Notes under the pieces: model-generated
What the model saw: only the letters and a program-made list of their open reading frames with translations
Databases searched by the model: none
What the model was told of the DNA's origin: nothing
In this document: positions 1-51,784 of the stretch, piece by piece
Numbering within the stretch: the stretch's first letter is position 1
Layout of the letters: each line of letters begins with the position of its first letter
Source of the DNA: an uncultured Gammaproteobacteria bacterium
GTDB taxonomy: Bacteria; Patescibacteriota; Patescibacteriia; UBA1558; GWA2-36-10
Direction of reading: 5' to 3'
Length of the DNA: 51,784 nt
NCBI GenBank assembly: GCA_964478385.1
Contig: CAYZIE010000001.1
Coordinates: 1-51,784, forward strand
Program-made: the position numbers and the translations under genes

Positions 1-776
1 TTAGTATTCAACCAGTAGAATTTGTTAAAATAGGTTTAATTATATTTTTAGCTAGATACTTTTCTCAACATGCTACTGAGTTCTTTTTATTTAAACATAT
101 TTTTATTTCAGGATTATTTACAGCTATTTTTGTTATCCTTGTTATATTACAAGGTGATTTAGGTTCTGCTTTAGTTATTCTAGGTATTTGGACTATAGTT
201 TTATTATTTACTGGTATTCAAAAAAAACATTTTTTAATATTATTATTTACATTTATTACTTTATCATTATTTTCTTGGTTTTTTATTCTAGCAGATTATC
301 AAAAAGCAAGAATTACAGCTTTTATTAATCCTGGTTCTGATCCAACCTTTACTGGTTATAATGTAATACAATCTACTGTAGCAGTAGGTTCTGGTCAATT
401 ATTTGGTAGGGGATTATCATTAGGATCTCAAAGTAGTTTAAGATTCTTACCTGAGCCAGGTACTGACTTTATTTTCGCTGTTATAGCTGAAGAACTTGGA
501 TTTATTGGAGTGCTCCTTTTAATTTCTTTATTTGTTTTTGTATTCTATAGATTATTTTTAACTATGAATAGGAGTAAAGATGATTTTGCTTCTTACATCA
601 TACTAGGAACTATATCTATGTTTTTAGTACAATTATATGTGAATATAGGTATGAATATGGGTATATCACCAATTACAGGTATTCCTTTACCATTAGTATC
701 TGCTGGTGGTAGTTCATTATGGTCTGTAATGATAATATTAGGTATAATTCAGAGTATTCATATACGTAATACATAA
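1..776 (+). CDS. SEDS-family peptidoglycan polymerase (FtsW/RodA type), C-terminal part; 5' end lies outside the window
   Basis: Frame 3 is open from the window edge to TAA at 774-776, and is missing from the ORF track only because it has no start. Translation contains QPVEFVK, PEPGTDFIFAVIAEELGFIG and PLPLVSAGGSS, typical SEDS motifs. Confidence 0.85.
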   Translation, partial: SIQPVEFVKIGLIIFLARYFSQHATEFFLFKHIFISGLFTAIFVILVILQGDLGSALVILGIWTIVLLFTGIQKKHFLILLFTFITLSLFSWFFILADYQKARITAFINPGSDPTFTGYNVIQSTVAVGSGQLFGRGLSLGSQSSLRFLPEPGTDFIFAVIAEELGFIGVLLLISLFVFVFYRLFLTMNRSKDDFASYIILGTISMFLVQLYVNIGMNMGISPITGIPLPLVSAGGSSLWSVMIILGIIQSIHIRNT

Positions 777-785
777 AGTAATCTC

Positions 786-814
786 TTGACTTTAAGTTAC
801 AATTATGATTAAAT
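786..814 (+). promoter_or_regulatory. Putative sigma70-type promoter for rplY (TTGACT-17-TTAAAT)
   Basis: TTGACT at 786-791, 17-nt spacer, TTAAAT at 809-814, 26 nt upstream of the ATG at 841. Confidence 0.4.
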
Positions 815-840
815 AGAGCAGTTATTTAAGTAATATATTT

Positions 841-1524
841 ATGAAATTTACACTAAAAGTAGAAAAAAGAGAGGTTGGTAAACATAGTTTATTAACTAAA
901 ACTAGAACTGAAGCAAAGGTTCCTGGTATTATTTATGGCTACAAACAAGATGGTCTATCTATTGAGATAGATTATAATGCTTTGCTTAATATATTAAAAC
1001 AAGCAGGTAAAAGTAATATTATATCTTTAGAACTAGATGGTAAGGAAATTAAAACTATAGTAAGAGAATATCAACAACATCCTGTTACTGATAAATTAAT
1101 TCATATTGATTTTATGGCTGTAAAAGATGACAAAGAGTTAACTACAGTTGTACCATTAGAATTTGTAGGTGTGTCTAAAGCAGTTAGAGAATTAGGTGCT
1201 AAATTAGATATTAAAAATAATAAGGTTAATGTTCAATGTTTGCCAGGAGATTTACCTTCTAAGATTGATGTTGATATTTCTATTTTAGAAGATGTTGGCA
1301 CAATTGTTACTATTAATCAATTAGATACTGGTGATAAGGTTAAAATATTAAATAATCCTAATGATCCTGTTATTGGTACAGTTATGCCTAGAAAATTAGA
1401 AATTATTGAAGAAGAACCTGAAGAAGAAACACCTGAGGGTGAAGAACCAGCTGAAGGTGAAGAAAAGAAAGAAGAAGGTGCTGAAGAGAAAAAAGAAGGT
1501 GCTGAAGAGAAAAAAGGAGAATAA
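841..1524 (+). CDS. rplY: 50S ribosomal protein L25/Ctc with Glu/Lys-rich C-terminal tail
   Basis: 227 aa. The N-terminal KVPGIIYG...LDGKE...HPV..K..HIDF pattern matches the L25/Ctc family. The tail is EEEPEEETPEGEEPAEGEEKKEEGAEEKKEGAEEKKGE. Confidence 0.85.
   Translation: MKFTLKVEKREVGKHSLLTKTRTEAKVPGIIYGYKQDGLSIEIDYNALLNILKQAGKSNIISLELDGKEIKTIVREYQQHPVTDKLIHIDFMAVKDDKELTTVVPLEFVGVSKAVRELGAKLDIKNNKVNVQCLPGDLPSKIDVDISILEDVGTIVTINQLDTGDKVKILNNPNDPVIGTVMPRKLEIIEEEPEEETPEGEEPAEGEEKKEEGAEEKKEGAEEKKGE
1474..1515 (+). repeat. Perfect 21-nt tandem duplication inside the L25 tail (encodes EGAEEKK x2)
   Basis: gaaggtgctgaagagaaaaaa at 1474-1494 is repeated exactly at 1495-1515. Confidence 0.9.
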
Positions 1525-1527
1525 TAG

Positions 1528-2529
1528 ATGATTTCGTCTAGAATTAAAATATATTTAATTATAACTGCTTTTTGTTTAGCAGTTATTTTACTTGCTTTAT
1601 ATTTTATACCTAAACAAGATAATAATATAATTATTGAAGAAGAGGTAAAACAAGAAGATATTTTAAGACATCCTTTAAATGGTAATATTATTGAAAGTAT
1701 AGATTTATTTCCTATTGTTATAGCTATAGACAATAGTTATGATATTTGGCCTCAGCATGGATTAAATAAAGCAGATATTGTTTATGAAGCTTTAGTAGAG
1801 GGGAATATAACTAGATTATTAGCTGTATTTGATAGTAATACAGAAATAGATAAGATAGGTCCTGTAAGATCTGCTCGTGGGTATTTTATGGATTGGGCAG
1901 AAGAATATAGTGGTATATATATGCATGTGGGTGGTAGCCCTCAAGCTTTAAGTGATGTTCATACCTATAATTTTATAGATATTAATCAAATAGGTGCAGG
2001 AGAAATATATTTTTGGAGAGATAATAAACTATATCCACCTCATAATGTATTTACATCTTCAGCTAATTATTTAAGAGCAGGAGAATTAAAAGAAGTAGAT
2101 AATATTACAACTAGTACTTTAAATTTTATAGATAAAGAAGTTAAAGATAATATTATTGAGAATATTAAAATTAATTTTTCTAATGAATATTATTTAGTAG
2201 AATGGGTGTATAATAATACATTAGATGTATACCAAAGATATCAAGGAGATGAAAAGTTTATTTATAATACAGGAGAACAAGTTATAGCTGATAATATAAT
2301 TATACAAATAGTTGATTCTTATTATATAGATCAAGAAAGAAGGGGGATGAGAACTAAACAAGGTGGTGAAGTATATATATTTAATTCCTTAGGCAAACAA
2401 GAAGGGGAATGGAAAATAGTAGATAATACTACAAGATATTATACTGAAGAAGGTGAAGAACTTAATTTAGTGCCTGGTAAAACCTGGATAGAGATTATAG
2501 ATAGTACTGAAAAATTAATAATTGAATAA
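1528..2529 (+). CDS. DUF3048 (YerB-like) membrane-anchored protein
   Basis: 333 aa with an N-terminal TM segment. PIVIAIDNSYDIWPQHGLNKADIVYEALVEGNITRLLAVF matches the DUF3048 N-terminal signature as I recall it. Confidence 0.65.
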   Translation: MISSRIKIYLIITAFCLAVILLALYFIPKQDNNIIIEEEVKQEDILRHPLNGNIIESIDLFPIVIAIDNSYDIWPQHGLNKADIVYEALVEGNITRLLAVFDSNTEIDKIGPVRSARGYFMDWAEEYSGIYMHVGGSPQALSDVHTYNFIDINQIGAGEIYFWRDNKLYPPHNVFTSSANYLRAGELKEVDNITTSTLNFIDKEVKDNIIENIKINFSNEYYLVEWVYNNTLDVYQRYQGDEKFIYNTGEQVIADNIIIQIVDSYYIDQERRGMRTKQGGEVYIFNSLGKQEGEWKIVDNTTRYYTEEGEELNLVPGKTWIEIIDSTEKLIIE

Positions 2530-2573
2530 AGAACCTATTTGTTTCTTTATTATTTTATGGTATAATATATTAT

Positions 2574-4277
2574 ATGTTTAATATGTATGAAAAAAATACT
2601 AAATTTCATTTAGGTGCTGTTGTTATAGTACTTTTAATTATAACTATAGCTTTGATTAATATTCAAACTAGAGCTCAGTGGATATCTCCTTCTGCTCCTC
2701 CTGGAGGAGAACAATTAGAAACCACTAATTTATTATTTAATCCATTGCAAGGTGATTTAGAGTTAAATAATTTTAAGATTTATCCTGGGCAAAGTCTTAC
2801 TAATGATCCTATTATAGACACTGCTTCTGATGCAGAATATGTTATATATGCAAAAGCTAGTAATGAAAATGATGATAGTATTGGTGTTTATGCTCAGGGT
2901 AATAAATATGGCATTTCTGCTAAGAGTAGTAATTATTCAGGGTATTTTGAGGGTAATGTAGAGATAGTTGGTGATTTAAATATACAAGGTAATTTATCAT
3001 CAACTGGAGATTCTGATTTTTTTGTTAATTTAGAAACATTAAATGTTTATGGTTCAGAAATAAATAGAGAAGAACAAGTTATATATCTTGATGCTGGCTG
3101 GAATAATGTTTCTTTTAATATTGATCCTTCTTCTGGTAATTGTGAAATGAATATAGAAGAAATGCTTTTACAAATATTTTATGATAGTGGTTTAATAGAT
3201 GATCTCAGTGATACATATGGACTATCAGAATACATTAGTATTGTGAAGGCAAGAAATTGGGTTTATATACCAGATAGTGAATATTCAATTAATGATTGGG
3301 AATGTGATAAAGGTTATAAATTTGGAATGTGGAAACCAGCTAAAATTACTATACAAGGAACTAAAATAGATACAGGAAAAATTATTAGTCTACCATCAGG
3401 GTGGTCGTGGATTCCATATCTTCCACAAATATCATTGCCAATTGAAGTAGCGTTAGTTGATATTATTAATGATATTACCATTGTTAAAACTAATAAAAAT
3501 GGTGAAGAGTATGGATGGAGTCCAGGGTGTAGTATTGGTTCAGAAAATTGTAATTTATTTAATATGGAACCAGGCCTTATGTATAGTATAGCTGTAGATA
3601 ATAATGTAGAGTTACAATATACCATTGATACATACTCCCTATCTGTTGGTGATGGTATTTCTACTTTCAGTAATGATGTTGATATATCTAATAGTTTGAA
3701 TGTTGGTGTTGGTGGTATTAATTCTGAAGGTGATATTTATAGTGATAATATATTTGTAAATGGTATATACAGTAATGGTGATATTCAAGTTTTATCATAT
3801 AATTTAGATGAATATGAAAATACTATTTATGGTGTATCACACGATAGTTCTTCTGGCCATTTATTAAAATTACAAAGTGCTGAATATGCTTATTCCGATG
3901 ATTATATACCTATATATAATTATTATGATAAGTTTACAGTAGATATATATGGTAATACTACAATGCAGGGAGACTTAGAATTACATGGTAAAACAACAGG
4001 GTTACAATTGGATGTTATAGGTGTTGATGGTAATCTAGTAGTTTGTAATGAAGAAAATCTTGGTTCAATCATTGTTAAAGAATATATAAACAATCCGACT
4101 TTTAATACTACAGGAATGAAATTACAAATTTGTATGAAAAAATTTAGTGTTAATTATGGTATTCCACCAACAATATGTTCTTCTGAAACAGTGTATTCTT
4201 GGGAAATAATTACAGAATATATGGGAAGTAGTAATTATGAAAACTGTAATCCTGAAGGTGTTCTACCTAATGAATAA
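2574..4277 (+). CDS. Large secreted/surface protein of unknown function with N-terminal signal anchor
   Basis: 567 aa. Hydrophobic segment LGAVVIVLLIITIALINI, Gly/Asn/Asp-rich repetitive segments at both ends, and several Cys in the C-terminal part. No family recognised. Confidence 0.6.
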   Translation: MFNMYEKNTKFHLGAVVIVLLIITIALINIQTRAQWISPSAPPGGEQLETTNLLFNPLQGDLELNNFKIYPGQSLTNDPIIDTASDAEYVIYAKASNENDDSIGVYAQGNKYGISAKSSNYSGYFEGNVEIVGDLNIQGNLSSTGDSDFFVNLETLNVYGSEINREEQVIYLDAGWNNVSFNIDPSSGNCEMNIEEMLLQIFYDSGLIDDLSDTYGLSEYISIVKARNWVYIPDSEYSINDWECDKGYKFGMWKPAKITIQGTKIDTGKIISLPSGWSWIPYLPQISLPIEVALVDIINDITIVKTNKNGEEYGWSPGCSIGSENCNLFNMEPGLMYSIAVDNNVELQYTIDTYSLSVGDGISTFSNDVDISNSLNVGVGGINSEGDIYSDNIFVNGIYSNGDIQVLSYNLDEYENTIYGVSHDSSSGHLLKLQSAEYAYSDDYIPIYNYYDKFTVDIYGNTTMQGDLELHGKTTGLQLDVIGVDGNLVVCNEENLGSIIVKEYINNPTFNTTGMKLQICMKKFSVNYGIPPTICSSETVYSWEIITEYMGSSNYENCNPEGVLPNE

Positions 4278-4285
4278 TAAATTTT

Positions 4286-4309
4286 AAAAGAGTCAGTAAT
4301 GACTCTTTT
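4286..4309. terminator. Bidirectional intrinsic terminator between convergent genes
   Basis: AAAAGAGTCA (4286-4295), loop gtaa, TGACTCTTTT (4300-4309). A/T runs lie on both sides. Confidence 0.7.
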
Positions 4310-5137
4310 TTATTTTATTTCTACTACTCGTATATTGTTTTGTAAATTTTTATGAAATTGTATTTTACTTTTAGGTAAATATTTTTGTATTATTTCTTTT
4401 ATTTTATCTTTTTGTTTAGGATCTATTTCTAAGAGTATTAAGTATTTTTCTTTAATATAGTTATTTATTTGTTTTAGTAGTTTAGTATAGTATTCTAATC
4501 CATCTTTATTTCCTAAAAGAGCTGTTTTGGGTTCTTTTTGTATACTATATTCTTTCATCTGTTCTTTTGTAAGATAAGGGAGATTAGATACTATAATATC
4601 AAATTTAATATTTTTTATATTATTTAATAAATTAGATTGTATAAAAGTAATATTATTTTTAAGTTTTAGTTTTCTTGCATTTGTTTTAGCTACTTTTAAT
4701 GCTTTATTTGATATATCTGTAGCATAGTAATTAGCTTTAGTATAGTTTTTAGCTATAGATAATATTAAACATCCTGTACCTGTGCCTATGTCTATAATAT
4801 TAGGGTTATTTAAATTATTATTTTTAAGATAATTTAAGGTAATGTCAACTAGTAATTCACTATCTGGTCTAGGTATTAATGTATGAGAATTAACTAAGAA
4901 TTTTTGGTTATAGAATTCTTTTTCTTTAATAATATGTGCAAAAGAATAGTTTTCTAATCTTTTTCTTGTATACTTATTAAATGTTTGAATATTAGATCTA
5001 TTTAATTTCTTTTCTGGATTTTTATATATATATTCTATTTTCTTATGTAATGCTAAAGCAAGTAGTTTATCTACTTCTGTATTATCTATACTAAGTTTTT
5101 TAGAATAGGTTTTGGTTAAAATCTCTTGTATAGTCAT
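4310..5137 (-). CDS. prmC: Release-factor glutamine N5-methyltransferase PrmC/HemK
   Basis: 275 aa. SAM motif IIDIGTGTGC, catalytic motif present as NLPY (variant of NPPY), and a 1-nt overlap (TAATG) with prfA upstream. Confidence 0.85.
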   Translation of the reverse strand: MTIQEILTKTYSKKLSIDNTEVDKLLALALHKKIEYIYKNPEKKLNRSNIQTFNKYTRKRLENYSFAHIIKEKEFYNQKFLVNSHTLIPRPDSELLVDITLNYLKNNNLNNPNIIDIGTGTGCLILSIAKNYTKANYYATDISNKALKVAKTNARKLKLKNNITFIQSNLLNNIKNIKFDIIVSNLPYLTKEQMKEYSIQKEPKTALLGNKDGLEYYTKLLKQINNYIKEKYLILLEIDPKQKDKIKEIIQKYLPKSKIQFHKNLQNNIRVVEIK

Positions 5138-6195
5138 TACTCTTTACTTTGTTTTTTTAACTCTTTTTCTAATTCTGTAATCAATGGTAATAATTCACCA
5201 TCCATTATCTTAGGCAAACCATGTAAACTTAATTTTATTCTATGATCAGTTATTCTATCTTGAGGATAATTGTATGTTCTAATTTTTTCACTTCTATCTC
5301 CTGTGCCTATTTGAGTTTTTCTTTCTTCTGCTAATTCTTTATGTTTTTCTTCTTCCATTTTAGCTAATACTCTAGATCTAAGTATTTGCACAGCTTTTAA
5401 CTTATTCTGTCCTTGTGATTTTTCATCTTGGCAAGATACAACTATATTAGTTGGTAAATGAGTTATTCTAACAGCAGAATATGTAGTATTAACTGATTGT
5501 CCTCCATGACCTGAAGCACAGAAAGTATCTATTCTTAAATCTTTATTATCTATTTCTAAATCTATTTCTTCTGCTTCTGGCATTACTGCTACACTAGCCG
5601 CTGAAGTATGTACTCTACCTGATTTTTCTGTTTCTGGTACTCTTTGTACTCTATGTACGCCACTTTCAAATTTAAAATACTTATATACATTTTCTCCTGT
5701 TACTTCAGCAATTATTTCTTTAAATCCACCTATTTCTGTTTTATTACTAGACAATATATTTATTTTAAAGTTCATAGTTTCTGCAAATCTTGAGTACATT
5801 CTGAATAGATTAGCTGCAAATAGAGCAGATTCTTCACCACCTGTACCAGCTCGTATTTCTAAGATTATATCTTTACTATCATTAGGATCTTGAGGATGAA
5901 GTATTTCTTCTAGCTTATTTTCATCTTCTTTTATTTTATCTTCTAAAACTTGTATTTCTTCATTTGTTAATACAATCATTTCTTGATCTTGTTCTTGTGC
6001 TAATGAAGCTTTTAATTTATTACTTTCTTCTGTATTTTTTTCTATATCTTCTACTAATTCTAGAGTATCTTTAGCAATATTATATTCCTTACTAATTTTA
6101 CTCATTTTTTTACTATTAGAAACAGTATCTGGATTTTGCATTTCTTTTTCCAGACTTTGTATTTTTTCTTTTAATTTTTCTTTTTCTTTTTTCAT
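5137..6195 (-). CDS. prfA: Peptide chain release factor 1
   Basis: 352 aa. GGQ motif (SGHGGQSVNTT) and RF1-type PxT tripeptide (RVQRVPETE). Confidence 0.93.
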   Translation of the reverse strand: MKKEKEKLKEKIQSLEKEMQNPDTVSNSKKMSKISKEYNIAKDTLELVEDIEKNTEESNKLKASLAQEQDQEMIVLTNEEIQVLEDKIKEDENKLEEILHPQDPNDSKDIILEIRAGTGGEESALFAANLFRMYSRFAETMNFKINILSSNKTEIGGFKEIIAEVTGENVYKYFKFESGVHRVQRVPETEKSGRVHTSAASVAVMPEAEEIDLEIDNKDLRIDTFCASGHGGQSVNTTYSAVRITHLPTNIVVSCQDEKSQGQNKLKAVQILRSRVLAKMEEEKHKELAEERKTQIGTGDRSEKIRTYNYPQDRITDHRIKLSLHGLPKIMDGELLPLITELEKELKKQSKE

Positions 6196-6210
6196 ATATT
6201 TGTATATAAA

Positions 6211-6236
6211 AAAACTCTTTTAATACAAAGAGTTTT
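6211..6236 (-). terminator. Hairpin between rpmE and prfA (terminator/attenuator)
   Basis: AAAACTCTTT (6211-6220), loop taatac, AAAGAGTTTT (6227-6236). A U-run follows on the minus strand. Confidence 0.5.
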
Positions 6237-6249
6237 TAAATTAGTTTAG

Positions 6250-6579
6250 TTATTTTTTAGCTTTAGCGTCAGCTTCTTTAATTTCTTTCTTTATTTTCTC
6301 TTTTTCTTTTTCTAGTTTTCTTTGAGCAGCCCTTTTCTTTTTAACAGCTTTACCTTTTCTAGTTTTACTAGCTTTTTCTTTTAACTCTTTAATCTTTTTA
6401 AATCTATCTACACGACCAGCAGTATCAATTAATTTTTCTTTTCCTGTATAAAAAGGGTGACAAGCTGAACATATTTCAGTGTCTATTTTTTCAACAGTAG
6501 ATCCTACTGTAAATGTATTACCACAAGCACATTTTACAGTAGCTTCTGGGTGGTATTTTGGATGTATTTTTTTCTTCAT
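6250..6579 (-). CDS. rpmE: 50S ribosomal protein L31 with about 40-aa Lys-rich C-terminal extension
   Basis: [23 protein letters not shown]...[11 protein letters not shown] is the L31 core with CxxC-type cysteines. The tail is [35 protein letters not shown]. Confidence 0.9.
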
Positions 6580-6789
6580 AATTATTTTTTACCCTGAAAC
6601 AATAGCAAAAAAAGTATAATAAGTCAATAGTGGTGTATATAACTTGATTAAAATTAAATATTATGTTAGAGTATTCTTGTTTTTAATTAATATAAATCAA
6701 GTATTTTACTAGAGTGTAGTCTTTTCCTTGCCAATTATTGGTCAAAAAGGCTTAAAACATATTAAAATACGGGTTAGAAAGGAAAAAAT

Positions 6790-7491
6790 ATGAATATTCC
6801 AAGTTTAGAAGAATTATTAAAAAGTGGGGTACATTTTGGTCATAAAACAGCTAAAAGATATCCTAAAGCAGAAAAATACATACATACACAAAGAGGTGGT
6901 GTACATGTAATTGATCTACAAAAAACAGTTCAATCTTTAGAAAAAACTCTACCTTTTATTGAAAAAATTACCAAATCAGGTGGTAATATTTTGTTTATAG
7001 GTTCTAAAAAACAAGCTAAATCAATAGTTAAAGATGCTGCAGATAGTTGTGGTATGCCATACATTATTGGTCGTTGGTTAGGTGGAACGTTTACTAATTT
7101 TAGTAATATAGTTAAGTTAACTCAGAAATTAGAAAAATTAGACAAAGAAGAACAAGAAGGTGGTTGGGAAATGTATACTAAAAAAGAACAAGTTACCTTT
7201 AGAAAAGAGCTTAATAAACTACAAGATACAGTAGGTGGTATTAAGAATATGAAGAAATTACCTCAAGCTGTATTTGTAGTAGATATTAAAAAAGAAAGTA
7301 CAGCTGTTAGTGAAGCTAATAAAATGAACATCCCTGTTATAGCTATGACAGATACAAATGTTAATCCTGAATTAGTAGAGTATAGTATACCTGCTAATGA
7401 TGATGCTATTAAGTCCATAAAAATAATTACAGATTTAATTGCTAAAACTATTTCTGAAGCTAAGTCTTCAGTTATTAAAACTAATAATTAA
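6790..7491 (+). CDS. rpsB: 30S ribosomal protein S2
   Basis: LLKSGVHFGHKTAKRYPK...GGVHVIDLQKT signature. 233 aa. Confidence 0.95.
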   Translation: MNIPSLEELLKSGVHFGHKTAKRYPKAEKYIHTQRGGVHVIDLQKTVQSLEKTLPFIEKITKSGGNILFIGSKKQAKSIVKDAADSCGMPYIIGRWLGGTFTNFSNIVKLTQKLEKLDKEEQEGGWEMYTKKEQVTFRKELNKLQDTVGGIKNMKKLPQAVFVVDIKKESTAVSEANKMNIPVIAMTDTNVNPELVEYSIPANDDAIKSIKIITDLIAKTISEAKSSVIKTNN

Positions 7492-7503
7492 AATATAAAT
7501 AAA

Positions 7504-8277
7504 ATGTCTTTAGAGGTTATAAAAAAAGTTAGACAAATCACTGGAGCTGGTATTGGTGATGTTAAAAAAGCTTTAGATGAAGCTCAGGGTGATGAAGAAA
7601 AAGCTATTGAAATATTACGTAAAGCAGGTACTAAGATAGCTGCTAAGAAATCAGATAGAGATACTAGTGAAGGTTGTATAGCTATTTTAGAAGAAGATAA
7701 TAAAGTAGGTGTAGTAGAATTAAAGTGTGAAACTGATTTTGTAGCTCGTAATGAAGATTATATTCAAGCTGTTGATGATTTAACTAAAAAATTATTAGAA
7801 GTAGGAGAAGAAGAATTTAAATCATGGTCTGATGATAAGATAAAAAATGATTTAATTGTTAAAATAGGGGAGAATTTACAATTAGGTAAGTTTAATATTA
7901 TTGAAGGTAAAACTATAGGTATATATCTTCATTCTAATAGAAAAGTAGCTTCTGTTGTTGTTTTAGAAAAGGGTAGTGAAGAATTAGCTAAAGATATTGC
8001 TATGCATATATCTGCTATGGCACCTAAGTATTTAAAACCAGAAGAAGTTCCTGAAGAAGAAATAGCTAAAGAAAAAGAAATATATACAGAACAATTAAAA
8101 AAAGAAGGTAAACCCGATGAGGTTATTGAAAAGATATTAGGTGGTAAAATTGATAAATACTATACTGAAGTATGTTTATTAAAACAACCATTTGTTAAAG
8201 ATGATAAACAAAGCATTGAACAGTTATTAGAAAGTAACGATGGTAGTATAAAAGAATTTAAATATTATTCACTTTAA
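7504..8277 (+). CDS. tsf: Translation elongation factor Ts
   Basis: N-terminal UBA-like VRQITGAGIGDVKKALDEAQGDEEKAIEILRKAG. Conserved rpsB-tsf order. Confidence 0.93.
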   Translation: MSLEVIKKVRQITGAGIGDVKKALDEAQGDEEKAIEILRKAGTKIAAKKSDRDTSEGCIAILEEDNKVGVVELKCETDFVARNEDYIQAVDDLTKKLLEVGEEEFKSWSDDKIKNDLIVKIGENLQLGKFNIIEGKTIGIYLHSNRKVASVVVLEKGSEELAKDIAMHISAMAPKYLKPEEVPEEEIAKEKEIYTEQLKKEGKPDEVIEKILGGKIDKYYTEVCLLKQPFVKDDKQSIEQLLESNDGSIKEFKYYSL

Positions 8278-8284
8278 GATATTA

Positions 8285-8311
8285 AACAGCTATACTACAT
8301 AGCTGTTTTTT
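8285..8311 (+). terminator. Intrinsic terminator after tsf
   Basis: AACAGCTAT (8285-8293), loop actac, ATAGCTGTT (8299-8307), then TTTT. Confidence 0.7.
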
Positions 8312-8364
8312 ATTTCTTGCTAATTTTGTATTATTTTGGCATACTTATGTAGTAAATAAAATAT

Positions 8365-9066
8365 ATGGAAAAAAGAATATTATTAAAATTATCTGGACAA
8401 GTTTTAGAATCTGGTGATCAAGAAGCTAATTTAGATTTTGCTAAAATTGAAAAATTAGCTATTAATTTAAAAAAGATAAGTAAAGCTAAATGTCAATTAG
8501 GTATAGTTGTTGGTGCTGGTAATATATTTAGAGCTCGTATGGTTAAGGGTATGGAAATAGATAGAGTAGCGGCAGATCATATGGGCATGATGGCTACAAT
8601 TATTAATGCATTAGCATTACAATCTGTTTTAGAAAAGATGGGTCAAGAAGCTAGGGTATTATCTTCTTTTTCTTTACCTAGTGTAACTGAAGACTATTCA
8701 TATACAAATGCAATTAATCATTTAGAGAATAATAGAATAGTTATATTCGCAGGTGGTACTGGTAATCCATATTTTACTACTGATACCACTGCTATACTCA
8801 GAGCTTTGGAAATAAAAGCATCAAGAGTATTAAAAGCTACTCAGGTTGATGGAGTATATAGTGATGATCCTAAGAAAGATAAAAATGCTAAATTATATAA
8901 AACATTAAGTTATGATGAAGCTTTAGAAAAAGATTTACAAATAATGGATTCTACTGCTTTTGCTTTAGCGCAAGATAATAATTTACCATTATCTGTATTT
9001 AAATATAGTCCTGAAAATATAGTTAAAGCTGCTTTAAAGAATAATATTGGTACAAAAGTTAAATGA
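8365..9066 (+). CDS. pyrH: UMP kinase
   Basis: ILLKLSGQVL, VVGAGNIFRA and MGMMATIINALAL motifs. The TGA stop overlaps the next ATG (ATGA). Confidence 0.93.
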   Translation: MEKRILLKLSGQVLESGDQEANLDFAKIEKLAINLKKISKAKCQLGIVVGAGNIFRARMVKGMEIDRVAADHMGMMATIINALALQSVLEKMGQEARVLSSFSLPSVTEDYSYTNAINHLENNRIVIFAGGTGNPYFTTDTTAILRALEIKASRVLKATQVDGVYSDDPKKDKNAKLYKTLSYDEALEKDLQIMDSTAFALAQDNNLPLSVFKYSPENIVKAALKNNIGTKVK

Positions 9067-9944
9067 AGGTAGTTAAAGTACAATTTCATAAAGCAGATAA
9101 ACCTTACTTTTTTTTACCAGAGTTTAAACAAAGTAAAGAAGAAGTAAAAGTAGGTGATATAGTTTTAGTTGAAACAATACTTGGTCAAGATTTAGGTAAG
9201 ATTATAACATTAGCTGATTTTCAAGAAGATAAGAAAGAAGAAAATAAAAGTGGTACTATACCTCAAGCTAAAACCAGTGATATTAAACCACTTTTAAGGA
9301 AAGCTAATGAAAAAGACTTGAAACAATTAGCGGAAATTAGTGAAAAATATTCAGAGTATTTAAAGGAGTGTAAAAATTTATCTAAACAACATGATTTAGA
9401 TAATATGAAATTAATAGATGTTTCTGAATCTATTGATCAACAAAGACTTACTTTTTACTTTACTGCTTCTTCTCGTATAGATTTTAGAGAATTAGTTAGA
9501 GATTTAGCTAAAAAGTTTAACAGAAAGATTAGATTACAACAAATAGGTGTAAGAGATGAAGCTAAATGCTTAGGTGATTCTGGTCCTTGTGGATTACAAT
9601 TATGTTGTAAATCTTGGTTAAGTACTTTGGGAAATGTTAGTCCTGAATATATTAAAGATCAAGAATTAATACATAGGGGTGCAGATAGATTAACTGGAGT
9701 ATGCGGTAGATTAAAGTGTTGTTTACGATATGAAGAAGAAACATATAAATATTATTTAGGTAAATTACCAAAGGAAGGAGATGTAATTAAAACAAAAGCA
9801 GGTAAGGGTAGGGTAATTAGCATTAAAGCTTTAAAACATATAGTTAAATTAGATATTAATGGAACTGTTGTTGAATATCCTTTTTTAGAGGGGAATATAA
9901 AAGAAGAGTGTAAAGAATGTAATGGTAAATGTGGTTGTAAATAA
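9063..9944 (+). CDS. PSP1 domain protein (YaaT/RicT-like), Cys-rich C terminus
   Basis: 293 aa. RKIRLQQIGVRDEAK..GPCG..LCC...CGRLKCCL is the PSP1 C-terminal signature. The tail is CKECNGKCGCK. Confidence 0.75.
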   Translation: MKVVKVQFHKADKPYFFLPEFKQSKEEVKVGDIVLVETILGQDLGKIITLADFQEDKKEENKSGTIPQAKTSDIKPLLRKANEKDLKQLAEISEKYSEYLKECKNLSKQHDLDNMKLIDVSESIDQQRLTFYFTASSRIDFRELVRDLAKKFNRKIRLQQIGVRDEAKCLGDSGPCGLQLCCKSWLSTLGNVSPEYIKDQELIHRGADRLTGVCGRLKCCLRYEEETYKYYLGKLPKEGDVIKTKAGKGRVISIKALKHIVKLDINGTVVEYPFLEGNIKEECKECNGKCGCK

Positions 9945-9947
9945 TAA

Positions 9948-9975
9948 AACTGATTAATATTTAATTAGTTTTTTG
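9948..9975 (+). terminator. Intrinsic terminator after the PSP1 gene
   Basis: AACTGATTAA (9948-9957) pairs with TTAATTAGTT (9961-9970) with one G-U pair. A T-run follows. Confidence 0.55.
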
Positions 9976-9987
9976 TTTTTATTAATA

Positions 9988-10020
9988 TTGACAATATAAT
10001 TACACTATAGTAGTGTAATT
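9988..10020 (+). promoter_or_regulatory. TTGACA promoter overlapped by a perfect 10-bp inverted repeat (candidate operator)
   Basis: TTGACA at 9988-9993, 17-nt spacer, TAGTGT at 10011-10016. AATTACACTA (9998-10007), tag, TAGTGTAATT (10011-10020) form a perfect inverted repeat. Confidence 0.5.
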
Positions 10021-10095
10021 TATTATATTACTATATTTCTTTAGTGATAAATCGTTAGGATGTCCTAACAAATGTTCTTTGATAAGGAGATTAAA

Positions 10096-10419
10096 ATGAG
10101 TAAATTTAAAGGTTTTTTTACGGAAAATGTTCGGTTATTTATTATTGTATTTTTAATTACATTTTTAATTACATTTTTTGTAGTAGTTGAAATTGAGAAA
10201 AGTAGAAAATTTGTAGAAATTCAAGGTATAGTATGTAATGTAGAGTATATTGCTGAAGGAAGTTCATGGAATTCATTTGATGTAAAAAAAACTGTAATTA
10301 CTTTTGATGATGGTCGTATTAAATGTTTTCAGGGTATTAGTGATGCTGTTTTTCAAAAAGGGAAAATTAATGTAATAGTATACGATAATAAAGGTATTGA
10401 CTATGTAGTAATTAAATGA
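10096..10419 (+). CDS. Small membrane-anchored protein, unknown function
   Basis: I prefer the ATG at 10096 (MSKFKGFF...) because AAGGAG sits 6-10 nt upstream; the ORF-track start is 10072. One TM segment (LFIIVFLITFLITFFVVV) followed by about 70 aa. Confidence 0.6.
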   Translation: MSKFKGFFTENVRLFIIVFLITFLITFFVVVEIEKSRKFVEIQGIVCNVEYIAEGSSWNSFDVKKTVITFDDGRIKCFQGISDAVFQKGKINVIVYDNKGIDYVVIK

Positions 10420-10430
10420 TTTTACTTTAA

Positions 10431-10465
10431 AATAAACCCCTAGGTTAATAACTTAGGGGTTTTTC
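10431..10465. terminator. Bidirectional terminator between convergent genes
   Basis: AACCCCTAGG (10435-10444) pairs with CTTAGGGGTT (10452-10461). A-run before, T-run after. Confidence 0.7.
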
Positions 10466-10466
10466 T

Positions 10467-11015
10467 TTAATTTTTTATATATTTAGAGTATTTCGATTTT
10501 CTTTTTTCTAAAAGTATACTTATATATCCTTTATCAATTATTTGATCTTTTTTAATATCTAGTTTATTTAATATTTCTTTTAATCTTTTTTTATTTAAAT
10601 CTTTATTATCTAAGGATTCTATTTCAATGTATTTGCCTAATTCTTTTATATTATCTAAACAAATAGTTAAATTGTTTATTTTGTATTCTTTTCTTTCTTT
10701 ATTTACTTCAATAATTTTATCTAATCCCATTGCTTTTAACATTTGTATTCCTTCTTTTTTATTGTCAATGTTAAATTCATATTCTTCATATATTCCATCT
10801 TTCTTTGTTTTTGATCCTTTGTATGTTAAATATGTATTATTTTTTTCTTTTCTAATTCTCATCATAAAAGAATAACCTATTTTTTTATACAGATTGATGT
10901 CTCCAAAATATATATCATTTTGCTTTACTTCTTTTATAAATTTAGTATTTAATTTTAAAAGTTTCTTTTCTACTTCTTTTAAACTATTTACTTTTGCTTT
11001 TATTTCTATTTCCAT
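10467..11015 (-). CDS. CYTH-domain protein (CyaB-type class IV adenylate cyclase / triphosphatase family)
   Basis: 182 aa. The N-terminal MEIEIKAKV carries the ExExK motif that defines CYTH. Confidence 0.75.
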   Translation of the reverse strand: MEIEIKAKVNSLKEVEKKLLKLNTKFIKEVKQNDIYFGDINLYKKIGYSFMMRIRKEKNNTYLTYKGSKTKKDGIYEEYEFNIDNKKEGIQMLKAMGLDKIIEVNKERKEYKINNLTICLDNIKELGKYIEIESLDNKDLNKKRLKEILNKLDIKKDQIIDKGYISILLEKRKSKYSKYIKN

Positions 11016-11186
11016 ATTTTTAAATTATATATAATATATATTAATTAAGGTATATATTCAAGTTAATTATTTTCTTTTTTATGTATTTAATGTAATATAT
11101 AAGTAATAATATAATATTATGAATAAAAAAGTATTAGTATTTAATTAGTTTTTTTGATATAATATTATTGTAATTAAAATAAAAAT

Positions 11187-12188
11187 ATGGCAAAGAAAAA
11201 AATTAAAGTAGCTATTAATGGTTTTGGAAGAATAGGTAGGGCTGTTTTTAAAATACTTTTAGATGAAAAAAAATATGAAGTTGTTGGAATTAATGATTTA
11301 GCCCCTAATGAAAGTTTAGCTTATCTTCTTAAATATGATACTGTATATGGTATTTATCCTAAAAAAGTAAATAGTACTGAAAATGATATTATAGTAAATA
11401 ATAAAAAATATAGGATTACAGCAGAGTCTAAACCTTCTAAATTACCTTGGAAAAAGTTAAAAGTAGATGTTGTTTTAGAATGTACTGGTAGATTTGTTAA
11501 AGATGGTAAAGCTAAAGATCATATTAAAGCAGGTGCTAAAAAAGTTATAATCTCTGCTCCAGCTAAAGGTGGTAATATTGATACTTTTTTACTAGGTGTT
11601 AATGAAGGGGAATATAATAAACAAAAAGTTATATCTAATGCATCTTGTACTACTAATTGTATAGCACCAGTTGCTCAAGTTTTAGTTAATGCTTTTGGTG
11701 TAGATAAAGCTATGATGACTACTATACATTCATATACTGCAGGGCAGAAGTTAGTAGATGGGCCACATAAAGATCCTAGAAGAGGTAGAACAGCGGGACA
11801 GAATATCGTACCCACTACTACAGGAGCAGCTTTAGCTACTGCTAAAGTAATACCTGAGTTAGAAGGATTATTTGATGGATTATCAATTAGAGTACCTACA
11901 CCCGTTGTTTCTTTAGCAGATTTTACTTTTGTTTTAAATAAAGATGTTACTGTTGAGAAAGTGAATAAAGCGTTAATTAAAGCTAGTAAGACTAATCTAA
12001 AAGATATACTAGGTGTTACAGATGAAGCTGTTGTTTCTTCTGATTTTATAGGAGATCCCAGATCATCTATTGTAGATTTATCTTTAACTAAAGTAGTAGG
12101 AGGTAATATGGTTAAGATTATAGCTTGGTATGATAATGAATGGGGTTATGCTAATACTTTGGTAGATATGATTGAAGAAATTTATTAA
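11187..12188 (+). CDS. gap: Type I glyceraldehyde-3-phosphate dehydrogenase
   Basis: KVAINGFGRIGR Rossmann start, catalytic SNASCTTNC, and WYDNEWGY C terminus. Confidence 0.95.
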   Translation: MAKKKIKVAINGFGRIGRAVFKILLDEKKYEVVGINDLAPNESLAYLLKYDTVYGIYPKKVNSTENDIIVNNKKYRITAESKPSKLPWKKLKVDVVLECTGRFVKDGKAKDHIKAGAKKVIISAPAKGGNIDTFLLGVNEGEYNKQKVISNASCTTNCIAPVAQVLVNAFGVDKAMMTTIHSYTAGQKLVDGPHKDPRRGRTAGQNIVPTTTGAALATAKVIPELEGLFDGLSIRVPTPVVSLADFTFVLNKDVTVEKVNKALIKASKTNLKDILGVTDEAVVSSDFIGDPRSSIVDLSLTKVVGGNMVKIIAWYDNEWGYANTLVDMIEEIY

Positions 12189-12199
12189 AATATATTACA

Positions 12200-12226
12200 A
12201 ACCATCTTTTAACTAAGGTGGTTTTT
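12200..12226 (+). terminator. Intrinsic terminator after gap
   Basis: AACCATCT (12200-12207) pairs with AGGTGGTT (12216-12223), then a T-run. Confidence 0.6.
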
Positions 12227-12290
12227 ATATTGACAGAATAATTATTTTATGGTAAGCCGATAGTAGAACTTTAAAATAAGGAGAGGTTAT

Positions 12291-12755
12291 ATGGAAGCAT
12301 ATATAAAGCAGCATCGCAGGAAAAGGGTTGTAACATTATTTAAACGTTTATTTGTTATTTGGTTCTTAGGAGTTATAGGGGTCTTATGGGTAGCAGGTGA
12401 CGCAATAACAGTTATAATTAGTGAAATTGGGAAAGCTGGAGTGATTGAAGCATTTAATATGATAATATTATTTATCTGGTTTTCAGCATGGTTATTATGG
12501 AATGCTTTTTACTTGGTAGACCCTGAAAGAATAGAGAATGTTGAGGCTTGGATAAATCCATCAATTTCTATGTTTATGCTTACCTTTTTCTTTGGAATAT
12601 TATTTTTATCTTCAACTGTAAGGAGTATTATGTTTTATAACACATATATGATGATATTTGGATTGTGTATAGGTGTGTATAATCTAATAATATTCATATT
12701 TGCAGTAAGAAGAGAATTTAAAAAAGCAAAAGTAAGAAGGTTTGAAGATCTTTAG
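12291..12755 (+). CDS. Multi-pass membrane protein, unknown function
   Basis: 154 aa with about 4 hydrophobic segments. Strong SD AAGGAGAGG lies 4 nt upstream. G+C is visibly above the neighbours (33-40% in the first 120 nt by my count). Confidence 0.6.
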   Translation: MEAYIKQHRRKRVVTLFKRLFVIWFLGVIGVLWVAGDAITVIISEIGKAGVIEAFNMIILFIWFSAWLLWNAFYLVDPERIENVEAWINPSISMFMLTFFFGILFLSSTVRSIMFYNTYMMIFGLCIGVYNLIIFIFAVRREFKKAKVRRFEDL

Positions 12756-12768
12756 ATGTGAGTAAATT

Positions 12769-12854
12769 CCCTAATATCATTGGCGCCTGAAAAGGAAGCA
12801 GTTGTCTATTTGCTAAAAGCATTAATGCAACACAATGGTATTGGGGATTTTTTT
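12769..12854 (+). terminator. Unusually long terminator-like hairpin (14-bp stem enclosing 50 nt, then U7)
   Basis: CCCTAATATCATTG (12769-12782) pairs with CAATGGTATTGGGG (12833-12846) with two G-U pairs. It is followed by A then TTTTTTT (12848-12854). Confidence 0.5.
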
Positions 12855-12901
12855 GTTTGAAAAGTTGCTTTTATGTTAATATATAGTATATAATTAAATA
12901 T

Positions 12902-14284
12902 ATGAAAATAGAATTATACAATAGCTTAACTAAGAAAAAAGAGGAGTTTAAGAGTATTGATAAGAATAAAGTAGGATTATATACTTGTGGTCCTACAGTA
13001 TATGATGCTCCACATATTGGTAATATTTTAGCATATATTTACTGGGATGTTTTGAAAAAGTTTTTAATTTCTCAAGGATATGATGTAAATCATATTATGA
13101 ATTTAACTGATGTTGGTCATTTAGTTTCTGATTCTGATGAAGGAGAGGATAAGATGGAGGTTGGTAAAAGAAAGTTTGGTAAAGGTGCTTGGGAATTAGC
13201 TGAACACTATATCAAAGTATTTAAAGATAATCTTAAAGAATTTAATATATCAGAGCCTAGTAAGTTTTTAAGGGCTACTGATACTATTAAAGAACAAATT
13301 GATTTTGTTAAAGTATTAGATAAAAAAGGGTATTTGTATAAGATTAGTGATGGTATGTATTTTGATACTTCTAAGATAGATGATTATGGTGTTTTAGCTA
13401 ATTTACAGAATGTTGATTTAGAAGAAGGTGCTAGAGTAGAAAAGAATAAAGAAAAAAAGAGTAAATATGATTTTGCTGTATGGAAGTTTTCTCCTGAGGA
13501 TAGTAAAAGAGATATGGAGTGGGATTCTCCTTGGGGTAGGGGGTTTCCTGGTTGGCACTTAGAATGTTCTGTAATGAGTAGAATGGAATTAGGAGATACC
13601 TTTGATATACATACTGGTGGTGAAGATCATTTAACAGTGCATCATCCCAATGAAATGGCTCAGAGTAAGGCTGTAACTGATAAATTACAAGCTAATTATT
13701 GGCTACATAATGCTTTTAATAAAGTTGATGGAAAGAAAATGTCTAAATCTGCTGGTAGTTTTGTAACTTTAGAAAACATTAAAGAAAAAGGATATTCTCC
13801 ATTAGCATATAAATTACTTGTTTTACAGAATAATTACAGAAAACCTTTAAATTTTACTTGGAAATCTTTAGAATCTGCACAAAAAGGTTTAATTAACATA
13901 GTCAAGGAAATAGCTTATTATGATAATCCTAAGATAGGTTGCGCAGAATTTGAAAAAGAGTTCTATAAAGCTTTGGGTGATGATTTAAATACTTCTAAAG
14001 CTTTATCTATACTACAAGCTGTAATTGATTCTAATTATCCTAGTGAAGCTAAGTTAGAGACTATTTTAAAAATGGATAAAGTATTAGGTTTAGATTTAGA
14101 TAATTTAAGAAAGAAGATTTTAAATATACCCAAAGAAGCTAAAGAATTATTAAACAAAAGACAAGAAGCTAGAGATAATAAAGATTGGGAGAAATCTGAT
14201 AAATTAAGAGATGAATTAGAATCTTTTGGAGTAGAGGTTAAAGATTCTAAACAAGGTCAAAAAGCAGTTCTATTACAACTGTAA
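12902..14284 (+). CDS. cysS: Cysteinyl-tRNA synthetase
   Basis: HIGH-type motif (APHIGNILAY), KMSKS present, 460 aa. Confidence 0.95.
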   Translation: MKIELYNSLTKKKEEFKSIDKNKVGLYTCGPTVYDAPHIGNILAYIYWDVLKKFLISQGYDVNHIMNLTDVGHLVSDSDEGEDKMEVGKRKFGKGAWELAEHYIKVFKDNLKEFNISEPSKFLRATDTIKEQIDFVKVLDKKGYLYKISDGMYFDTSKIDDYGVLANLQNVDLEEGARVEKNKEKKSKYDFAVWKFSPEDSKRDMEWDSPWGRGFPGWHLECSVMSRMELGDTFDIHTGGEDHLTVHHPNEMAQSKAVTDKLQANYWLHNAFNKVDGKKMSKSAGSFVTLENIKEKGYSPLAYKLLVLQNNYRKPLNFTWKSLESAQKGLINIVKEIAYYDNPKIGCAEFEKEFYKALGDDLNTSKALSILQAVIDSNYPSEAKLETILKMDKVLGLDLDNLRKKILNIPKEAKELLNKRQEARDNKDWEKSDKLRDELESFGVEVKDSKQGQKAVLLQL

Positions 14285-14286
14285 AT

Positions 14287-15087
14287 ATGGTTAATAAAGA
14301 AATTAAGAAAATATATACAGATATAGAAGGTGTGGCTGAAAAAGCTAGACCTTTTAATATTATTTCAGAGGAAAATAATAGTTTAATTATTTTAGTCCAT
14401 GGTTTTACTGGATCACCATATGATATGCATAGTTTAGCTGAATATCTTTTTTCACAAGGTTTTGATATTAATACTATACTTTTAAAAGGACATGGTAGTA
14501 ATTTAGAAAGTTTAAGACAAACTACTTATGTAGATTGGTATACTTCCTTAAAAGAGGTTATACAAGCTAATATTGATAGATATGATAGTATTTTCATTAT
14601 AGGTTATTCATTTGGTGCTAATTTAGGATTTGAAGCTTGTATAAAATTTAATCAAATAAAAGGTATTATTTCTTTAGGAATACCTATTTATTTACAAGAA
14701 GAAAAGTATATTAGATTATTATTACCATTAGCTAGGGTATTTAAAAGAAACTATCGTAAAAAGTGGGTTAATAAAAGACATAAAGATAAATTAAAAGAGT
14801 GTGGTAAACATAGTCATATACCTATTAAAAGTATAGTTAATTTTTATAATTTTATAGATAATCATACAAAAAAGAATATACCTTTAGTTAATACGCCTTC
14901 TTTGATTATTCATGCTCGTAATGATTATATTTCTCATTCTATTTCTTCTGAGTTTATTTTTAAAAATTTAAATACAAAAGATAAAGATTTATTTATTTTA
15001 AACAAAGCTAAACATAGTTTAGCTGAGGGTTCTAGAAAAGATTTTGTGTATAATAAAATATTAGATTTTATTAATTCACATAAATAA
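14287..15087 (+). CDS. Alpha/beta hydrolase (carboxylesterase/lysophospholipase-like)
   Basis: LVHGFTGSP and nucleophile elbow GYSFG. 266 aa. Confidence 0.7.
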   Translation: MVNKEIKKIYTDIEGVAEKARPFNIISEENNSLIILVHGFTGSPYDMHSLAEYLFSQGFDINTILLKGHGSNLESLRQTTYVDWYTSLKEVIQANIDRYDSIFIIGYSFGANLGFEACIKFNQIKGIISLGIPIYLQEEKYIRLLLPLARVFKRNYRKKWVNKRHKDKLKECGKHSHIPIKSIVNFYNFIDNHTKKNIPLVNTPSLIIHARNDYISHSISSEFIFKNLNTKDKDLFILNKAKHSLAEGSRKDFVYNKILDFINSHK

Positions 15088-15123
15088 CTTAAAACTTTCC
15101 TTAATTTATGCTACAATGTAGTT

Positions 15124-15867
15124 ATGATTACAAAGGATGATATAAAATTCTGGGGGCCAAAGTATGGATCTATTTATCCTTACTTAGAAGGTTCTACTCC
15201 TTATCAAAATTTAATTGATGATTTTTTTAATTTTTTAACATTTAACATTAATGATAATATTTTAGATTGTGGAGCAGGATCTGGTTTAATTGTTAAAAGA
15301 ATTCTTGATAATGAAAAATATATAGCTAGTATAGATGCTTTAGATGTTAGTGAAATAATGTTAAGTCATATAAAAGATAAATTAAAAGATTTAGATAATA
15401 ATTTAGAAGATAAGGTGAATTTAATACTTCATGATTTATCATATAAATTAAAAGTAGAAGATGAAAAATATGATAAAATAATATCTAATTTAGTTTTAAC
15501 ATATATTACTACACATGAAGGTGAATTTGGAGAGCAAGCTTTAGAAAAAGTGTTATCTGAAATGTATAGAGTTTTAAAAATAAATGGATCTTTTGTTTGG
15601 TCTACACCAATAAAGGGTGTAAACTTTTTTAAAGTCTTTATTGCTTCTGGTAAAGATATACTTGATTTAAAGAATTATAAAAGACTGTATTATGGTCCTA
15701 TGATATTAAAACATGCTTTAGAAATACAGAAAAAAGGTAAACAGGGTTTATATCATTTTTATGAAAAAGATAAGATAGAAAGTATATTATTAAGAATTGG
15801 TTTTAAAAATATTAAGTTTAAAAAATCTTTTGCTAATCAAGCTTGGGTTATATATTGTGAAAAATGA
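15124..15867 (+). CDS. Class I SAM-dependent methyltransferase
   Basis: Motif I ILDCGAGSGL. 247 aa. The stop overlaps the next start (ATGA). Confidence 0.75.
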   Translation: MITKDDIKFWGPKYGSIYPYLEGSTPYQNLIDDFFNFLTFNINDNILDCGAGSGLIVKRILDNEKYIASIDALDVSEIMLSHIKDKLKDLDNNLEDKVNLILHDLSYKLKVEDEKYDKIISNLVLTYITTHEGEFGEQALEKVLSEMYRVLKINGSFVWSTPIKGVNFFKVFIASGKDILDLKNYKRLYYGPMILKHALEIQKKGKQGLYHFYEKDKIESILLRIGFKNIKFKKSFANQAWVIYCEK

Positions 15868-18644
15868 TTAATATAAATATATTATTATTTATTGTTGGTT
15901 TATTAAATCTATCTTTAGGTTTAATTGTTTGGGTTAAAAATAAAAAATCACCAGTTAATATTTGGTATAGTTTAGTAGTTATTAGTGGCGCTTTATGGAC
16001 TTTTGGTATTTTAGGATTTTTATATATTGATAATTTAGAAATAGCTAAACATTTTGTTCGTTTTTACTATTTAATAGCTGCTCTAATTGCTTATGAGTTT
16101 TTATTTTTTGCTATTTATTTTCCTTTTAAAAGAATAAAAATTAATTTTCTTTTTAGGTTCATAACATTTATACCAGTTTTATTTATTATTTATTTTTTAT
16201 ATTTTACAGATTATCATTTTTCTCAAATCATTTTAATGGATTGGGGTAAGAATGTTATTCTTGGTTCAGCTTATATTTATTATGTTATTTATTTTACTCT
16301 TTATATTGTAGCTTCTTTTATAATTTGGTTAATAAAATATCATAAAGCAGATAAAATAAGTAGATTGAAATTAAAATATGTGTTTATAGGTACTTCTTCC
16401 GCTTTATTATTTGGTTCTTTTTTTAATTTATTTTTACCATTTTTTAATTATAGATATGTTTGGGCTGGACCATTTTTTACTGTTATAATGTTCGGTTTTA
16501 TATTCTACGCTATAATTAAATATCGTTTAATGAATATTCGTTTAGTTATTACACGCAGTATTCTTTATGGTATTTTAGTAGGTGCTGTAGCTAGCTTTTT
16601 TGCTTTATCTGTATTTATAGCTGGTAATTATTTAGGTGCTCATACAAGAACAGGTAAAATTTTAGTATATATTTTTAATAGTATAATTTTAGTATTATTT
16701 TTAGATCCTGTTAAAAAAGTATGGGCTAAAGTTACAGATGCTATATTCTATAAAGATAAGATTAATTATCAAAATGTTTTACAAAAAGCAAGTTCAGTAA
16801 TAGCTGGAGAAATAAATTTAGAATCATTATCATCTGAATTAAGTATATTATTGTCTAAAGAGTTGAAAATAAAGAATATATCAATTGTTGTACTTGTTAA
16901 TAATCATTTACATTATATTAATGGTTCTTCTAAGAAAATTAATCTGTCTAAAGAAAGTATAGATTATTTAAATAAGTGTAAAGATATTATTATTTTGGAA
17001 GAATTAATAATGAAAAGGGGGGAGCATTCTGATTGGGAAGATTTGGAAAGAGATAAACTTGATAGATTTATTGATGAAGCAGAAAAAAATAAAGCAGAAA
17101 TGTATATTCCTGTTATTGAAGATAATAAATTAAACTCTATACTAATAATATCATCTAAGAATTCAGGTGATTTATATAGTGAAGAAGATATTAATTTTTT
17201 TAAAGTTTTAGTTCCTCAAATTGCTACTTCCATAGAAAAATCTAAACTATATGAAGAGGTAGAACAATTAAATATAGAATTACAATCTAAGGTTAAAGAA
17301 AAAACAAAGAGTTTGAAATATGCTAATATTGGTCTAGAAAAACGTAATAAATTTCTTTCTGGTATGCAGAGTATAATTAATAAATTAAGTCGCATACTTG
17401 ATTTAAATAAAGGAATTCAGTTAGTTGTTGATAGTATTTCTTCTGAATTAGGATATGTTGGTGGTGTTTTAAGTTTTGTTAATAAAGATAGGGAAACCTT
17501 TTCTGCTGTAGCTTTAACAGAAAATAAAATTACTAAACCAGTTATACAATTATTAAAAAAAGATCCAAAGAGTTTTGTTGCTCAATTGGATAATAAATAT
17601 AATTTAGGTGCTAAGGTTATTTTAGATAATCAAATGCACTCTTCTCCTAAAATGTCTGATTTTTTCTGTCCTCCTGTTGATAATAATATAATTAATCAAA
17701 TACAATCAAATTTAAACATTCAAACAATTATAGGTGTGCCAATTGTTTCTGAGGGTAAAGTAATTGGTTTGATACACTATCTTTTGAAAGAGAAAAAAGA
17801 TAATATTTCTTCTTTAGATATTGAAACAATGATATCTTTAGCTGATCAAGTTGGTATTATTTATCGTAATTTAAGATTATATGATAATTTACAAACAATT
17901 AATAAAGAATTACAAGAAGCTAATGTTAATTTAAGAACCCTTGATAAAACTAAATCAGAATTTCTATCAATAGCTTCTCATCAATTACGTACTCCTGTTT
18001 CCGCTATAAAAGGTTACCTTTCTATGATTATGGATGGAGATTTTGGTAAAGTTTCTATAAAACTTAAAAAAGTAATTAATGATTTATTTGATTCTTCTTC
18101 TCGTTTAGCTAGATTGATAGATATATTTTTAAATGTATCTCGTATTGAATCAGGACGTTTAAAGTTAGATAAACAACCATTAGATATTGATCCTTTGATT
18201 AAAAGTGTTGTTTCAGAATTAAGTAATCAAGCTAATAGTAAAAAACTTAAATTAGAATATACTCAATCTTGTAAAAAACTACCTTTAATCTTAGCAGATA
18301 GTGATAAAATAAGAGATGTACTCCTTAATTTAGTAGATAATGCTATTAAATATACACAAAAAGGTAAAATAACACTTACAGTAACATGTTCAAGAAAGAT
18401 ATTAAATTTTCAGGTTAAAGATACTGGTATAGGTATAGATCCTAGTGAGGTTAAAACATTATTTAGAAAATTTGTTAGAGGTAGTGGTGTATCTCAAGTT
18501 CATACAGGTGGTTCTGGATTAGGATTATTTATTGCTCAAAAGATAATTAAAGAACATGGTGGTAAGATTTGGGCAGAAAGTAAAGGTGGAGGAAAGGGTA
18601 GTTTGTTTCAATTTACTTTACCAGTCTATACAGAAAATAAATAA
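15864..18644 (+). CDS. Orphan sensor histidine kinase (multi-TM N-terminal domain, GAF-like regions, HisKA, HATPase_c)
   Basis: 926 aa with about 7 N-terminal TM segments. H-box FLSIASHQLRTPVSAIKG, N box LLNLVDNAIKYT, and G boxes DTGIGI / GGSGLGL. No response regulator in the window. Confidence 0.88.
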   Translation: MININILLFIVGLLNLSLGLIVWVKNKKSPVNIWYSLVVISGALWTFGILGFLYIDNLEIAKHFVRFYYLIAALIAYEFLFFAIYFPFKRIKINFLFRFITFIPVLFIIYFLYFTDYHFSQIILMDWGKNVILGSAYIYYVIYFTLYIVASFIIWLIKYHKADKISRLKLKYVFIGTSSALLFGSFFNLFLPFFNYRYVWAGPFFTVIMFGFIFYAIIKYRLMNIRLVITRSILYGILVGAVASFFALSVFIAGNYLGAHTRTGKILVYIFNSIILVLFLDPVKKVWAKVTDAIFYKDKINYQNVLQKASSVIAGEINLESLSSELSILLSKELKIKNISIVVLVNNHLHYINGSSKKINLSKESIDYLNKCKDIIILEELIMKRGEHSDWEDLERDKLDRFIDEAEKNKAEMYIPVIEDNKLNSILIISSKNSGDLYSEEDINFFKVLVPQIATSIEKSKLYEEVEQLNIELQSKVKEKTKSLKYANIGLEKRNKFLSGMQSIINKLSRILDLNKGIQLVVDSISSELGYVGGVLSFVNKDRETFSAVALTENKITKPVIQLLKKDPKSFVAQLDNKYNLGAKVILDNQMHSSPKMSDFFCPPVDNNIINQIQSNLNIQTIIGVPIVSEGKVIGLIHYLLKEKKDNISSLDIETMISLADQVGIIYRNLRLYDNLQTINKELQEANVNLRTLDKTKSEFLSIASHQLRTPVSAIKGYLSMIMDGDFGKVSIKLKKVINDLFDSSSRLARLIDIFLNVSRIESGRLKLDKQPLDIDPLIKSVVSELSNQANSKKLKLEYTQSCKKLPLILADSDKIRDVLLNLVDNAIKYTQKGKITLTVTCSRKILNFQVKDTGIGIDPSEVKTLFRKFVRGSGVSQVHTGGSGLGLFIAQKIIKEHGGKIWAESKGGGKGSLFQFTLPVYTENK

Positions 18645-18890
18645 AAAAAGACCCCCATTAATCTTTATTGTTGTCATTAAGATGTTTTGCTGACTAACAG
18701 GGGTCTAGGAAGCAGATTATCTCTGCTTATTTGGTTTGGCCGCAATGAGTAGTTAAAGGTTATCCGGTCTCCACTTGATATAACTGGCTAAGATCGTCAT
18801 CTTAGGCGTTACTATCATGACTCAGAAGCTATGACGCCATAGCTGTCCCAGTAACTATTATGTCTCAAAGCGACCAATTTTAATGTTCGG
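18643..18890 (-). ncRNA. Unclassified structured small RNA gene (about 245 nt) with its own promoter and terminator
   Basis: GC-rich block in an AT-rich intergenic region with no ORF. In plus coordinates, a long-range helix pairs 18852-18877 with 18736-18755. There are 7-bp hairpins at 18827-18844, 18788-18805 and 18710-18728. A terminal stem AGACCCC/GGGGTCT plus U7 lies at 18643-18706. Confidence 0.6.
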
Positions 18891-18896
18891 AATAAT

Positions 18897-18925
18897 ATTG
18901 TATTGTATATTAAAAACATTGTCAA
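18897..18925 (-). promoter_or_regulatory. Near-consensus sigma70 promoter for the small RNA (TTGACA-17-TACAAT)
   Basis: On the minus strand, TTGACA is at 18925-18920, the spacer is 17 nt, and TACAAT is at 18902-18897. Confidence 0.65.
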
Positions 18926-18997
18926 GTCTTTTTTATTACCAGTCTAATCCTTTATTTCCTAATTTAAAAGTGGTATAATAGTTATATAAATAATAAT

Positions 18998-19369
18998 ATG
19001 AAAACATTACATTCATTTATCTTTTTTATTATAATCTTCTGTATAATAGCAGGAATTATATTCTTAATGAACAAAAAGGGCGCTGGTTTAACTCAAAGCT
19101 TAGGTCAAACTTTAGAGTGTGAAGTTAATAAAATATCTTCTTCTATTTTAGAATTAGATAAGGATATAAACTCCATCTCTGCTTTTATTAGTTTTAATAA
19201 AATTCCTTTAGAAGATAGTTTTAAATTAACATTAGATAATTTAGGTATTAGTATAAAAGATAATACTTGGTTATTTGATTATGTTATGTCTGATATTCCT
19301 AAAGATAGTTTATGTCCTTTAATAGAATTAGATAATGTTAAGTTAGTATTTATACCAACAAAAAAGTAA
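18998..19369 (+). CDS. Small membrane-anchored protein, unknown function
   Basis: 123 aa with N-terminal TM segment FIFFIIIFCIIAGIIFL. Extended -10 TGGTATAAT at 18971-18979. Lies 3 nt upstream of pgk. Confidence 0.55.
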   Translation: MKTLHSFIFFIIIFCIIAGIIFLMNKKGAGLTQSLGQTLECEVNKISSSILELDKDINSISAFISFNKIPLEDSFKLTLDNLGISIKDNTWLFDYVMSDIPKDSLCPLIELDNVKLVFIPTKK

Positions 19370-19372
19370 AAT

Positions 19373-20524
19373 ATGAAATTAAAAAGTATAAAAGAAATTA
19401 AGTCTTTAAAGGGTAAAAGAGTATTATTACGTTTAGATTTAAATATTCCTTTGGATAATAATATTAATAAAAAAAATGCTTGGAGAATAGAAAGATCTTT
19501 AAGTACCATACAATATTTAGTTAAGAAAAAAGCTAAGATTATAATAATATCTCATTTGGGTAGACCAAAAGGAAGAGATAATAAATTATCACTATTACCA
19601 ATATCACAATATTTAAGTAAATTATTAAAAAAAGATATTGAGTTTTGGTCTGATGATTTCAAAGGATATTATCAAGATAGTTTAAAATTATCTAATGGTA
19701 GTATAGCTATGTTGGAGAATATTCGTTTCTATGACAGAGAAGAAAAGAATTGTAAAAGACTAGCTAAATCTTTAAGTAAATTAGGTGATATATATATTAA
19801 TGATGCTTTTTCTGTATGTCATCGTAAACATTCTTCTGTTTTAAGTATAACAGAATATTTACCAAGTTATGCTGGATTATTACTCTTAGAAGAAGTAAAA
19901 GTGTTAGCTAAAGTATTACAAACTAAAAAAGGATTATCTATAATCTTAGGTGGGGCTAAAACTAAAACCAAACTTCCTTTAATTAAAAAATTTATTACAA
20001 AAGCAGATAATATACTATTAGGAGGTAAATTAGCTGTTACTTTTTTAAAAGCTAGAGGATATAGCATTGATAAAGCTGTTTATGATAAAGAAAGTGTATC
20101 TTTAGTTAAGAATTTGAAAAATAAAATATATATTCCTTTAGATGTAGTAATTGCTAAGAGTTTTAAGAGTAAAAAAAGTAAAACTGTTTTAATAGATAAT
20201 ATACAATCTGATGTTTTAGCTTTAGATATTGGTAAAAAAACAGTTAAAGAATATATTAATATTTTAAAAAGATCTAAAATAATAGTTTGGAATGGACCAT
20301 TGGGATATTTTGAGAATAATATTTTTAGCAAAGGTTCTAAAGATTTATTAAAATCTTTAAGTAAAACAAATTCTAAGATTATAGTAGGAGGAGGGGAAAC
20401 AGTGTCTTTAGTAAAACAAATGAATTTAGATAATAAACTATACCATATATCTACTGGTGGTGGCGCTATGTTATATTTTCTTCAAGGTAGTAAGTTATTA
20501 GCTTTAGAAAAGTTAAAAAAGTAA
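19373..20524 (+). CDS. pgk: Phosphoglycerate kinase
   Basis: GKRVLLRLDLNIP start, ISHLGRPKG, and STGGGAML C-terminal motif. Confidence 0.92.
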   Translation: MKLKSIKEIKSLKGKRVLLRLDLNIPLDNNINKKNAWRIERSLSTIQYLVKKKAKIIIISHLGRPKGRDNKLSLLPISQYLSKLLKKDIEFWSDDFKGYYQDSLKLSNGSIAMLENIRFYDREEKNCKRLAKSLSKLGDIYINDAFSVCHRKHSSVLSITEYLPSYAGLLLLEEVKVLAKVLQTKKGLSIILGGAKTKTKLPLIKKFITKADNILLGGKLAVTFLKARGYSIDKAVYDKESVSLVKNLKNKIYIPLDVVIAKSFKSKKSKTVLIDNIQSDVLALDIGKKTVKEYINILKRSKIIVWNGPLGYFENNIFSKGSKDLLKSLSKTNSKIIVGGGETVSLVKQMNLDNKLYHISTGGGAMLYFLQGSKLLALEKLKK

Positions 20525-20525
20525 T

Positions 20526-21797
20526 ATGCCGTATAAAATAAAAGAAATAAAAGCTTCGGAAATATTAGACTCTAGAGGAGATCCTACTCTTAAGGTTGAT
20601 ATAACTCTTGGTAATGGCGTTACTGATAGTGCTTCTGTGCCTTCTGGGGCCTCTACAGGACGTTTTGAAGCTTTTGAATTAAGAGATGATGATTTACTTA
20701 GATATAATGGTAAGGGTGTTTTAAAAGCAGTAGATAATGTAAATAATATTATTAATAAAGAATTAAATGGGCTACAAGTTACAGATCAAGAAAAGATAGA
20801 TAAGTTGATGGTAGAATTAGATAATACAAAGAATAAGAGTAGATTAGGTGCTAATGCTATATTAGGTGTATCTTTAGCATTAGCTCATACAGCTAGTAAA
20901 GCTTTAGATATTCCTTTATATGAATATTTACGTAATTTATATAATCCTAAATTGAAAGATTTTAATCTACCCATACCTTTAGTTAATGTTATAAACGGAG
21001 GTAGACATGCTAGTACTAATATTAATATTCAAGAGTTTTGGATAATACCAATTAAAGCTAAAACATTTAAAGAAAAATTAAGACAGGTTAGTGAAATATT
21101 TCATCAATTAGGTAAATTATTAACAGGTATAGGTTTAGATACTGATCTGGGTAATGAAGGTGGTTATGCTCCTAATCTTAAATCACATAGTCAAGCTTTT
21201 GATTTAATTACTCAAGCAGTAGAAAGTTGTAAGTATAAAGTAGGTGAAGATATTATTTTTGGTATTGATGTTGGTGCTTCAGAATTATATAGTCTAGATG
21301 ATAATAATTATCTTTTTAGTTTAGAGGATAAATCTTTTTCTTCAGATGAGTTAATAGACTATTATTTAGAATTAATTAATACTTATCCTTTAAAGTTTTT
21401 AGAAGATCCTTTTGATCAAGAAGATTGGAAAGCTTGGGAGAACTTTACTAAAGATGATTATATAAAAAATAATGATATTAATATTATAGGAGATGATTTA
21501 TTTGTTACTAATATACAAAGATTACAAAAAGGAATTGATTTAGGTGTAGCTAATACTATTTTAATAAAACCTAATCAAATAGGTACTTTAACTGAAACAT
21601 TTAAAGCTATTCATTTAGCACAAGATAATAATTATGATATAATTATTTCTCATCGTAGTGGAGAAACATCAGATACAACTATTGCTGATTTAGCTGTAGC
21701 AGTAAATGCTCAGTATATTAAAACAGGTTCTACAGCTAGGGGTGAAAGAATAGTTAAGTATAATAGATTATTAAATATTGAAGAAAAATTAAATTAA
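20526..21797 (+). CDS. eno: Enolase
   Basis: EILDSRGDPT, SVPSGASTG, IKPNQIGTLTET and SHRSGETSDTTIADLAVA. Confidence 0.96.
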   Translation: MPYKIKEIKASEILDSRGDPTLKVDITLGNGVTDSASVPSGASTGRFEAFELRDDDLLRYNGKGVLKAVDNVNNIINKELNGLQVTDQEKIDKLMVELDNTKNKSRLGANAILGVSLALAHTASKALDIPLYEYLRNLYNPKLKDFNLPIPLVNVINGGRHASTNINIQEFWIIPIKAKTFKEKLRQVSEIFHQLGKLLTGIGLDTDLGNEGGYAPNLKSHSQAFDLITQAVESCKYKVGEDIIFGIDVGASELYSLDDNNYLFSLEDKSFSSDELIDYYLELINTYPLKFLEDPFDQEDWKAWENFTKDDYIKNNDINIIGDDLFVTNIQRLQKGIDLGVANTILIKPNQIGTLTETFKAIHLAQDNNYDIIISHRSGETSDTTIADLAVAVNAQYIKTGSTARGERIVKYNRLLNIEEKLN

Positions 21798-21798
21798 T

Positions 21799-23349
21799 AT
21801 GAATAATATACCATTAGTTTTAATTATTTTAGATGGTTGGGGGATAAGCAAGGAAAGTAAGGGTAATGCTATATTCTTAGCTAAAACTCCTGTAGTTGAT
21901 AATATATGTAAAAAGTATTCTCATACTCATTTGCACGCTTCTGGCCATTATGTTGGTTTACCAGATGGACAACCAGGTAATTCTGAAGCTGGTCATATGA
22001 ATATTGGTGCTGGTAGAGTAATCCCTCAAGATTCTATTATAATAAACAAAAGTATTAAGAATAGTACTTTTTTTAAGAATCCAGCTTTTTTACAAACAGC
22101 ACAACATATTACTGATAATAATTCGGATATTCATTTAATGGGATTATTATCAGAAAATCAAAGTCCTCATTCAGATAATGATCATATAGTAGCTTTAATT
22201 GATTTTTTTACTAATAATAGTAAACAAAATATCTATCTTCATTTATTTACAGATGGTCGTGATAGTCCTATGTTTTCAGCTTTAAAAACTTTAGATAAGT
22301 ATAAAAAAGTTTTTGATAATAAAAGAGTTAAGATAGCTAGTATAATGGGTCGTTTCTATGCTATGGACAGAAAAAGAGATTGGCAAAGAACTAAATTAAC
22401 TTATGAAGCTATGACAGAAGGAAAGGGAGTAACAGTTACTAATGGTATAGAAGCTGTTAATCAAGCATACAACAGGGGAGAGAGTGATGAATTTATACTA
22501 CCAACAGTTATAGTTGATAAGAATAAAAAACCAATTGGTCCAATAAATGATAATGATGCTATAGTATTCTTTAATTTAAGATCGGATAGAGCTAGACAAT
22601 TGAGTAAAACTTTTGTACAGAAAAATTTTGAAAAAGATAATAAAGATTCTTTTAAAAGAAAAAAGAAAGTTAAAAATTTATTCTTTACTGCTTTAACTGA
22701 TTTTGGCACAGACTTAGGTCATATTTTAACAGCTTATCCAGCTATAGATATACCAGAATCTTTAACTTCTTGTTTAAAAGAATATAGACAATTATATATT
22801 GCTGAATCAGAAAAGTATTCTCATGTTACTTATTTCTTTAACGGGGGTTATGATCAACCAGTAGTAAAAGAAGAAAGAATATCTATTCCTTCTAAAAATA
22901 TTAGTACTTATGATCAAAAACCAAGTATGAGTGTTAAATTAGTTACTAATAAAGTAATTAAAGCTATACAAGATAAAAAATTTGATTTTATAACCCTAAA
23001 CTATGCTAGTCCTGATATGATAGGTCATACTGGTAATATTGAAGCAGCTATTAAAGCTATTGAAATAGTAGATAAAGAAATTGGTAAAATTATTTCTGAA
23101 GTATCTAAAAGAAATGGTACTGTTATAATAACAGCTGATCATGGAAATGTTGAAGAAATGATTAATAATGAAACAGGAGAAGTTATTACAAAACACTCTA
23201 CTAATTTAGTCCCTTTTGCTATAATAAATAAACATAAATATAAATTAGGAAAAATAGGTAAACTAGCTGATATAGCTCCAACTATATTAGATATTCTAGA
23301 TATAAAAAAGCCTAAATCAATGACAGGTAAATCTTTAATTAAAAAATAA
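21799..23349 (+). CDS. gpmI: 2,3-bisphosphoglycerate-independent phosphoglycerate mutase, paralogue 1
   Basis: LDGWG, GNSEAGH (catalytic Ser), DGRD, RFYAMDRKRDW, EKYSHVTYFFNGG, PDMIGHTG and TADHGN. The usual SDGGVHS segment is replaced by SENQSPHS. Confidence 0.85.
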   Translation: MNNIPLVLIILDGWGISKESKGNAIFLAKTPVVDNICKKYSHTHLHASGHYVGLPDGQPGNSEAGHMNIGAGRVIPQDSIIINKSIKNSTFFKNPAFLQTAQHITDNNSDIHLMGLLSENQSPHSDNDHIVALIDFFTNNSKQNIYLHLFTDGRDSPMFSALKTLDKYKKVFDNKRVKIASIMGRFYAMDRKRDWQRTKLTYEAMTEGKGVTVTNGIEAVNQAYNRGESDEFILPTVIVDKNKKPIGPINDNDAIVFFNLRSDRARQLSKTFVQKNFEKDNKDSFKRKKKVKNLFFTALTDFGTDLGHILTAYPAIDIPESLTSCLKEYRQLYIAESEKYSHVTYFFNGGYDQPVVKEERISIPSKNISTYDQKPSMSVKLVTNKVIKAIQDKKFDFITLNYASPDMIGHTGNIEAAIKAIEIVDKEIGKIISEVSKRNGTVIITADHGNVEEMINNETGEVITKHSTNLVPFAIINKHKYKLGKIGKLADIAPTILDILDIKKPKSMTGKSLIKK

Positions 23350-24927
23350 ATGAATAGACCTAAACCAGTTGTATTAATAGTATTAGATGGGTTTGGCATT
23401 GCTCCTTCTTCAAGAGCTAATGCTATTTCTTTGGCTAAAACACCAAACTTTGATAAATATGCTTCTAATTATCCTATTATGCCTTTATCAGCGAGTGGTG
23501 AAGCTGTTGGTTTACCATGGGGAGAAATGGGTAACTCTCAAGTTGGTCATCTTTCTTTAGGATCAGGATTAATACCATATCAATACTTACCTAGAATTAC
23601 TAAATCTATTATTGAAAAAGATTTTTTTAAGAATGAAGCATTATTAAAAGCATGTAATCATGTAAAAGAAAAAAATAGTGCTTTACATATTATTGGTTTA
23701 GTTAGTGATGGAGGCATTCATAGTTATAATGAACATTTATACTCAATATTAGAATTAGTTAAAAAAGAAAAAATAGAAAAAGTATATATTCATGCTTTTT
23801 TAGATGGTAGAGATACTATATACAATGGAGGATTAAAATATATTTCTAAATTACAAGATAAGATAAAGCAAATAGGCATTGGTAGTATAGCTAGTTTAGC
23901 TGGTCGTTTTTATGCTATGGATAGAGATCATAATTGGGATAGAACAGAATTAGCATACAATGCATTAATAAAAGGTGAGTCTAAGGAGAAGTATAAAGAT
24001 CCATTAAAAGCTGTACAAAAATCTTATGATAGTTCAGTATATGATGAACAATTATTACCTGTAGTTATTACTGATGATAATAATAATCCTAAAGGTATTA
24101 TACAAGATAATGATTCTGTTGTATTTTTTAATTTCAGAGCAGATAGAGCTAGACAATTAACAAAAGCATTGTCAGTACCTGGTTTTGAAAAGTTTGAACA
24201 AAAGTATTATAAAAACTTACTAATGGTTACTATGACAGAGTATGAAAAAGATTTACCTGTTACAGTAGCATTTAAACCACTATCAATAGAAGTTCCTTTA
24301 GCTAAAGTAATATCTGATGCTGGTTTAAAACAATTACATATTTCTGAAACTAATAAATATGCTCATGTTACTTATTTCTTTAATGGAGGAAAAGAAACTA
24401 TTTTTGAAGGAGAAGATAGGGTATTAGTGCCATCTCCTAGTATTCCTTCTTTTGATCAAAAACCAGCTATGTCTGCTCGTGAGACTACAGCTAAAACAAT
24501 TCAGTTTATAAAAGAAGGGTTATATGATTTTATAGTGATAAATTATGCTAATCCAGATATGGTTGGTCATACTGGTAATATTAAAGCTACTATTAAAGCT
24601 ATAGAAATACTTGATCAATTAGTAGGAGAATTAGTTGATACAACGCTATCTTATGACGGAGTTGTTTTAATTACAGCTGATCATGGAAATGCTGAAAAGA
24701 TGTATGATTTACAAACTGGAGTAATAGATAAAGAACATACTAATAATCCTGTTCCTTTATTTATAGTAGGGCAACAATTTGCTGGAAAAAGTGTTTTAAC
24801 AGGTGTGTCTGGTACTGATTTAAGTAATATTACTCCTTTTGGAGTTTTATCAGATGTAGCTCCAACTATTTTAAAAATAATTGGATTAAAAAAACCACCT
24901 AGTATGACTGGTAGTTCTTTGGTTTAA
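23350..24927 (+). CDS. gpmI: 2,3-bisphosphoglycerate-independent phosphoglycerate mutase, paralogue 2
   Basis: LDGFG, GNSQVGH, SDGGIHS, DGRD, RFYAMDRDHNW, NKYAHVTYFFNGG, PDMVGHTG and TADHGN. Confidence 0.9.
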   Translation: MNRPKPVVLIVLDGFGIAPSSRANAISLAKTPNFDKYASNYPIMPLSASGEAVGLPWGEMGNSQVGHLSLGSGLIPYQYLPRITKSIIEKDFFKNEALLKACNHVKEKNSALHIIGLVSDGGIHSYNEHLYSILELVKKEKIEKVYIHAFLDGRDTIYNGGLKYISKLQDKIKQIGIGSIASLAGRFYAMDRDHNWDRTELAYNALIKGESKEKYKDPLKAVQKSYDSSVYDEQLLPVVITDDNNNPKGIIQDNDSVVFFNFRADRARQLTKALSVPGFEKFEQKYYKNLLMVTMTEYEKDLPVTVAFKPLSIEVPLAKVISDAGLKQLHISETNKYAHVTYFFNGGKETIFEGEDRVLVPSPSIPSFDQKPAMSARETTAKTIQFIKEGLYDFIVINYANPDMVGHTGNIKATIKAIEILDQLVGELVDTTLSYDGVVLITADHGNAEKMYDLQTGVIDKEHTNNPVPLFIVGQQFAGKSVLTGVSGTDLSNITPFGVLSDVAPTILKIIGLKKPPSMTGSSLV

Positions 24928-25356
24928 TTACCAAATATTAATTAAAGTTATTGTTAAAATACTACTAAGAATAATACCAACAATAACTTCTATATTTCTA
25001 TGTCCAAATCTTTCGTTTAATACAGGAAATTTATATTCTTTTTTATCAGGTAGTTCTTTTATAAGTTGATTTAATATTTTTCCATGATTTCCTAATTGTA
25101 ATCTTATCCCAGAAGCATCTCTAATAATTAATATAGCTAAGATAATAGTAATAGCAAATTCAGAAGATTGTATTCCATTATAATAACCCATAACAATAGT
25201 TAAAGAAGTAACTATAGAAGCATGACTAGAAGGCATTCCTCCATAACTTAACATTGAAGGCCATTTAAACTCTCCTTTAACAACTTCAACAATTAACTTG
25301 ATAATTTGATTAATTAACATTACTATTATAGGTATAGCAAATAATTGATATTGCAT
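24928..25356 (-). CDS. Divergent PAP2 / DUF212 (YuiD-like) membrane protein
   Basis: 142 aa. YGGMPSSHASIVTSL signature of the acid phosphatase/vanadium-haloperoxidase-related family. Confidence 0.75.
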   Translation of the reverse strand: MQYQLFAIPIIVMLINQIIKLIVEVVKGEFKWPSMLSYGGMPSSHASIVTSLTIVMGYYNGIQSSEFAITIILAILIIRDASGIRLQLGNHGKILNQLIKELPDKKEYKFPVLNERFGHRNIEVIVGIILSSILTITLINIW

Positions 25357-25410
25357 AAATTTATTTTAATAATATATAATTACATTATAGCAAAAAATAA
25401 GTAAAATTCA

Positions 25411-26157
25411 ATGAATATCTTAGAAATAATATATTTAAGTATTATACAAGGTATTACAGAATGGTTACCTGTATCTAGTTCTGGTCATTTAGTATTACTA
25501 GAAAACCATTTAAACATTAAAGAAGCTTCTTTAGAGTTTGATATTTTTTTACATTTAGCTAGTCTTTTTGTTATTATTCTTTTTTTCCGTAATGATATTA
25601 TAAAAGTAATTAAAGCTTTTTTTAATAAAAAAGAAGATAATATAAAGAATTGGATACCATATATATTTTTAAGTAGTATATTTACAGGAATTATTGGTTA
25701 TTATTTTTACTTAAACATAGATGGTTTTCGTACTATATCTTCTGTTTCTAATCTATTATTAATTACTACTATATTACTTATAGCTGTTAAGTTTTCTAAA
25801 CAAGATAAACATTTAAATTGGAAACATGCTATTATACTTGGTTTAGTACAAGGATTTGCAGTTCTTCCTGGATTATCACGTAGTGGCGCAGTTATAGCTA
25901 TAGCTTTAATTATGGGAGTATATAAAAAAGAAGCTTTTGTTTATTCTTTTCTTTTAGCTATTCCAGCTATATTAGCAGCAAGTATTATTTCTTTTAAAAG
26001 TTTAATTTTTTCCTGGTATTATTTATTAGGTTTTGGTATAACTATATTAGTTGGATATTTAGCTTTAGTTATTTTAAAGAGTTTAATAAAGAAAGATTAT
26101 TTTTATCTATTCTTTATATATACATTAATTTTAAGTTTAATTATTAAGTTTATATAA
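25411..26157 (+). CDS. uppP: Undecaprenyl-diphosphate phosphatase
   Basis: IIQGITEWLPVSSSGHLVL and PGLSRSGA motifs. 248 aa polytopic protein. Confidence 0.92.
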   Translation: MNILEIIYLSIIQGITEWLPVSSSGHLVLLENHLNIKEASLEFDIFLHLASLFVIILFFRNDIIKVIKAFFNKKEDNIKNWIPYIFLSSIFTGIIGYYFYLNIDGFRTISSVSNLLLITTILLIAVKFSKQDKHLNWKHAIILGLVQGFAVLPGLSRSGAVIAIALIMGVYKKEAFVYSFLLAIPAILAASIISFKSLIFSWYYLLGFGITILVGYLALVILKSLIKKDYFYLFFIYTLILSLIIKFI

Positions 26158-26573
26158 TGAAAAAAGTAGCAGTAAGTGGATATTTTAATCCAATGCATGT
26201 AGGGCATGTTAGATTATTAAAGGAAGCTAAAGAATTAGGTGATTATCTTGTTGTTATATTGAATAATGATGAACAAGTTAAATTAAAGGGTAGTGTACCT
26301 TTTATGAGTCTAGAAGATAGAAAAGAAATAGTAGAAGCTATTAAATATGTAGATGAAGTATTTGTATCAATTGATAAAGATAAAACTATTTGTAAATCTT
26401 TAGAAGCTATTAATCCTGATATTTTTGCTAATGGAGGGGATAGACATCAAGGTGAAATACCAGAGTCTAAAATATGTAAAGATAATAATATTAAAATGGT
26501 AGATAATGTAGGTGGTGATAAGATAAGGTCTAGTTCTATATTAATTAAAGAAGCAAGTGAAAAAAATGTTTAA
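26157..26573 (+). CDS. Cytidylyltransferase-family nucleotidyltransferase (TagD/RfaE-domain-II-like)
   Basis: 138 aa. VSGYFNPMHVGHVRLL contains the HxGH motif. Confidence 0.75.
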   Translation: MKKVAVSGYFNPMHVGHVRLLKEAKELGDYLVVILNNDEQVKLKGSVPFMSLEDRKEIVEAIKYVDEVFVSIDKDKTICKSLEAINPDIFANGGDRHQGEIPESKICKDNNIKMVDNVGGDKIRSSSILIKEASEKNV

Positions 26574-27558
26574 ATTAATAAAAAGATTAATATTTATTGG
26601 AATTATAGTAGTTATATGGTTTTTTTCTGTATTATTATCTGGTAATAGTCAAGAAGAAAAATCTGTTTTTATAATAGAAAAAGGACAGGGTGTTAATGCT
26701 ATTAGCAATAATCTACATGAAGATAATTTAATTAAAAATAAATTCGTTTTTGAAACATGGCTTTGGTTAAATAGATCAGAATCTAAGGTATTAGCTGGTA
26801 CTTATTATTTTTCTCCAGGTATATCTATTAAAAACTTAACAAATTTAATTATACAAGGAGCTGAAAACTCTCAAATTTCTTTAACACTTTTAGAGGGGTG
26901 GGATAGAAATTTAATATCTAAATATTTAGAAGAATTTAATTTTTCAAAACAAGAATTTTTTAATTTAACTAATAGTAAAACTTCTTGGCAAGAAGATTAT
27001 ACTTTTCTTCAAGACTCTAGTAATAATGCTAGCTTAGAAGGATATATTTTTCCTGATACATACTATATAGATACTCAAACTACTTTAGAAGATATAATTA
27101 GAAAAACATTAAATAATTTTGATAATAAATTAGATAAAGATTTAAGAGAAGAAATAGAAAAACAAGATAAAACTATATTTGAGGTTATTATATTAGCTTC
27201 TATAATAGAAAGAGAGGTTCCACAAGATGAAGACAAAAAAATGATAGCTGATATATTTTTAAAAAGATTAAGAGATAATATAGGATTACAATCTGATGCT
27301 ACTATTAACTTTATTACAGGAAAAGGAATGGCTCAACCTACATATGAAGATTTAAAAATAGATTCTCCATACAATACATATAAATATAGAGGATTAACGC
27401 CGGGACCAATATCTAATCCTGGTTTAAGTAGTATTAAAGCTGTTATTTATCCTACTTCTAATGATTATTATTATTTCTTAACTACAAAACAAGGTGAGGT
27501 GATATATAGCAAAACATATGAAGAACATTTGGAAAATAAGGCTAAATATTTAGATTAA
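26557..27558 (+). CDS. mltG: Endolytic murein transglycosylase MltG (YceG family)
   Basis: N-terminal TM segment, LASIIEREV, LQSDATINF and SPYNTYKYRGLTPGPISNPG. Confidence 0.88.
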   Translation: MKKMFKLIKRLIFIGIIVVIWFFSVLLSGNSQEEKSVFIIEKGQGVNAISNNLHEDNLIKNKFVFETWLWLNRSESKVLAGTYYFSPGISIKNLTNLIIQGAENSQISLTLLEGWDRNLISKYLEEFNFSKQEFFNLTNSKTSWQEDYTFLQDSSNNASLEGYIFPDTYYIDTQTTLEDIIRKTLNNFDNKLDKDLREEIEKQDKTIFEVIILASIIEREVPQDEDKKMIADIFLKRLRDNIGLQSDATINFITGKGMAQPTYEDLKIDSPYNTYKYRGLTPGPISNPGLSSIKAVIYPTSNDYYYFLTTKQGEVIYSKTYEEHLENKAKYLD

Positions 27559-27587
27559 TTGACAAAATGGTTAAAATAGTATATACT
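27559..27587 (+). promoter_or_regulatory. Promoter of the rplJL operon (TTGACA-17-TATACT)
   Basis: TTGACA at 27559-27564, 17-nt spacer, TATACT at 27582-27587. Confidence 0.6.
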
Positions 27588-27593
27588 CTTTAC

Positions 27594-27712
27594 ATAAATA
27601 AATAAGGTTTATCAAAGACAGTGGGTTTTAGCTAATATTAGCTAAAGTAAATCCTACCGAGATAATATATTCTTGTCTGCGATAAACTGCGCAGATTTTT
27701 TAATATATAATT
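27594..27712 (+). promoter_or_regulatory. Ribosomal protein L10 leader with terminal attenuator hairpin
   Basis: About 120-nt untranslated, GC-enriched leader before rplJ. Helix AGACA/TGTCT. Terminator TCTGCG (27676-27681) pairs with CGCAGA (27690-27695), followed by T6 ending 12 nt before the ATG. Confidence 0.55.
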
Positions 27713-28234
27713 ATGTCAAAAACTAAAGAACAAAAAAAAGATATCTTAAAATCAATTAAAGATAAATTAGGTAAAAGTAAATCTATTGTTTTTAGTGGTG
27801 ATACAGGCTTAGATGTAAAAACAGTAGAAAAATTAAGAAAAGAGTTAAGAGAAAAAGGATCAGAATACTTTGTTACTAAAAAAACATTGTTAAAATTAGC
27901 TGATGATAAATTAGCTAAAGAAGATTCTATTAAAGATTTACAAGGTTCATTAGGTGTTACTTGTTCATATGAAGATGAAATAGAAGGAGTTAAGGTAGTA
28001 AGTAAGTTTGCTAAAGATAATGAAGGCTTAGAAATAGGTGGTGGTGTTTTAGAGGGTAAATATATTCTACCAGATATTGTTAAAAAACTATCTTCATTAC
28101 CTTCTAAGGAAGAATTATTAGCAAAGTTAGTAGGATCTTTAAATTCTCCTTTAACAGGTATAGTTGGAGTATTAAGTGGTACTACTAGAAATTTTGTAGG
28201 AGTATTAAATGCAATAAAAGATAAAAAAGAATAA
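27713..28234 (+). CDS. rplJ: 50S ribosomal protein L10
   Basis: 173 aa. Position directly before rplL and general L10 family resemblance. Confidence 0.9.
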   Translation: MSKTKEQKKDILKSIKDKLGKSKSIVFSGDTGLDVKTVEKLRKELREKGSEYFVTKKTLLKLADDKLAKEDSIKDLQGSLGVTCSYEDEIEGVKVVSKFAKDNEGLEIGGGVLEGKYILPDIVKKLSSLPSKEELLAKLVGSLNSPLTGIVGVLSGTTRNFVGVLNAIKDKKE

Positions 28235-28259
28235 TTAAATAAATAATTAAAAAAATAAT

Positions 28260-28688
28260 ATGGCAGAAGAAAAAAAACAAGTTGAAGAAACTAAAGAAGA
28301 AAAAACAGTTGAAGTACCAGCTAAATTCAAAAGTATTGTAGAAGAAATTGAAAAAATGTCAGTACTTGATCTTTCTGAATTAGTATCTATTTTAGAAGAT
28401 AAGTTTGGTGTTAGTGCTGCTGCTCCTGTAGCAATGGCTGCTGCACCTGCTGCAGCTGAAGAAGCTGGAGAAGAAAAATCTTCTTTTGATGTAGAGTTAA
28501 CATCTGTTGGTGATAATAAGATTAATGTTATTAAAGCTATCAGAGAAATAACTCAATTAGGACTTAAAGAAGCTAAAGATATGGCTGATGGAGCTTCTAC
28601 AGTTGTTAAAGAAGGTGCTAGCAAAGAAGAGGCTGAAGAAATGAAAGCTAAACTTACTGAAGCTGGTGGTACTGTAACTTTGAAATAA
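28260..28688 (+). CDS. rplL: 50S ribosomal protein L7/L12
   Basis: Ala-rich hinge [17 protein letters not shown]-terminal [25 protein letters not shown]....EAGGTVTLK. Confidence 0.96.
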
Positions 28689-28700
28689 AGTTTTAGAAAC

Positions 28701-28734
28701 AAAAAAACATTCTAATATTTAGAGTGTTTTTTTT
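28701..28734. terminator. Bidirectional terminator between rplL and the convergent 688-aa gene
   Basis: ACATTCTAA (28707-28715) pairs with TTAGAGTGT (28719-28727). A7 before, T8 after. Confidence 0.7.
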
Positions 28735-28744
28735 ATTATTTTAA

Positions 28745-30811
28745 TTATTCATTTACAGCTAGTAAATAAAGATGATTACCACTTAGTAGATAAATTGCTT
28801 TTTCTTCAGGGTCTATAGCTAAATCTATAAGATTATCAAATTTGTCAGAAGTATATTGGTCTTCTATATTACCATCTTTATTTAAAATAACTATTCTTTG
28901 ATTACTTGGATCTATGATATATAAGTAATCAGAATCTTTAAATGTTTTTATGATACTATTAGGTCCTATATTAGGTCTTAATTCATGATAATTAAATATT
29001 TCTAAAGAACCTTTACTAAATTTATGTATTTTACCTTCATTATCTATAATATATACATTACCGTCTATAGTAAAACTATTAAAATTATTTAAGGTTATTT
29101 CATCAGAAATCCAAGCAGAACCATTAGCAAATACATCATAATATTCAGGATATTTAAATATTTGATTATTATCTTTATCTAAAACATATAGATTATCACT
29201 ATACATATTTAAATCTTGTATAGAAGTATTACCAGCACTTTTAGTAAAGTCAAAAGCTTCTAATTCATTATTATCTAGATTGATAATAAAATATTGTTCA
29301 TTATTACCTAGTATAAGTTTATTTTTATTAGGCCAGTCTGTTAATAATATACCACCTGGAAAATCAATTAAATGTTCTAAACTATCTTCTTTTAATTTAT
29401 ATAGTTTTTCATCTCCTAGAATATAGAATACACCTTGTTTTTGTACTATTTGTTTACTTGATAAAATAGTAGTACTTAAATCAAATAATTCTGTAGGATC
29501 AGTTACTTCATAAATATGTCTTACTTTGTTTAATTTATGTTTAATTGTTTCTGCTATTGTATCTATTTCTTCTTGATTTTCTTCAGAAGTTATAACTAAA
29601 TTATTAATTATATCTTGTATTTCTAAAAGTATTAATTCAGCAGCTTGTTCATCATTGTATATTAGTTTAGCTTCTGCTTCTGTTAATTTATTATTTATTT
29701 CTAATAATGCATTAGTATATTCTTTGTTTATTTCTTTTACAGCTTTTTCTTGAGTTAAGAATACTAAATTTGTTAATAATACTAATATTATTATAAATAA
29801 TGATATTAATGTTACTTTTTGTTTTTTATTTAGTTTATAATACCAAGTATATTTATTATTTATTTTATCTTTTATTTTATATAAAGTTAATTGTTCTTGT
29901 CCTTGTCTATATTTACTAGAAAAGATAAATAATATTATAGCTTTTATTTTATTAAAGATATAAATAAATATTTTAGCTATAATATTAAAGAAATAAGCAA
30001 ATAAAGAAATAACTTTATTTATTTTTTGTATAAATCCTATATTATTTAAACCTTTTAAATCTAGAACTAATTTAGGTTTTCTTTTTTGTCTTGAGTAATC
30101 TGGATGTATAACATCACTTTTTGAACTATCTGATTCTATTTCTTCATCTCTTATTACATCTTTAGCATTTGTATTTTTTATAATCAAAGAATTAAATGTT
30201 ACAAAATCAGGAACAGATTCTAATAATTTTTGTATCTGAGAAATACTTGTTTGTGGAGGATATTTAGAAACTATTTGTTTTATCTTTTCTTTAGAAATAT
30301 AATCAAACAGAGAATTAGTAGAGATAATTAAAGTATCACCAGTATCTAATTGACCACTTATAATATCAGTAAAAGGTTTAGTAGGATTTACTTCAGCTTC
30401 AGTTTCTAAAATAGGTGTATATTGATTATTATGTATTAATAATGCATTAATATTACCAATTCTTGATAAATAAACATTATTTTGATATATAATACCAATA
30501 ATAATATCTAATTTATTAATCCAACTTTTTATTTTAAGTTCAGAACTTAATTCTGGTAGTAAATTATTTACTTTTTGTAATATTTCTTCTAATAATATTT
30601 CAGGATCTTTTTGATGAGATGTGTCAAAAAGAATAGAAGTTTGACTAATAATTTCATTTATTGTTTCTTGTTGATCAACCTTAGTTTTAGAAGATTCTAG
30701 TAATATAAATAATTGACCATGTTGATTTTCTTCACCTAGATAAATTTCTGATAATTCCCTAGAATTAATATGATCATGTATAAATAATTTGTAATTTTTA
30801 AGTTTTGGCAT
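28745..30811 (-). CDS. Large membrane protein: N-terminal SpoIIE/PP2C-like (degenerate) domain, TM/coiled-coil, C-terminal beta-propeller-like repeats
   Basis: 688 aa. VYLSRIGNINALLIHNN and GQLDTGDTLIISTNSLFDYIS weakly resemble PP2C/SpoIIE motifs. Hydrophobic segments lie near aa 265-300 and 335-355. C-terminal repeats are LYVLDKDNNQIFKY, VYIIDNEGKIHKF, LYIIDPSNQRIVILNKDGN and IYLLSGNHLYLL. Confidence 0.55.
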   Translation of the reverse strand: MPKLKNYKLFIHDHINSRELSEIYLGEENQHGQLFILLESSKTKVDQQETINEIISQTSILFDTSHQKDPEILLEEILQKVNNLLPELSSELKIKSWINKLDIIIGIIYQNNVYLSRIGNINALLIHNNQYTPILETEAEVNPTKPFTDIISGQLDTGDTLIISTNSLFDYISKEKIKQIVSKYPPQTSISQIQKLLESVPDFVTFNSLIIKNTNAKDVIRDEEIESDSSKSDVIHPDYSRQKRKPKLVLDLKGLNNIGFIQKINKVISLFAYFFNIIAKIFIYIFNKIKAIILFIFSSKYRQGQEQLTLYKIKDKINNKYTWYYKLNKKQKVTLISLFIIILVLLTNLVFLTQEKAVKEINKEYTNALLEINNKLTEAEAKLIYNDEQAAELILLEIQDIINNLVITSEENQEEIDTIAETIKHKLNKVRHIYEVTDPTELFDLSTTILSSKQIVQKQGVFYILGDEKLYKLKEDSLEHLIDFPGGILLTDWPNKNKLILGNNEQYFIINLDNNELEAFDFTKSAGNTSIQDLNMYSDNLYVLDKDNNQIFKYPEYYDVFANGSAWISDEITLNNFNSFTIDGNVYIIDNEGKIHKFSKGSLEIFNYHELRPNIGPNSIIKTFKDSDYLYIIDPSNQRIVILNKDGNIEDQYTSDKFDNLIDLAIDPEEKAIYLLSGNHLYLLAVNE

Positions 30812-30870
30812 TTTACATTTTTTCTAATTAATATTATACTATAATTAACATTTTTAGTAAATATATTAAT

Positions 30871-31479
30871 ATGCTTGAGTATCTTTTTAGTTCTACAGCT
30901 AGAATAAAAATATTAAAATTTTTTTGTATTAATTCTCGTGATAAGTTTTTTATTCGTCAATTAACTAGAAGATTAGGTTTACAGATTAATTCTTTAAGAA
31001 GAGAACTTAATAATCTAGAAAAGTTTGGATTATTAAATATAGAAGAAAAAGAAGGTAAAAAATACTATTTTGTTAATCATGATTTTTCTTTATTTAGTGA
31101 AATATATAGTTTAGTTTTTAAAGCTATAGCTTTAGAAGAGATGCAAATAGCAGAAAAGATGTCCAAGATATCTGGTTTAAAACTTTTAATATTTACAGGT
31201 GTTTTAACTAATTCTCCAGCTAATACTGATGTTTTAATAGTTGGTAAGGTTAATAGGAAAGAATTTGATAGGTATTTAAATAGTATAGCTGAAGGATTAG
31301 TAGATGAATTAAGATATACTTTTCTTTCTAAAGTAGATTATTTATATCGTTTAGATATTACAGATAAGTTTATATACGATATTTGGTCTAATGAAAATAT
31401 AGTAGTAGTTGATAAAATATCAGCAGAAGTAAAAAAGAAACAATTAAATGATTTTAATCTTAAACATTTTAGATCGTAA
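30871..31479 (+). CDS. Winged-helix (ArsR-like) DNA-binding protein with uncharacterised C-terminal domain
   Basis: 202 aa. STARIKILKFF....FIRQLTRRLGLQINSLRRELNNLEKFGLL is a typical wHTH pattern. Confidence 0.6.
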   Translation: MLEYLFSSTARIKILKFFCINSRDKFFIRQLTRRLGLQINSLRRELNNLEKFGLLNIEEKEGKKYYFVNHDFSLFSEIYSLVFKAIALEEMQIAEKMSKISGLKLLIFTGVLTNSPANTDVLIVGKVNRKEFDRYLNSIAEGLVDELRYTFLSKVDYLYRLDITDKFIYDIWSNENIVVVDKISAEVKKKQLNDFNLKHFRS

Positions 31480-31876
31480 TAATGGTACTTGGTATTTAGT
31501 GGGGGGTAATAAAATAATTAAAGACTATAATTTTATTATATCTCAAGATAAGAATAGTATATTATTTGAATTAGATAAATTTTTAAAGGATAATAAAATT
31601 AAATTAAAAAATATAAATGGTATTATTTTAGGAGTTAAAGAAACCAGTTTAGTTCAGATTAAAGTTATTATAGGTATAATTAATACAATTGCTTGGAATT
31701 TTAACATACCTGTTATAAGTAAACTATACTACACTAAAGAATTTATTAAGATATTACCTAGTTTAATTAAGAAAATAAGTAAAGAAAAAAAATTTAAACC
31801 TTTAAAAGCAGAATATAAGCATAAACCCAATATTACAATTAGTAAGAAAAAACCTGTTTTTAGTATTACAAAGTAA
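31448..31876 (+). CDS. Hypothetical protein, possibly a truncated TsaB/YeaZ-like fold
   Basis: 142 aa. The MILILNILD start and INGIILGVKETSLVQIKVIIGIINTIAWNFNIPV loosely resemble TsaB. Overlaps the upstream gene by 32 nt. Confidence 0.35.
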   Translation: MILILNILDRNNGTWYLVGGNKIIKDYNFIISQDKNSILFELDKFLKDNKIKLKNINGIILGVKETSLVQIKVIIGIINTIAWNFNIPVISKLYYTKEFIKILPSLIKKISKEKKFKPLKAEYKHKPNITISKKKPVFSITK

Positions 31877-31900
31877 ATAAAATATATAAATAATTAGATA

Positions 31901-31925
31901 ATAACCTTTTTTAAGGTTATTTTTT
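31901..31925 (+). terminator. Intrinsic terminator
   Basis: ATAACCTT (31901-31908), loop tttt, AAGGTTAT (31913-31920), then T5. Confidence 0.7.
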
Positions 31926-31953
31926 ATTGTGGATAAGTATAGGTATTTTAATA

Positions 31954-31983
31954 TTGACTTAGAATAGTCTAGTGGGGTATAAT
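31954..31983 (+). promoter_or_regulatory. dcw/mraZ promoter (TTGACT-18-TATAAT)
   Basis: TTGACT at 31954-31959 and TATAAT at 31978-31983. Confidence 0.6.
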
Positions 31984-32002
31984 GTATATACAGACCATTC
32001 AG

Positions 32003-32022
32003 GTGGTGAAAAGTGGTGAAAA
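32003..32022 (+). promoter_or_regulatory. Tandem GTGGTGAAAA direct repeats: candidate MraZ-binding boxes
   Basis: GTGGTGAAAA at 32003-32012 is repeated exactly at 32013-32022, just downstream of the -10 box. Related TTGTGGATAA boxes lie at 31927-31936 and 32034-32043. Confidence 0.55.
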
Positions 32023-32054
32023 TATAACACTACTTGTGGATAACTAAATACTTT

Positions 32055-32486
32055 ATGTTTATTGGGGAGTACAAATATAATTTAGATAATAAGAATCGTT
32101 TAGCTTTACCTACTAAATTCCGTAAAATGTTTAAGGAAGGTGTTGTCATTACTAAAGGTTTAGATAATTGTCTTTTTATATATACTGCTAAGGAATGGAA
32201 TAAGTTAGCTAATAAACTAGCTAATTTACCTTTTAGTCAAGCTAAGTCTAGAGCATTTTCTCGTATGATGTTAGCAGGAGCTATGGATGTTAAATTAGAT
32301 AAACAAGGTAGAGTTATATTACCTGATTATTTAAAAGTATTTGCTGGATTGAATAAAAAAACAGTTTTAGCTGGATTATATAATCGTTTAGAGGTTTGGG
32401 ATGAAAAGATGTGGAATAAATATCAAAAGGTTTCTGAAAAAGATAGTAATGAAATAGCAGAGGGTTTAGTAGATTTAGGTATTTAA
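32055..32486 (+). CDS. mraZ: Transcriptional regulator MraZ
   Basis: MFIGEYKYNLDNKNRLALP start, so I prefer the ATG at 32055 over the ORF-track GTG at 32034. The second half repeat is LDKQGRVILP. Confidence 0.9.
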   Translation: MFIGEYKYNLDNKNRLALPTKFRKMFKEGVVITKGLDNCLFIYTAKEWNKLANKLANLPFSQAKSRAFSRMMLAGAMDVKLDKQGRVILPDYLKVFAGLNKKTVLAGLYNRLEVWDEKMWNKYQKVSEKDSNEIAEGLVDLGI

Positions 32487-32487
32487 C

Positions 32488-33447
32488 ATGTCTGTTAAGT
32501 ATAAGCATATAAGCGTGCTTAAGGATGAGGTTATAGAATTATTAAATCTTCAACCTAATCAAAACTATATTGATTGTACATTAGGTGGTGGAGGACATAC
32601 TAAAGATATACTAAAGAAAACCTCTCCTAATGGTAAAGTAATAGCATTTGAACTTGATAAAGTAGCTATACAAGCAGCAGAGAAAAATTTAAAAGAATAT
32701 AGAAATAGAGTAAATATAGTTAATAAAAGTTATGTTCATTTAGAAAAAGAAATAGGGAAATTTAAGTCTAAGATTGATAAAATATTTGGAATTCTAATAG
32801 ATCTAGGAGTATCATCATATCAATTAAACTTGGCCAATCAAGGTTTTTCTTTTAAGGATACAGGATATTTAGATATGAGATTTAATCCTGATATACAAGA
32901 TACTACTGCTTCAGATATTATATTAACTTGGTCAGAAGATAAATTGTGTCAAATTTTCCGTGAGTATGGCGAAGAAAGACAAGCCAAGCGTATTGCCAAA
33001 GGTATTATAGCTTGGAGAAATAAACAAAAACAAAAATTAGTTAAAACTTCCATGTTTGTTTCCGTCATACTCCGGATTTTGAATATAAAGAATGTAGCAA
33101 GATTTAGAAGGCATCCTGCTACAAAAGTATTTCAAGCTTTAAGAATAGCTGTTAATCAAGAATTAGAAAGTATATGTAATGTTTTGCCTCAAGCAATTAA
33201 TATTCTATCACCTGGAGGACGTCTAGCTATTATATCCTTTCATTCTTTAGAAGATAGAATAGTAAAGAAATATTTTAAAGAAATATCAAGAACATGTATT
33301 TGTCCACCTAAAGATCCTGTATGTACATGTAGCTACAAGCCGTTAATTAAAATAATTAATAAAAAAGGTATAAAACCTAGTAAAGAGGAGATTAAAAATA
33401 ATCCTCGTAGTCGTAGCGCTATACTAAGAGTAGTAGAAAAAATATAA
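32488..33447 (+). CDS. rsmH: 16S rRNA (cytosine1402-N4)-methyltransferase RsmH
   Basis: HISVLKDEV, DCTLGGGGHT, ISFHSLEDRIVK and NPRSRSA. Confidence 0.94.
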   Translation: MSVKYKHISVLKDEVIELLNLQPNQNYIDCTLGGGGHTKDILKKTSPNGKVIAFELDKVAIQAAEKNLKEYRNRVNIVNKSYVHLEKEIGKFKSKIDKIFGILIDLGVSSYQLNLANQGFSFKDTGYLDMRFNPDIQDTTASDIILTWSEDKLCQIFREYGEERQAKRIAKGIIAWRNKQKQKLVKTSMFVSVILRILNIKNVARFRRHPATKVFQALRIAVNQELESICNVLPQAINILSPGGRLAIISFHSLEDRIVKKYFKEISRTCICPPKDPVCTCSYKPLIKIINKKGIKPSKEEIKNNPRSRSAILRVVEKI

Positions 33448-33452
33448 ATAAA

Positions 33453-33764
33453 ATGAAAAAAAAGAAACAATTTAAACATCATTCAATTAATAAAATTAGA
33501 CCATTCCTTTTTACGTTCATAACACTAATATGGATGGGTTCATTATTATTAAATAATTATGCTAATCATCAAACATTATTAAGAAATGATTTAAATAAAG
33601 ATATTAATATTTTAGAAGATACTACCAGAATGTTAAATACTAATATAAGTGAATTACAAACCACAGAAAGAATAGAACAAGAAAGCGCAAGATTAAATTT
33701 AGTTAAAGTACAAGCTAAAGATATACAACACTTTGGTGATAATGATAAAGTAGCTCTTAGATAA
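33453..33764 (+). CDS. ftsL: FtsL-like cell-division membrane protein
   Basis: 103 aa with a single TM segment plus a coiled-coil region. Positioned between rsmH and ftsI. Confidence 0.6.
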   Translation: MKKKKQFKHHSINKIRPFLFTFITLIWMGSLLLNNYANHQTLLRNDLNKDINILEDTTRMLNTNISELQTTERIEQESARLNLVKVQAKDIQHFGDNDKVALR

Positions 33765-33767
33765 TAT

Positions 33768-35564
33768 ATGTATTTTTCTCGTTTCCACAATCATCATATT
33801 TCTATTAAAAGAATTAAGGCCCTGCAGGGGGTCATTTTTTTCTTATTTCTGCTTATTGTTTTTCGTTTATTCTATATTCAAGTAATTAAACATAATTATT
33901 ATTTAAATATAGGTTTAAATCAAAGAGCTGTAATGCAAGATGTTCAACCAGAAAGAGGTGGTATTTATGCTTTAGAAAGTTTAGAATCTGGAGACAAAGT
34001 TCATCCTTTAGCTATTAATAAAGTATATTATAATATAATAGCTAATCCTAGTAAGATTACTAGGCCACAGAATATTACAGATATTTTAGTAGAAGTTTTA
34101 GAATTAGAAGAAGAAATAGTTTTAGAAAAAGTAAAAAAAGAAAATAGATATTACGAAAATATAGCTAAAAATATAGATAAAATAAAAGTAAATGAATTAG
34201 AGGGAAGATTAGAAATTTTACGTCAAGATATTAATAAAAATAAAGAAGTTAAAAAACAAGCTAAAAATATATCTGATATTGGTATTATATTTGAGAAAAA
34301 TGTTTTAAGATTATATCCTGATAAAGAAGTGGGTGCTCATATTCTTGGATTTTTAGGTTATGGAAATGGTAATACTAGAATAGGTAGTTATGGTTTAGAA
34401 GGGTATTATGAAAATGAATTATCTGGTAAGACTGGACATATAATTGGAGAAAAAGATTCTGCTGGTAGACTATTATCTAGTAATCAAGGTGTAGATGCTC
34501 AAGATGGTGCTGATATTTTTTTAACAATTGATAACACAATACAATATACTGCTTGCAAAGAATTAGAAAAAGCTATAGTTCGTTATGATGCTGAATCAGG
34601 TTCGGTTATTATTTTAGAAACAAAGACAGGTGAAATTAAAGCTATGTGTAATTATCCTAGTTTTGATCCTAATGAATATAATATAGTTGAAAGTAGTGAT
34701 GCGTATAATAATAATACAGTATATCATAACTATGAACCTGGATCTGTTATGAAGGCTATATCTATGGCTATAGCTATAGATCAAGGTAAAGTAGATCCTA
34801 ATACTGTATATGAAGATACAGGTGAAGTTAAATATGGTGGTTATCCTATTAAAAATGCTGGTGGAAAGATATATGGTTGGGTAGATATGAAAGAAGTTCT
34901 TGCTTCCTCTATAAACACTGGTATGATATTTGCTACTTCGGAGGTTAATAATAAAATATTTGAAGAATATATTAAAAAGTTTGGTTTTGGTAAATTAGTA
35001 GATATTGGTATTAGTCAAGAGAGTAGAGGGGATATTAGTCAATTAGCTAGAGGTAAGGATATATACAAAGCAACAACATCATATGGCCAAGGTGTAACTG
35101 TAACTCCTTTGCAAATGGTAAATGCCATAAATGTAATAGCTAATAGAGGTAAATTAGTACAACCATATATAGTAAAGAGAATAGAGTATAGTAATGGAGA
35201 AAAAGAGGAGTTTTATCCTCAAGAAATACGACAGGTTATAGACCCTAGTACTGCAGCTACAGTATCAGCTATGATGGTTCATGTAGTAGATGGTATACAT
35301 GGTGATAAAGCTGGTGTACAAGGATATTATGTAGCTGGTAAAACTGGTACAGCTCAAGTAGCTAATGATAAAGGAAAGTATGATAAAGATAAAACAATAC
35401 ATAATTTTGTAGGTTTTGCTCCTAATGATAATCCTAAATTTACAATGATAACTAAATTAGATTATCCTACGGCAGCTAAATATTCATCTGATACAGCAGC
35501 TCCTTTATTTGGTGATATTGCTAAATTTCTTCTTGAATACTATAATATACCACCTAATCGTTAA
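33768..35564 (+). CDS. ftsI: Penicillin-binding protein 2/3-type transpeptidase (FtsI-like)
   Basis: N-terminal TM segment. SxxK (GSVMK), SxN (SSIN) and KTGT (GKTGTA) motifs. Confidence 0.9.
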   Translation: MYFSRFHNHHISIKRIKALQGVIFFLFLLIVFRLFYIQVIKHNYYLNIGLNQRAVMQDVQPERGGIYALESLESGDKVHPLAINKVYYNIIANPSKITRPQNITDILVEVLELEEEIVLEKVKKENRYYENIAKNIDKIKVNELEGRLEILRQDINKNKEVKKQAKNISDIGIIFEKNVLRLYPDKEVGAHILGFLGYGNGNTRIGSYGLEGYYENELSGKTGHIIGEKDSAGRLLSSNQGVDAQDGADIFLTIDNTIQYTACKELEKAIVRYDAESGSVIILETKTGEIKAMCNYPSFDPNEYNIVESSDAYNNNTVYHNYEPGSVMKAISMAIAIDQGKVDPNTVYEDTGEVKYGGYPIKNAGGKIYGWVDMKEVLASSINTGMIFATSEVNNKIFEEYIKKFGFGKLVDIGISQESRGDISQLARGKDIYKATTSYGQGVTVTPLQMVNAINVIANRGKLVQPYIVKRIEYSNGEKEEFYPQEIRQVIDPSTAATVSAMMVHVVDGIHGDKAGVQGYYVAGKTGTAQVANDKGKYDKDKTIHNFVGFAPNDNPKFTMITKLDYPTAAKYSSDTAAPLFGDIAKFLLEYYNIPPNR

Positions 35565-35599
35565 CTTGATTTATACAGTAAATATTGTAACATATAATT

Positions 35600-36862
35600 A
35601 TGAGTAAAATATTACATATAGTATTAAAATATCTATCTAAAAAGGTTATAAACAAGTATAATCCCAAGATTATAGGTATAACTGGTAGTGTTGGTAAAAC
35701 TTCTACAAAAGAAGCTATTTTTTCAGTCTTAAGTTCTAATTTTAATATTAGGAGAAATATTAAAAACTATAATAATGAAATAGGCGTTCCTTTAACTATA
35801 TTAAATAAAGAATCAGGACAAAGAAATATATTTAAATGGTTAAGAATAATATTATCTTCATTAAAATTAATAATATTAAAAGATAAAGAATATCCAGATA
35901 TTCTGATACTAGAAATGGGAGCAGATAAAAAAGGGGATATTGATTATTTGACTAGTATAACTAAACCAGATATTGCTGTTTTAACAGCTATTGGACATAG
36001 TCATATTGAAAACTTTGGTAGTATTAATAATATACTTAAAGAAAAGTTAAGTATCACCAAAAGATTAAATAAAGAAGATTGGGTGGTATTAAATAATGAT
36101 GATAAACTATTATATTCTAGTAAAGATAAACTAAAAAGTAATATTAAAACTTTTGGGCAAAAAGAAGATAGTGATATATATATTAAAGATATAAAGATTA
36201 TTGAAAAAGATAATACATATGGAACTACTTTTAAAATAAGATATAAAGGATCTATAGTTCCAGTATTTTTACCTAATGTTTTAGGATGGCAACATGCTCA
36301 ATCTGTAGCCTGTGCTTGCAGTATTGCTTTAATCTTAGATATGAATTTAGTAGATATAGCTAAAGATTTAATGAAGTATATACCAGCTAAAGGTAGAACT
36401 AATTTAATTAAAGGTGTTAAGAATTCATATATCATAGATGATACATACAATGCTTCTCCACAGTCTTCTGAACTTGCTTTAAATATATTATCTGAAATAC
36501 CTAGTTCAGGTAGAAAAATTGTTGTATTTGGAGATATGTTAGAATTAGGAGATATTAGTGAAGAAAGTCATAGGAATGTAGGTAAAATAGTTAAACAACT
36601 TAATATTGATTATTTATTTGTTATTGGTGAAAGATCAAGAGATATAGCTAGGGGTGCTAAAGAATTAGGTATGTATGAAGATCATATTTTTCATTTTCCT
36701 TTTACTACTGAAGCAGGTATCTTTTTACAAGAAAGAATTAAAGAAAATGATATTATTTTAGTTAAAGGTTCAAGAGGTTCTAAAATGGAACAAGTTGTTT
36801 ATGAAATTATGGCTAAACCTTGGAAAGCAGATGAATTATTAGTAGCTAGGGTTGATAAATAA
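35600..36862 (+). CDS. murF: UDP-N-acetylmuramoyl-tripeptide--D-alanyl-D-alanine ligase
   Basis: GITGSVGKTSTKE P-loop, DDTYNASPQS and FGDMLELG. Confidence 0.85.
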   Translation: MSKILHIVLKYLSKKVINKYNPKIIGITGSVGKTSTKEAIFSVLSSNFNIRRNIKNYNNEIGVPLTILNKESGQRNIFKWLRIILSSLKLIILKDKEYPDILILEMGADKKGDIDYLTSITKPDIAVLTAIGHSHIENFGSINNILKEKLSITKRLNKEDWVVLNNDDKLLYSSKDKLKSNIKTFGQKEDSDIYIKDIKIIEKDNTYGTTFKIRYKGSIVPVFLPNVLGWQHAQSVACACSIALILDMNLVDIAKDLMKYIPAKGRTNLIKGVKNSYIIDDTYNASPQSSELALNILSEIPSSGRKIVVFGDMLELGDISEESHRNVGKIVKQLNIDYLFVIGERSRDIARGAKELGMYEDHIFHFPFTTEAGIFLQERIKENDIILVKGSRGSKMEQVVYEIMAKPWKADELLVARVDK

Positions 36863-36888
36863 TTATATTTTTGTTATTAATATTTAAT

Positions 36889-36963
36889 GGCCCTATCGTC
36901 TAGTGGTTAGGACACCAGGTTCTCATCCTGGTAACCGGGGTTCGATTCCCCGTAGGGTCACCA
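36889..36963 (+). tRNA. tRNA-Glu (anticodon CTC), CCA encoded
   Basis: Hand-folded cloverleaf. Acceptor GGCCCTA/TAGGGTC, anticodon stem CCAGG/CCTGG with loop TTCTCAT, T arm CGGGG-TTCGATT-CCCCG. 75 nt. Confidence 0.95.
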
Positions 36964-36968
36964 ATACT

Positions 36969-37511
36969 ATGGATATTAAAAAATATAAAAGAATAAATAT
37001 AATAGGTACAAGTGGTTGTGGGAAATCTACTATAGCTAAGAAATTAGCTAAATTGTTAAATTATGAATATATAGAAATGGATAGTATATTTTGGGGTCCT
37101 AATTGGGAAGAATCAAATTATGATTCTTTTTTTAAAAAATTAGAAAAAGAATTAAAAAAAGAAAAGTGGGTATTAGATGGTAATTATACAAAAAGTATAC
37201 CTTTAAAATGGAAGTATACGGATTTAGTTATATGGTTAGATTATTCATTTTTAAGAAATTTTTTTCAATCTTTTACTAGAGCTATAAAAAGATTAATAAC
37301 AAGAGAGGTATTATGGTCTAGTAGTGGTAATAAAGAAACATTAAAAGGTTTTTTTAGTAAAGAATCTATAGTACTGCATATGATAAAAAGTTATAACAGT
37401 AATAAAAAGAAGTATAATTTATATATAAAAGATAGTAATTTTTCTCATATTAAATTTATAAAACTAAAAAATCCTAAACAAGTAAAACAGTTTTTAAATA
37501 ATTTAAAGTAA
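36969..37511 (+). CDS. P-loop NTPase/kinase (adenylate-kinase-like, topology-modulation FlaR-like family)
   Basis: Start moved to the ATG at 36969 because the ORF-track start at 36903 runs through tRNA-Glu. Walker A is IIGTSGCGKSTIAKKL. Confidence 0.7.
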   Translation: MDIKKYKRINIIGTSGCGKSTIAKKLAKLLNYEYIEMDSIFWGPNWEESNYDSFFKKLEKELKKEKWVLDGNYTKSIPLKWKYTDLVIWLDYSFLRNFFQSFTRAIKRLITREVLWSSSGNKETLKGFFSKESIVLHMIKSYNSNKKKYNLYIKDSNFSHIKFIKLKNPKQVKQFLNNLK

Positions 37512-37514
37512 AAG

Positions 37515-37546
37515 AAAACCCCCAGTAGACGAATCTAGTGGGGGTT
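37515..37546. terminator. Bidirectional terminator (P-loop kinase gene / 112-aa gene)
   Basis: CCCCCAGTAG (37519-37528) pairs with CTAGTGGGGG (37535-37544) with one mismatch. The A-run before it gives a U-run on the minus strand. Confidence 0.7.
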
Positions 37547-37550
37547 GTAG

Positions 37551-37889
37551 TTACGAGGTGCAGTGGAGTTCAATCTGCTTCTGCAGATCGGAGATCGCTC
37601 CCTGGTCGTCCAGGCTATCAATCTCTTCCAGAACCATGTTCAGGTCACTCACAGGCTTTGCGAAGGCAAACGTGTTACAATCCATCACCGTGAAACTCAC
37701 AAGGCACCACGCGTTGTTGAGAGCACGCTTCGTGTCCTTCGGCCAGTCACGATGTGGGAATATGAACATCCCTTCGTGATTAGCCACGTAGCGCACCTGA
37801 CCATCCTTGAGCTGCCTCTTGAAAAACAGCAACTCGATGACAGTCGTGATCTGATCCCGTTCTTCGTTCTTGTTCTTGGGCTCAGACAT
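37551..37889 (-). CDS. 112-aa soluble protein of unknown function, foreign composition (about 52% G+C)
   Basis: AGGAGG at 37896-37901 lies 6 nt before the ATG. Third codon positions are G/C-rich and Lys is almost always AAG, unlike the rest of the window. No TM segment and no family recognised. Confidence 0.7.
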   Translation of the reverse strand: MSEPKNKNEERDQITTVIELLFFKRQLKDGQVRYVANHEGMFIFPHRDWPKDTKRALNNAWCLVSFTVMDCNTFAFAKPVSDLNMVLEEIDSLDDQGAISDLQKQIELHCTS

Positions 37890-37919
37890 CTTATTCCTCC
37901 TTGTTCAGGTTCTGTGCTC

Positions 37920-37936
37920 ATCACCAACTTGGTGAT
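37920..37936. promoter_or_regulatory. Perfect 17-nt palindrome ATCACCAACTTGGTGAT at the predicted transcript start (operator or 5' hairpin)
   Basis: 8-bp arms around a central C, located between the -10 box (37942-37947) and the SD (37896-37901). Confidence 0.55.
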
Positions 37937-37941
37937 ATATT

Positions 37942-37970
37942 ATATTAGCATATATTAAATATTTTGTCAA
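37942..37970 (-). promoter_or_regulatory. Strong promoter P1 (TTGACA-17-TGcTAATAT)
   Basis: On the minus strand, TTGACA is at 37970-37965, the spacer is 17 nt, and the extended -10 TGC-TAATAT ends at 37942. Confidence 0.65.
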
Positions 37971-37986
37971 TAGGGGAGTATATACT

Positions 37987-38026
37987 AAAAGAAAAGCCCC
38001 TTACTATGTAAATGGTTAAGGGGCTT
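37987..38026 (-). terminator. Intrinsic terminator of the 155-aa gene
   Basis: AAGCCCCTTA (37994-38003) pairs with TAAGGGGCTT (38017-38026). A U-run follows on the minus strand. Confidence 0.7.
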
Positions 38027-38035
38027 GTGAGAAGG

Positions 38036-38503
38036 TTATAAAACCTCCATAAGTACTGGTTTGTCAAAGAAGGTTGCTTCAGCTTTTTGATAGCTACTTT
38101 CAATATTGACAGTAGATATAACTTTACCTGAGTCTCTTTCAATAACCTCAATGACATACCTTCCTGTAGCAATTATACAGTGTCTGCTTTTCTGTATTGA
38201 ATCAAGATGTTTTCCATTCTTAAAAATATTCAAATACAGATTCTTTCTATCTCCCCAAGTAATTTTTGCTCTTGCTTTTTGATCGCTGATGGGATCAAAC
38301 TGCATAATAAGTATTTGTCCGTTTTGAAGAATTGCTGTTGATGTAATGCTTTTTGGTAAAGGCTTTACAAAAACTGCTGTTGGATTATCCCGATGTAGCA
38401 TGTGATTTCCAATCAACATACTGAAAAGGGAAAATATTACAATTGCTATTAATGCAATTGTGGCTATTACGGACACAATTTTTCGTTTCTCTGACTTTCT
38501 CAT
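38036..38503 (-). CDS. Membrane-anchored 155-aa protein, unknown function
   Basis: Start set at the ATG at 38503 (MRKSEKRK...), which is preceded by AGGAGGAG; the ORF-track start is 38548. One TM segment (IVSVIATIALIAIVIFSLFSML) followed by about 110 aa. Confidence 0.65.
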   Translation of the reverse strand: MRKSEKRKIVSVIATIALIAIVIFSLFSMLIGNHMLHRDNPTAVFVKPLPKSITSTAILQNGQILIMQFDPISDQKARAKITWGDRKNLYLNIFKNGKHLDSIQKSRHCIIATGRYVIEVIERDSGKVISTVNIESSYQKAEATFFDKPVLMEVL

Positions 38504-38548
38504 TTCTCCTCCTCGTTTAAATGAGTTTAGTGTTAATGAACTATACAC

Positions 38549-38577
38549 ATAGTAGCATATTTTAGTTATTTTGTCAA
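38549..38577 (-). promoter_or_regulatory. Strong promoter P2 (TTGACA-17-TGcTACTAT)
   Basis: On the minus strand, TTGACA is at 38577-38572 and the -10 TACTAT at 38554-38549, preceded by TGC. 25 of 29 positions are identical to P1. Confidence 0.65.
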
Positions 38578-38582
38578 GAGTA

Positions 38583-38615
38583 AAGAAAAACCCTTGTAAT
38601 ACTTTACAAGGGTTT
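38583..38615 (-). terminator. Intrinsic terminator of the 89-aa gene
   Basis: AAACCCTTGTAA (38588-38599), loop tact, TTACAAGGGTTT (38604-38615). A U-run follows on the minus strand. Confidence 0.75.
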
Positions 38616-38623
38616 TATTTTCT

Positions 38624-38893
38624 TTATTTTTCAAGATTTAGATATACGTTTGAATCTTTAAATCCTCTAGAAATTGAGTATATTATATTTAATATACCTA
38701 AAAGGATTATCCATGGTTGTTCTTTTAAATACAACCAAGATCTTGTTATGCTATCTTGACCAATTTGGGGATTGTATGAGTTACCTGTATCAGCTATGAA
38801 TGCAAGAGCCATAATTGATGCAATCATGTATAATATACATAATATCCCCGTTAGCGATGTAGTTAGTTGAATTTCACTAATTAATCTCTTCAT
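38624..38893 (-). CDS. 89-aa two-TM membrane protein, unknown function
   Basis: AAGGAG lies 8 nt upstream of the ATG. Hydrophobic segments are LTGILCILYMIASIMALAFI and PWIILLGILNIIYSI. Confidence 0.6.
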   Translation of the reverse strand: MKRLISEIQLTTSLTGILCILYMIASIMALAFIADTGNSYNPQIGQDSITRSWLYLKEQPWIILLGILNIIYSISRGFKDSNVYLNLEK

Positions 38894-38932
38894 TATTGTT
38901 TCTCCTTATGTTATTAATGAACAATACTATAT

Positions 38933-38961
38933 ATTATATCATATATTGTGTATCTTGTCAA
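38933..38961 (-). promoter_or_regulatory. Strong promoter P3 (TTGACA-17-TGaTATAAT)
   Basis: On the minus strand, TTGACA is at 38961-38956 and TATAAT at 38938-38933, preceded by TGA. Confidence 0.65.
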
Positions 38962-38980
38962 TGATAGTTAATATATTATG

Positions 38981-39009
38981 TTGACATTATATTTATTATT
39001 TGTTAGTAT
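38981..39009 (+). promoter_or_regulatory. rplU promoter (TTGACA-17-TAGTAT)
   Basis: TTGACA at 38981-38986 and TAGTAT at 39004-39009. Confidence 0.55.
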
Positions 39010-39037
39010 AGAAGCTGTTATTATTTTTAAAAAATTT

Positions 39038-39355
39038 ATGTTTGCTGTAATTAAGACAGGAGGAAAACAATATCAAGTAGCTAAAGGTGATACTTTAGTT
39101 GTAGAAAAATTACCTGAAGCTAAGGGTGGTAGGATTGTATTTGATAAAGTATTGTTATTGGCTGATGATAAAGATAATATTACTATTGGTAAACCATATC
39201 TTTCTAATGTTAAGGTTGAAGCTAATTTAGTTAAAAACTTTAAAGAAAAAAAGATAGATGTATTAAAGTATAAGAATAAGACAAGGTATAGAAAGAAATA
39301 TGGTCATCGTCAACAAAAGACTGAAGTAAAGATAGATAAAATTATTTCTAAATAA
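39038..39355 (+). CDS. rplU: 50S ribosomal protein L21
   Basis: MFAVIKTGGKQYQV is the canonical L21 N terminus, so I prefer the ATG at 39038 over the ORF-track start at 38978. Confidence 0.92.
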   Translation: MFAVIKTGGKQYQVAKGDTLVVEKLPEAKGGRIVFDKVLLLADDKDNITIGKPYLSNVKVEANLVKNFKEKKIDVLKYKNKTRYRKKYGHRQQKTEVKIDKIISK

Positions 39356-39357
39356 AA

Positions 39358-39390
39358 TAAAAAACAGGGTAGTAAATACTCTGTTTTTTT
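39358..39390. terminator. Bidirectional terminator between rplU and recR
   Basis: AACAGGGTA (39363-39371) pairs with TACTCTGTT (39377-39385). A-run before, T-run after. Confidence 0.7.
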
Positions 39391-39985
39391 ATATCTTTTT
39401 TCTATTTTCTAATGCCGAGGATAATGTTACTTGATCTGTATATTCTATATCAGCGCCCATTGGTATACCTCTGGCTAAACGAGTTATATCAATATTAAAA
39501 TCTTTTAATAATTTTTTAAGATAAATAGTAGTAGCTTCTCCTTCCATACTTTGATTTAAAACCAAAATAATTTCTTTAATATTATTCTTTTTTATTCTTT
39601 CAACCAATTCTTTTATTCTCAATTTATCAGGAGTAATACCTTCTAATGGACTTAATAATCCATTAAGTAAATGGTATTGTCCATTAAACTCATTTGTTTT
39701 TTCTATAGCTTCTACATCTTGATTATTAGCTACTACACATATTATTTCTTTATTCCTTTGTTTATTACTACAAATACTACATAACCCTTTATCTGTTAAA
39801 TTAAAACATTGAGGACAAAGATGTATATTATCATATCCATCTTTTAAAGCTTTGCTAAAACTAAGCATATCTTCTTTTTTATGAAGAAGATCAAAAACCA
39901 TTCTGGTAGCTGTTTTTGGTCCTATACCAGGTAGTTTATCAAACTCATCTATTAAGTTTTGTATAAATTGAGGTAAATGTTTCAT
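39389..39985 (-). CDS. recR: Recombination protein RecR
   Basis: LPGIGPKTA helix-hairpin-helix, C4 zinc finger CPQC...CSIC, and a Toprim region. Confidence 0.94.
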   Translation of the reverse strand: MKHLPQFIQNLIDEFDKLPGIGPKTATRMVFDLLHKKEDMLSFSKALKDGYDNIHLCPQCFNLTDKGLCSICSNKQRNKEIICVVANNQDVEAIEKTNEFNGQYHLLNGLLSPLEGITPDKLRIKELVERIKKNNIKEIILVLNQSMEGEATTIYLKKLLKDFNIDITRLARGIPMGADIEYTDQVTLSSALENRKKI

Positions 39986-40278
39986 TATTTCATTCCTGGA
40001 ATATCAAATCCTTTCATACCTTGCATTTTAGCTGCCATTTTTCTTTGCACTTTTTTAATAGCATCTTTCATACCATCTTTAATATAGTTTTCTAAGTCTT
40101 TCTTTTTTTGTGGGTTTAAATATTCTTCCTTAATATCTAAAGATTTTATTTCTTGATTACCATCCATTACTATTTTTACACCCTTATTATCTATTTCTAC
40201 ACTTTCTTCAGCTAAAGCACTTTTTAAAGTATTAGCTTGTTTTCTTAAATCATTAAATTGTTTTAATTTGTTTAACAT
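39985..40278 (-). CDS. ybaB: YbaB/EbfC nucleoid-associated protein
   Basis: 97 aa. Conserved position directly upstream of recR, with general family resemblance. Confidence 0.85.
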   Translation of the reverse strand: MLNKLKQFNDLRKQANTLKSALAEESVEIDNKGVKIVMDGNQEIKSLDIKEEYLNPQKKKDLENYIKDGMKDAIKKVQRKMAAKMQGMKGFDIPGMK

Positions 40279-40300
40279 TTTTATTATATTAATTATTTAA

Positions 40301-41731
40301 TTAAGGTTTTTGTTTCCAAGTTGTTTCTTTTTTATATTCTTGAGGTAGTGGCATAGCGGTTTTTTTTTCTGGTATTGGTTCCTCAGTATAATGTCCACTT
40401 TCTAAGTTTTTAAATGAAACTTTTCTTTCGTCAAAGAATAAATTAACCTTACCAGTGGGTCCATTACGATGTTTATCAATATGTATTTCAGCTATACCCA
40501 TTTCTTCTTCAGGACATTCTACACTCTTATCTTTTGCTTTACGATAGATAAACATAACTATATCCGCATCTTGTTCTATAGATCCTGATTCTCTTAAATC
40601 TGCTAATTTAGGTATAGATGGACTTCTACTTTCTACAGCACGAGATAATTGAGATAATGCTAGAACAGGAATATCTAATTCTCTAGCTATTTGTTTTAAT
40701 GATCTAGATATTGCAGATATTTCTTGAACTCTACTTTCTTGTCTTCCTCCGCCATCCATTAATTGTAAATAGTCAATTACCAAGAAACCAAGATTATGTT
40801 CCATTTTTAACCTTCTAGCTTTTGTTCGTATTTCCATTACATTAGCAGTAGGAGAATCATCTAAAAATATTGGAGCTTCTGATAGTACACCCATAGCATT
40901 TCCAAGTCTAGGAAAATCATCATATTCTTCTTTATCTGATAGTTGTCCTGTTCTCATTTTCCAAAGATCTACTTCTGCTTCTGCAGCTAATAATCTATCT
41001 ACTAATTGTTCTTTAGACATTTCTAAAGAAAATATACCAACTGGCGTTTTTGCTTTTATAGCTATATTCCTTATTAAATCTAAAGCTAGGGTTGTTTTAC
41101 CTAAAGAAGGTCTAGCAGCTAAGATTATTAAATCAGAATTCTGTAATCCAGAAAGTAATTTGTCTAAAGCAGTATATCCAGTAGGTATGCCCCTTGTACC
41201 TTTCCCACCAGATTTATGTAATTCATCGATACGTTGAAAAGTATCTCCTAATATATTTTTTATTGGAACAAAGTTTTTTTGTAAAGATTCTTGTGATATA
41301 GAAAAAAGTTTTTGTTCAGCTTGATCTAATAGTTTTTCTACATCTTCTGATTCTGAAAAACTTAGTTCACTTATATTAGCAGCAGCTTGTTCTAATTTTC
41401 TTAAAGTAGATTTTTTACGAATAATATTAGCATAATTAACAACATGAGAAGAACTTGGTACAGAAGCTGTTAATTCAGCCAAATATGCTTTACCACCAGC
41501 TATTTCTAATTGTTTTTTTTCTGTTAATATATTTCCTACAGATAATATATCTACTGGTTCATGTTTTTCAAATAAATCTAATATAGCTTGATATATTATA
41601 CCATGAGATTCTTTGTAAAAATCATTAGATTTTAATGTATCTGCTATTTTTATTATATTTTCTTTATCTAAAAGTAAAGCTCCTAAAAGACTTGCTTCTG
41701 CTTCTAAATTTTGGGGAGGCATTTTAGACAT
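40301..41731 (-). CDS. dnaB: Replicative DNA helicase DnaB
   Basis: PPQNLEAEASLLGALL start, Walker A ARPSLGKTT, IDYLQLM and SGSIEQDAD. Confidence 0.95.
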   Translation of the reverse strand: MSKMPPQNLEAEASLLGALLLDKENIIKIADTLKSNDFYKESHGIIYQAILDLFEKHEPVDILSVGNILTEKKQLEIAGGKAYLAELTASVPSSSHVVNYANIIRKKSTLRKLEQAAANISELSFSESEDVEKLLDQAEQKLFSISQESLQKNFVPIKNILGDTFQRIDELHKSGGKGTRGIPTGYTALDKLLSGLQNSDLIILAARPSLGKTTLALDLIRNIAIKAKTPVGIFSLEMSKEQLVDRLLAAEAEVDLWKMRTGQLSDKEEYDDFPRLGNAMGVLSEAPIFLDDSPTANVMEIRTKARRLKMEHNLGFLVIDYLQLMDGGGRQESRVQEISAISRSLKQIARELDIPVLALSQLSRAVESRSPSIPKLADLRESGSIEQDADIVMFIYRKAKDKSVECPEEEMGIAEIHIDKHRNGPTGKVNLFFDERKVSFKNLESGHYTEEPIPEKKTAMPLPQEYKKETTWKQKP

Positions 41732-41795
41732 ATTTTCTTTTATTATTTAGTAGAATTACCTTAACTTATTTTACATTTTTTTTCAAGTTATTGCA

Positions 41796-41828
41796 AAAGA
41801 AAAACCCACTTAAATAATTAAGTGGGTT
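41796..41828 (-). terminator. Intrinsic terminator of the nuclease gene
   Basis: AACCCACTTAA (41803-41813) pairs with TTAAGTGGGTT (41818-41828). A U-run follows on the minus strand. Confidence 0.7.
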
Positions 41829-41835
41829 TTAAGGT

Positions 41836-42930
41836 TTAGATATCAAGTACTAATTGTTCTACATTAGGCCTATGTTTAATTTCAGGAGTATAGTGTACTC
41901 TTGGTTGTATAGGTTTACTATGTGGAAAAGTAAGAATTTCTTGACCAGGATGTATATCTCTTTTATCCTCATCTCTTTTCTTTAACCATAGTTCTCTAGC
42001 GGGTGGATGAGAATTTAATTCCCATTTTCTGCAAGCCTTAATATATGGACAATATTTACAATGTTCTCCTCTTGGTAATACAGGAGAAATATCATGTTTC
42101 TCAATATCATCTTCACTAAAGTATTTGAAATGTCCAATAATATCTCTATTTACTTTAGTTTCATTAAACATAAATCGAAAATATTCACTAGCTTCAAGAA
42201 GATAATCAAGTAGCATATTAATTTCACGTTCAGTACGTAAAGGTGCTTCTTGTATAATCCCTTGCTTGTAATTATATATTTCCATTCTTTTCAAAGGTAA
42301 GTAATTACCTATTCTATGCTTAAGGTATTGGTCATATGCAATTTGATAAAAACTAAGCTGTAATCCAGATACAGAAAGGTATTCTGGATATTCATTACTT
42401 TTATAATCTAAAACTACAGCACCATTATCATGGATATCAATCCTGTCTATAATTCCAGAAAGAGTTAATCTACCAATTGGCACAGTAAATCTTCTTTCAT
42501 TAAAGCGAGGAGTATTATCAAATCTTAATTCATGATATTTCTTAAAAAAGATTCCCACAACATTTTTACCCATACCAATCATTTGTTTATCTTGTTCTGG
42601 GTGATGCCAATCAACTTCATCTTTACCCTTTGCCCAACTACTAAATTTATGCTCTCCTGCTACAGCAGACATCCAAAAATGTGCCCAAGCACCTTTTAGT
42701 TTTTCAGCTGTTTGATATGGATATCGTTTAGTAGACTTATGTGGGGTAAAGAATCTTTCAAAAATATAATGAATAGCTTGACCATATACAGCATATGGAC
42801 CTTGTTTTGCTGGAATTCCCAGTATATACCCAAAAAAGCAATGCAAAGGACAACCTAAAGCAGTGTTTAATTTTGAATATGACCACCTATTCCAAGCATT
42901 ATTACTTGGTCTTAGTCTTTTTCTTGTCAT
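41836..42930 (-). CDS. Cas4/AddB-like PD-(D/E)xK nuclease with four-Cys (Fe-S type) cluster
   Basis: 364 aa. N-terminal Cys (LGCPLHC), IIDRID...VVLDYKS (D...D/ExK), QLSFYQIAY (QxxxY), and C-terminal CKYCPYIKAC (CX2CX5C). AGGAGG lies 6 nt before the ATG. Confidence 0.75.
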   Translation of the reverse strand: MTRKRLRPSNNAWNRWSYSKLNTALGCPLHCFFGYILGIPAKQGPYAVYGQAIHYIFERFFTPHKSTKRYPYQTAEKLKGAWAHFWMSAVAGEHKFSSWAKGKDEVDWHHPEQDKQMIGMGKNVVGIFFKKYHELRFDNTPRFNERRFTVPIGRLTLSGIIDRIDIHDNGAVVLDYKSNEYPEYLSVSGLQLSFYQIAYDQYLKHRIGNYLPLKRMEIYNYKQGIIQEAPLRTEREINMLLDYLLEASEYFRFMFNETKVNRDIIGHFKYFSEDDIEKHDISPVLPRGEHCKYCPYIKACRKWELNSHPPARELWLKKRDEDKRDIHPGQEILTFPHSKPIQPRVHYTPEIKHRPNVEQLVLDI

Positions 42931-42971
42931 TTCTGACCTCCTTGTTTTTAAAGAACTTTTAGTGATTAGTT

Positions 42972-43000
42972 ACTATATTGTTTTTAATGAATATTGTCAA
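42972..43000 (-). promoter_or_regulatory. Promoter of the nuclease gene (TTGACA-17-TATAGT)
   Basis: On the minus strand, TTGACA is at 43000-42995 and TATAGT at 42977-42972. Confidence 0.6.
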
Positions 43001-43034
43001 TATAAAAAACAACCAGTAAAGGTTGTTAATTAAA

Positions 43035-43111
43035 TGGTACGCCCAGTAGGATTTGAACCTACGACCATCAGCTTAAAAGGCTGCTGCTCTACCAGGCTGA
43101 GCTATAGGCGC
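43035..43111 (-). tRNA. tRNA-Lys (anticodon TTT), CCA encoded
   Basis: The reverse complement folds as GCGCCTA-TA-GCTC-AGCCTGGTA-GAGC-A-GCAGC-CTTTTAA-GCTGA-TGGTC-GTAGG-TTCAAAT-CCTAC-TGGGCGT-A-CCA. 77 nt. Confidence 0.92.
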
Positions 43112-43126
43112 ATAAAATACTGAGAT

Positions 43127-43155
43127 ATTATATAGTAAATTGTATAAAATGTCAA
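43127..43155 (-). promoter_or_regulatory. Perfect consensus promoter for tRNA-Lys (TTGACA-17-TATAAT)
   Basis: On the minus strand, TTGACA is at 43155-43150 and TATAAT at 43132-43127. The tRNA 5' end lies about 15 nt after the -10 box. Confidence 0.7.
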
Positions 43156-44946
43156 CTACATTATATCTGGAGATTGTATTCCTAATAATTCTAATCCTTT
43201 ATTCAATATATTCTTTGTTTCTTTAGAAAGTTGTAAACGAATATTTTTTAAATTTTCAGTTTCTGCATTAAGTACAGAATGATTTTGATAGAAATTATTA
43301 TATACTTTAGCTAAGTTAAATAAATAATTAGTTAGTATAGATGGATTATATTCTAATCCTGATTTTTTTATTATTTCAGGGAAATCTAATAATATTTTCA
43401 TTAATTTTACTTCTTCTTTATTAATATTATTAAAAGTAAGTTTTTTAATATTCTTAATTTTTTTACCTTTTTTAAGGATATTAGATATTCTAGCATGAGT
43501 GTATTGTATAAATGGTCCTGTATATCCATCAAAAGAAATTGATTCTTTAGGATTATATACAGTATCTTTTTTAGGATTAGTTTTTAACATAAAGAATTTT
43601 AAAGCTCCTAATCCAACTATATCTATTATTTTTTCTTTATCACCTTCTATTTTCTTTTCCGCATTTTCTATTACTTCTTTTGTCTTATCTTTCATTTCTT
43701 GAATAATATCATCAGCATCTACTACTGTTCCTTCTCTAGATTTCATTTTTCCTTCTGGTAAATTAACCATACCATATGAAAGATGATGTAAATTATCTGA
43801 CCAATTAAATCCTAACTTTTTTAATATTAAGAACAGTGCTTTAAAATGATAATCTTGTTCATTACCTACTATATAAATTAATTTATTTAATTTTAATTTA
43901 TCAAATCTATTCTTAGCTGTTCCAAAATCTTGAGTCATATATACTGAAGTGCCATCTTTTCTTAAAACAAGTTTTTCATCTAAACCATCATTACTTAAAT
44001 CTATCCATACAGAATTATCTTCTTTTTTGAAGAAAACATTTTCTTTTAATCCTTTTTCTACTAAATCTTTACCTAAAAGATATGTTTCACTTTCATGATA
44101 TATTTTATCAAAAGATATTCCTAATTCATTATATGTTTTTTTATACCCTTCATATACCCAATCATTCATCATTTTCCAAAGTTTTCTAACTTCTTTATCA
44201 TTATTTTCCCAATCTTGAAGCATTTTTCTTGCTTTTTTCATTAAAGGACTTTGTTCTAAAAAATTATCTTCAAGTTCTTTTCTTTCAATATTATTTAATT
44301 CTTTAATATCTGTATTATTATTTTCTAAATATTCTTGCTTTTCTTTTTTTAAAAGATCATTAAATAGTACATAGTACTTACCTACAAAATGATCACCCTT
44401 AATATTTGTAGACTTAGGTGTTTTTTTATTACCAAGTTCTTGCCAAGCTAACATTGATTTTACAATATGAATACCCCTATCATTAATTAAATTAGCTTTT
44501 ACTATATTATATCCACAATATTCTAAAATATTGCTTAAACTTTGACCTAAACAATTATTTCTTACATGTCCTAAATGTTGTGGTTTATTAGTATTTGGAG
44601 AAGAAAATTCAATCATTACTTTTTCTTTTTTTCCAATATTACAAGAACCATACTTTTTCTCTTTCTCTATTTCTATTAATGATTCTTTAAGAAAAGTATT
44701 TGGATTTATATATATATTTAAGTATGGACCTACACTTTTCACTTTATCAACATATTCATTAGTAATATATTTTTCTGCTAATTCTTTAGATATTTCTGCA
44801 GGATTCTTTTTTAATTCTTTTCCTAAATCAAAACAAGAAAAAGCATAGTCTCCAAACTCTTCTTTAGGGGGTTTTTCTAAATTAATATCTTTTACTTTAA
44901 TATTAAGGATATTCTTAATATTTTCTATTATATTTTTATTTATCAT
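43156..44946 (-). CDS. argS: Arginyl-tRNA synthetase
   Basis: 596 aa. SSPNTNKPQHLGHVRN (HIGH-type) and the class I fold pattern. The C-terminal anticodon-binding region ends in ...GIQSPDIM. Confidence 0.93.
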   Translation of the reverse strand: MINKNIIENIKNILNIKVKDINLEKPPKEEFGDYAFSCFDLGKELKKNPAEISKELAEKYITNEYVDKVKSVGPYLNIYINPNTFLKESLIEIEKEKKYGSCNIGKKEKVMIEFSSPNTNKPQHLGHVRNNCLGQSLSNILEYCGYNIVKANLINDRGIHIVKSMLAWQELGNKKTPKSTNIKGDHFVGKYYVLFNDLLKKEKQEYLENNNTDIKELNNIERKELEDNFLEQSPLMKKARKMLQDWENNDKEVRKLWKMMNDWVYEGYKKTYNELGISFDKIYHESETYLLGKDLVEKGLKENVFFKKEDNSVWIDLSNDGLDEKLVLRKDGTSVYMTQDFGTAKNRFDKLKLNKLIYIVGNEQDYHFKALFLILKKLGFNWSDNLHHLSYGMVNLPEGKMKSREGTVVDADDIIQEMKDKTKEVIENAEKKIEGDKEKIIDIVGLGALKFFMLKTNPKKDTVYNPKESISFDGYTGPFIQYTHARISNILKKGKKIKNIKKLTFNNINKEEVKLMKILLDFPEIIKKSGLEYNPSILTNYLFNLAKVYNNFYQNHSVLNAETENLKNIRLQLSKETKNILNKGLELLGIQSPDIM

Positions 44947-45004
44947 AACTATATATTACTTTAATTAACTTATATTTTCAAGTTTTTTATGTTATAATAC
45001 CAAC

Positions 45005-47674
45005 ATGAATAAAAATATTAATTGGCATACATTAAGTATACCCAAGGTATTAAAAAAATTAAATACTTCTAAAAAAGGTTTAAGTTTTGATCAAGTTGAG
45101 AAAAATCAAGATAAATATGGATTTAATATATTAGCTAAAGCTGATAAGTTTTCTATTTCTCGTTTAATACTATCTCAGTTTAAAAGTGCTTTGATATACA
45201 TTCTTTTAATTGCTGGATTGATTTCCATTTTCTTTAAAGAGTATGTAGATGCTTATGTAATATTTGCGGCTGTATTACTTAATGTTGTTGTTGGATTTAT
45301 ACAAGAGTTTAAAGCAAATAAATCTTTAGAAAAGTTAAATAAAGTTGTAAAAAAAGAAACTTTAGTTATACGTGAAGGACAAGAACAAAAAATAGAATCT
45401 AAATATTTAGTTCCTGGAGATATTATAGTATTAGAATCTGGTGATAGAATACCAGCTGATGCTAGAGTATTATCAATAAATGAATTAGAAGTTAATGAAG
45501 CTAGTTTAACAGGAGAATCTTGGCCTATTAAAAAAGAATTAGGAGTGATTGATGTTGGTACAGTATTAGCTGAAAGAAATAATATGGTATTTATGGGTAC
45601 TTTAGTTGTTGAGGGCAGAGGACAGGCTATAGTTACTAATACTGGTTACAAAACAGAAATGGGTAAGATTACTGTTATGTTAAAAGAAACTGAAGATGAA
45701 AGAACACCTTTGCAAGAAAAATTAGATATTTTTGCTAAGAATATAACTAAGGTTATACTAGTGGTTTCTTTAATTCTTTTTGCTTTAGGTGTTATGAAAG
45801 GTCATGAATGGTCAGAGATATTTATAATATCAGTTGCAGTAGCTGTATCAGCTATTCCTGAGGGTTTAGTTATAGGTATGACTATGATATTAACTGTTGG
45901 TATGCAAAGAATACTTAAAAGTAATGGTTTGGTTCGTAAATTAATTTCTGCTGAAACATTAGGATCTACTACTGTTATTTGCACTGATAAAACAGGAACA
46001 TTAACAGAGGGTGAAATGAGAGTTACTCAAATAGTATCTGCTAGTCAACAAGTAGATTTAAGTGGTAAGTCTTTTAAAGATATTAAAATAGGTAAAGAGT
46101 TAAAAAGATTATTACAAGTATCATTATTGTGTAATGATGCTGTTATTGAAAATCCTAAGGATAATAAAGATGAGTGGAGGATAATAGGTAGTCCTACAGA
46201 AAAAGCTTTACTATTATTTGGTACTTCTGGTTTAGATATTACTAAAGAATTTCATCATTTTGAAAGAAAAGATGAAATACCATTTGATTCTCAAAGAAAA
46301 TATATGATTAGTCGTCATAAATATGATGATACTCATGATATTATTTTATTAAAAGGTGCTCCAGAAAGAGTTATTTCTTTTTCTTCTAAGTATTTACAAG
46401 ATTCTAAGGATATTAAATTAACTAAAACTAAAATAGATTATTTTAGATCTGAATGGGAAAGATTAAGTAAACAAGGTTTAAGAGTTTTAGCAGGTGGTTA
46501 TAAACTAATACCAAAGAAAACTAAAGATATTGGTACTTATAGAGAAGATCCTGAAGAGTTTACATTTGTAGGTGTATGGGGGTTATCTGATCCTTTAAGA
46601 CCAGAAACTATAGATACATTGCATGAAACATTTAAAGCAGGTATTAACACTGTTATTATAACCGGAGATAATAAGTTTACTACTCAAAGAATAGCTGAAG
46701 ATCTTGGATTGTCTGTTAGTAAAAAAGATATTATTACTGGAGATGAATTATTAAAAATGAGTGATAAGGAATTAGAAGAAAAAATAAGGAGTATTAAAAT
46801 ATATGCTAGAGTAAGTCCTGCTGATAAGTTAAGGATTATAAAAGCATGGCAAGATCAAGGAGAGATTGTATCTATGACAGGTGATGGAGTTAATGACGCT
46901 CCTGCTTTAAAAGCTGCAGATATTGGTGTAGCTGTTAGTAGTGGATCAGATGTAGCTAAAGAAACAGCTGATTTAGTTTTATTAGATAATAATTTTAAAA
47001 CTATAGTCATGGCTATACGTCAGGGTAGAGTAATATTTGCTAATATTAAAAAAGTTATACTCTACTTACTATCTGATAGTTTTTCTGAGATTCTAATAAT
47101 AACTGGAAGTATATTATTAGGTGTTCCATTACCATTAGTTACTGCTCAGATTCTTTGGATTAATTTAGTTAGTGATGGTTTTCCTTCTTTAGCTTTAACT
47201 ATGGAGCCTGAAGAAGAGGGTATAATGGTAAAGAAGGTGGATAAAATAAAATCTATCTTTAACTTTGAAAGTAAGTTTTTAGTTGTCGTTATATCTTTAG
47301 TAACAAGTATTACTAGTTTAGGTTTATTCTATTATTTTTGGAAAACAACAGGGGATATAGTTTTAGCAAGAACAGTTACATTTACAACATTGGGTATTGA
47401 TACATTATTCTATGTATTTAGTATTAAAGCTTTAGATAAAAATATATTTAAATCTAAACCTTTTAGAAATAAATATTTAAATATTGCTGTTATTCTTGGT
47501 TTTTTAATTCAACTCTTAGCTATATATACACCTTTCTTAAATAAAATGTTAAGAACAATTCCTTTACATTGGTCTGAATGGAAGATAATGATATTAGTAA
47601 TGTTATTAGTATTTGTGTTAATAGAAACAATTAAAGGTATATTTATACACTATCGTAAAGATAACTATGTTTAA
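45005..47674 (+). CDS. P2-type cation-transporting ATPase (Ca2+/PacL-like)
   Basis: 889 aa. TGES, CTDKTGTLT phosphorylation motif, TGDN, MTGDGVNDAPALK, and about 10 TM segments. Confidence 0.9.
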   Translation: MNKNINWHTLSIPKVLKKLNTSKKGLSFDQVEKNQDKYGFNILAKADKFSISRLILSQFKSALIYILLIAGLISIFFKEYVDAYVIFAAVLLNVVVGFIQEFKANKSLEKLNKVVKKETLVIREGQEQKIESKYLVPGDIIVLESGDRIPADARVLSINELEVNEASLTGESWPIKKELGVIDVGTVLAERNNMVFMGTLVVEGRGQAIVTNTGYKTEMGKITVMLKETEDERTPLQEKLDIFAKNITKVILVVSLILFALGVMKGHEWSEIFIISVAVAVSAIPEGLVIGMTMILTVGMQRILKSNGLVRKLISAETLGSTTVICTDKTGTLTEGEMRVTQIVSASQQVDLSGKSFKDIKIGKELKRLLQVSLLCNDAVIENPKDNKDEWRIIGSPTEKALLLFGTSGLDITKEFHHFERKDEIPFDSQRKYMISRHKYDDTHDIILLKGAPERVISFSSKYLQDSKDIKLTKTKIDYFRSEWERLSKQGLRVLAGGYKLIPKKTKDIGTYREDPEEFTFVGVWGLSDPLRPETIDTLHETFKAGINTVIITGDNKFTTQRIAEDLGLSVSKKDIITGDELLKMSDKELEEKIRSIKIYARVSPADKLRIIKAWQDQGEIVSMTGDGVNDAPALKAADIGVAVSSGSDVAKETADLVLLDNNFKTIVMAIRQGRVIFANIKKVILYLLSDSFSEILIITGSILLGVPLPLVTAQILWINLVSDGFPSLALTMEPEEEGIMVKKVDKIKSIFNFESKFLVVVISLVTSITSLGLFYYFWKTTGDIVLARTVTFTTLGIDTLFYVFSIKALDKNIFKSKPFRNKYLNIAVILGFLIQLLAIYTPFLNKMLRTIPLHWSEWKIMILVMLLVFVLIETIKGIFIHYRKDNYV

Positions 47675-47702
47675 TTGACAAATACTGCATTTATGATATA
47701 AT
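47675..47702 (+). promoter_or_regulatory. Near-consensus promoter (TTGACA-16-TATAAT) immediately after the ATPase stop
   Basis: TTGACA at 47675-47680 and TATAAT at 47697-47702. An ATG follows 7 nt later. Confidence 0.65.
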
Positions 47703-47709
47703 AATATAT

Positions 47710-47757
47710 ATGAGATATATAAGATTAAATAATAATGATAATAATAACCGATTTTAA
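47710..47757 (+). CDS. Candidate leaderless 15-codon leader peptide MRYIRLNNNDNNNRF
   Basis: The ATG lies 7 nt after the -10 box, the same geometry as several leaderless genes in this window. Six of seven consecutive codons (47728-47748) are Asn. The TAA stop abuts the first ACCGGT element. Confidence 0.4.
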   Translation: MRYIRLNNNDNNNRF

Positions 47758-47815
47758 GACCGGTATCTTTTTGTATTTCATAAATGTTTAACCGGTCTAT
47801 AAAACCGGTTTTTTT
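47757..47815 (+). promoter_or_regulatory. Alternative-helix attenuator: three ACCGGT elements giving an 8-bp antiterminator or a 7-bp terminator plus U-run
   Basis: AGACCGGT (47757-47764) is the exact complement of ACCGGTCT (47791-47798). AACCGGT (47790-47796) is the exact complement of ACCGGTT (47804-47810), which is followed by T5 (47811-47815). The two helices share 47791-47796. Confidence 0.5.
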
Positions 47816-47820
47816 AATAT

Positions 47821-47895
47821 TCCGGGGTAGTTGAGTGGTACAACGCCACGCTGTTAACGTGGATATCGCAGGTTCGAGTCCTGCCCCCGGAGCCA
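47821..47895 (+). tRNA. tRNA-Asn (anticodon GTT), CCA encoded
   Basis: Acceptor TCCGGGG/CCCCGGA, D arm GTTG-AGTGGTA-CAAC, anticodon arm CCACG-CTGTTAA-CGTGG, T arm GCAGG-TTCGAGT-CCTGC, discriminator G, then CCA. 75 nt. Confidence 0.95.
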
Positions 47896-47917
47896 AATTG
47901 TATGTTATAATAGTAAA

Positions 47918-49666
47918 ATGAAAAGTTTAACAAAACAAACATTTAAGATTTTTTGGAAACACTTATTAGAATATAAGTGGTCTGTTTTATTTACACTTAT
48001 ATCTATAACAATAGGCGTTGTATGTAATATATTGGCTCCTTTATTGTATAAAGATTTTTTTGATATTTTAGTTGAATCAGGAGATGTAATACTTTTAAAG
48101 AGTGTATTGTATAAAGTATTAATAATTTTTGTTATTTCTTGGGTATTTTGGCGTACTTCTAATTTTACTACAGCATATTTTCAAACACATATCATGGCTG
48201 ATTTATCTAATTATTGTTTTGCTTACCTACATAAACATTCAGTTAATTTTTTTAATAATAATTTTGTAGGAGCATTGGTCAAAAAAGTAAATAGATTTGC
48301 TAGATCTTTTGAAGGTGTTGTAGATGGTATTATATGGGATTTTTTACCTATTACAATTAATATTGGTTTGATAATAATTATTTTAAGTAGTCGTAATTTA
48401 TGGTTAGGTTTAAGTATTTTGATTTGGGTTATTATATACATTATAATTAATTATTATTTTAGTTTATATAAACTAAAATATGATGTTAAAAGAACTGAAT
48501 TAAATTCTAAAGTAACAGGAGTATTGGCTGATACTATAACCAACCAATTAAATGTTAAATTATTTACTGGATATGATAGAGAAAATATATTATTTCAAAA
48601 AATAAATGGTCAATTACAAAAATTAAGGATATTTACTTGGAATTTATCAAATCATTTTAATTCTTTTCAAGCCCTTTTAATGATTATTTTAGAGATTGGA
48701 ATAATGTTTTATGCCGTTACATTATGGCAAAAAGGAAGTATTACAGTTGGTGATTTTGTTTTAATTCAAACATATCTTTCTATTATAATTATGAGGTTGT
48801 GGAATTTTGGTCGTATAATACGAAATTATTATGAAAATATGGCAGAAGCTTATGAAATGACAGAGATACTAGAAAGACCTCATGGTATTAAAGATAGTAA
48901 AAGTGCTAAATCACTTAAAGTAGAAAAAGGAGAAATTGAATTTAAGAATGTTAATTTTGCATACAATAGAACAAACAAGGTAATTAGTAACTTTAATTTA
49001 AAAATTGAATCTAAAGAAAAAATAGGTATTATAGGTCCTTCTGGATCAGGTAAATCAACTTTAATTAATCTATTATTAAGAAATTATGATTTAGATCATG
49101 GTAAGATAAAAATAGACAGTCAAAAGATATCTAGCATTACTCAGGAAAGTTTATGGAAAAATATATCTTTAGTAAATCAAGACTCAATACTTTTTCATAG
49201 AACTTTAAAGGATAATATTAAGTATGGTAAACTAAATGCTACTGATAAAGAAGTATATCAAGCAAGTAAGCTAGCTAATGCTCATAAATTTATAATTAAT
49301 TTTCCTGAAGAATATAATACATATGTAGGTGAAAGAGGTGTTAAACTATCTGGTGGTGAAAGGCAAAGAGTGACTATAGCTAGAGCTATATTAAAGAATT
49401 CTCCAATATTAGTTTTAGATGAAGCTACTTCTAGTTTAGATTCAGTTTCAGAAGAGTTGATACAAGATGCTTTATATAATTTGATGAAAGATAAAACAGT
49501 TATTGTAATAGCTCATAGATTATCTACTATTATGAAAATGGATAGAATTGTAGTTATAGATAAAGGAAAAATAGTAGAGCAAGGAAATCATCAAGAGTTG
49601 ATAAAGAAAAAAGGTGGCTTATATAAAAAGTTATGGGAAAAACAAGTAGGTGGATTTGTCATTTAA
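47918..49666 (+). CDS. ABC exporter, fused permease/ATPase (MsbA-like)
   Basis: 582 aa with 6 N-terminal TM segments. Walker A GPSGSGKST, signature LSGGERQR, Walker B ILVLDEATS. Confidence 0.9.
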   Translation: MKSLTKQTFKIFWKHLLEYKWSVLFTLISITIGVVCNILAPLLYKDFFDILVESGDVILLKSVLYKVLIIFVISWVFWRTSNFTTAYFQTHIMADLSNYCFAYLHKHSVNFFNNNFVGALVKKVNRFARSFEGVVDGIIWDFLPITINIGLIIIILSSRNLWLGLSILIWVIIYIIINYYFSLYKLKYDVKRTELNSKVTGVLADTITNQLNVKLFTGYDRENILFQKINGQLQKLRIFTWNLSNHFNSFQALLMIILEIGIMFYAVTLWQKGSITVGDFVLIQTYLSIIIMRLWNFGRIIRNYYENMAEAYEMTEILERPHGIKDSKSAKSLKVEKGEIEFKNVNFAYNRTNKVISNFNLKIESKEKIGIIGPSGSGKSTLINLLLRNYDLDHGKIKIDSQKISSITQESLWKNISLVNQDSILFHRTLKDNIKYGKLNATDKEVYQASKLANAHKFIINFPEEYNTYVGERGVKLSGGERQRVTIARAILKNSPILVLDEATSSLDSVSEELIQDALYNLMKDKTVIVIAHRLSTIMKMDRIVVIDKGKIVEQGNHQELIKKKGGLYKKLWEKQVGGFVI

Positions 49667-49675
49667 ATAGAAAAT

Positions 49676-50323
49676 ATGAAAAATGCTAAATTAGTATTAT
49701 TTGATATAGATAATACAATTACTCATGGAGTAGATACAATAGAATACTATAATCAATATTCTCCAATGTTAGAGAAAACACTGGCAAATGCTTTGAGTAT
49801 AAGTTTAAAAGAAGCTAAAAGAATAGCTGATGAATATAGAGCTAAACATCATGGTATGGGGCAAATAGCTTTTGAGGAATTAGATATTGATACCTTTGCT
49901 TGGTATGATGCTATCTCAGAGATTAAAATTAAAGAATATCTTAAGCCAAAATGGGATATTAATTCTTTTTTTAAGAATATGAAATCCAAGGGTATAACCT
50001 TAGGTATTATTACAGATGGTCCAATAATTCAAGCTAAGAAGATATTAAAAGCTTGTGAGGTTGATAGATTTTTATTTGATATTTTTATCGCATGGGAAAG
50101 AGGTAAAAAAATGCCGAAGAATGGCTCTTCTAAAGTTTATTCTAAAATAGTTAAAGAATTTCCTTTTAAGAAAAAAGAAATTTTTATGGTTGGTGATTCT
50201 TTAAGGGCTGATGTTTTACCAGCTCTTAAAGTTGGTATAAATGCAGTTCATATTTCTGATCAAAAGTATAATGATAATTGTATAACAGTAAAAACAATTA
50301 GAGATCTAGAGGGATTAATATGA
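49676..50323 (+). CDS. HAD-superfamily hydrolase
   Basis: LFDIDNTI (DxDxT motif I) and VGDSLRADV (motif IV). 215 aa. Confidence 0.75.
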   Translation: MKNAKLVLFDIDNTITHGVDTIEYYNQYSPMLEKTLANALSISLKEAKRIADEYRAKHHGMGQIAFEELDIDTFAWYDAISEIKIKEYLKPKWDINSFFKNMKSKGITLGIITDGPIIQAKKILKACEVDRFLFDIFIAWERGKKMPKNGSSKVYSKIVKEFPFKKKEIFMVGDSLRADVLPALKVGINAVHISDQKYNDNCITVKTIRDLEGLI

Positions 50324-51294
50324 TAAATGAAGCAAAAAGAAAAATTATAATAGATACTGACCCAGGACATGATGATGCCTTAGCTATTGTATTATTAGAA
50401 AAATCAAATTTGTTTGATATTCAGTGTATAACAACAGTAGCTGGTAATTCTTCAATTCAAAATGTTACTAATAATACTAGATATATTTTGGATTTAATAA
50501 AAAGTAAAACAAGTATTTTTTCTGGTTCTTCAAAACCATTAAAAAGAAAATTAATAAAAGCAGTTGTTCATGGTGGTTCTGGATTAGAAGGTGCTAAAAT
50601 TATTAAAAAAGAAAAATTAAATAATAAAGCTGTAGATAAGATAATTAGTATTATTAGAAGTAATCCTAATCAAGTTTCAATTTTGATTATTGGTCCTCAA
50701 ACTAATATAGCTAAAGCGTTTTTAAAAGATTCTCAATTACCAAAGTTAATAAAAGAATTAGTAATAATGGGTGGTGCTATAAAAGTGCCTGGTAATAAAA
50801 ATCGTGTTGCTGAATTTAATATTTTTGTTGATCCTGAGGCAGCAGAAATAGTTTTTAAAGCTAATGTTAAAAAAGTATTAATACCACTTGATATATCTAA
50901 TGATGTATATTTAAAATTATCAGAGCTTGATAAAATTAAAAAAAGAAAGATATATAAGCCACTTAAAAAAATGATGGAGAATTATGTGAGTGGCATAGAA
51001 AAATATGAAAAAGTAGCTAAAGCATATATGTATGATCCATTAGCTGCATATTATTTAGTTAATAAAAAAGCTTTTAAAACTAAAAAGGTTGATATTTGTA
51101 TTGAAACAAAAGGTGATTTAACAAGGGGTATGACAGTTATTGATAATAGGTTATGGGATGATAAGAATAATAATATAGACTTAGTTGTTAAAGTAGATAA
51201 AAAGAAATTTAATAAAGATTTAATTAGTATTTTAAGTAATAGTAAATATATATATTTTACTTTATTATATTGTAAGGTTATTTTTATTTCTTAA
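50320..51294 (+). CDS. Nucleoside hydrolase (IUNH family)
   Basis: IIDTDPGHDDALAI is the N-terminal Asp-cluster fingerprint. Overlaps the upstream gene at an ATGA junction. Confidence 0.85.
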   Translation: MINEAKRKIIIDTDPGHDDALAIVLLEKSNLFDIQCITTVAGNSSIQNVTNNTRYILDLIKSKTSIFSGSSKPLKRKLIKAVVHGGSGLEGAKIIKKEKLNNKAVDKIISIIRSNPNQVSILIIGPQTNIAKAFLKDSQLPKLIKELVIMGGAIKVPGNKNRVAEFNIFVDPEAAEIVFKANVKKVLIPLDISNDVYLKLSELDKIKKRKIYKPLKKMMENYVSGIEKYEKVAKAYMYDPLAAYYLVNKKAFKTKKVDICIETKGDLTRGMTVIDNRLWDDKNNNIDLVVKVDKKKFNKDLISILSNSKYIYFTLLYCKVIFIS

Positions 51295-51335
51295 TGAGCA
51301 TTGTAAAATAATAAGATATTAAGTAATATATAGCT

Positions 51336-51784
51336 ATGATATATGATGTAATAGTAATAGGTGGTGGTCCAGCTGGTTTGATGTCAGCAGGAAGAGCAGC
51401 TGAAAAAGGTTCTCGAGTTTTACTTTTGGAAAAAAATGATAGATTAGCTAGAAAGCTAATAATAACAGGCAAGGGTAGATGTAATATAACTAATGCAGAA
51501 TTAAGTTTGAATAATTTAGTAGATAAGTTTGGTAAAAATGGTAAATTCCTTTATCATTCTTTTAATCAATTTAGTAATGATGCTATTATAGCTTTTTTTG
51601 AAGAGAGAAATTTACTCACTAAAGTAGAAAGAGGTAATAGGGCATTTCCTAAAAGTGATTTATCTTTAGATGTTTTAGATATAATTAAAGATTATTTAAA
51701 AAAAGGTAAAGTAGAAATAATGACTAATGTTAATATACAAGATATTGTAGTTAAAAATAATCTATTAGATAAGATATTATTAAA
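51336..51784 (+). CDS. FAD-dependent oxidoreductase (HI0933/BaiN-like), N-terminal part; continues past the window end
   Basis: Absent from the ORF track because it has no stop. The translation starts MIYDVIVIGGGPAGLMSAGRAAEKGSRVLLLEKN....ITGKGRCNITN (dinucleotide-binding GxGxxG). Confidence 0.8.
   Translation, partial: MIYDVIVIGGGPAGLMSAGRAAEKGSRVLLLEKNDRLARKLIITGKGRCNITNAELSLNNLVDKFGKNGKFLYHSFNQFSNDAIIAFFEERNLLTKVERGNRAFPKSDLSLDVLDIIKDYLKKGKVEIMTNVNIQDIVVKNNLLDKILL

Follow-up and report, generated by a model that had tools for sequence, protein, structure and literature searches.

Genomic context of the RNA gene

The window, a stretch of 51,784 nt of DNA from an uncultivated, small-genome groundwater member of the Parcubacteria (Patescibacteria), carries a putative structured-RNA gene on its minus strand at 18643-18925. 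The convergent neighbour is the plus-strand gene of a 7TM-GAF-HisKA-HATPase histidine kinase (15864-18644), whose stop codon (18642-18644) is also where the terminator of the small RNA ends. On the other side lies the divergent promoter region (18950-18997, plus strand) of an operon for a 123-aa membrane protein without a Pfam match, PGK, enolase and iPGM, with an extended -10 motif, TGGTATAAT, at 18971-18979. The kinase gene and the genes of this glycolytic operon are neighbours of the RNA gene in all loci.

A block of elevated G+C had been described in the gap after the kinase gene, which is borne out by values of 41-45% against 26% for the genome. In 100-nt windows over 18650-18850 the G+C content is 0.41-0.44, compared with 0.16-0.30 in the flanks, and the highest 150-nt value, 0.453, ranks at the 99.4th percentile for the window (overall 0.264). 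A separate peak of 0.54 at 37.5-37.9 kb was considered as a second RNA and rejected, as it is a protein-coding gene. All open reading frames overlapping the RNA region encode 36 aa or fewer. The sole AUG-started one, of 21 aa (18818-18753), lacks a start codon in the version of locus L010 and was discarded as a gene. No open reading frame conserved across the versions of the RNA was found, in agreement with the initial view that the block holds no credible coding sequence.

Only three sequence versions of the RNA are present in public data, those of the window, of L016, and of L010 with its identical copies L080 and L092. They originate from groundwater and marine metagenomes, and in each the gene has the same position and orientation between the 7TM-GAF kinase gene and the glycolytic operon.

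Promoter, probable transcript ends and terminator

A sigma-70-type promoter (18897-18925, minus strand) with a -35 box TTGACA (18925-18920), a 17-nt spacer and a -10 box TACAAT (18902-18897) was found as previously proposed. It agrees with the consensus at 11 of 12 positions, and a scan of 1 kb found no better promoter-like site. The -35 box and the spacer length are kept in all three versions, while the -10 box reads TACAAT in the window, TAGAAT in L016 and TAATAT in L010/L092. Exactly 8 nt separate the -10 box from a single-stranded 5' leader, GAACAUUA (18881-18888, minus strand), which is identical in the three versions. Given this fixed distance, GAACAUUA is probably the 5' end of the transcript.

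At the other end, an intrinsic terminator (18643-18706, minus strand) consists of a 15-bp stem (18706-18692 with 18663-18649), a 28-nt loop and a U7 tract, consistent with the stem and U-tract noted before. Seven pairs of the stem carry double changes, and the terminator and its U-tract are retained in all versions. The conservation of these signals supports the assignment of the gene as an independent transcription unit, as the preliminary description had suggested.

Read on the plus strand, 18710-18728 forms a hairpin followed by UUAUUUGGUUUG, which the scan marks as terminator-like for the kinase gene. As the kinase transcript meets no U-tailed hairpin before 18710-18740, its 3' UTR would overlap the 3' portion of the small RNA in antisense over ~95 nt. 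The RNA may thus be a cis-antisense partner of the kinase mRNA, with duplex formation or polymerase collision coupling the levels of both transcripts. The hairpin at 18710-18728 with the following AUUUGGUUUG is the only terminator-like site in the scan, the equivalent hairpin of L010 is followed by UUUUUUGGUUUG, and the terminator hairpin of the small RNA has no U-tail on the plus strand. Moreover, nowhere in the locus is conservation higher than in the block 18710-18740, which could have been conserved for termination of the kinase gene on the opposite strand, and the arrangement is convergent in all three versions. However, the overlap is confined to the terminator hairpins, close relatives possess the kinase without the RNA, and a conserved domain of ~150 nt upstream, described below, would be left without explanation. 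We therefore regard a cis-antisense role as unlikely.

Predicted fold of the RNA

The minimum free energy (MFE) fold of the minus strand at 18643-18890 has an energy of -77.8 kcal/mol (z = -5.76), and none of 200 shuffled sequences was as stable. The two other versions reach z-scores of -8.4 and -4.1. In the predicted architecture, a long, interrupted closing helix (P1) leads to a three-way junction (GAC / UAA), from which P2 and a long, variable P3 emanate; 3' of this domain, an A-rich linker leads to an invariant hairpin, after which comes the terminator. The long-range helix, both 7-bp tetraloop hairpins (18844-18827 and 18805-18788) and the AAGCAGA/UCUGCUU hairpin (18728-18710), which had been traced by hand, are all reproduced by the MFE fold, and so is the terminator (18706-18649 with its U-tract).

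P1, formed in the MFE fold by 18877-18848 and 18759-18736, comprises on its 5' strand (18848-18877) P1a UUGGUCGC, P1b UGAG, a 6-nt bulge, P1c UAGUUA and P1d GG, and on its 3' strand (18736-18759) CC..UAACUA CUCA..GCGGCCAA. Among its 22 pairs are six with compensatory double changes, and pairing extends to 100% of the cells. The junction strands J1/2 (GAC, 18845-18847) and J3/1 (UAA, 18760-18762, inside GAUAACC) are invariant. P2 is a 7-bp tetraloop hairpin, AGCUAUG-GCGU-CAUAGCU (18827-18844). In L010, four of the seven P2 pairs are double-changed and two differ by G-C/G-U type changes; this alignment is anchored by invariant flanks 15 nt apart. The P3 arm (18763-18826) is built from P3a (18826-18819 with 18769-18763; one double change), P3b (18817-18813 with 18780-18776; three double changes) and a variable distal hairpin (18812-18781) that contains the hairpin CUAAGAU-GACG-AUCUUAG (18805-18788). 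This distal part has 19 additional nt in L010 and could not be aligned there. The linker ACCAAAU and the invariant hairpin AAGCAGA-GAUAA-UCUGCUU (18728-18710) occupy 18710-18735 and make up the longest conserved block of the RNA, CAAACCAAAWAAGCAGA. All of these elements are on the minus strand. The hairpins are capped by GCGU, GACG and GAUAA loops, none of them GNRA. A pseudoknot or alternative pairing between CGUCAU and AUGACG or GGCGU and ACGCC had also been considered; the complement is weakened in L016 and absent in L010, and the comparison of versions lends it no support.

Comparative evidence for a maintained structure

The structural alignment of the three versions (A4) contains 75 pairs. 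Of its 204 cells 99.5% are paired, and 21 pairs, 14 of them outside the terminator, are double-changed, as expected for a structured non-coding RNA maintained by compensatory substitutions; these numbers come from a hand-made alignment fitted to the structure, with three sequences that effectively represent two lineages, too few for a formal covariation test. None of 500 shuffled controls attained these values, and slid controls gave 28-47% paired cells with 0-4 double changes. Fifteen G·U cells would become A·C mismatches if read on the plus strand, and the RNA was hence assigned to the minus strand. The identity of the alignable core (0.66) is in the range of the four-fold sites of the neighbouring genes (0.63-0.76), so pairing has been preserved during sequence drift at close to the neutral rate. 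By the same comparison, the conserved sequence blocks are only suggestive as a functional signal, since overall conservation is no higher than at synonymous sites. The helices kept through compensatory changes support the earlier claim of a structured RNA.

Distribution

In the nearest syntenic relatives (L086-L089) the kinase and 123-aa genes are only 3-18 nt apart, leaving neither a gap nor the RNA. Because these relatives lack it, the RNA appears to be confined to one clade rather than to serve a housekeeping role. The 6.5-11 kb of syntenic DNA examined around their locus yielded no copy. Searches with nhmmer and covariance model R1 over ~0.6 Mb, covering the window and related loci, detected neither a paralogue in the window nor a copy in relatives, and a synteny walk via homologues of the histidine kinase and PGK revealed no further version.

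Pattern scans of larger collections added no further version either. The junction pattern GGGACAG..TTCTRAGT..GATAACC gave one match in viral contigs and 32 in metagenome contigs, the metagenome collection not including the known L010 and L016 contigs. These matches are unrelated, mostly G+C-richer sequences that score at most 25 bits with the covariance model, where true copies exceed 105 bits, and were dismissed as chance. The pattern of the 3' module gave 33 matches in GTDB representative genomes, of which only L080 is real; the match in L070 was rejected as a plain terminator hairpin. Two further matches in viral contigs lie inside coding sequence and were also rejected. BLASTN against phages and plasmids returned matches to the A+T-rich promoter only.

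In other relatives the gap at this position is occupied by a 26-aa peptide gene in one case and by a different structured element in another.

The gene might be the remnant or the cargo of an inserted element, without function for the host. In favour of this, besides the absence from the nearest syntenic relatives and the other small transcription units found in this gap in distant ones, an 11-nt direct repeat, TTACCAGTCTA, brackets the gene in the window (plus strand, 18618-18628 and 18936-18946). The significance of this repeat is doubtful, because its upstream copy is missing in L016 and L010. An inserted element is further contradicted by the lack of a second copy in the window or any related locus, by the lack of matches to the RNA in phages, plasmids and viral contigs, and by pairing that is maintained across many substitutions. 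In addition, both the gap and the promoter of the operon look ancestral, as they are common to the distant relatives L018 and L019, including the extended -10 motif. Taken together, a functionless insertion seems very unlikely.

Comparison with known RNA classes

The preliminary description had placed the RNA outside the standard housekeeping classes and proposed a comparison with Rfam. Rfam 15 was run on the window at gathering score and on the region and the two other versions at E ≤ 10. For none of the three versions was there a match at gathering score or E < 0.05, and thus no confident assignment to a known family. The matches at E ≤ 10 were judged to be due to chance, with MicX at 19 bits (cut-off 75) and the PyrG leader at 31 bits (cut-off 65). 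ARAGORN found three tRNAs and no tmRNA in the window. Together with the absence from the nearest syntenic relatives, these results support the exclusion of the housekeeping classes.

The structural hallmarks of the individual classes are likewise missing. The model of bacterial RNase P RNA (type A/B), with its P4 core, CR-I and CR-V, did not match the window, L015 or L016 at gathering score or E ≤ 10, and the MFE fold has no long-range pseudoknot of the P4 type. A tRNA-like domain formed from both ends together with a tag reading frame, as in tmRNA, is not seen, consistent with the negative ARAGORN and Rfam results, and neither is a helix 8 with a GNRA loop, which in SRP RNA of the 4.5S or large type goes together with conserved symmetric and asymmetric loops; the covariance model in Rfam for SRP RNA is negative, too. 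6S RNA resembles the present RNA in being a probably abundant, promoter-driven stable RNA of ~200 nt with a long closing helix from its 5' and 3' parts. It forms a rod with a large central bubble, however, where a three-way junction is seen in both the MFE and the comparative fold, its family (RF00013) gave no match, and it is widespread, in contrast to an RNA without a copy in the syntenic DNA of the nearest relatives. A strong promoter, high G+C content and a stable fold, combined with the known sequence divergence of this lineage, could still point to a highly diverged RNase P RNA, SRP RNA, 6S RNA or tmRNA missed by the models. As all three versions are negative in Rfam at E < 0.05, the fold is of a different kind and the syntenic DNA of the nearest relatives holds no copy, we consider this extremely improbable.

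With its invariant junction nucleotides and a peripheral stem of variable length, the domain has the look of an aptamer. It could therefore be a riboswitch-like sensor, in which ligand binding to the junction domain controls read-through of the terminator and thereby antisense transcription into the kinase gene, which lies downstream in antisense orientation. In Listeria, a B12 riboswitch controls the antisense RNA AspocR, and RNAs of this type share with the present one a structured domain and a terminator aimed antisense at a neighbouring regulatory gene. Here, however, P1 is long and very stable, and there is no conserved anti-terminator pairing; by inspection, the candidate alternatives differ between the window and L010. 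No aptamer family of Rfam 15 was matched at E ≤ 10, beyond the chance small-RNA matches far below their cut-offs. The terminator faces the 3' end of the convergent gene, and there is no downstream reading frame to be regulated in cis. A sensor of this kind is therefore highly unlikely. A hammerhead- or TPP-like appearance of CUGAGU / GGAUAA was rejected, as the G is not conserved (CUAAGU in L010) and neither model matches.

For a guide RNA (omega RNA/HEARO, bridge RNA, retron ncRNA or tracrRNA), the neighbouring genes include no TnpB, IscB, IS110 recombinase, reverse transcriptase or Cas protein, and Rfam contained no match to transposon- or defence-associated guide RNAs. A likeness exists to the raiA motif RNA, OLE and ROOL, which are also G+C-rich, strongly folded intergenic blocks in A+T-rich genomes and have conserved junction nucleotides and a variable peripheral stem. 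In contrast to these, which occur in hundreds of species, the RNA has three sequence versions; it is not matched by their covariance models and is much smaller than OLE or ROOL.

Proposed function

The layout of the gene, a stand-alone intergenic unit that has a sigma-70 promoter and an intrinsic terminator of its own, no open reading frame and an unpaired, conserved 5' end, is that of trans-encoded bacterial sRNA genes. The RNA may accordingly be a base-pairing regulator, with the GAACAUUA leader, which is held at a fixed distance from the promoter, or the A-rich linker as a seed against mRNAs elsewhere. Yet typical seed-type sRNAs are smaller and less structured than this RNA of ~245 nt, and its closed three-way-junction domain of ~150 nt would be unusual among them. 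Duplex energies against the translation start regions of the 47 open reading frames in the window, representing ~50 kb of genome, were unremarkable and yielded no convincing target, the best value for the leader being -7.4 kcal/mol. Seed pairing thus appears quite unlikely.

We favour, with somewhat better than even confidence, the view that this is a genuine gene, restricted to a small clade of Parcubacteria, whose product is a structured non-coding RNA of ~245 nt, for which we infer a role in trans. A near-consensus sigma-70 promoter of its own would drive transcription of the minus strand, probably from GAACAUUA to the strong intrinsic terminator adjoining the stop codon of the convergent kinase gene. 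The RNA would be stable, made in abundance and act in trans, and its conserved junction and hairpin may bind a protein or another partner rather than engage in long antisense pairing. A long, stable P1 of ~20 bp and a strong terminator agree better with a stable trans-acting RNA than with a switching leader. Neither a partner protein nor a target was found, and our best guess is a stable RNA that acts in trans and probably binds a protein.

A more far-reaching version of this clade-restricted trans-acting gene, to which we give only a small chance, is that it represents, as the first member, a hitherto undescribed class of structured RNAs in the candidate phyla radiation (CPR). In this class a three-way junction would bind a specific protein or small molecule and be wired to the kinase-glycolysis locus, for instance as a gate on control of the kinase through antisense or 3' overlap, with homologues in other lineages too diverged for pattern scans. 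This, too, we regard as unlikely.

Significance

As the family is tiny, with three sequence versions, the practical value of the finding is limited for now. Patescibacteria have very small genomes, and to our knowledge almost no regulatory RNAs have been described in them; no description of such an RNA was found in the literature on this group. The locus also shows that a single gap, flanked by a sensor kinase gene and the glycolytic operon, houses different small transcription units in different relatives. With a near-consensus promoter and a fold that is preserved despite sequence drift, the RNA of ~245 nt is a candidate, both concrete and testable, for lineage-specific RNA biology among uncultivated Patescibacteria.

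Locus, transcription signals and composition

In the window, the small RNA gene (18643-18925, minus strand) lies in a 353-nt gap between a convergent gene for a 7TM-GAF-HisKA-HATPase histidine kinase (15864-18644, plus strand) and a divergent operon encoding a 123-aa protein without Pfam match, phosphoglycerate kinase (PGK), enolase and two copies of cofactor-independent phosphoglycerate mutase (iPGM). The tandem iPGM genes after enolase are both full-length (516 and 525 aa; 21799-24927), and the duplication also occurs in L086, L087 and L089, related loci lacking the small RNA. Contigs with a locus identical to the window originate from groundwater metagenomes, and every named homologue of the kinase and of PGK is from Patescibacteria or Parcubacteria. 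Neither a transposase nor a reverse transcriptase or Cas protein was found among the genes examined (window 12902-25356 and the called genes of related loci). That the RNA gene is an insertion relic is possible, at a lower probability than the function favoured below.

A promoter scan recovered the proposed minus-strand promoter, TTGACA-17-TACAAT at 18925-18897, which agrees with the consensus at 11 of 12 positions; no site in the 1 kb examined was better. The region has a G+C content of 0.41-0.44 (100-nt windows) compared with 0.16-0.30 in the flanks, and its 150-nt peak of 0.453 corresponds to the 99.4th percentile of the window (mean 0.264). In agreement with the preliminary description, which had noted this raised G+C and no credible ORF, all overlapping ORFs are at most 36 aa long. 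An 11-nt direct repeat, TTACCAGTCTA, flanks the gene at 18618-18628 and 18936-18946. This bracketing is seen in the window only, the upstream copy being absent from L016 and L010, and may be chance or a rearrangement scar.

A separate G+C peak in the window coincides with a 112-aa ORF (37551-37889, minus strand; about 54% G+C against 26% for the genome) with an AGGAGG ribosome-binding site and terminator-like hairpins on either side (37512-37545 and 37995-38030). Rfam detects no RNA at 37551-37889, and the ORF is probably a horizontally acquired gene.

Predicted fold

The minimum-free-energy fold of 18643-18890 (minus strand; -77.8 kcal/mol, z = -5.76) contains all the elements described earlier, namely the long-range helix, the two 7-bp tetraloop hairpins, the AAGCAGA/UCUGCUU hairpin and the terminator, a 15-bp stem followed by U7. 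The 5' leader is unpaired. Helix P1 is divided into four segments totalling about 20 bp, is interrupted by a 6-8 nt bulge and leads to a three-way junction, whose strands J1/2 (GAC) and J3/1 (UAA) may resemble the UAA/GAN loop motif. P2 is a hairpin, while P3 has a conserved base and a variable distal part, 19 nt longer in L010 and not alignable. On the 3' side, an A-rich linker leads to an invariant hairpin, after which comes the terminator.

Neither the window nor five related loci gave an Rfam 15 match at gathering score, and at E<=10 none of the three versions of the RNA gave a consistent one. ARAGORN found no tmRNA, and the shapes that define 6S RNA, SRP RNA and RNase P RNA are not those of the fold. 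These results support a placement outside the standard housekeeping classes. No description of such an RNA was found in the literature searched.

Conservation of base pairing

Walking out through neighbouring proteins revealed three distinct versions, each at the corresponding site and in the same orientation: the window type, shared unchanged by L001-L009; that of L016, 84% identical; and that of L010-L015, L080 and L092, too diverged for BLASTN and alignable via conserved blocks. All three keep TTGACA, the 17-nt spacer and a -10 box (TACAAT, TAGAAT or TAATAT) exactly 8 nt from the conserved GAACAUUA, and in all three the terminator with its U-tract adjoins the kinase stop codon. A perfect 26-nt palindrome absent from the window, ATCTTTAGCTAATATTAGCTAAAGAT, lies just upstream of the L010-type -35 box (L010 2819-2844, equivalent to L092 about 6085-6110) and could be an operator site.

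Base pairs were counted on a structural alignment, A4, made by hand, in which gaps were entered as N and MAFFT therefore held the register. In A4, which was fitted to the structure, 99.5% of 204 cells from 75 pairs are paired, and 21 pairs changed on both sides (six in P1, four in P2, one in P3a, three in P3b and seven in the terminator). None of 500 shuffled controls reached any of five measures, and shifting the 3' partners 1-3 columns out of register left 28-47% paired with 0-4 double changes. P2, enclosed by invariant flanks exactly 15 nt apart, is the cleanest case: six of its seven pairs differ between the window and L010, yet all seven remain paired. The alignment contains 15 G·U cells that a reading of the opposite strand would turn into A·C mismatches, which places the RNA on the minus strand.

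The window and L010 are identical at 88/134 positions of the alignable core (0.66), against 0.63-0.76 at four-fold degenerate sites in the PGK, enolase and kinase genes, so the sequence has drifted at roughly the neutral rate while pairing was preserved. The conserved blocks GAACAUUA, GGGACAG, UUCURAGU, GAUAACC and CAAACCAAAWAAGCAGA are only moderately unexpected at such divergence. Pairing is kept in all three versions, which effectively represent two lineages, too few for R-scape-type significance.

Proposed function

Our preferred reading is a stable RNA that acts in trans and would bind a putative partner through its junction and hairpin. The long closed P1, the near-consensus promoter and the strong terminator argue for this reading, as do the invariant junction strands beside freely covarying stems. 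No conserved anti-terminator was found, which likewise favours trans action; a riboswitch gating antisense read-through is possible at lower probability. A seed-type small RNA is also less probable; when the regions around the translation starts of 47 window ORFs were searched for targets, no notable candidate emerged.

The main rival concerns the plus strand, where a U-rich tract, UUAUUUGGUUUG in the window and UUUUUUGGUUUG in L010, comes directly after the invariant hairpin AAGCAGA..UCUGCUU (18710-18728). This hairpin, which together with the following AUUUGGUUUG spans 18710-18740, is the only terminator-like site reported on that strand after the kinase and may be the kinase terminator, which would explain its invariance. 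On this reading, about 95 nt at the 3' end of the small RNA would be antisense to the kinase 3' UTR.

Distribution

In the next-closest genomes, L086-L089 (PGK identity 63-66%), the gene order is kept (CysS, hydrolase, methyltransferase, kinase, 123-aa gene, PGK, enolase, two iPGM genes, DUF212), but only 3-18 nt separate the kinase stop from the next start, leaving neither gap nor small RNA. More distant relatives have the gap and the same operon promoter motif (TTTCC..TGNTATAAT) with different content. The L018 gap (6870-7130, minus strand) holds a promoter, a 26-aa ORF (MMFMIPLANLPYGGAYPNWDCSYCYA), which could encode a small secreted or modified peptide, and a terminator. At L017 6780-7205 (minus strand), downstream of the orthologous kinase gene and adjoining an integrase gene, a TTGACG-17-TATAAT promoter precedes a pair of stretches rich in G+C and hairpins. 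One, about 135 nt long, ends in a terminator, and the other, about 170 nt long, has a long-range helix; neither matches Rfam at gathering score.

Viral, metagenome and GTDB-representative collections, scanned with sequence patterns, gave L080, identical to L010, as the sole true copy; nothing was found in phage and plasmid collections, and a search of about 0.6 Mb of collected sequence with nhmmer and the covariance model R1 yielded no further copy. The L080 copy (CAYMZA010000002.1, 2139-2406; identical score) is on a GTDB representative contig titled 'uncultured Gammaproteobacteria bacterium', a label that is probably wrong because every named relative of the proteins encoded at the locus belongs to Patescibacteria. 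Given its absence from the syntenic site in L086-L089, the distant relatives and the collections searched, the small RNA is, as far as these sequences reach, confined to a very small clade.

The feature itself is real, and the preliminary description read it correctly. The RNA forms an orphan family that is new among structured small RNAs, rather than a new kind of system; though its distribution is tiny, it offers a good candidate for studies of RNA biology in bacteria of the candidate phyla radiation.

What the first reader, a model, noticed from the sequence alone, without database searches (positions are those of the whole stretch)
37512..38977. Islet of three head-to-tail promoter-gene-terminator cassettes with three different base compositions
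Three minus-strand genes of unknown function lie between the tRNA-Glu/P-loop kinase pair and rplU. They encode an 89-aa two-TM protein, a 155-aa anchored protein and a 112-aa soluble protein.

Each gene is a self-contained unit with a TTGACA -35 box, a 17-nt spacer, an extended -10 box (TGn), an AGGAG(G) SD and its own GC-rich hairpin terminator. The terminator of each unit lies within about 10-20 nt of the next promoter.

The rest of the window is organised very differently: operons with overlapping or abutting genes and essentially no SD.

Composition steps from about 29% G+C in the flanks to about 52% (37551-37889) and the mid-30s (38036-38503).

Stand-alone promoter/terminator-bounded genes of deviant composition are how prophage morons are defined. 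Here there is no phage, integrase or repeat context that I can see. This is the best candidate in the window for an undescribed accessory system, for example host interaction, exclusion/defence or toxin-immunity. I cannot assign a function.
Basis: partly seen in the sequence, partly recalled or inferred. Interest (0 to 1): 0.75.

Follow-up and report, generated by a model that had tools for sequence, protein, structure and literature searches.

The report
Hypervariable small-gene islet beside rplU
A 1.4-kb patch of three tiny genes, each with its own promoter and terminator, in an ultra-small marine bacterium is real; related species differ in it far more than in the DNA around it, and one gene keeps a DNA composition utterly unlike its genome, but what the genes do is still unknown.

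Summary
Three minus-strand ORFs (89, 155 and 112 aa) each have a TTGACA-17-TGnTAnnnT promoter, an AGGAG(G) SD and a hairpin terminator. The 112-aa gene has GC3 0.70, against 0.11 +/- 0.04 for host genes.

The islet is identical in 13 independent metagenome contigs, so it is not a misassembly. The host is a Patescibacteria (CPR) genome.

The interpretation needs revision.
- **Not a recent insertion.** The anchored-protein and 112-aa-family cassettes sit at the same rplU...tRNA/murF locus in all seven other lineages sampled from the clade (five have both cassettes, L020 only the anchored one, L097 has no flanks), with the same cassette build and the same excess GC.
- **Not a three-gene system.** The 89-aa cassette is lineage-specific.
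- **Older than its flanks.** Flanks are about 90% identical to the sister species and the islet 50-78%, with sharp borders. dS is about 2-4 in the islet and 0.3-0.5 in the flanks. In the sister genus RecR is 99.5% identical and the anchored protein 32%. This behaves like a miniature replacement genomic islet.
- **GC-rich codons look maintained.** They do not look like a transfer scar, and the islet mRNAs fold better than synonymous shuffles (mean z -3.8 vs -0.9).

No known family, fold, defence, phage or plasmid match was found. Function remains inferred: abundant envelope-associated proteins.

The parts
37515..38960 (-). Hypervariable islet as a whole (three mono-cistronic cassettes). Its borders are defined by the drop in identity to the sister species.
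   Evidence: Window vs L017: flanks 88-100% identical, islet 0-78%. Identity drops between the divergent rplU and g89 promoters on one side and at the g112 terminator / kinase stop codon on the other. BLAST joins 8768 nt at 89.6% and 632 nt at 91.9% on either side, and only 278 nt at 70% inside.
38981..39009 (+). rplU promoter (TTGACA-17-TGtTAGTAT), divergent from cassette 1. It is the host reference for this promoter class.
   Evidence: It is the only other full match to the extended consensus in the window.
38933..38961 (-). Cassette 1 promoter: TTGACA-17-TGaTATAAT (12 of 12 consensus positions).
38902..38927 (-). Cassette 1 leader, with the GTTCATTAA motif shared with the g155 leader, and the SD AAGGAG.
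   Evidence: Direct repeats D4 and D8 between the g89 and g155 leaders. The same GTTCATT motif is in the anchored-gene leaders of L016, L020 and L021.
38624..38893 (-). g89: an 89-aa small membrane protein (one clear TM plus a shorter hydrophobic segment). It is a lineage-specific ORFan.
   Evidence: Only self-hits among 5.8 billion clusters. Absent from L016/L017.
38578..38616 (-). Cassette 1 intrinsic terminator: 13-bp stem plus a T-run.
38549..38577 (-). Cassette 2 promoter: TTGACA-17-TGcTACTAT.
   Evidence: 84% identical over 32 nt to the cassette 3 promoter.
38508..38513 (-). Cassette 2 SD: AGGAGG.
38036..38503 (-). g155: an N-terminally anchored 155-aa protein (basic N-terminus, one TM, about 115-aa C-terminal domain presumably outside the cell).
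   Evidence: Homologues at the same locus in L017/L016 (51% identity) and L015 (72%). dN/dS 0.14 vs L015.
37987..38024 (-). Cassette 2 terminator: GCCCCTTA ... TAAGGGGC plus TTTTCTTTT.
   Evidence: Read. Stems are kept in L015 and L016 despite sequence changes.
37942..37970 (-). Cassette 3 promoter: TTGACA-17-TGcTAATAT.
   Evidence: Conserved in L015, L016 and L019.
37920..37936 (-). 5'-terminal stem-loop of the g112 mRNA (ATCACC-loop-GGTGAT), starting at the predicted transcription start.
   Evidence: The stem is kept with changed bases in L015 and L016, and a larger stem is present in L019.
37896..37901 (-). Cassette 3 SD: AGGAGG.
37551..37889 (-). g112: an acidic soluble 112-aa protein with one copy of an undescribed ~85-aa domain. 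GC 51%, GC3 0.70, codon usage the inverse of the host's.
   Evidence: Homologues P0002 (83%), P0003 (61%) and the two-domain P0006. Two-domain versions in L018, L019 and L021.
37511..37545 (-). Cassette 3 terminator: 11-position stem (10 base pairs, 1 mismatch) plus TTTTCTTT. It abuts the stop codon of the convergent kinase-like gene.
   Evidence: Compensatory changes in L015.

Best explanation
**What it is.** Window ~37515-38960 is a small, clade-specific replacement islet in a marine Patescibacteria (CPR) chromosome. It lies between rplU and the tRNA-Glu / kinase-like / murF block.

**How it is built.** It consists of autonomous single-gene expression cassettes. Each has:
- a host-type consensus promoter with an extended -10 box;
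- a leader carrying a strong SD (and, for g112, a 5'-terminal stem-loop);
- a small ORF;
- an intrinsic terminator.

**Which cassettes belong together.**
- Two cassettes form a conserved pair. One encodes an N-terminally membrane-anchored small protein (g155). The other encodes an acidic cytosolic protein with one or two copies of an undescribed ~85-aa domain (g112).
- The third cassette (g89) is a lineage-specific addition. It re-uses the g155-type promoter and leader.

**How it evolves.** Islet alleles are exchanged between lineages by homologous recombination in the conserved housekeeping flanks. The conserved promoter/leader and terminator sequences may also serve as recombination handles. 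As a result, islet alleles are much older than the flanking DNA.

**Why g112 is GC-rich.** The anti-host, GC-rich codon usage of the g112 family is a maintained property, not a trace of recent transfer. The most likely cause is selection at the mRNA level for stable, strongly folded, highly expressed transcripts.

**What it does.** The products are most likely abundant envelope-associated proteins used in the cell's dealings with its host or its phages.

**Shown:** the architecture; conservation at the locus; hyperdivergence with sharp borders; purifying selection on both proteins; the persistent GC3 excess; the excess mRNA folding.

**Inferred:** high expression; recombination as the exchange mechanism; selection on mRNA stability; the envelope / host-interaction role.
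For: **Architecture.**

**Same build in relatives.**
- The cassette build is present in L015, L016, L019, L020 and L021.
- In L017-L019 every extended-consensus promoter in the 13-18 kb locus lies upstream of rplU (3 of 3), as do 2 of 2 in L020 and 3 of 4 in L021. More distant Patescibacteria with the same recR-rplU synteny have at most one there.

**Pair conserved at the locus.**. The family link runs through P0006 (library-wide E 2.8e-5). P0006 vs the L021 249-aa protein gives E 9e-8.

**Hyperdivergence, window vs L017.**
- Flank dN 0.03-0.07 and dS 0.27-0.47.
- g155 dN 0.50, dS ~4.
- g112 dN 0.33, dS ~2.
- rplU, which has the same promoter class, stays 88-95% identical.

**Independent replicate in the sister genus.**
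- L020 vs L021: RecR 99.5%, MurF 92.7%, anchored protein 32%, and different gene content.
- L019 vs L021: RecR 88%, domain protein 25%.

**Purifying selection.** dN/dS is 0.10-0.14 for window vs L015.

**GC3 excess.**
- GC3 is 0.70, 0.61, 0.58, 0.74, 0.74 and 0.82 in six lineages whose host genes are at 0.11-0.42.
- The excess persists among alleles whose synonymous sites are saturated.

**No GC-rich donor.** An exhaustive search of 1.84 billion representative proteins found no family member outside the few contigs described here.

**mRNA folding.**
- Against synonymous-codon shuffles, islet genes have mean z -3.8 (12 genes) and host genes -0.9 (17 genes); Mann-Whitney p = 2.5e-4.
- Ribosomal protein genes rplL and rplU also score -4.0 and -2.9.

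**Not an assembly artefact.** Identical sequence in 13 independent contigs.
Against: - There are no expression data. Promoter, SD and terminator are consensus matches only.
- The anchored proteins of the two sub-clades are not demonstrably homologous: hhalign E 0.12, and no BLASTP hit between L019 and L021. 'Conserved pair' therefore rests partly on architecture and position.
- RNA covariation in the g112 mRNA is not supported with three sequences (covariation term +1.05).
- Polarised synonymous changes are mixed: window branch 7 W>S vs 2 S>W, but L015 branch 1 vs 11. The outgroup is saturated.
- Strongly anti-host codons could just as well throttle translation as stabilise the mRNA.
- The window's own population shows almost no variation in the islet. 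The variability is between species, not strains.
- Structure prediction failed (pLDDT 46-48), so no fold supports the envelope or host-interaction role.
Confidence: 0.5

Rival explanations
1. Recent horizontal acquisition. The cassettes, above all g112, are foreign DNA newly imported from a GC-rich donor. Their composition is an unameliorated transfer scar, possibly re-imported repeatedly at a hotspot next to tRNA genes.
For: - GC3 of 0.70 in a genome at 0.11, and inverse codon usage.
- SD-led translation in a genome that mostly lacks SDs.
- The islet adjoins tRNA genes.
- Islet alleles have a different history from the flanks.
- The L015 branch shows 11 S>W vs 1 W>S synonymous changes, as expected for amelioration.
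Against: - The family is found only in this Patescibacteria clade, among 1.84 billion representative proteins.
- It sits at the same locus in every lineage and is always GC-richer than its genome.
- Three alleles living in AT-rich genomes differ by saturated dS yet all keep GC3 >= 0.58.
- Promoters and leaders are host-type and conserved across the clade.
- The window branch shows a net W>S gain.
- There are no integrase, phage or plasmid relatives.
Confidence: 0.17
2. A toxin-immunity, exclusion or anti-phage defence module. The anchored protein and the acidic cytosolic protein act as effector and neutraliser (or sensor and effector). Arms-race selection explains the hypervariability.
For: - The two genes co-occur across lineages.
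- They are hyperdivergent at a fixed locus, as in defence or immunity hotspots.
- The partner is small and acidic.
- The anti-host codon usage could keep a dangerous product low.
Against: - No PADLOC, Pfam, PHROG or NCBIfam match, even at E <= 1-5.
- The genes are separate transcription units with their own terminators, not a co-translated operon.
- Gene order is inverted in L018/L021.
- L020 has the anchored gene without the partner.
- dN/dS of 0.10-0.14 shows purifying rather than diversifying selection.
Confidence: 0.12
3. The GC-rich segment is primarily a structured non-coding or dual-function RNA. GC-rich islands in AT-rich genomes are a classic ncRNA signature, and on this reading the 112-codon ORF is secondary or spurious.
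For: - GC 51% vs 26%, with its own promoter and terminator.
- The transcript folds with z -4.95 against dinucleotide shuffles.
- The CDS folds with z -2.6 to -6.1 against synonymous shuffles in three lineages.
- A conserved 17-bp hairpin lies at 37741-37785.
Against: - The ORF is kept in all lineages, with in-frame indels.
- dN/dS is 0.10-0.16.
- A perfect AGGAGG SD precedes the start codon.
- Amino-acid motifs are conserved as far as the two-domain proteins at ~25-30% identity.
- No Rfam match, even at E <= 1, other than terminator hairpins.
- No net covariation support.
- The long antisense ORF is a codon-aligned by-product of the absence of TTA, CTA and TCA codons, and it is broken in L017.
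Confidence: 0.06
4. Local acceleration rather than replacement. The islet genes are vertically inherited but mutate or evolve many times faster than their neighbours, for example through transcription-associated mutagenesis or relaxed constraint on young ORFan genes.
For: - dN and dS are both raised about 5-10-fold.
- The genes are predicted to be very highly transcribed.
- Gene order and the flanks are otherwise collinear.
Against: - rplU, driven by the same promoter class a few dozen bases away, is not accelerated: 88-95% identity.
- The borders are abrupt and coincide with cassette edges.
- Gene content and order differ between near-identical flanks. L020 vs L021 has RecR 99.5% but anchored protein 32%, with one gene missing. 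Order is inverted in L021 relative to L019.
Confidence: 0.1
5. Assembly chimera joining DNA of two organisms at 37.5-38.0 kb.
For: - An abrupt GC step.
- The 112-aa gene is recovered as a called protein only on short contigs.
Against: - The 1.7-kb region, including both junctions, is 100% identical in 13 independent contigs from 13 samples and three projects. Eight of these contigs span it completely.
- The short-contig pattern arises because gene callers skip the gene on long contigs.
- Sister species have the same arrangement.
Confidence: 0.01

Closest known systems
Replacement flexible genomic islands of aquatic prokaryotes (Lopez-Perez, Martin-Cuadrado & Rodriguez-Valera 2014, PMC4033161)
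   Same: - It occupies the same chromosomal position in all relatives.
- The flanks are conserved housekeeping genes, and the borders are sharp.
- The content is highly divergent or different, with a history older than the flanks.
- Substitutions rise towards the border: the 3' end of the kinase gene drops to 70% identity.
- At least one product is membrane-exposed.
- Exchange by homologous recombination is the natural mechanism.
   Different: - It is tiny: 1.4 kb and 2-3 genes, against tens of kb of glycosyltransferase or surface-structure genes.
- It is built from individually promoted and terminated cassettes.
- Its composition is GC-richer than the genome.
- It includes a cytosolic protein.
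- The variation is seen between species and genera, not among strains of one population. The window's population is essentially clonal here.
Prophage morons (autonomous promoter-gene-terminator units of deviant composition in lambdoid phages; from established knowledge)
   Same: - Each gene is a self-contained transcription unit.
- Composition deviates from the surroundings.
- One cassette (g89) shows presence/absence between close relatives.
   Different: - It is not in a phage or prophage, and has no phage relatives.
- Two of the three cassettes are conserved at a housekeeping locus across a clade.
- The promoters are of the host's own class.
Integron gene cassettes / CALINs (from established knowledge)
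   Same: - It is an array of short single-gene cassettes in one orientation.
- Each cassette ends in an imperfect inverted repeat.
- Cassette number and order vary between relatives.
   Different: - No integrase lies within about 7-9 kb.
- Each cassette has its own promoter.
- The inverted repeats are followed by T-runs and behave as intrinsic terminators.
- The shared sequences are promoter/leader and terminator tails, not attC cores.
mRNAs stabilised by 5'-terminal stem-loops for abundant envelope proteins (for example the E. coli ompA leader and B. subtilis aprE; from established knowledge)
   Same: - The transcripts are mono-cistronic.
- They combine a strong promoter, a hairpin at the very 5' end (g112), a strong SD and an efficient terminator.
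- The coding region is unusually well folded.
   Different: - Nothing is measured here.
- The hairpin is short (6 bp).
- The extreme recoding of a whole CDS to GC-rich codons is not part of those paradigms.

Membership tests
Prophage moron | Autonomous transcription unit: own promoter and own terminator | tested here: met
   Consensus promoter and hairpin terminator for each gene. This is sequence evidence only.
Prophage moron | Inserted between genes of a phage or prophage | tested here: not met
   Neighbours are rplU, recR, ybaB, dnaB, tRNA-Glu, a kinase-like gene, murF and ftsI. No viral or phage relatives.
Prophage moron | Present in some and absent from other closely related genomes | tested here: inconclusive
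   True for g89, which is absent in L016/L017. False for the g155 and g112 families, which are present in five of the six lineages sampled with flanks.
Replacement flexible genomic island | Same locus in all related genomes, bounded by conserved core genes | tested here: met
   The rplU ... tRNA/murF interval in window, L016/L017, L018, L019, L020 and L021.
Replacement flexible genomic island | Content far more divergent than the flanks, with sharp borders (history discordant with the core) | tested here: met
Replacement flexible genomic island | Encodes exposed cell structures | tested here: inconclusive
   g155 and its positional counterparts have an N-terminal anchor with the bulk of the protein predicted outside the cell. 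g112 is cytosolic. There are no localisation data.
Replacement flexible genomic island | Different versions among strains of one species | tested here: not met
   13 contigs of the window's species are identical. Only 1-2 aa variants of g155 are on record. Different versions appear at about 90% flank identity and beyond.
Integron cassette array | Integron integrase (IntI) adjacent | tested here: not met
   Pfam labels of all called genes within about 5.8-9.4 kb of the islet list no recombinase.
Integron cassette array | attC recombination site at the end of each promoter-less cassette | tested here: not met
   Cassettes carry their own promoters. Their terminal hairpins are followed by T-runs, like terminators. 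No formal attC model was run.
Type II toxin-antitoxin / known anti-phage defence systems | Match to a known toxin, antitoxin or defence protein family | tested here: not met
   PADLOC, Pfam, NCBIfam and PHROGs gave nothing significant for any of the three proteins or their relatives.
Type II toxin-antitoxin / known anti-phage defence systems | Two genes co-transcribed as one tight operon | tested here: not met
   Each gene has its own promoter and terminator. Order is inverted in L018/L021.
Diversity-generating retroelement target | Within-population hypervariation, plus a nearby template repeat and reverse transcriptase | tested here: not met
   No within-population variation. No internal repeat of that kind. 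No RT among the neighbours.
Known structured RNA family (Rfam) | Covariance-model match at or near the gathering score | tested here: not met
   Only tRNAs at gathering score. At E <= 1 there are only sub-threshold hits on terminator hairpins.

The most novel reading that the evidence does not exclude
A clade of Patescibacteria keeps, beside rplU, a dedicated expression slot. Small-protein genes are exchanged there as ready-made promoter-leader-ORF-terminator cassettes by homologous recombination through the conserved regulatory handles. This would be an integrase-free functional analogue of an integron.

The core cassette (the g112 family) is held by selection at a codon usage opposite to that of its genome. 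The reason would be that the mRNA, hyper-stable or otherwise functional as RNA, matters as much as the protein. It would be a clear natural case of long-term selection on whole-gene GC content against extreme AT mutation pressure.
Probability: 0.2. Interest if true: 0.75.

Novelty: new variant of a known kind. Interest (0 to 1): 0.55.

Why it matters
**Symbiont biology.** CPR/Patescibacteria are obligate symbionts, and most of their host-interaction biology is unknown. This locus is reserved, clade-wide, for strongly expressed small membrane and cytosolic proteins that are replaced between sister species sharing a water sample. That makes it a concrete candidate for what sets host or phage specificity.

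**GC content evolution.** The g112 family offers a rare natural test of whether GC content or mRNA structure is itself selected.
- Its codon usage is the inverse of its genome's (GC3 0.70 vs 0.11).
- That usage has persisted through saturating synonymous divergence.
- It has persisted in genomes of different GC.
- The usual explanation for such outliers is recent transfer, which does not fit here.

**A practical warning.** Gene callers skip this gene on long contigs. Such families are therefore systematically missing from protein databases.

Tried and rejected
**Family and structure searches: no function found.**
- Pfam, PHROGs, PADLOC and NCBIfam scans of the three proteins and seven relatives found nothing significant.
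- Profile searches against PDB sequences gave only noise, E >= 0.09.
- AlphaFold2 on g112 with 3- and 5-row alignments gave pLDDT 46 and 48.
- Foldseek against PDB had a best E of 0.12.
- An AbrB/MazE-like swapped-hairpin resemblance of the 'G-x-hydrophobic-F-P-H-R-D' segment was considered by eye. No search supports it, so it was dropped.

**Searches for further relatives.**
- The word-index search found 2 homologues of g112 and none for g155 or g89.
- The exhaustive HMMER search added only P0006.
- Viral contigs, phage genomes and plasmids: nothing.

**Homology between the two anchored-protein types.** The window/L017 type and the L019-L021/L097 type are not significantly related, so only architecture and position link them.

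**RNA hypotheses.**
- Rfam at gathering score and at E <= 1 found nothing.
- RNAalifold on three sequences gave no net covariation.

**Antisense gene.** Rejected. The ORF is codon-aligned, is explained by missing TTA, CTA and TCA codons, and is broken in L017.

**Polarising synonymous changes.** The signal was mixed and the outgroup is saturated.

**Literature.** No description of this locus or of the families was found.

**L098.** This contig diverges from the window in its last 90 nt, inside g89. The tail matches nothing fetched. It was left as a possible variant or a contig-end artefact.

Full report
**1.

On the minus strand of window 37512-38977 there are three ORFs: 89 aa (38624-38893), 155 aa (38036-38503) and 112 aa (37551-37889).

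Promoters:
- Each ORF is preceded by TTGACA, a 17-nt spacer and an extended -10 box (TGnTAnnnT). The sites are 38933-38961 (12 of 12 consensus positions), 38549-38577 and 37942-37970.
- The full pattern occurs only four times in the 51.8-kb window. The fourth copy is the divergent rplU promoter at 38981-39009.
- Chance expectation is 0.11.

Shine-Dalgarno sites:
- Each gene has an AGGAG(G) SD.
- In a generous test only 6 of 49 genes in the window do.
- Several host genes instead have TGnTATAAT directly in front of the ATG, which suggests leaderless mRNAs.

Terminators:
- Each gene ends in a GC-rich hairpin plus a T-run.
- The stems are kept through compensatory changes in relatives.

Composition and protein features:
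- The window is 26.4% GC. g112 is 51.3%, g155 33.3% and g89 28.9%.
- GC3 is 0.70, 0.26 and 0.21, against 0.114 +/- 0.04 for 38 host ORFs.
- g112 uses AAG 8 of 8 times for Lys, CAG 6 of 6 for Gln and CTG/CTC 8 of 10 for Leu. The host uses the A/T-ending synonyms about 90% of the time.
- g155 has a basic N-terminus and one strong hydrophobic segment. g89 has one clear hydrophobic segment; a second, shorter stretch read from the sequence did not reach the scan threshold. g112 has none, and its pI is 5.1.

**2. It is not an assembly artefact**

The 1.7 kb around the islet, including both composition steps, is 100% identical in 13 independent contigs from 13 samples of three projects. Eight of the contigs span it entirely.

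The 112-aa protein appears only on short contigs in the protein index because gene callers skip it on long contigs. The DNA is present there.

Only 1-2-residue variants of g155 are on record. The population is therefore essentially clonal at this locus.

**3. Organism**

RecR relatives in species-representative genomes are Patescibacteria MAGs: 94% identity for L017 and 72-73% for L018-L021. The neighbours are housekeeping genes: the dcw genes, murF, tRNA-Glu, a kinase-like P-loop protein, rplU, recR, ybaB and dnaB.

**4. What relatives show**

*(a) The sister species* (L016 and L017; L016 comes from the same sample as window-type contig L006) has the arrangement rplU - 150-aa anchored protein (51% identical to g155) - 148-aa homologue of g112 (61%) - kinase. 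It has no g89. L015 carries a third allele pair, at 72% and 83% identity.

*(b) The sister genus* carries the same kind of islet at the same place.
- L019 has a 124-aa anchored protein followed by a 294-aa GC-rich protein.
- L018 and L021 have a 249-aa GC-rich protein followed by a 132/134-aa anchored protein, so the order is inverted.
- L020 has a 126-aa anchored protein plus a 45-aa TM ORF.
- L097, a short contig, has a 130-aa anchored protein followed by a 225-aa GC-rich protein.

*(c) Family links for the GC-rich proteins.*
- The long GC-rich proteins carry two copies of the g112 domain.
- P0006 matches the g112 profile with a library-wide E of 2.8e-5.
- P0006 aligns with the L021 protein over its full length, E 9e-8.
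- An HMM of the domain finds L018, L019, L021 and L097.

*(d) The anchored proteins* of the two sub-clades are not demonstrably homologous. Their equivalence rests on architecture and position.

*(e) The cassette build is conserved.*
- TTGACA-17-TGnTAnnnT promoters, SD-bearing leaders and terminators are found throughout.
- In L017-L019 every extended-consensus promoter of the 13-18 kb locus lies in the stretch upstream of rplU, as do 2 of 2 in L020 and 3 of 4 in L021.
- More distant Patescibacteria with recR-rplU synteny have at most one there and no comparable GC step.

**5. The islet has a different history from its flanks**

Window vs L017:
- 8.8 kb on one side aligns at 89.6% and 0.6 kb on the other at 91.9%. 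Only 278 nt inside the islet aligns, at 70%.
- Identity falls from 88-100% to 0-78% between the divergent promoters and at the g112 terminator.
- Flank genes have dN 0.03-0.07 and dS 0.27-0.47. g155 has dN 0.50 and dS ~4. g112 has dN 0.33 and dS ~2.
- Among codons with an unchanged amino acid, 46-57% differ in the islet, against 11-19% in the flanks.
- rplU, driven by the same promoter class, is not accelerated.

The sister genus repeats the pattern independently:
- L020 vs L021: RecR 99.5%, MurF 92.7%, anchored protein 32%, and different gene content.
- L019 vs L021: RecR 88%, domain protein 25%.

For the closest pair, window vs L015, dN/dS is 0.10-0.14. Both proteins are therefore under purifying selection. 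The divergence reflects old alleles, not runaway positive selection.

The simplest reading is allele or cassette replacement by homologous recombination in the conserved flanks. This is the behaviour described for replacement flexible genomic islands (PMC4033161).

The g89 cassette re-uses the g155-type leader. The leader motif TTAATGAAC(T/A)ATAC is 93% identical between the two (D8), and the three cassette promoters are 72-84% alike over 32 nt (D1). This suggests that cassettes are added through these shared handles. That step is an inference.

**6. The GC anomaly looks maintained**

- GC3 of the g112 family is 0.70 (window), 0.61 (L015), 0.58 (L017), 0.74 (L019), 0.74 (L021) and 0.82 (L097). 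Host genes are at 0.11-0.16 in the first group and about 0.4 in the second.
- The three alleles that live in AT-rich genomes are separated by saturated synonymous divergence yet all stay GC-rich. Neutral sites should have decayed towards the host value.
- No GC-rich donor lineage is visible among 1.84 billion representative proteins.
- Intergenic parts of the islet are AT-rich and host-like.
- The adjacent g155 gene is only mildly elevated in the AT-rich lineages. A regional mutational process, such as biased gene conversion or transcription-associated mutation, therefore fits poorly.
- Polarised synonymous changes are mixed and weak: the window branch has 7 W>S vs 2 S>W, the L015 branch 1 vs 11.

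**7. A candidate selective target is the mRNA**

- With amino-acid sequence and codon usage held fixed, islet CDSs fold better than synonymous shuffles.
  - g112 family: z -2.6, -5.0, -6.1, -5.5, -2.0 and -4.0.
  - Anchored genes: z -2.3, -7.2, -3.3, -3.2 and -1.3.
  - g89: z -3.1.
- The islet mean is -3.8 and the mean of 17 host genes is -0.9 (Mann-Whitney p = 2.5e-4).
- The host genes that score similarly include rplL and rplU.
- The g112 transcript starts with a stem-loop that is kept, with changed bases, in relatives.
- Together with the best promoters in the neighbourhood and SDs that are rare in this genome, this points to very high, stabilised expression. Nothing has been measured.
- A conserved global RNA structure is not supported, and no Rfam family matches.
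- The ORF is clearly coding: in-frame indels, low dN/dS and conserved motifs.
- The long antisense ORF is a by-product of the absence of TTA, CTA and TCA codons. It is broken in L017.

**8. Function**

No known family, fold, defence system, phage or plasmid relative was found. Structure prediction failed.

My best inference is that these are abundant small envelope-associated proteins: a membrane-anchored, outward-facing protein with a cytosolic partner, plus optional tiny membrane proteins. They would be involved in the symbiont's interaction with hosts or phages. I hold this with modest confidence. Defence or toxin-immunity cannot be excluded, but no positive evidence supports either.

**9. 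Verdict**

- The 'moron-like accessory system' reading is partly right: the units are autonomous, of deviant composition and variable.
- It is wrong in treating the three genes as one recently acquired unit.
- The islet is best filed as a new, miniature, cassette-built variant of a replacement genomic islet.
- It carries two undescribed protein families and an unusual codon-usage anomaly that appears to be maintained by selection.

Noticed in passing
window 12229-12860 (+): A fourth stand-alone unit of similar build lies just after the GAPDH terminator. It has TTGACA at 12230, the SD AAGGAGAGG and a 154-aa multi-TM ORFan (12291-12755) with no Pfam match. Its GC3 is 0.25, the top of the host range. 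A long hairpin terminator follows.
   Followed up: partly
window, e.g. upstream of the ORFs starting at 2526, 12887, 15088, 44969 and 47858: Most genes lack an SD (6 of 49 have a 5-mer SD). Several have an extended -10 box (TGnTATAAT) ending a few bases before the ATG. This organism probably translates many leaderless mRNAs.
   Followed up: partly
L098:1565-1657 (equivalent to window ~38665 downwards): One contig of the same population is identical to the window up to codon ~77 of g89. It then diverges for its last ~90 nt into sequence that matches nothing fetched. This is either a rare strain variant of the islet or a contig-end artefact.
   Followed up: partly
L017:1-2327 vs window beyond 47658: The sister species stops aligning with the window next to tRNA-Asn (47821-47895). 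This is a second variable segment adjoining a tRNA gene.
   Followed up: no
L006, L007, L008, L009, L010 etc., between the 155-aa gene and the kinase gene: Gene callers did not call the GC-rich 112-aa gene on any long contig, although the DNA is identical. Compositionally atypical genes of this kind are under-represented in protein databases.
   Followed up: yes
L020:11990-12330; also L019:12640-12740: Two ~60-nt GC-rich repeat units (...GAGCGAAGTCGCGTCAGACGCGA...) are interleaved with the tRNA genes that border the islet in the sister genus.
   Followed up: no
window 37741-37785 (-): An imperfect ~17-bp hairpin lies exactly under the most conserved peptide motif of g112 (ANHEGMFIFPHRDW). It is kept in all three close alleles, with G-U wobbles.
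   Followed up: partly
window 36966-37511 (+): The P-loop 'kinase' next to the islet is closest to NCBIfam 'DNA topology modulation protein' models (E 2e-27, below the cut-off). It is present in the window and L017, absent between the islet and the tRNAs in L019 and L020, and replaced by a different gene in L021. Only a ~25-nt remnant of its 3' end follows the terminator in L015.
   Followed up: partly
window 28260-28688 (+) and 10467-11015 (-): rplL and a CYTH-domain gene also fold much better than synonymous shuffles, z -4.0 and -3.2.
   Followed up: no

Follow-up and report, generated by a model that had tools for sequence, protein, structure and literature searches.

An inherited G+C-rich gene in an AT-rich bacterial genome as a candidate for a stable, folded mRNA

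The window, by which we mean the whole 51,784-nucleotide stretch of DNA analysed here, contains a protein-coding gene of 112 codons whose composition and codon use are inverted relative to its AT-rich surroundings. On the best reading, this abnormal G+C content has been maintained as a feature of the transcript and is not the scar of a recent import. We propose, with a probability of roughly 0.45, that the gene specifies a strongly transcribed, nuclease-resistant mRNA within a fast-diverging cassette of small genes.

Composition and codon use

The gene is located on the minus strand (Table 1), and its product begins with MSEPKNKNEERDQ and ends with HCTS. A reading made earlier from the sequence alone (the sequence-only reading) had described an ORF of about 52% G+C in AT-rich DNA. 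The G+C fraction is indeed 0.51 in the CDS and 0.52 in the 300-nt interval 37550-37849, against 0.264 for the whole window. In 120-nt sliding windows the ORF island peaks at 0.56, and all other peaks, two of which are tRNAs, reach at most 0.48. Other native genes of the same composition had been named as a finding that would refute that reading; the ORF region is the sole large G+C island in the 51.8 kb.

GC1, GC2 and GC3 of the ORF are 0.53, 0.31 and 0.70, compared with means of 0.387, 0.291 and 0.114 in a reference set of 38 ORFs of at least 150 aa, in which GC3 has a standard deviation of 0.04 and a maximum of 0.258. The G/C-rich third positions and the nearly exclusive use of AAG for lysine that had been pointed out earlier are both confirmed. 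All 8 lysine codons are AAG and none is AAA, the codon used for 82% of lysines in the genome. Glutamine is encoded by CAG six times and never by CAA. TTA, which accounts for 74% of the leucine codons of the genome, is absent from the ORF and from all 56 leucine codons across the family members. In the NNY pairs, C-ending codons are favoured too. Several other frames are open across the ORF, also as described, and include a 131-aa antisense ORF; the latter was rejected as a gene because it is broken in the relative L008.

Along the locus, the G+C fraction is 0.21 in the promoter, 0.45 in the 5'UTR, 0.50 in the terminator and 0.13 downstream. The boundaries of the G+C block, CDS included, coincide with those of the transcript, which runs from the predicted +1 as far as the terminator.

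Table 1. Features of the G+C-rich gene and of the cassette that contains it (window coordinates).
Feature	Coordinates	Strand	Description
Cassette unit 1	38587-38961	-	promoter 38933-38961 (12/12 consensus); ORF 38624-38893; terminator 38587-38616
Cassette unit 2	38036-38577	-	own promoter 38549-38577; CDS 38036-38503, 155 aa, N-terminal membrane anchor
Unit 2 terminator	37987-38024	-	read from sequence; equivalent hairpin in L001, L008 and L010
Promoter	37942-37970	-	TTGACA 37970-37965, 17 nt, TAATAT 37947-37942; extended -10 TG 37950-37949
Palindrome / putative 5'-terminal RNA stem-loop	37920-37936	-	exact dyad; ATCACCAACTTGGTGAT on the plus strand, ATCACCAAGTTGGTGAT on the coding strand
Shine-Dalgarno site AAGGAGG	37896-37902	-	6 nt, then ATG at 37889
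CDS	37551-37889	-	112 aa + stop; orphan, acidic, soluble protein; GC3 0.70
Internal hairpin (predicted)	37741-37785	-	about -22 kcal/mol over 50 nt; on the codons of ANHEGMFIFPHRDW; helices 7 and 8
Intrinsic terminator	37511-37544	-	CCCCCACTAGA-TTCG-TCTACTGGGGG, then T tract

Coding status and protein family

The ORF is a real protein-coding gene. Substitutions between the window and the relative L001 are distributed 11/10/37 over the three codon positions, and dN/dS is about 0.10 for this pair and about 0.15 for the window and L008. The frame is preserved in the five known alleles, which encode 112 to 227 aa; indels are whole codons, and an internal domain duplication remains in frame. Protein-level conservation, the absence of which had been listed as a possible refutation, is thus present.

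The protein comprises one predicted β-rich domain of about 55 residues followed by a helix, and distant relatives have two such units. Its most conserved peptide is ANHEGMFIFPHRDW. AlphaFold2 models reached a pLDDT of 46 with a 3-sequence alignment and 42 with a 5-sequence alignment. The sequence-only reading had recognised no family, and we likewise obtained no family match in Pfam, PHROGs, PADLOC or a PDB sequence profile; tblastn against phages and plasmids gave no homologue. A profile search of 1.84 billion representative proteins, complemented by scans, brought the family to only five members, all in AT-rich flanks, a count that is limited by gene callers skipping the ORF on long contigs. 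Composition-trained gene finders skipped it on 5 of 5 long window-type contigs covering the locus (L022-L026), so that such genes, and any wider family, are under-represented in protein databases. On metagenome contigs neither a peptide-pattern scan nor a degenerate DNA pattern gave any match, and the degenerate pattern had none on viral contigs. The genome-contig scan returned one true locus, L008; a second match, L009, was discarded as spurious because its frame has a stop.

Locus and cassette

The G+C-rich gene is the last of three small promoter-ORF-terminator units that form a cassette at 38961-37511, on the minus strand, between rplU and a P-loop kinase gene, in a host of about 26% G+C. 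The first unit encodes 89 aa with two hydrophobic segments and is missing as a whole from the L008 allele. The second gene is fast-evolving and has a GC3 of 0.25, at the upper end of the genome range. When the upstream membrane protein was used as a profile, the same four lineages came back and no others.

The locus is conserved. The order dnaB, ybaB, recR, rplU, membrane-protein gene, G+C-rich gene and kinase is found in L008 and L012, and the G+C-rich gene lies between rplU and the kinase in the relative that is about 90% identical (L008 and L012-L021) and in L001. The flanks of the window are 90-92% identical in nucleotide sequence to those of the L008-type relative. The five alleles fall into two clades, one of which consists of L010 and L011. 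The sequence-only reading had allowed that the segment might be a contaminant or chimeric insertion, but an assembly chimera is ruled out: more than 10 contigs, each from an independent assembly, carry the segment and its junctions at 100% identity. L003-L007 and L022-L027 stem from JGI and ENA water-column metagenomes. Ongoing local hypermutation was rejected as well, with 0 SNPs within each allele across at least 10 assemblies.

Both dN and dS are about 10 times higher in the cassette than in its flanks. Highly expressed genes usually evolve slowly; the cassette is unlike them in this respect, an observation that speaks against a stable, highly expressed mRNA.

Identity between alleles breaks sharply at 38899 and 37542. 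This pattern and the elevated divergence would suit an exchange of divergent cassette alleles at a recombination hot spot, the high G+C being a by-product of GC-biased gene conversion, as would the co-occurrence of two alleles in one sample, the short contigs that end at the cassette edges and the raised GC3 of the neighbouring cassette gene. We nevertheless consider such a by-product very unlikely. The G+C block tracks the transcript, and the promoter inside the cassette is only 21% G+C; moreover, the excess RNA structure described below would be left unexplained. The shift in GC3, 0.70 versus 0.11, is also far above the effects of GC-biased gene conversion reported in bacteria, all of which are, to our knowledge, far smaller.

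Genes of deviant composition are classed as recent horizontal transfers as a matter of routine, and the sequence-only reading had proposed either such a transfer, in which a gene from a GC-rich donor was later fitted with a local promoter and ribosome-binding site, or an unusual constraint. The extreme deviation and the orphan status of the gene are what a transfer would produce. The gene also belongs to a variable cassette, with a tRNA-Glu(CUC) gene (36889-36963) about 600 bp away, and in L010 a tRNA-like 3' half adjoins the cassette. The window has G/C where L001 has A/T at 19 differing sites, and the reverse at 6, which could represent amelioration in L001. Yet the relatives carry the gene at the identical locus, and no homologue in a GC-rich context was found among 1.84 billion representative proteins, GTDB genomes, phages and plasmids. 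Neither an integrase or transposase nor att-type or flanking direct repeats were found in 36800-39100. GC3 is maintained in every allele (0.70, 0.61, 0.58, 0.82 and 0.77, against 0.114 in the genome) despite saturation of synonymous sites between alleles. In a two-state neutral decay model with the flank dS of 0.24-0.47, an ancestral GC3 of 0.9 to more than 1 is needed to leave 0.70 today, and neutral decay does not predict the very unequal shares of excess GC3 kept by two of the cassette genes. Here too the excess RNA structure would remain without explanation. We therefore regard a recent transfer as quite unlikely; the constraint half of the earlier proposal fits better.

Transcription and translation signals

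A TTGACA-17-TAATAT promoter with a TG extension and an AGGAGG motif 6 nt before the ATG are present as the sequence-only reading described them. The promoter is kept in 5 of 5 alleles, and the cassette contains three such modules as near-repeats (repeat family D1). The exact motif TTGACA-N14-TGnTAnnnT occurs at four sites in the window, which belong to the G+C-rich gene, its two cassette neighbours and rplU; in this sense the expression signals are host-style, as had been stated. GAGGAGG or AAGGAGG stands at the equivalent place, 6-7 nt before the ATG, in all five alleles. The terminator adjoins the stop codon of the convergent kinase gene. Its CCCCC..TAGATT..GGGGG motif is kept in all alleles, and its stem (helix 15) shows compensatory changes in L001. 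The rplU promoter is equally good but the GC3 of rplU is only 0.15, so that high expression alone does not demand G/C-ending codons.

The palindrome at the predicted 5' end

The perfect 17-nt palindrome that had been noticed at the predicted 5' end is exact and occurs once in the window, where 0.02 palindromes of the 6-5-6 type with at most one mismatch are expected. It starts at the predicted +1, 6-7 nt past the -10 hexamer, the start site being itself a prediction, and it folds within the modelled transcript.

The sequence-only reading had assigned the palindrome to either a repressor operator or a 5' stem-loop. A DNA operator bound by a dimeric repressor of the G+C-rich gene would agree with a perfect dyad directly downstream of the -10 hexamer and with ATCACC/GGTGAT arms that recur in 4 of 5 alleles. 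Against this, the arms lie 26 nt apart in L010 and L011, where the 5' hairpin is extended, but 5 nt apart in the other three alleles (the window, L001 and L008). The L008 arms, TTACC...GGTAG, are saved only by a closing G-U pair, and L011 has a mismatch in one arm. Further copies of the motif and a cognate repressor had been suggested as a check; the 51.8-kb window holds no second copy, and no regulator gene or DNA-binding domain is encoded in the cassette or the neighbouring genes. We consider an operator highly improbable.

At the RNA level the palindrome behaves as a hairpin. Pairing is kept while spacing and loop vary (AAGTT in the window, ATTCG in L001), and pairing reaches 100% in the corresponding helix 1 of the consensus structure, where one C-G pair is exchanged for U-A. 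A 5'-terminal RNA stem-loop thus appears to fit the palindrome better than an operator does.

RNA structure

The RNA of the gene is structured in excess, and this structure is partly conserved. When the MFE of the CDS was compared with synonymous-codon shuffles, the five alleles gave z-scores of -2.6, -5.6, -5.5, -3.9 and -7.6, whereas 12 control genes of the window had a mean of about -0.8 and a range of +1.2 to -3.9. Whole transcripts compared with dinucleotide shuffles gave z-scores of -4.75 and -8.84. A three-allele consensus contains 16 helices with 91% of cells paired; it includes 12 pairs changed on both sides, against 4.3 ± 1.6 in shuffles (0 of 500 reach 12) and 1-2 in slid controls, a covariation that rests on three sequences, since there are only five alleles in two clades, and on a consensus derived from the same alignment.

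A strong hairpin is found at the codons of the conserved motif in 7 of 7 domain copies; in L010 and L011 it pairs in another register. Hairpin registers thus vary from one clade to the other, and no single structure is kept family-wide. The predicted paired fraction of the CDS is 0.62-0.72, a modest excess over the 0.53-0.63 of control genes, and one control gene reached the z-score of -3.9. The modest excess, the clade-dependent registers and this control weigh against the stable-mRNA reading. The accessibility of the ribosome-binding region does not clearly exceed that in control genes, a comparison that does not discriminate.

The transcript could instead be a bifunctional RNA, that is, a structured riboregulator, sponge or ribonucleoprotein RNA that doubles as the message for a protein, possibly one that binds the hairpins of its own transcript. 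The z-scores, the compensatory changes and the hairpin on the motif codons of every domain copy point in this direction, as does the observation that the non-coding ends (promoter plus 5' arm TATCACCA, and terminator core) are more conserved between clades than the CDS. However, the ORF makes up about 80% of the transcript and shows protein-like evolution, with changes at third positions and a dN/dS of 0.1-0.15, and the registers of the hairpins are not shared by the clades. Nor is there an Rfam match: Rfam 15 at gathering thresholds gave only three tRNAs in the whole window, a search of 37400-38100 with E up to 10 gave only noise (best E at least 0.3), and ARAGORN found no tmRNA. A bifunctional RNA is accordingly an unlikely account.

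Regulation could also act at the level of the codons. Use of the rarest codons would make translation dependent on minor tRNAs such as the nearby tRNA-Glu(CUC), with slow or condition-dependent expression, as the mirror image of the Streptomyces bldA/TTA system or as a starvation-robust use of isoacceptors. The usage of Leu, Lys, Gln, Glu, Ile and Val codons is inverted in all alleles, and the tRNA gene lies only 600 bp away. But C-ending codons are preferred in NNY pairs, where one tRNA reads both, the 5'UTR and the terminator are likewise G+C-rich, and the excess of structure over codon-preserving shuffles would not be explained. We give codon-level regulation a low probability.

Proposed explanation

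Under the stable-mRNA reading, selection would have recoded the ORF into G/C-ending codons, yielding an AU-poor mRNA folded into a chain of stable hairpins. The 5'-terminal stem-loop would block 5'-end-dependent decay, and the terminator hairpin would block 3' exonucleases. RNase E/Y-type enzymes cut AU-rich single-stranded RNA, and the paired, AU-poor body of the message would offer them few targets. A promoter of ribosomal-protein grade and a full-length Shine-Dalgarno site would ensure strong expression, and all features together may produce a long-lived, heavily expressed message. From these sequence features we infer that the gene is highly expressed, that its message is long-lived and that resistance to nucleases may be the benefit under selection; the benefit of nuclease resistance for this gene is a conjecture.

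In a stronger version, RNA-level selection would have overridden an extreme AT mutational bias over the whole gene, giving an 'armoured' or bifunctional mRNA with a conserved hairpin chain, in which the fold would be as much a product as the protein and might be bound by it. We find this version possible but doubtful.

Comparison with known systems

Our literature search for precedents returned nothing relevant. According to PMC6883848, structure in the CDS goes with a longer functional half-life of the mRNA, and the reference list of PMC3997798 includes primary papers on stabilisation by 5'-terminal stem-loops. Engineered, highly structured 'superfolder' CDSs, which lengthen the functional half-life of mRNA (PMC6883848, PMC8940940), resemble the present gene in combining CDS-wide pairing through synonymous choice with a strong translation start, but they were designed and used in eukaryotic cells or in solution, whereas the G+C-rich gene is a natural bacterial candidate.

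The arrangement predicted for the present transcript, in which a hairpin stands at the very 5' end ahead of a strong ribosome-binding site, resembles that of the leaders of E. coli ompA and papA and of B. subtilis aprE, with the structure kept and the loop varying. Here, by contrast, the start site is predicted, and the whole CDS is recoded towards G/C, which is not the case with those leaders. Dual-function RNAs (S. aureus RNAIII/hld, SgrS/SgrT and B. subtilis SR1/SR1P) are also structured, independently transcribed and provided with a translated ORF; in these RNAs the ORF takes up little of the length and the base-pairing targets are known, unlike in the present transcript, most of which is ORF. 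Horizontally acquired ORFans share the deviation in G+C and codon use, the lack of a family and the variable region near a tRNA gene, but in our case the locus is conserved, GC3 survives saturating divergence, and no donor homologues, mobility genes or repeats were found.

G+C-rich islands mark structural RNA genes in AT-rich genomes, and a screen on this basis has been used for the ncRNAs of hyperthermophiles. Such islands resemble the present one in their sharp G+C rise between promoter and terminator and in strong predicted folding; the present island differs in being protein-coding and in having no Rfam match.

The deviation of this gene is among the largest that can be expected (GC3 0.70 versus 0.11), and it is inherited at a fixed locus together with excess, partly conserved RNA structure. 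In practical terms, composition-trained gene finders can miss such ORFs. If expression and half-life data confirm the stable-mRNA reading, engineered highly structured mRNAs would have a natural equivalent in a bacterium. The gene would then also show, in clear form, RNA-level selection prevailing in the choice of synonymous codons from one end of an ORF to the other.

Composition and codon usage

The 112-residue ORF has a G+C content of 0.51, versus 0.264 in the 51.8-kb window, and is the sole extended G+C island there, peaking at 0.56 in 120-nt windows; no other peak exceeds 0.48, and two of the others are tRNAs. Its GC1/GC2/GC3 values are 0.53/0.31/0.70, versus 0.387/0.291/0.114 for 38 long ORFs of the window, among which GC3 has a standard deviation of 0.04 and a maximum of 0.258. 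The deviation is mainly synonymous. TTA, AAA and CAA, which provide 74% of Leu, 82% of Lys and 90% of Gln codons in the genome, are all absent from the ORF, an inverted codon preference. G+C is 0.21 in the promoter, 0.45 in the 5'UTR, 0.51 in the CDS and 0.50 in the terminator, and falls to 0.13 downstream; the G+C block coincides with the transcript of the gene. The compositional outlier and inverted codon choice noted in the sequence-only reading were thus both borne out, as were its promoter, Shine-Dalgarno sequence and exact 17-nt palindrome. An assembly artefact was rejected, since the sequence and its junctions recur, 100% identical, in more than ten contigs from independent assemblies; the chimeric insertion considered earlier was not seen.

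Features of the window discussed in the text
Feature	Position	Strand	Details
Promoter of GC-rich gene	37970-37942	minus	TTGACA, 17 nt, TAATAT; extended -10 TG
Palindrome	37920-37936		17 nt
Shine-Dalgarno of GC-rich gene		minus	AAGGAGG, 6 nt, ATG
GC-rich ORF (third cassette unit)	37551-37889	minus	112 aa; own promoter and intrinsic terminator
Cassette membrane-anchored protein	38503-38036	minus	155 aa; own promoter and intrinsic terminator
Cassette ORF, two hydrophobic segments	38893-38624	minus	89 aa; own promoter and intrinsic terminator
Region of the 202-aa ORF from GTG 36903	36889-37511		overlaps tRNA-Glu(CUC); most likely kinase start MDIKKYKR (36969), which gives 180 aa, the length in L008
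tRNA-Glu(CUC)	36889-36963
Phosphoglycerate mutase, cofactor-independent	21799-24927		tandem full-length paralogues, 516 and 525 aa; both well above TIGR01307 cut-off
Candidate small RNA	18645-18930	minus	intergenic, G+C 0.42-0.46; promoter TTGACA-17-TACAAT

Three consecutive minus-strand units, monocistronic and with strong promoters, make up a fast-diverging cassette. Their promoters belong to one 32-nt repeat family with 72-84% identity. Exact matches to TTGACA-N14-TGnTAnnnT occur only four times in the window (0.11 expected by chance), all within ~1.1 kb (37942-39009); three belong to the cassette and the fourth to the divergent rplU. rplU has a promoter of equal quality yet a GC3 of only 0.15, so translational selection in general does not require such codons in this genome. 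GAG makes up 14% of genome Glu codons, and about 600 bp separate tRNA-Glu(CUC) from the gene, which is rich in GAG and AAG. This proximity favours regulation through rare codons or a minor tRNA, a reading that we consider quite improbable.

Coding status and homologues

Five short contigs encode an identical protein. The related contig L001 has an 83% identical allele, and L002, L008 and L012-L021 have a 61% identical allele of 148 aa. Two more distant relatives, L010 and L011, encode proteins of 225 and 227 aa in which the domain is present twice. Differences between the window and L001 alleles number 11/10/37 by codon position, dN/dS is ~0.10-0.15, indels among alleles are whole codons, and a full Shine-Dalgarno sequence stands at the proper distance in every allele. 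This pattern shows the ORF to be a protein-coding gene. An antisense ORF of 131 aa was rejected as a gene because it is broken in L008.

The predicted product is acidic (pI ~5), hydrophilic and without a membrane segment. As the first inspection had suggested, it belongs to no recognised family: searches of Pfam, PHROGs, PADLOC and PDB profiles, and of Rfam for the gene, gave no match, and tblastn against phages and plasmids returned nothing. AlphaFold2 models (pLDDT 42-46) were unusable. On each of L022-L026, the five long contigs of window type that span the locus, JGI gene calls omit the ORF, leaving a gap between a 170-aa gene and the kinase gene, whereas short contigs call it. Gene finders trained on contig composition miss the ORF, and the family is therefore probably under-sampled in protein databases.

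An old, divergent locus

L008, from a MAG labelled 'uncultured Gammaproteobacteria', has the order dnaB, ybaB, recR, rplU, membrane-protein gene, GC-rich gene and kinase. Flanking sequence matches the window at 90-92% identity, whereas the stretch 38899-37542 diverges: the GC-rich gene is 70% identical and the membrane-protein gene cannot be aligned as DNA. Nei-Gojobori estimates between the two give dS 0.24-0.47 and dN 0.027-0.068 for flanking genes, dS ~2.2 (saturated) and dN 0.33 for the GC-rich gene, and dS ~4 (saturated) and dN 0.50 for the membrane-protein gene. The window and L003 have the first cassette unit (38587-38961: promoter, 89-aa ORF and terminator), which L008 lacks (9215-9320), so the number of units varies between relatives. 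The absence of SNPs within each allele across at least ten assemblies led us to reject ongoing hypermutation and, with the co-occurrence of both alleles in one sample (JGI 3300009008), indicates old, discrete alleles. A by-product of recombination, with GC-biased gene conversion, is a very unlikely source of the composition.

Many short gene-bearing contigs stop at cassette edges (L003, L004 and L006 at window 38882, 37512 and 37486), as expected from co-assembling strains with common flanks and different cassettes. On L010, an apparent tRNA 3' half (1575-1634, opposite strand, truncated by the contig end; no ARAGORN tRNA call) lies ~150 bp from the end of the cassette allele.

The sequence-only reading had proposed recent transfer from a GC-rich donor or unusual constraint. 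Transfer now appears quite unlikely. Relatives have the gene at this very locus, mobility genes and att-like repeats are absent, and family members were found only in AT-rich flanks, both by a word-indexed search and when 1.84 billion representative proteins were scanned in full with an HMM. GC3 is kept at 0.58-0.82 in all five alleles despite turned-over synonymous sites, and in a two-state decay model scaled to flank dS, leaving 0.70 now needs an ancestral GC3 of 0.9 to >1. Moreover, GC3 is 0.25-0.34 in the upstream cassette gene versus 0.58-0.70 in the GC-rich gene (0.60 versus 0.8 in the L010/L011 clade), a gap for which neutral amelioration would not account. Of four features that define a recently acquired island, the gene lacks three.

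A predicted 5' hairpin

The palindrome begins at the predicted +1, which lies 6-7 nt past the -10 hexamer. Its coding strand reads ATCACC-AAGTT-GGTGAT in the window, ATCACC-ATTCG-GGTGAT in L001 and TTACC-AATAA-GGTAG, with a G-U closing pair, in L008. L010 has ATCACC-N26-GGTGAT with the stem extended inward, and L011 resembles it with one arm mismatch. Variable arm spacing and wobble pairing point to an RNA hairpin and not a dimeric operator, and a search for the further copies suggested earlier found none within the window. None of the operator features covered by the analysis was present. Of the two roles first proposed, the 5' stem-loop is therefore retained, and a DNA operator is extremely improbable. 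The 3' arm, GGUGAU (37920-37925), is complementary to AUCACC, the sequence immediately 5' of the anti-Shine-Dalgarno core in the 3' tail of bacterial 16S rRNA; the 5' arm thus mimics that tail, which may be coincidence or a ribosome-related leader feature.

RNA folding

Each CDS was compared with synonymous-codon permutations that keep protein and codon usage. MFE z-scores were -2.6, -5.6, -5.5, -3.9 and -7.6 for five family alleles and -2.3 to -6.3 for upstream cassette genes, versus a mean of ~-0.8 (range +1.2 to -3.9) for twelve control genes. Whole transcripts compared with dinucleotide shuffles gave z = -4.75 and -8.84, and the transcript is thus predicted to be over-folded. RNAalifold on three alleles predicts local hairpins arranged in a chain; across 16 helices with 109 local pairs, 91% of cells are paired. 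Twelve pairs changed on both sides, versus 4.3 ± 1.6 in shuffles (0/500 reach 12) and 1-2 in slid controls; as the consensus derives from the same three sequences, this covariation is supportive, not decisive. In each of the seven domain copies, the 50-nt segment coding for the most conserved peptide (EGMFIFPHRD and variants) is predicted to form a hairpin, with energies of -18 to -27 kcal/mol. Its pairing register differs in the distant clade, which suggests that pairing itself, more than any single architecture, is under selection.

Elsewhere in the window, a ~230-nt RNA folding at z = -5.7 and ending in the terminator GACCCC...GGGGGUCUUUUU is a candidate unannotated structured small RNA; Rfam gave no match (best MicX, E = 0.043, 19 bits versus a gathering score of 75).

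A transcript possibly built for abundance

The analysis shows the composition, the conservation, the folding excess and the behaviour of the hairpin. The promoter matches those of ribosomal-protein genes in quality, the hairpin stands at the predicted extreme 5' end, a full Shine-Dalgarno sequence precedes an AU-poor body that is predicted to be paired, and the terminator is strong. From these features we infer an abundant and persistent transcript. High expression, a long half-life and nuclease evasion would follow. RNase E and RNase Y cleave AU-rich single-stranded RNA (PMC3997798), and 5'-terminal stem-loops at such a position protect bacterial mRNAs (PMC3997798 and references therein); in engineered mRNAs, increased CDS structure is reported to lengthen functional half-life (PMC6883848). 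The gene would work like 5'-stem-loop-stabilised mRNAs, with a naturally over-structured CDS in addition. Against this model, the predicted share of paired bases exceeds that of control genes only modestly, the ribosome-binding region shows no clear gain in openness, the alleles are few, and the protein diverges faster than abundant proteins usually do. A bifunctional RNA is an unlikely alternative to a transcript built for abundance.

We know of no bacterial gene described with a whole ORF in its genome's rarest codons, a conserved locus and excess RNA structure, and our literature search found no precedent.

Follow-up and report, generated by a model that had tools for sequence, protein, structure and literature searches.

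The window, by which the whole stretch of 51,784 nucleotides analysed here is meant, contains between positions 47675 and 47895 a promoter, a short open reading frame (ORF), a series of mutually complementary segments and a tRNA-Asn gene, all on the + strand. The promoter of the leader and of tRNA-Asn (47675-47702) is composed of the -35 hexamer TTGACA (47675-47680) and the TG-extended -10 element TGATATAAT (47694-47702), in which TATAAT occupies 47697-47702. With a spacer of 16 nt and a score of 12/12, it is the best promoter-like site within 46500-49000, and a TTGACA-like -35 hexamer is kept in most related loci. The ATG at 47710, 7 nt past the -10 element, opens an ORF of 15 codons (47710-47757) that reads MRYIRLNNNDNNNRF followed by a stop. 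There is no space for a Shine-Dalgarno site before this ATG, and the ORF is regarded as leaderless. The spacing of the promoter predicts a transcription start at A47710 or 1 nt earlier, which has not been mapped.

Six of the seven codons at 47728-47748 (AAT AAT AAT GAT AAT AAT AAC) encode asparagine, and 47728 is the sole position across the six frames of the window with at least six Asn codons in seven. This tract, the putative sensor, is followed by four segments. Segment 1, AACCG (47746-47750), overlaps the last Asn codon and, as inferred, would be covered by a ribosome decoding the last Asn codons. It can pair with CGGTT in segment 4 or, weakly, with segment 2; due to its complementarity to segment 4, TAACCGATTTTAAGACCGGT is therefore approximately the reverse complement of ACCGGTCTATAAAACCGGTT. 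The antiterminator has as its 5' strand segment 2 (element A, AGACCGGT, 47757-47764), whose start lies 11-12 nt past the first base of the last Asn codon and whose end lies 9 nt past that of the stop codon. The run of five T behind it (47768-47772) mirrors the T-run of the terminator and could conceivably act as a pause site, which is an inference. Its counterpart in many relatives pairs with an A-rich tract before segment 3 and thereby lengthens the antiterminator; a run of at least four T follows segment 2 in 35/51 loci. Segment 3 (element B, AACCGGTCT, 47790-47798) is common to antiterminator and terminator. It includes element B proper, ACCGGTCT (47791-47798), the complement of A, and AACCGGT (47790-47796), the 5' arm of the terminator, which pairs with segment 4 (element C, ACCGGTT, 47804-47810), the 3' arm of the hairpin. 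The antiterminator 2:3 has 8 bp and -10.4 kcal/mol, the terminator 3:4 has 7 bp and -8.0 kcal/mol. A tract of seven T (47809-47815), the first two of which lie inside the stem, completes the intrinsic terminator, and B:C with its T-run is one of only two terminator-like sites within 2.5 kb. The gene for tRNA-Asn (anticodon GTT, CCA encoded, 47821-47895) lies downstream of the attenuator as its proposed regulated product and is the sole gene between it and the next terminator or promoter.

The first-pass annotation, which was made without database searches, had described the elements of this locus, with the exception of segment 1, and all of them were confirmed where it had placed them, save for two small slips. 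The gap to the tRNA, given as 6 nt, is 5 nt (AATAT) since the T-run ends at 47815, and the G+C content of the window, given as about 29%, is 26.4%. The claim that three copies of ACCGGT are unlikely to occur by chance held. All three lie within 52 nt, and no further copy is found on either strand of the window, for which 0.68 copies are expected. Shuffled versions of the window contained at least three copies anywhere in 5/100 cases. The chance of such clustering is about 1e-6 to 1e-5, which is our own estimate from the expectation and was not computed with a tool.

The upstream ATPase gene ends 1 nt before the leader promoter without a terminator of its own. Directly downstream, an ABC-transporter gene has its own leaderless promoter with the extended -10 element TGTTATAAT and an ATG at 47918 (47903-47920, + strand); in related loci, too, a terminator or a promoter of the leaderless type is found directly 3' of tRNA-Asn. 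The earlier observation of further leaderless genes was also correct, as TATAAT precedes the ATG by 6-8 nt at 2574, 12902, 45005, 47918 and 11015 (- strand). Other genes of the window carry GGAGG Shine-Dalgarno sites. Among the long ORFs, Pfam scans identified housekeeping genes (ArgRS, CysRS, RF1, S2, EF-Ts, glycolysis, cell-wall synthesis and DnaB); AsnRS, GatCAB or any other Asn-related enzyme was not among the matches.

Exact-match scans with the D-arm of the tRNA of the window yielded 81 distinct tRNA-Asn loci from Patescibacteria with a G+C content of 26-51%. As an exact match to the D-arm was the collection rule, this set does not gauge the true taxonomic breadth. Moreover, the loci are mutually related, and statistics based on shuffling overstate their independence. 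A common layout of sigma-70 promoter, leaderless ATG, Asn-rich ORF, hairpin with T-run and tRNA-Asn is present in 56 of the 81 loci and absent from 25. The conservation of the mini-ORF, a check named in the first-pass annotation, thus held, with an ATG-initiated ORF carrying a run of Asn codons in all 56. The ATG lies 6-9 nt past the -10 element, and the ORF mostly has 13-28 codons. A promoter scoring at least 9/12, with 4-9 nt (mostly 6-9) from the end of its -10 element to the ATG, was found for 44/56 leaders, and a strict hairpin with T-run for 51/56. According to the NCBI lineages, the leader-bearing loci include two candidate phyla in the Parcubacteria group. They contain 39 distinct tRNA sequences, and their terminator arms have 29 distinct core sequences. 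The covariance model built for the element matches the window only at 47740-47815 (65.8 bits, E about 1e-7); across the loci, it gives one significant match per leader-bearing locus, always 5' of tRNA-Asn, and the other matches (E > 0.05) are noise.

The reading frame is conserved as well. In a test in which promoters were picked without regard to ORFs, 227 AAY codons were counted in the frame of the ATG compared to 53 and 33 in the other frames, and the richest AAY frame was the ATG frame in 36/37 loci (p = 1.7e-16). Asparagine accounts for 34% of the leader peptides and for 5.0% of the long ORFs of the same loci, and apart from the Asn run the peptides show no conservation between leaders. 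Searching 579 kb on both strands, 45/46 Asn-rich mini-ORFs were located within 260 nt upstream of tRNA-Asn. For other tRNAs of the same loci, none of 38 upstream regions, a small sample, contained a mini-ORF rich in cognate or Asn codons. The idea that a bias of AAT over AAC serves as a sensitivity device was rejected, since no such bias was seen (AAT fraction 0.73 in leaders, 0.80 in ORFs).

One possible objection is that the arrangement is a by-product of its surroundings, with B:C belonging to the upstream ATPase gene as its terminator and the Asn ORF being an AAT-rich stretch that arose by accident at 26% G+C. This is in line with the missing terminator of the ATPase gene and its end 1 nt before the promoter, and with the gap of at most 60 nt to a same-strand upstream neighbour in 23/37 loci. 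However, the promoter sits between the ATPase gene and B:C, and the flanking genes vary: the layout recurs beside unrelated neighbours (92 ORFs falling into 64 clusters), and the upstream gene lies on the opposite strand in 8 loci. The layout is also present in loci with up to 49-51% G+C, and the frame, the ATG and the promoter spacing are conserved, with the Asn-rich mini-ORFs almost confined to the region upstream of tRNA-Asn. The diversity of tRNA sequences and arm cores also shows that the loci are not assembly artefacts of a single sequence. For these reasons, chance or a by-product can be ruled out almost completely, and the suspicion raised beforehand that B:C merely terminates the ATPase transcript is not supported. 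It remains likely that the attenuator hairpin additionally stops read-through of transcripts from the upstream gene.

Another question is whether tRNA-Asn has a promoter of its own, which the first-pass annotation had named as a refuting condition. No conserved promoter was found between terminator and tRNA by sequence scoring; transcripts were not mapped. Next to the tRNA, the window reaches 5/12 at best and 38/40 leader-bearing loci reach no more than 8/12, whereas 17/25 loci without the leader attain at least 9/12. These scores bear on a reading with two units, in which the leader and B:C are a separate gene for a small RNA or peptide and tRNA-Asn is transcribed from its own promoter, which overlaps the terminator or lies behind it, e.g. 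the TATAAA at 47798-47803. In its favor, this weak TATAAA does lie in the terminator loop of the window, a leader RNA ended at the hairpin would be a stable product of about 105 nt, and for other bacteria a role in trans has been described both for attenuator RNAs and for leader peptides (PMC7968998, PMC7298713). On the other hand, the tRNA-proximal scores are low with the leader and high without it, and in most loci merely 4-13 nt separate the T-run from the tRNA. Furthermore, the terminator loops vary (CAAAAC, GAAA, CGGT and others) without a conserved -10 element, and the peptides lack conservation outside the Asn run. Two separate units are therefore considered very improbable.

The complementarity of A to B and of B to C, the second conservation check, was also retained while the sequences changed. 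The terminator arms include AACCGGT, ACCCGCC, AACTCTCC, GACCCTCC, AGACCAGTCC, AATTCAGCT and ATCCCGAC. In the structural alignment, 91.2% of the terminator cells are paired, and double-sided changes occur in 76 cells compared to 18.1 in shuffles. The MAFFT alignment A1 gave 79.8% paired and 56 double-change cells compared to 17.8 (0/500). The antiterminator helix was used in building neither alignment, and 68-72% of its cells are paired, with 44-47 double-change cells compared to about 22 (0/500); slid controls reached at most 0.20 compared to 0.34-0.37. The duplex energy of segments 2 and 3 averages -15.4 kcal/mol within their own locus and -9.0 kcal/mol across loci (z = -13, 0/5000 permutations), a difference that persists with 29 representatives of distinct terminator arms. 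In 48/51 loci, the 2:3 helix reaches beyond the terminator stem, adding a mean of 5.1 pairs upstream of it, and complementarity of the flank alone is likewise specific to the locus (z = -5.0).

This pattern bears on the possibility that the three or four ACCGGT palindromes are an operator to which a repressor or activator of tRNA-Asn binds. The hexamer is indeed palindromic, recurs at spacings of 13, 32 and 13 nt, and has no further copy in the window. Yet other lineages replace ACCGGT by unrelated sequences and keep only the complementarity, which is the signature of RNA pairing, and the elements are located inside the transcript, downstream of the promoter. A protein operator is thus practically excluded. 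Reading the long inverted repeat as the end of a mobile element or an integration scar was rejected for a similar reason, as complementarity is conserved without sequence; the element is also always found between a promoter-positioned ORF and the tRNA.

The spacing between the ORF and segment 2 follows rules across the loci. Counted from the first base of the last Asn codon, segment 2 begins at a median of 12 nt (10th-90th percentile 8-14); counted from that of the stop codon, its end lies at a median of 11 nt (4-15). Assuming the ribosome footprint known in general, this meets the need of ribosome-mediated attenuation that segment 2 be free during a stall on Asn codons and masked at the stop. 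Segment 1 is the weakest element of the attenuator. The 1:2 region folds weakly (mean z = -0.73; mean MFE -4.0 compared to -11.7 for the terminator), yet in the comparison of own-locus with cross-locus complementarity, segment 1 favored its own locus, with z = -6.1 against segment 4 and z = -4.5 against segment 2. Without a ribosome, the minimum free energy fold of the window element combines 1:4 with 2:3 (-21.4 kcal/mol). When the very last Asn codon occupies the A site, the edge of the ribosome at about 47758 clips 2 nt of segment 2 in the window, and A:B (6 bp, -8.4) and B:C (-8.5) become isoenergetic. Read-through in this state would therefore depend on kinetics or on stalling at an earlier codon.

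A switch that works without a ribosome could be proposed instead, in which uncharged tRNA-Asn, in a T-box-like manner, or a protein reads the AAU/AAC run; alternatively, duplicated terminators could give a spurious 2:3 helix. Segment 2 with its T-run does resemble segment 4 with its T-run, segments 2 and 4 each have complementarity to segment 1, and tRNA-sensing leaders exist in the form of T-boxes. However, no match to a T-box or another Rfam family supports this. In the search against Rfam 15, only tRNA matches passed the gathering score, and the best hit below threshold, rseX with 25 bits (cut-off 50), and the others are noise. The T-box family (RF00230) has no match in the window at the gathering threshold or at E-values up to 10, and the leader is only about 110 nt long. 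In addition, a ribosome-free sensor needs neither an in-frame ATG positioned by the promoter nor a stop codon placed no more than about 15 nt from where segment 2 ends. Duplicated terminators are contradicted by the weak 1:2 pairing and leave the locus-specific extension of 2:3 beyond the stem (z = -5.0) unexplained. Both variants are hence regarded as very unlikely.

Taken together, the element is likely a ribosome-mediated leader-peptide attenuator that controls its own cognate tRNA gene. According to this model, the sole promoter of tRNA-Asn (47675-47702) would start the RNA at or next to A47710; the transcript would therefore open with an AUG and be read as a leaderless ORF with six Asn codons. 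With Asn-tRNA(Asn) in ample supply, the ribosome would reach the UAA at 47755-47757 and mask segment 2 (47757-64). The emerging segments 3 and 4 would then fold into B:C before the U-tract, and transcription would terminate 5 nt short of the tRNA. If Asn-tRNA(Asn) runs short, the ribosome would halt on the Asn codons. Since the front edge of a stalled ribosome is placed about 12 nt past the codon in the A site, segment 1 would be covered and segment 2 would remain free. The free segment 2 would bind segment 3 once it is made, leaving segment 4 without a partner and the U-tract without a hairpin, so that the polymerase would enter tRNA-Asn. After read-through, the leader of roughly 110 nt would be removed by RNase P. 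An untranslated leader, e.g. from read-through of the ATPase gene, would adopt either 1:4 plus 2:3 or 3:4; each sets a helix at the U-tract and should terminate. The net effect would be a negative feedback of the charged tRNA on the transcription of its own gene.

The analysis shows the anatomy and its conservation, covariation in both helices, the rules of spacing and the lack of any other promoter; the start site, translation, termination or read-through and the signal are inferred, as there is no experimental evidence for them. The reading of the first-pass annotation as a ribosome-mediated attenuator of tRNA-Asn is supported by the genome comparison, and all of the computational checks it named were carried out without refuting it, with the function remaining unproven. 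Its model was refined in three respects: a fourth segment lies in the end of the ORF, the antiterminator is usually longer than the terminator stem, and the hairpin probably also ends upstream read-through. The physiological logic is incomplete because extra tRNA eases a lack of asparagine only if the tRNA or tRNA-dependent Asn synthesis is limiting, and the restriction to Asn is not explained by the attenuator model. It is possible that the attenuator replaces other controls of tRNA supply in minimal genomes or links the supply of tRNA-Asn to tRNA-dependent asparagine synthesis.

In a bolder reading, which is also likely and likewise awaits experimental testing, charged tRNA-Asn feeds back directly on its own synthesis, much of the Parcubacteria/Patescibacteria radiation has conserved the circuit, and the element is the first leader-peptide attenuator known for an RNA gene. 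If this is true, the cell gauges one charged tRNA with its own ribosomes and tunes the transcription of that tRNA, and leader-peptide attenuation extends from protein operons to an RNA gene. It would also mean that leaderless translation is coupled closely enough with transcription for attenuation in unculturable organisms, and that a compact, portable and easily testable sensor is available. For CPR physiology, this raises the questions of why asparagine is monitored, which Asn-tRNA route is used and which control replaces the element in lineages without it.

According to the general view, bacterial tRNA genes are controlled at their promoters, by growth rate and the stringent response, and by processing or decay. 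To our knowledge, neither tRNA-specific feedback on a single tRNA gene nor a T-box controlling a tRNA gene has been reported, and no description of a tRNA-gene attenuator was found in the open-access full-text literature searched, with subscription journals being outside its scope. Attenuators usually target protein genes for amino-acid biosynthesis, transport or aminoacyl-tRNA synthetases, although the mechanism does not require this. The classical leader-peptide attenuators of amino-acid operons are summarised in PMC4007540; the Yanofsky model attenuators are those of trpL, hisL, pheL, thrL, leuL and ilvL in E. coli. The element shares with them a short ORF of cognate codons, a terminator just before the gene, an antiterminator that shares the 5' arm of the terminator, and a fourth, upstream segment; in both, the spacing is such that segment 2 would be freed by a stall and masked by a ribosome at the stop codon. 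Neither sequence nor Rfam relates the two, and the target here is the cognate tRNA gene instead of biosynthetic enzymes. Further differences are the leaderless ORF, which lacks a Shine-Dalgarno site and has its AUG at the 5' end, the patescibacterial host, and a weak segment 1 that pairs with segment 4 in the window (nested 1:4 plus 2:3) without a strong 1:2 hairpin.

As in T-boxes, the choice between terminator and antiterminator would report the charging state of one tRNA. Asn-specific T-boxes control asnS or tRNA-dependent Asn synthesis in Firmicutes, with a case in Clostridium acetobutylicum. T-boxes, in contrast, span 200-300 nt and recognise uncharged tRNA themselves, without a ribosome, by means of a specifier codon in a loop of stem I and the conserved T-box sequence, which pairs with the NCCA end of the tRNA; no such features are present in the window. 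The leaderless polycysteine ORFs of mycobacteria (Canestrari et al., bioRxiv 10.1101/834739) similarly use a codon run for a single amino acid as a ribosome-stalling sensor that serves genes downstream. They act on translation by opening the sequestered ribosome-binding site of a protein gene, whereas the element of the window has a terminator hairpin with a U-tract and a downstream RNA gene. The leader attenuators of charging enzymes also regulate the translation apparatus of one amino acid via stalling on its codons, and in Deinococcus their peptides likewise begin at the 5' end of the transcript. What appears to be new here, pending experimental evidence, is leader-peptide attenuation that is leaderless and targets the cognate tRNA. 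Unlike in the attenuators of charging enzymes, the tRNA gene itself would be regulated, and the sensed molecule and the product would be the same species, which amounts to direct autoregulation.

The anatomy of the leader can be read directly at the locus, with all features on the forward strand. A -35 element (TTGACA, 47675-47680) and, after a 16-nt spacer, a TG-extended -10 element (TATAAT, 47697-47702) form a 12/12 promoter match, which is the top promoter-like site within the surrounding 2.5 kb. Seven nucleotides 3' of the -10 element, the ATG at 47710 opens the leader ORF (47710-47757), which encodes the peptide MRYIRLNNNDNNNRF and ends with a stop codon. Element A, or segment 2 (AGACCGGT, 47757-47764), element B, or segment 3 (AACCGGTCT, 47790-47798), and element C, or segment 4 (ACCGGTT, 47804-47810, then a T-run to 47815), precede tRNA-Asn(GTT) at 47821-47895. 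These elements and positions, described in the first-pass annotation from sequence alone, were confirmed. Its G+C content of about 29% was corrected to 26.4% for the window, and its 6-nt gap between terminator and tRNA to 5 nt from the end of the T-run. Its set of three pairing elements was incomplete: AACCG at 47746-47750 (segment 1), which overlaps the last Asn codon, had been overlooked. Since this segment is complementary to CGGTT of element C, the region from segment 1 to C doubles as an imperfect inverted repeat of 19-20 nt. All three copies of ACCGGT in the 51.8-kb window (0.68 expected) lie at the leader, and its Asn tract is the sole occurrence of at least six Asn codons in seven in the six frames of the window. 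One of only two terminator-like sites in the 2.5 kb is B:C with its T-run.

Related loci were collected from species-representative genomes by exact matching of 24 nt from the tRNA's 5' part, yielding 24 loci, and from metagenomes by a 19-nt D-arm match, yielding 93 further stretches. Once duplicates, tRNAs with anticodons other than GTT and loci with less than 150 nt of upstream sequence had been discarded, 81 distinct tRNA-Asn loci were left. Conservation of the leader is clear in this set. An Asn-rich ATG ORF (at least three, usually five to seven, Asn codons per seven-codon window), mostly 13-28 codons long, is present in 56 of the 81 loci across a G+C range of 0.26-0.51, and a strict hairpin with a T-run separates it from the tRNA in 51 of these 56. 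In the 25 leader-free loci, the tRNA has a consensus promoter 10-25 nt away, is part of a tRNA cluster or comes immediately after a coding gene. Informative titles among the 24 genome loci name Patescibacteria, Parcubacteria, Magasanikbacteria and Komeilibacteria, the last two of which NCBI ranks as candidate phyla of their own within the Parcubacteria group. Leader presence correlates with tRNA type, as the acceptor arm TCCGGGG occurs in 36 leader-bearing versus 3 leader-free loci, TGCCGGG in 6 versus 0 and TCCGCGG in 0 versus 7, which may point to inheritance within lineages. Regarding record titles, 'uncultured Gammaproteobacteria bacterium' appears on many other related records and is a generic label. 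One locus titled Candidatus Udaeobacter (Verrucomicrobiota; L014, DATION010000001.1) carries a CPR-type tRNA-Asn with an Asn leader and probably reflects mis-binning of the contig.

In 44 of the 56 leaders the promoter scores at least 9/12, in most cases owing a perfect TTGACA to its -35 position, and in all but two of these 44 the -10 element ends 6-9 nt 5' of the ATG. From this spacing, the transcription start is inferred to fall on the AUG or at most 2-3 nt away, leaving no room for a Shine-Dalgarno sequence. The association of promoter and frame is also obtained when the best promoter of each locus is picked first and ORFs are disregarded: an ATG follows the -10 element by 4-12 nt for 38 of 50 promoters that lie 80 nt or more from the tRNA and for none of 18 tRNA-proximal promoters. 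In the next 27 codons, the ATG frame contains 227 AAY codons and the other frames 53 and 33; it ranks as the richest for 36 of the 37 loci (p = 1.7e-16). Asn makes up 34% of the leaders versus 5.0% of long ORFs in these loci, an excess that is also seen where G+C is at least 0.40. A scan of both strands of 578,640 bp returned 46 ATG mini-ORFs with at least five Asn codons in seven, 45 of them within 260 nt upstream of tRNA-Asn on the same strand. No cognate-rich or Asn-rich mini-ORF was found in 38 regions upstream of other tRNAs in the same DNA. Outside the Asn run the peptide is not conserved, with endings such as RF, RL, SPESGM, PSI, PLVRG and SGLA, which is compatible with a sensor rather than a functional peptide.

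The window itself is ordinary chromosomal DNA that carries housekeeping genes, namely those for L25, RF1, S2, EF-Ts, GAPDH, CysRS, PGK, enolase, a PBP, a Mur ligase, DnaB, ArgRS, a P-type ATPase and an ABC exporter; genes for AsnRS, GatCAB or Asn synthetase were not found in it. A perfect TATAAT, often TGnTATAAT, lies 6-8 nt 5' of the ATG without a Shine-Dalgarno sequence at 2574, 11015 (minus strand), 12902, 45005 and 47918, so leaderless initiation appears to be common in this organism. GGAGG sites occur at genes at 12291, 38503 (minus) and 42930 (minus), and a mix of leaderless and Shine-Dalgarno-led initiation is inferred from both observations. Separately, cofactor-independent phosphoglycerate mutase is encoded twice in tandem behind PGK and enolase, by neighbouring full-length genes (21799-23349 and 23350-24927) that both have iPGM_N and Metalloenzyme domains. 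Among the other tRNAs, tRNA-Glu(CTC) (36889-36963) has no recognisable promoter in the approximately 25 nt separating it from the preceding ORF, and the next ORF begins 6 nt beyond it. Unlike tRNA-Glu, tRNA-Lys (43035-43111, minus strand) is preceded at a distance of 15 nt by a consensus promoter (TTGACA-17-TATAAT) and followed by a terminator.

Covariation supports both the terminator helix (B:C) and the antiterminator helix (A:B). Terminator stems vary widely in sequence (for instance AACCGGT, ACCCGCC, AACTCTCC, GCCCAC, GACCCTCC, AGACCAGTCC, AATTCAGCT, ATCCCGAC). Aligning 48 leaders with MAFFT without regard to structure gave 79.8% paired terminator cells and 56 cells with double-sided changes versus 17.8 in shuffles (0/500). 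A covariance model whose sole structure is the terminator gave one significant match per leader-bearing locus, with a single match in the window (47740-47815, 65.8 bits); on its alignment, 91.2% are paired, with 76 double-change cells versus 18.1. The A:B helix was left out when making both alignments and is nevertheless paired at 68-72% versus 59-62% in shuffles, with 44-47 double-change cells versus about 22 (0/500) and a covariation score of 0.34-0.37 versus 0.21 when shuffled and at most 0.20 with the partner slid. When the region after the Asn run was paired with the terminator 5' arm of its own locus versus those of other loci, duplex energies were -15.4 and -9.0 kcal/mol (z = -13, 0/5000 permutations), and this persists with 29 representatives of distinct arms. 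Alternatively, A:B complementarity could be a by-product of duplicated terminators. This was rejected because the helix reaches outside the terminator stem, with a mean of 5.1 pairs upstream of it, at least three pairs beyond it in 48 of 51 loci and locus-specific flank-only complementarity (z = -5.0), and because 1:2 pairing is weak (-4.0 versus -11.7 kcal/mol for the terminator). Segment 1 is the least secure element despite its locus-specific complementarity to segment 4 (z = -6.1) and segment 2 (z = -4.5).

Counted from the first base of the final Asn codon, segment 2 begins after a median of 12 nt (10th-90th percentile 8-14); its end lies a median of 11 nt (4-15) past the first stop-codon base. 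Bacterial ribosomes protect about 12 nt past the first A-site base; therefore, a stall in the Asn run would expose segment 2, and a ribosome at the stop codon would hide it. Constrained folding of the window locus predicts that A:B forms in the nascent RNA when a ribosome sits on the Asn codons up to 47740 (-13.2 kcal/mol, a small loop hairpin included). With a ribosome at the stop, no helix is predicted before C emerges, and then B:C (-8.5). A caveat for this locus is that a ribosome with its A site at the final Asn codon clips two bases of A, which makes A:B and B:C isoenergetic. Without a ribosome, the minimum-energy fold (-21.4) is a nested 1:4 plus 2:3 helix abutting the U-tract, which is predicted to terminate.

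The distribution of promoters points to tRNA-Asn as the regulated gene. The tRNA-near promoter scores at most 8/12 in 38 of 40 leader-bearing loci (5/12 in the window) and at least 9/12 in 17 of 25 leader-free loci. The T-run usually ends 4-13 nt before the tRNA, which is followed by a terminator (at least 9/53 under strict criteria) or by the promoter of the next gene, in the window TGTTATAAT, then 6 nt and the ATG at 47918. Flanking genes are unrelated between loci (92 ORFs in 64 clusters), and eight upstream neighbours are divergent. The P-type ATPase gene (45005-47674) has no terminator of its own and its stop codon precedes the leader promoter by 1 nt; among 37 loci with a same-strand upstream neighbour, 23 have a gap of no more than 60 nt. 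Given this tight packing, the leader hairpin probably also ends untranslated read-through from upstream, including ATPase transcripts, and this could be why termination is kept in the ribosome-free state.

Several related loci show rearrangements around the tRNA. In L006 (tRNA match 5884-5907, minus strand), L031 (about 3000-3018) and L092 (3' of the tRNA match at 8365-8383), the attenuator is followed by a partial tRNA-Asn, comprising the first approximately 33 nt and ending at CTG of the anticodon loop, a GC-rich linker of 16-21 nt and a complete tRNA-Asn of different sequence (TCTGGGGTAGTTTAATGGTAAAACGC...), possibly an integration or gene-replacement scar. In L001, L012 and L048, a GC-rich stretch (CGGCGTTTGTTGCCTCGGCGCAAAGCGCCTCGGCACGCGCCCTGCGGGC) lies right 3' of tRNA-Asn behind a common trailer (AATTGTATGTT). 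It is identical between L001 and L012, loci of merely 29-39% G+C, and might be a mobile element or structured RNA inserted beside the tRNA. Eight loci (L049, L048, L007, L013, L035, L064, L087 and L053) have 40-185 extra nt between terminator and tRNA, which in L049 include two direct repeats of about 80 nt each; the element thus tolerates insertions downstream of the terminator. In L109, about 80 extra nt lie between ORF and terminator, which is 7 nt from the tRNA.

Ribosome-mediated attenuation of tRNA-Asn, the interpretation proposed in the first-pass annotation, was supported by all computational tests suggested there; it is the best-supported reading and is likely to hold. Anatomy, conservation, covariation, spacing and promoter distribution are demonstrated by the sequence comparisons, and start site, translation, termination and physiological signal are inferred from them. 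In this model, translation would start at the leaderless AUG, transcription would be attenuated by the ribosome with tRNA-Asn as the output, and Asn-tRNA(Asn) would exert negative feedback on its own gene. The element has no match among the Rfam 15 families and is not a T-box. In the full-text literature searched, no account of leader-peptide attenuation of a tRNA gene was found; much subscription literature is missing from it, so an earlier description cannot be ruled out entirely. Among the nearest precedents, pheM-pheST represents leader-peptide control of synthetase genes. Others are the predicted leaderless leader peptides of synthetase genes in Deinococcus deserti (PMC4007540) and the leaderless ORFs that serve as poly-Cys sensors in mycobacteria and act at the level of translation (10.1101/834739). 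The proposed working is that of trpL, hisL and pheL, and the element meets the structural criteria of this class except for the weakly supported segment 1 (1:2 helix). It differs from the class in that it targets an RNA gene, namely that of the cognate tRNA, its leader ORF is leaderless, and its untranslated state is a nested 1:4 plus 2:3 helix.
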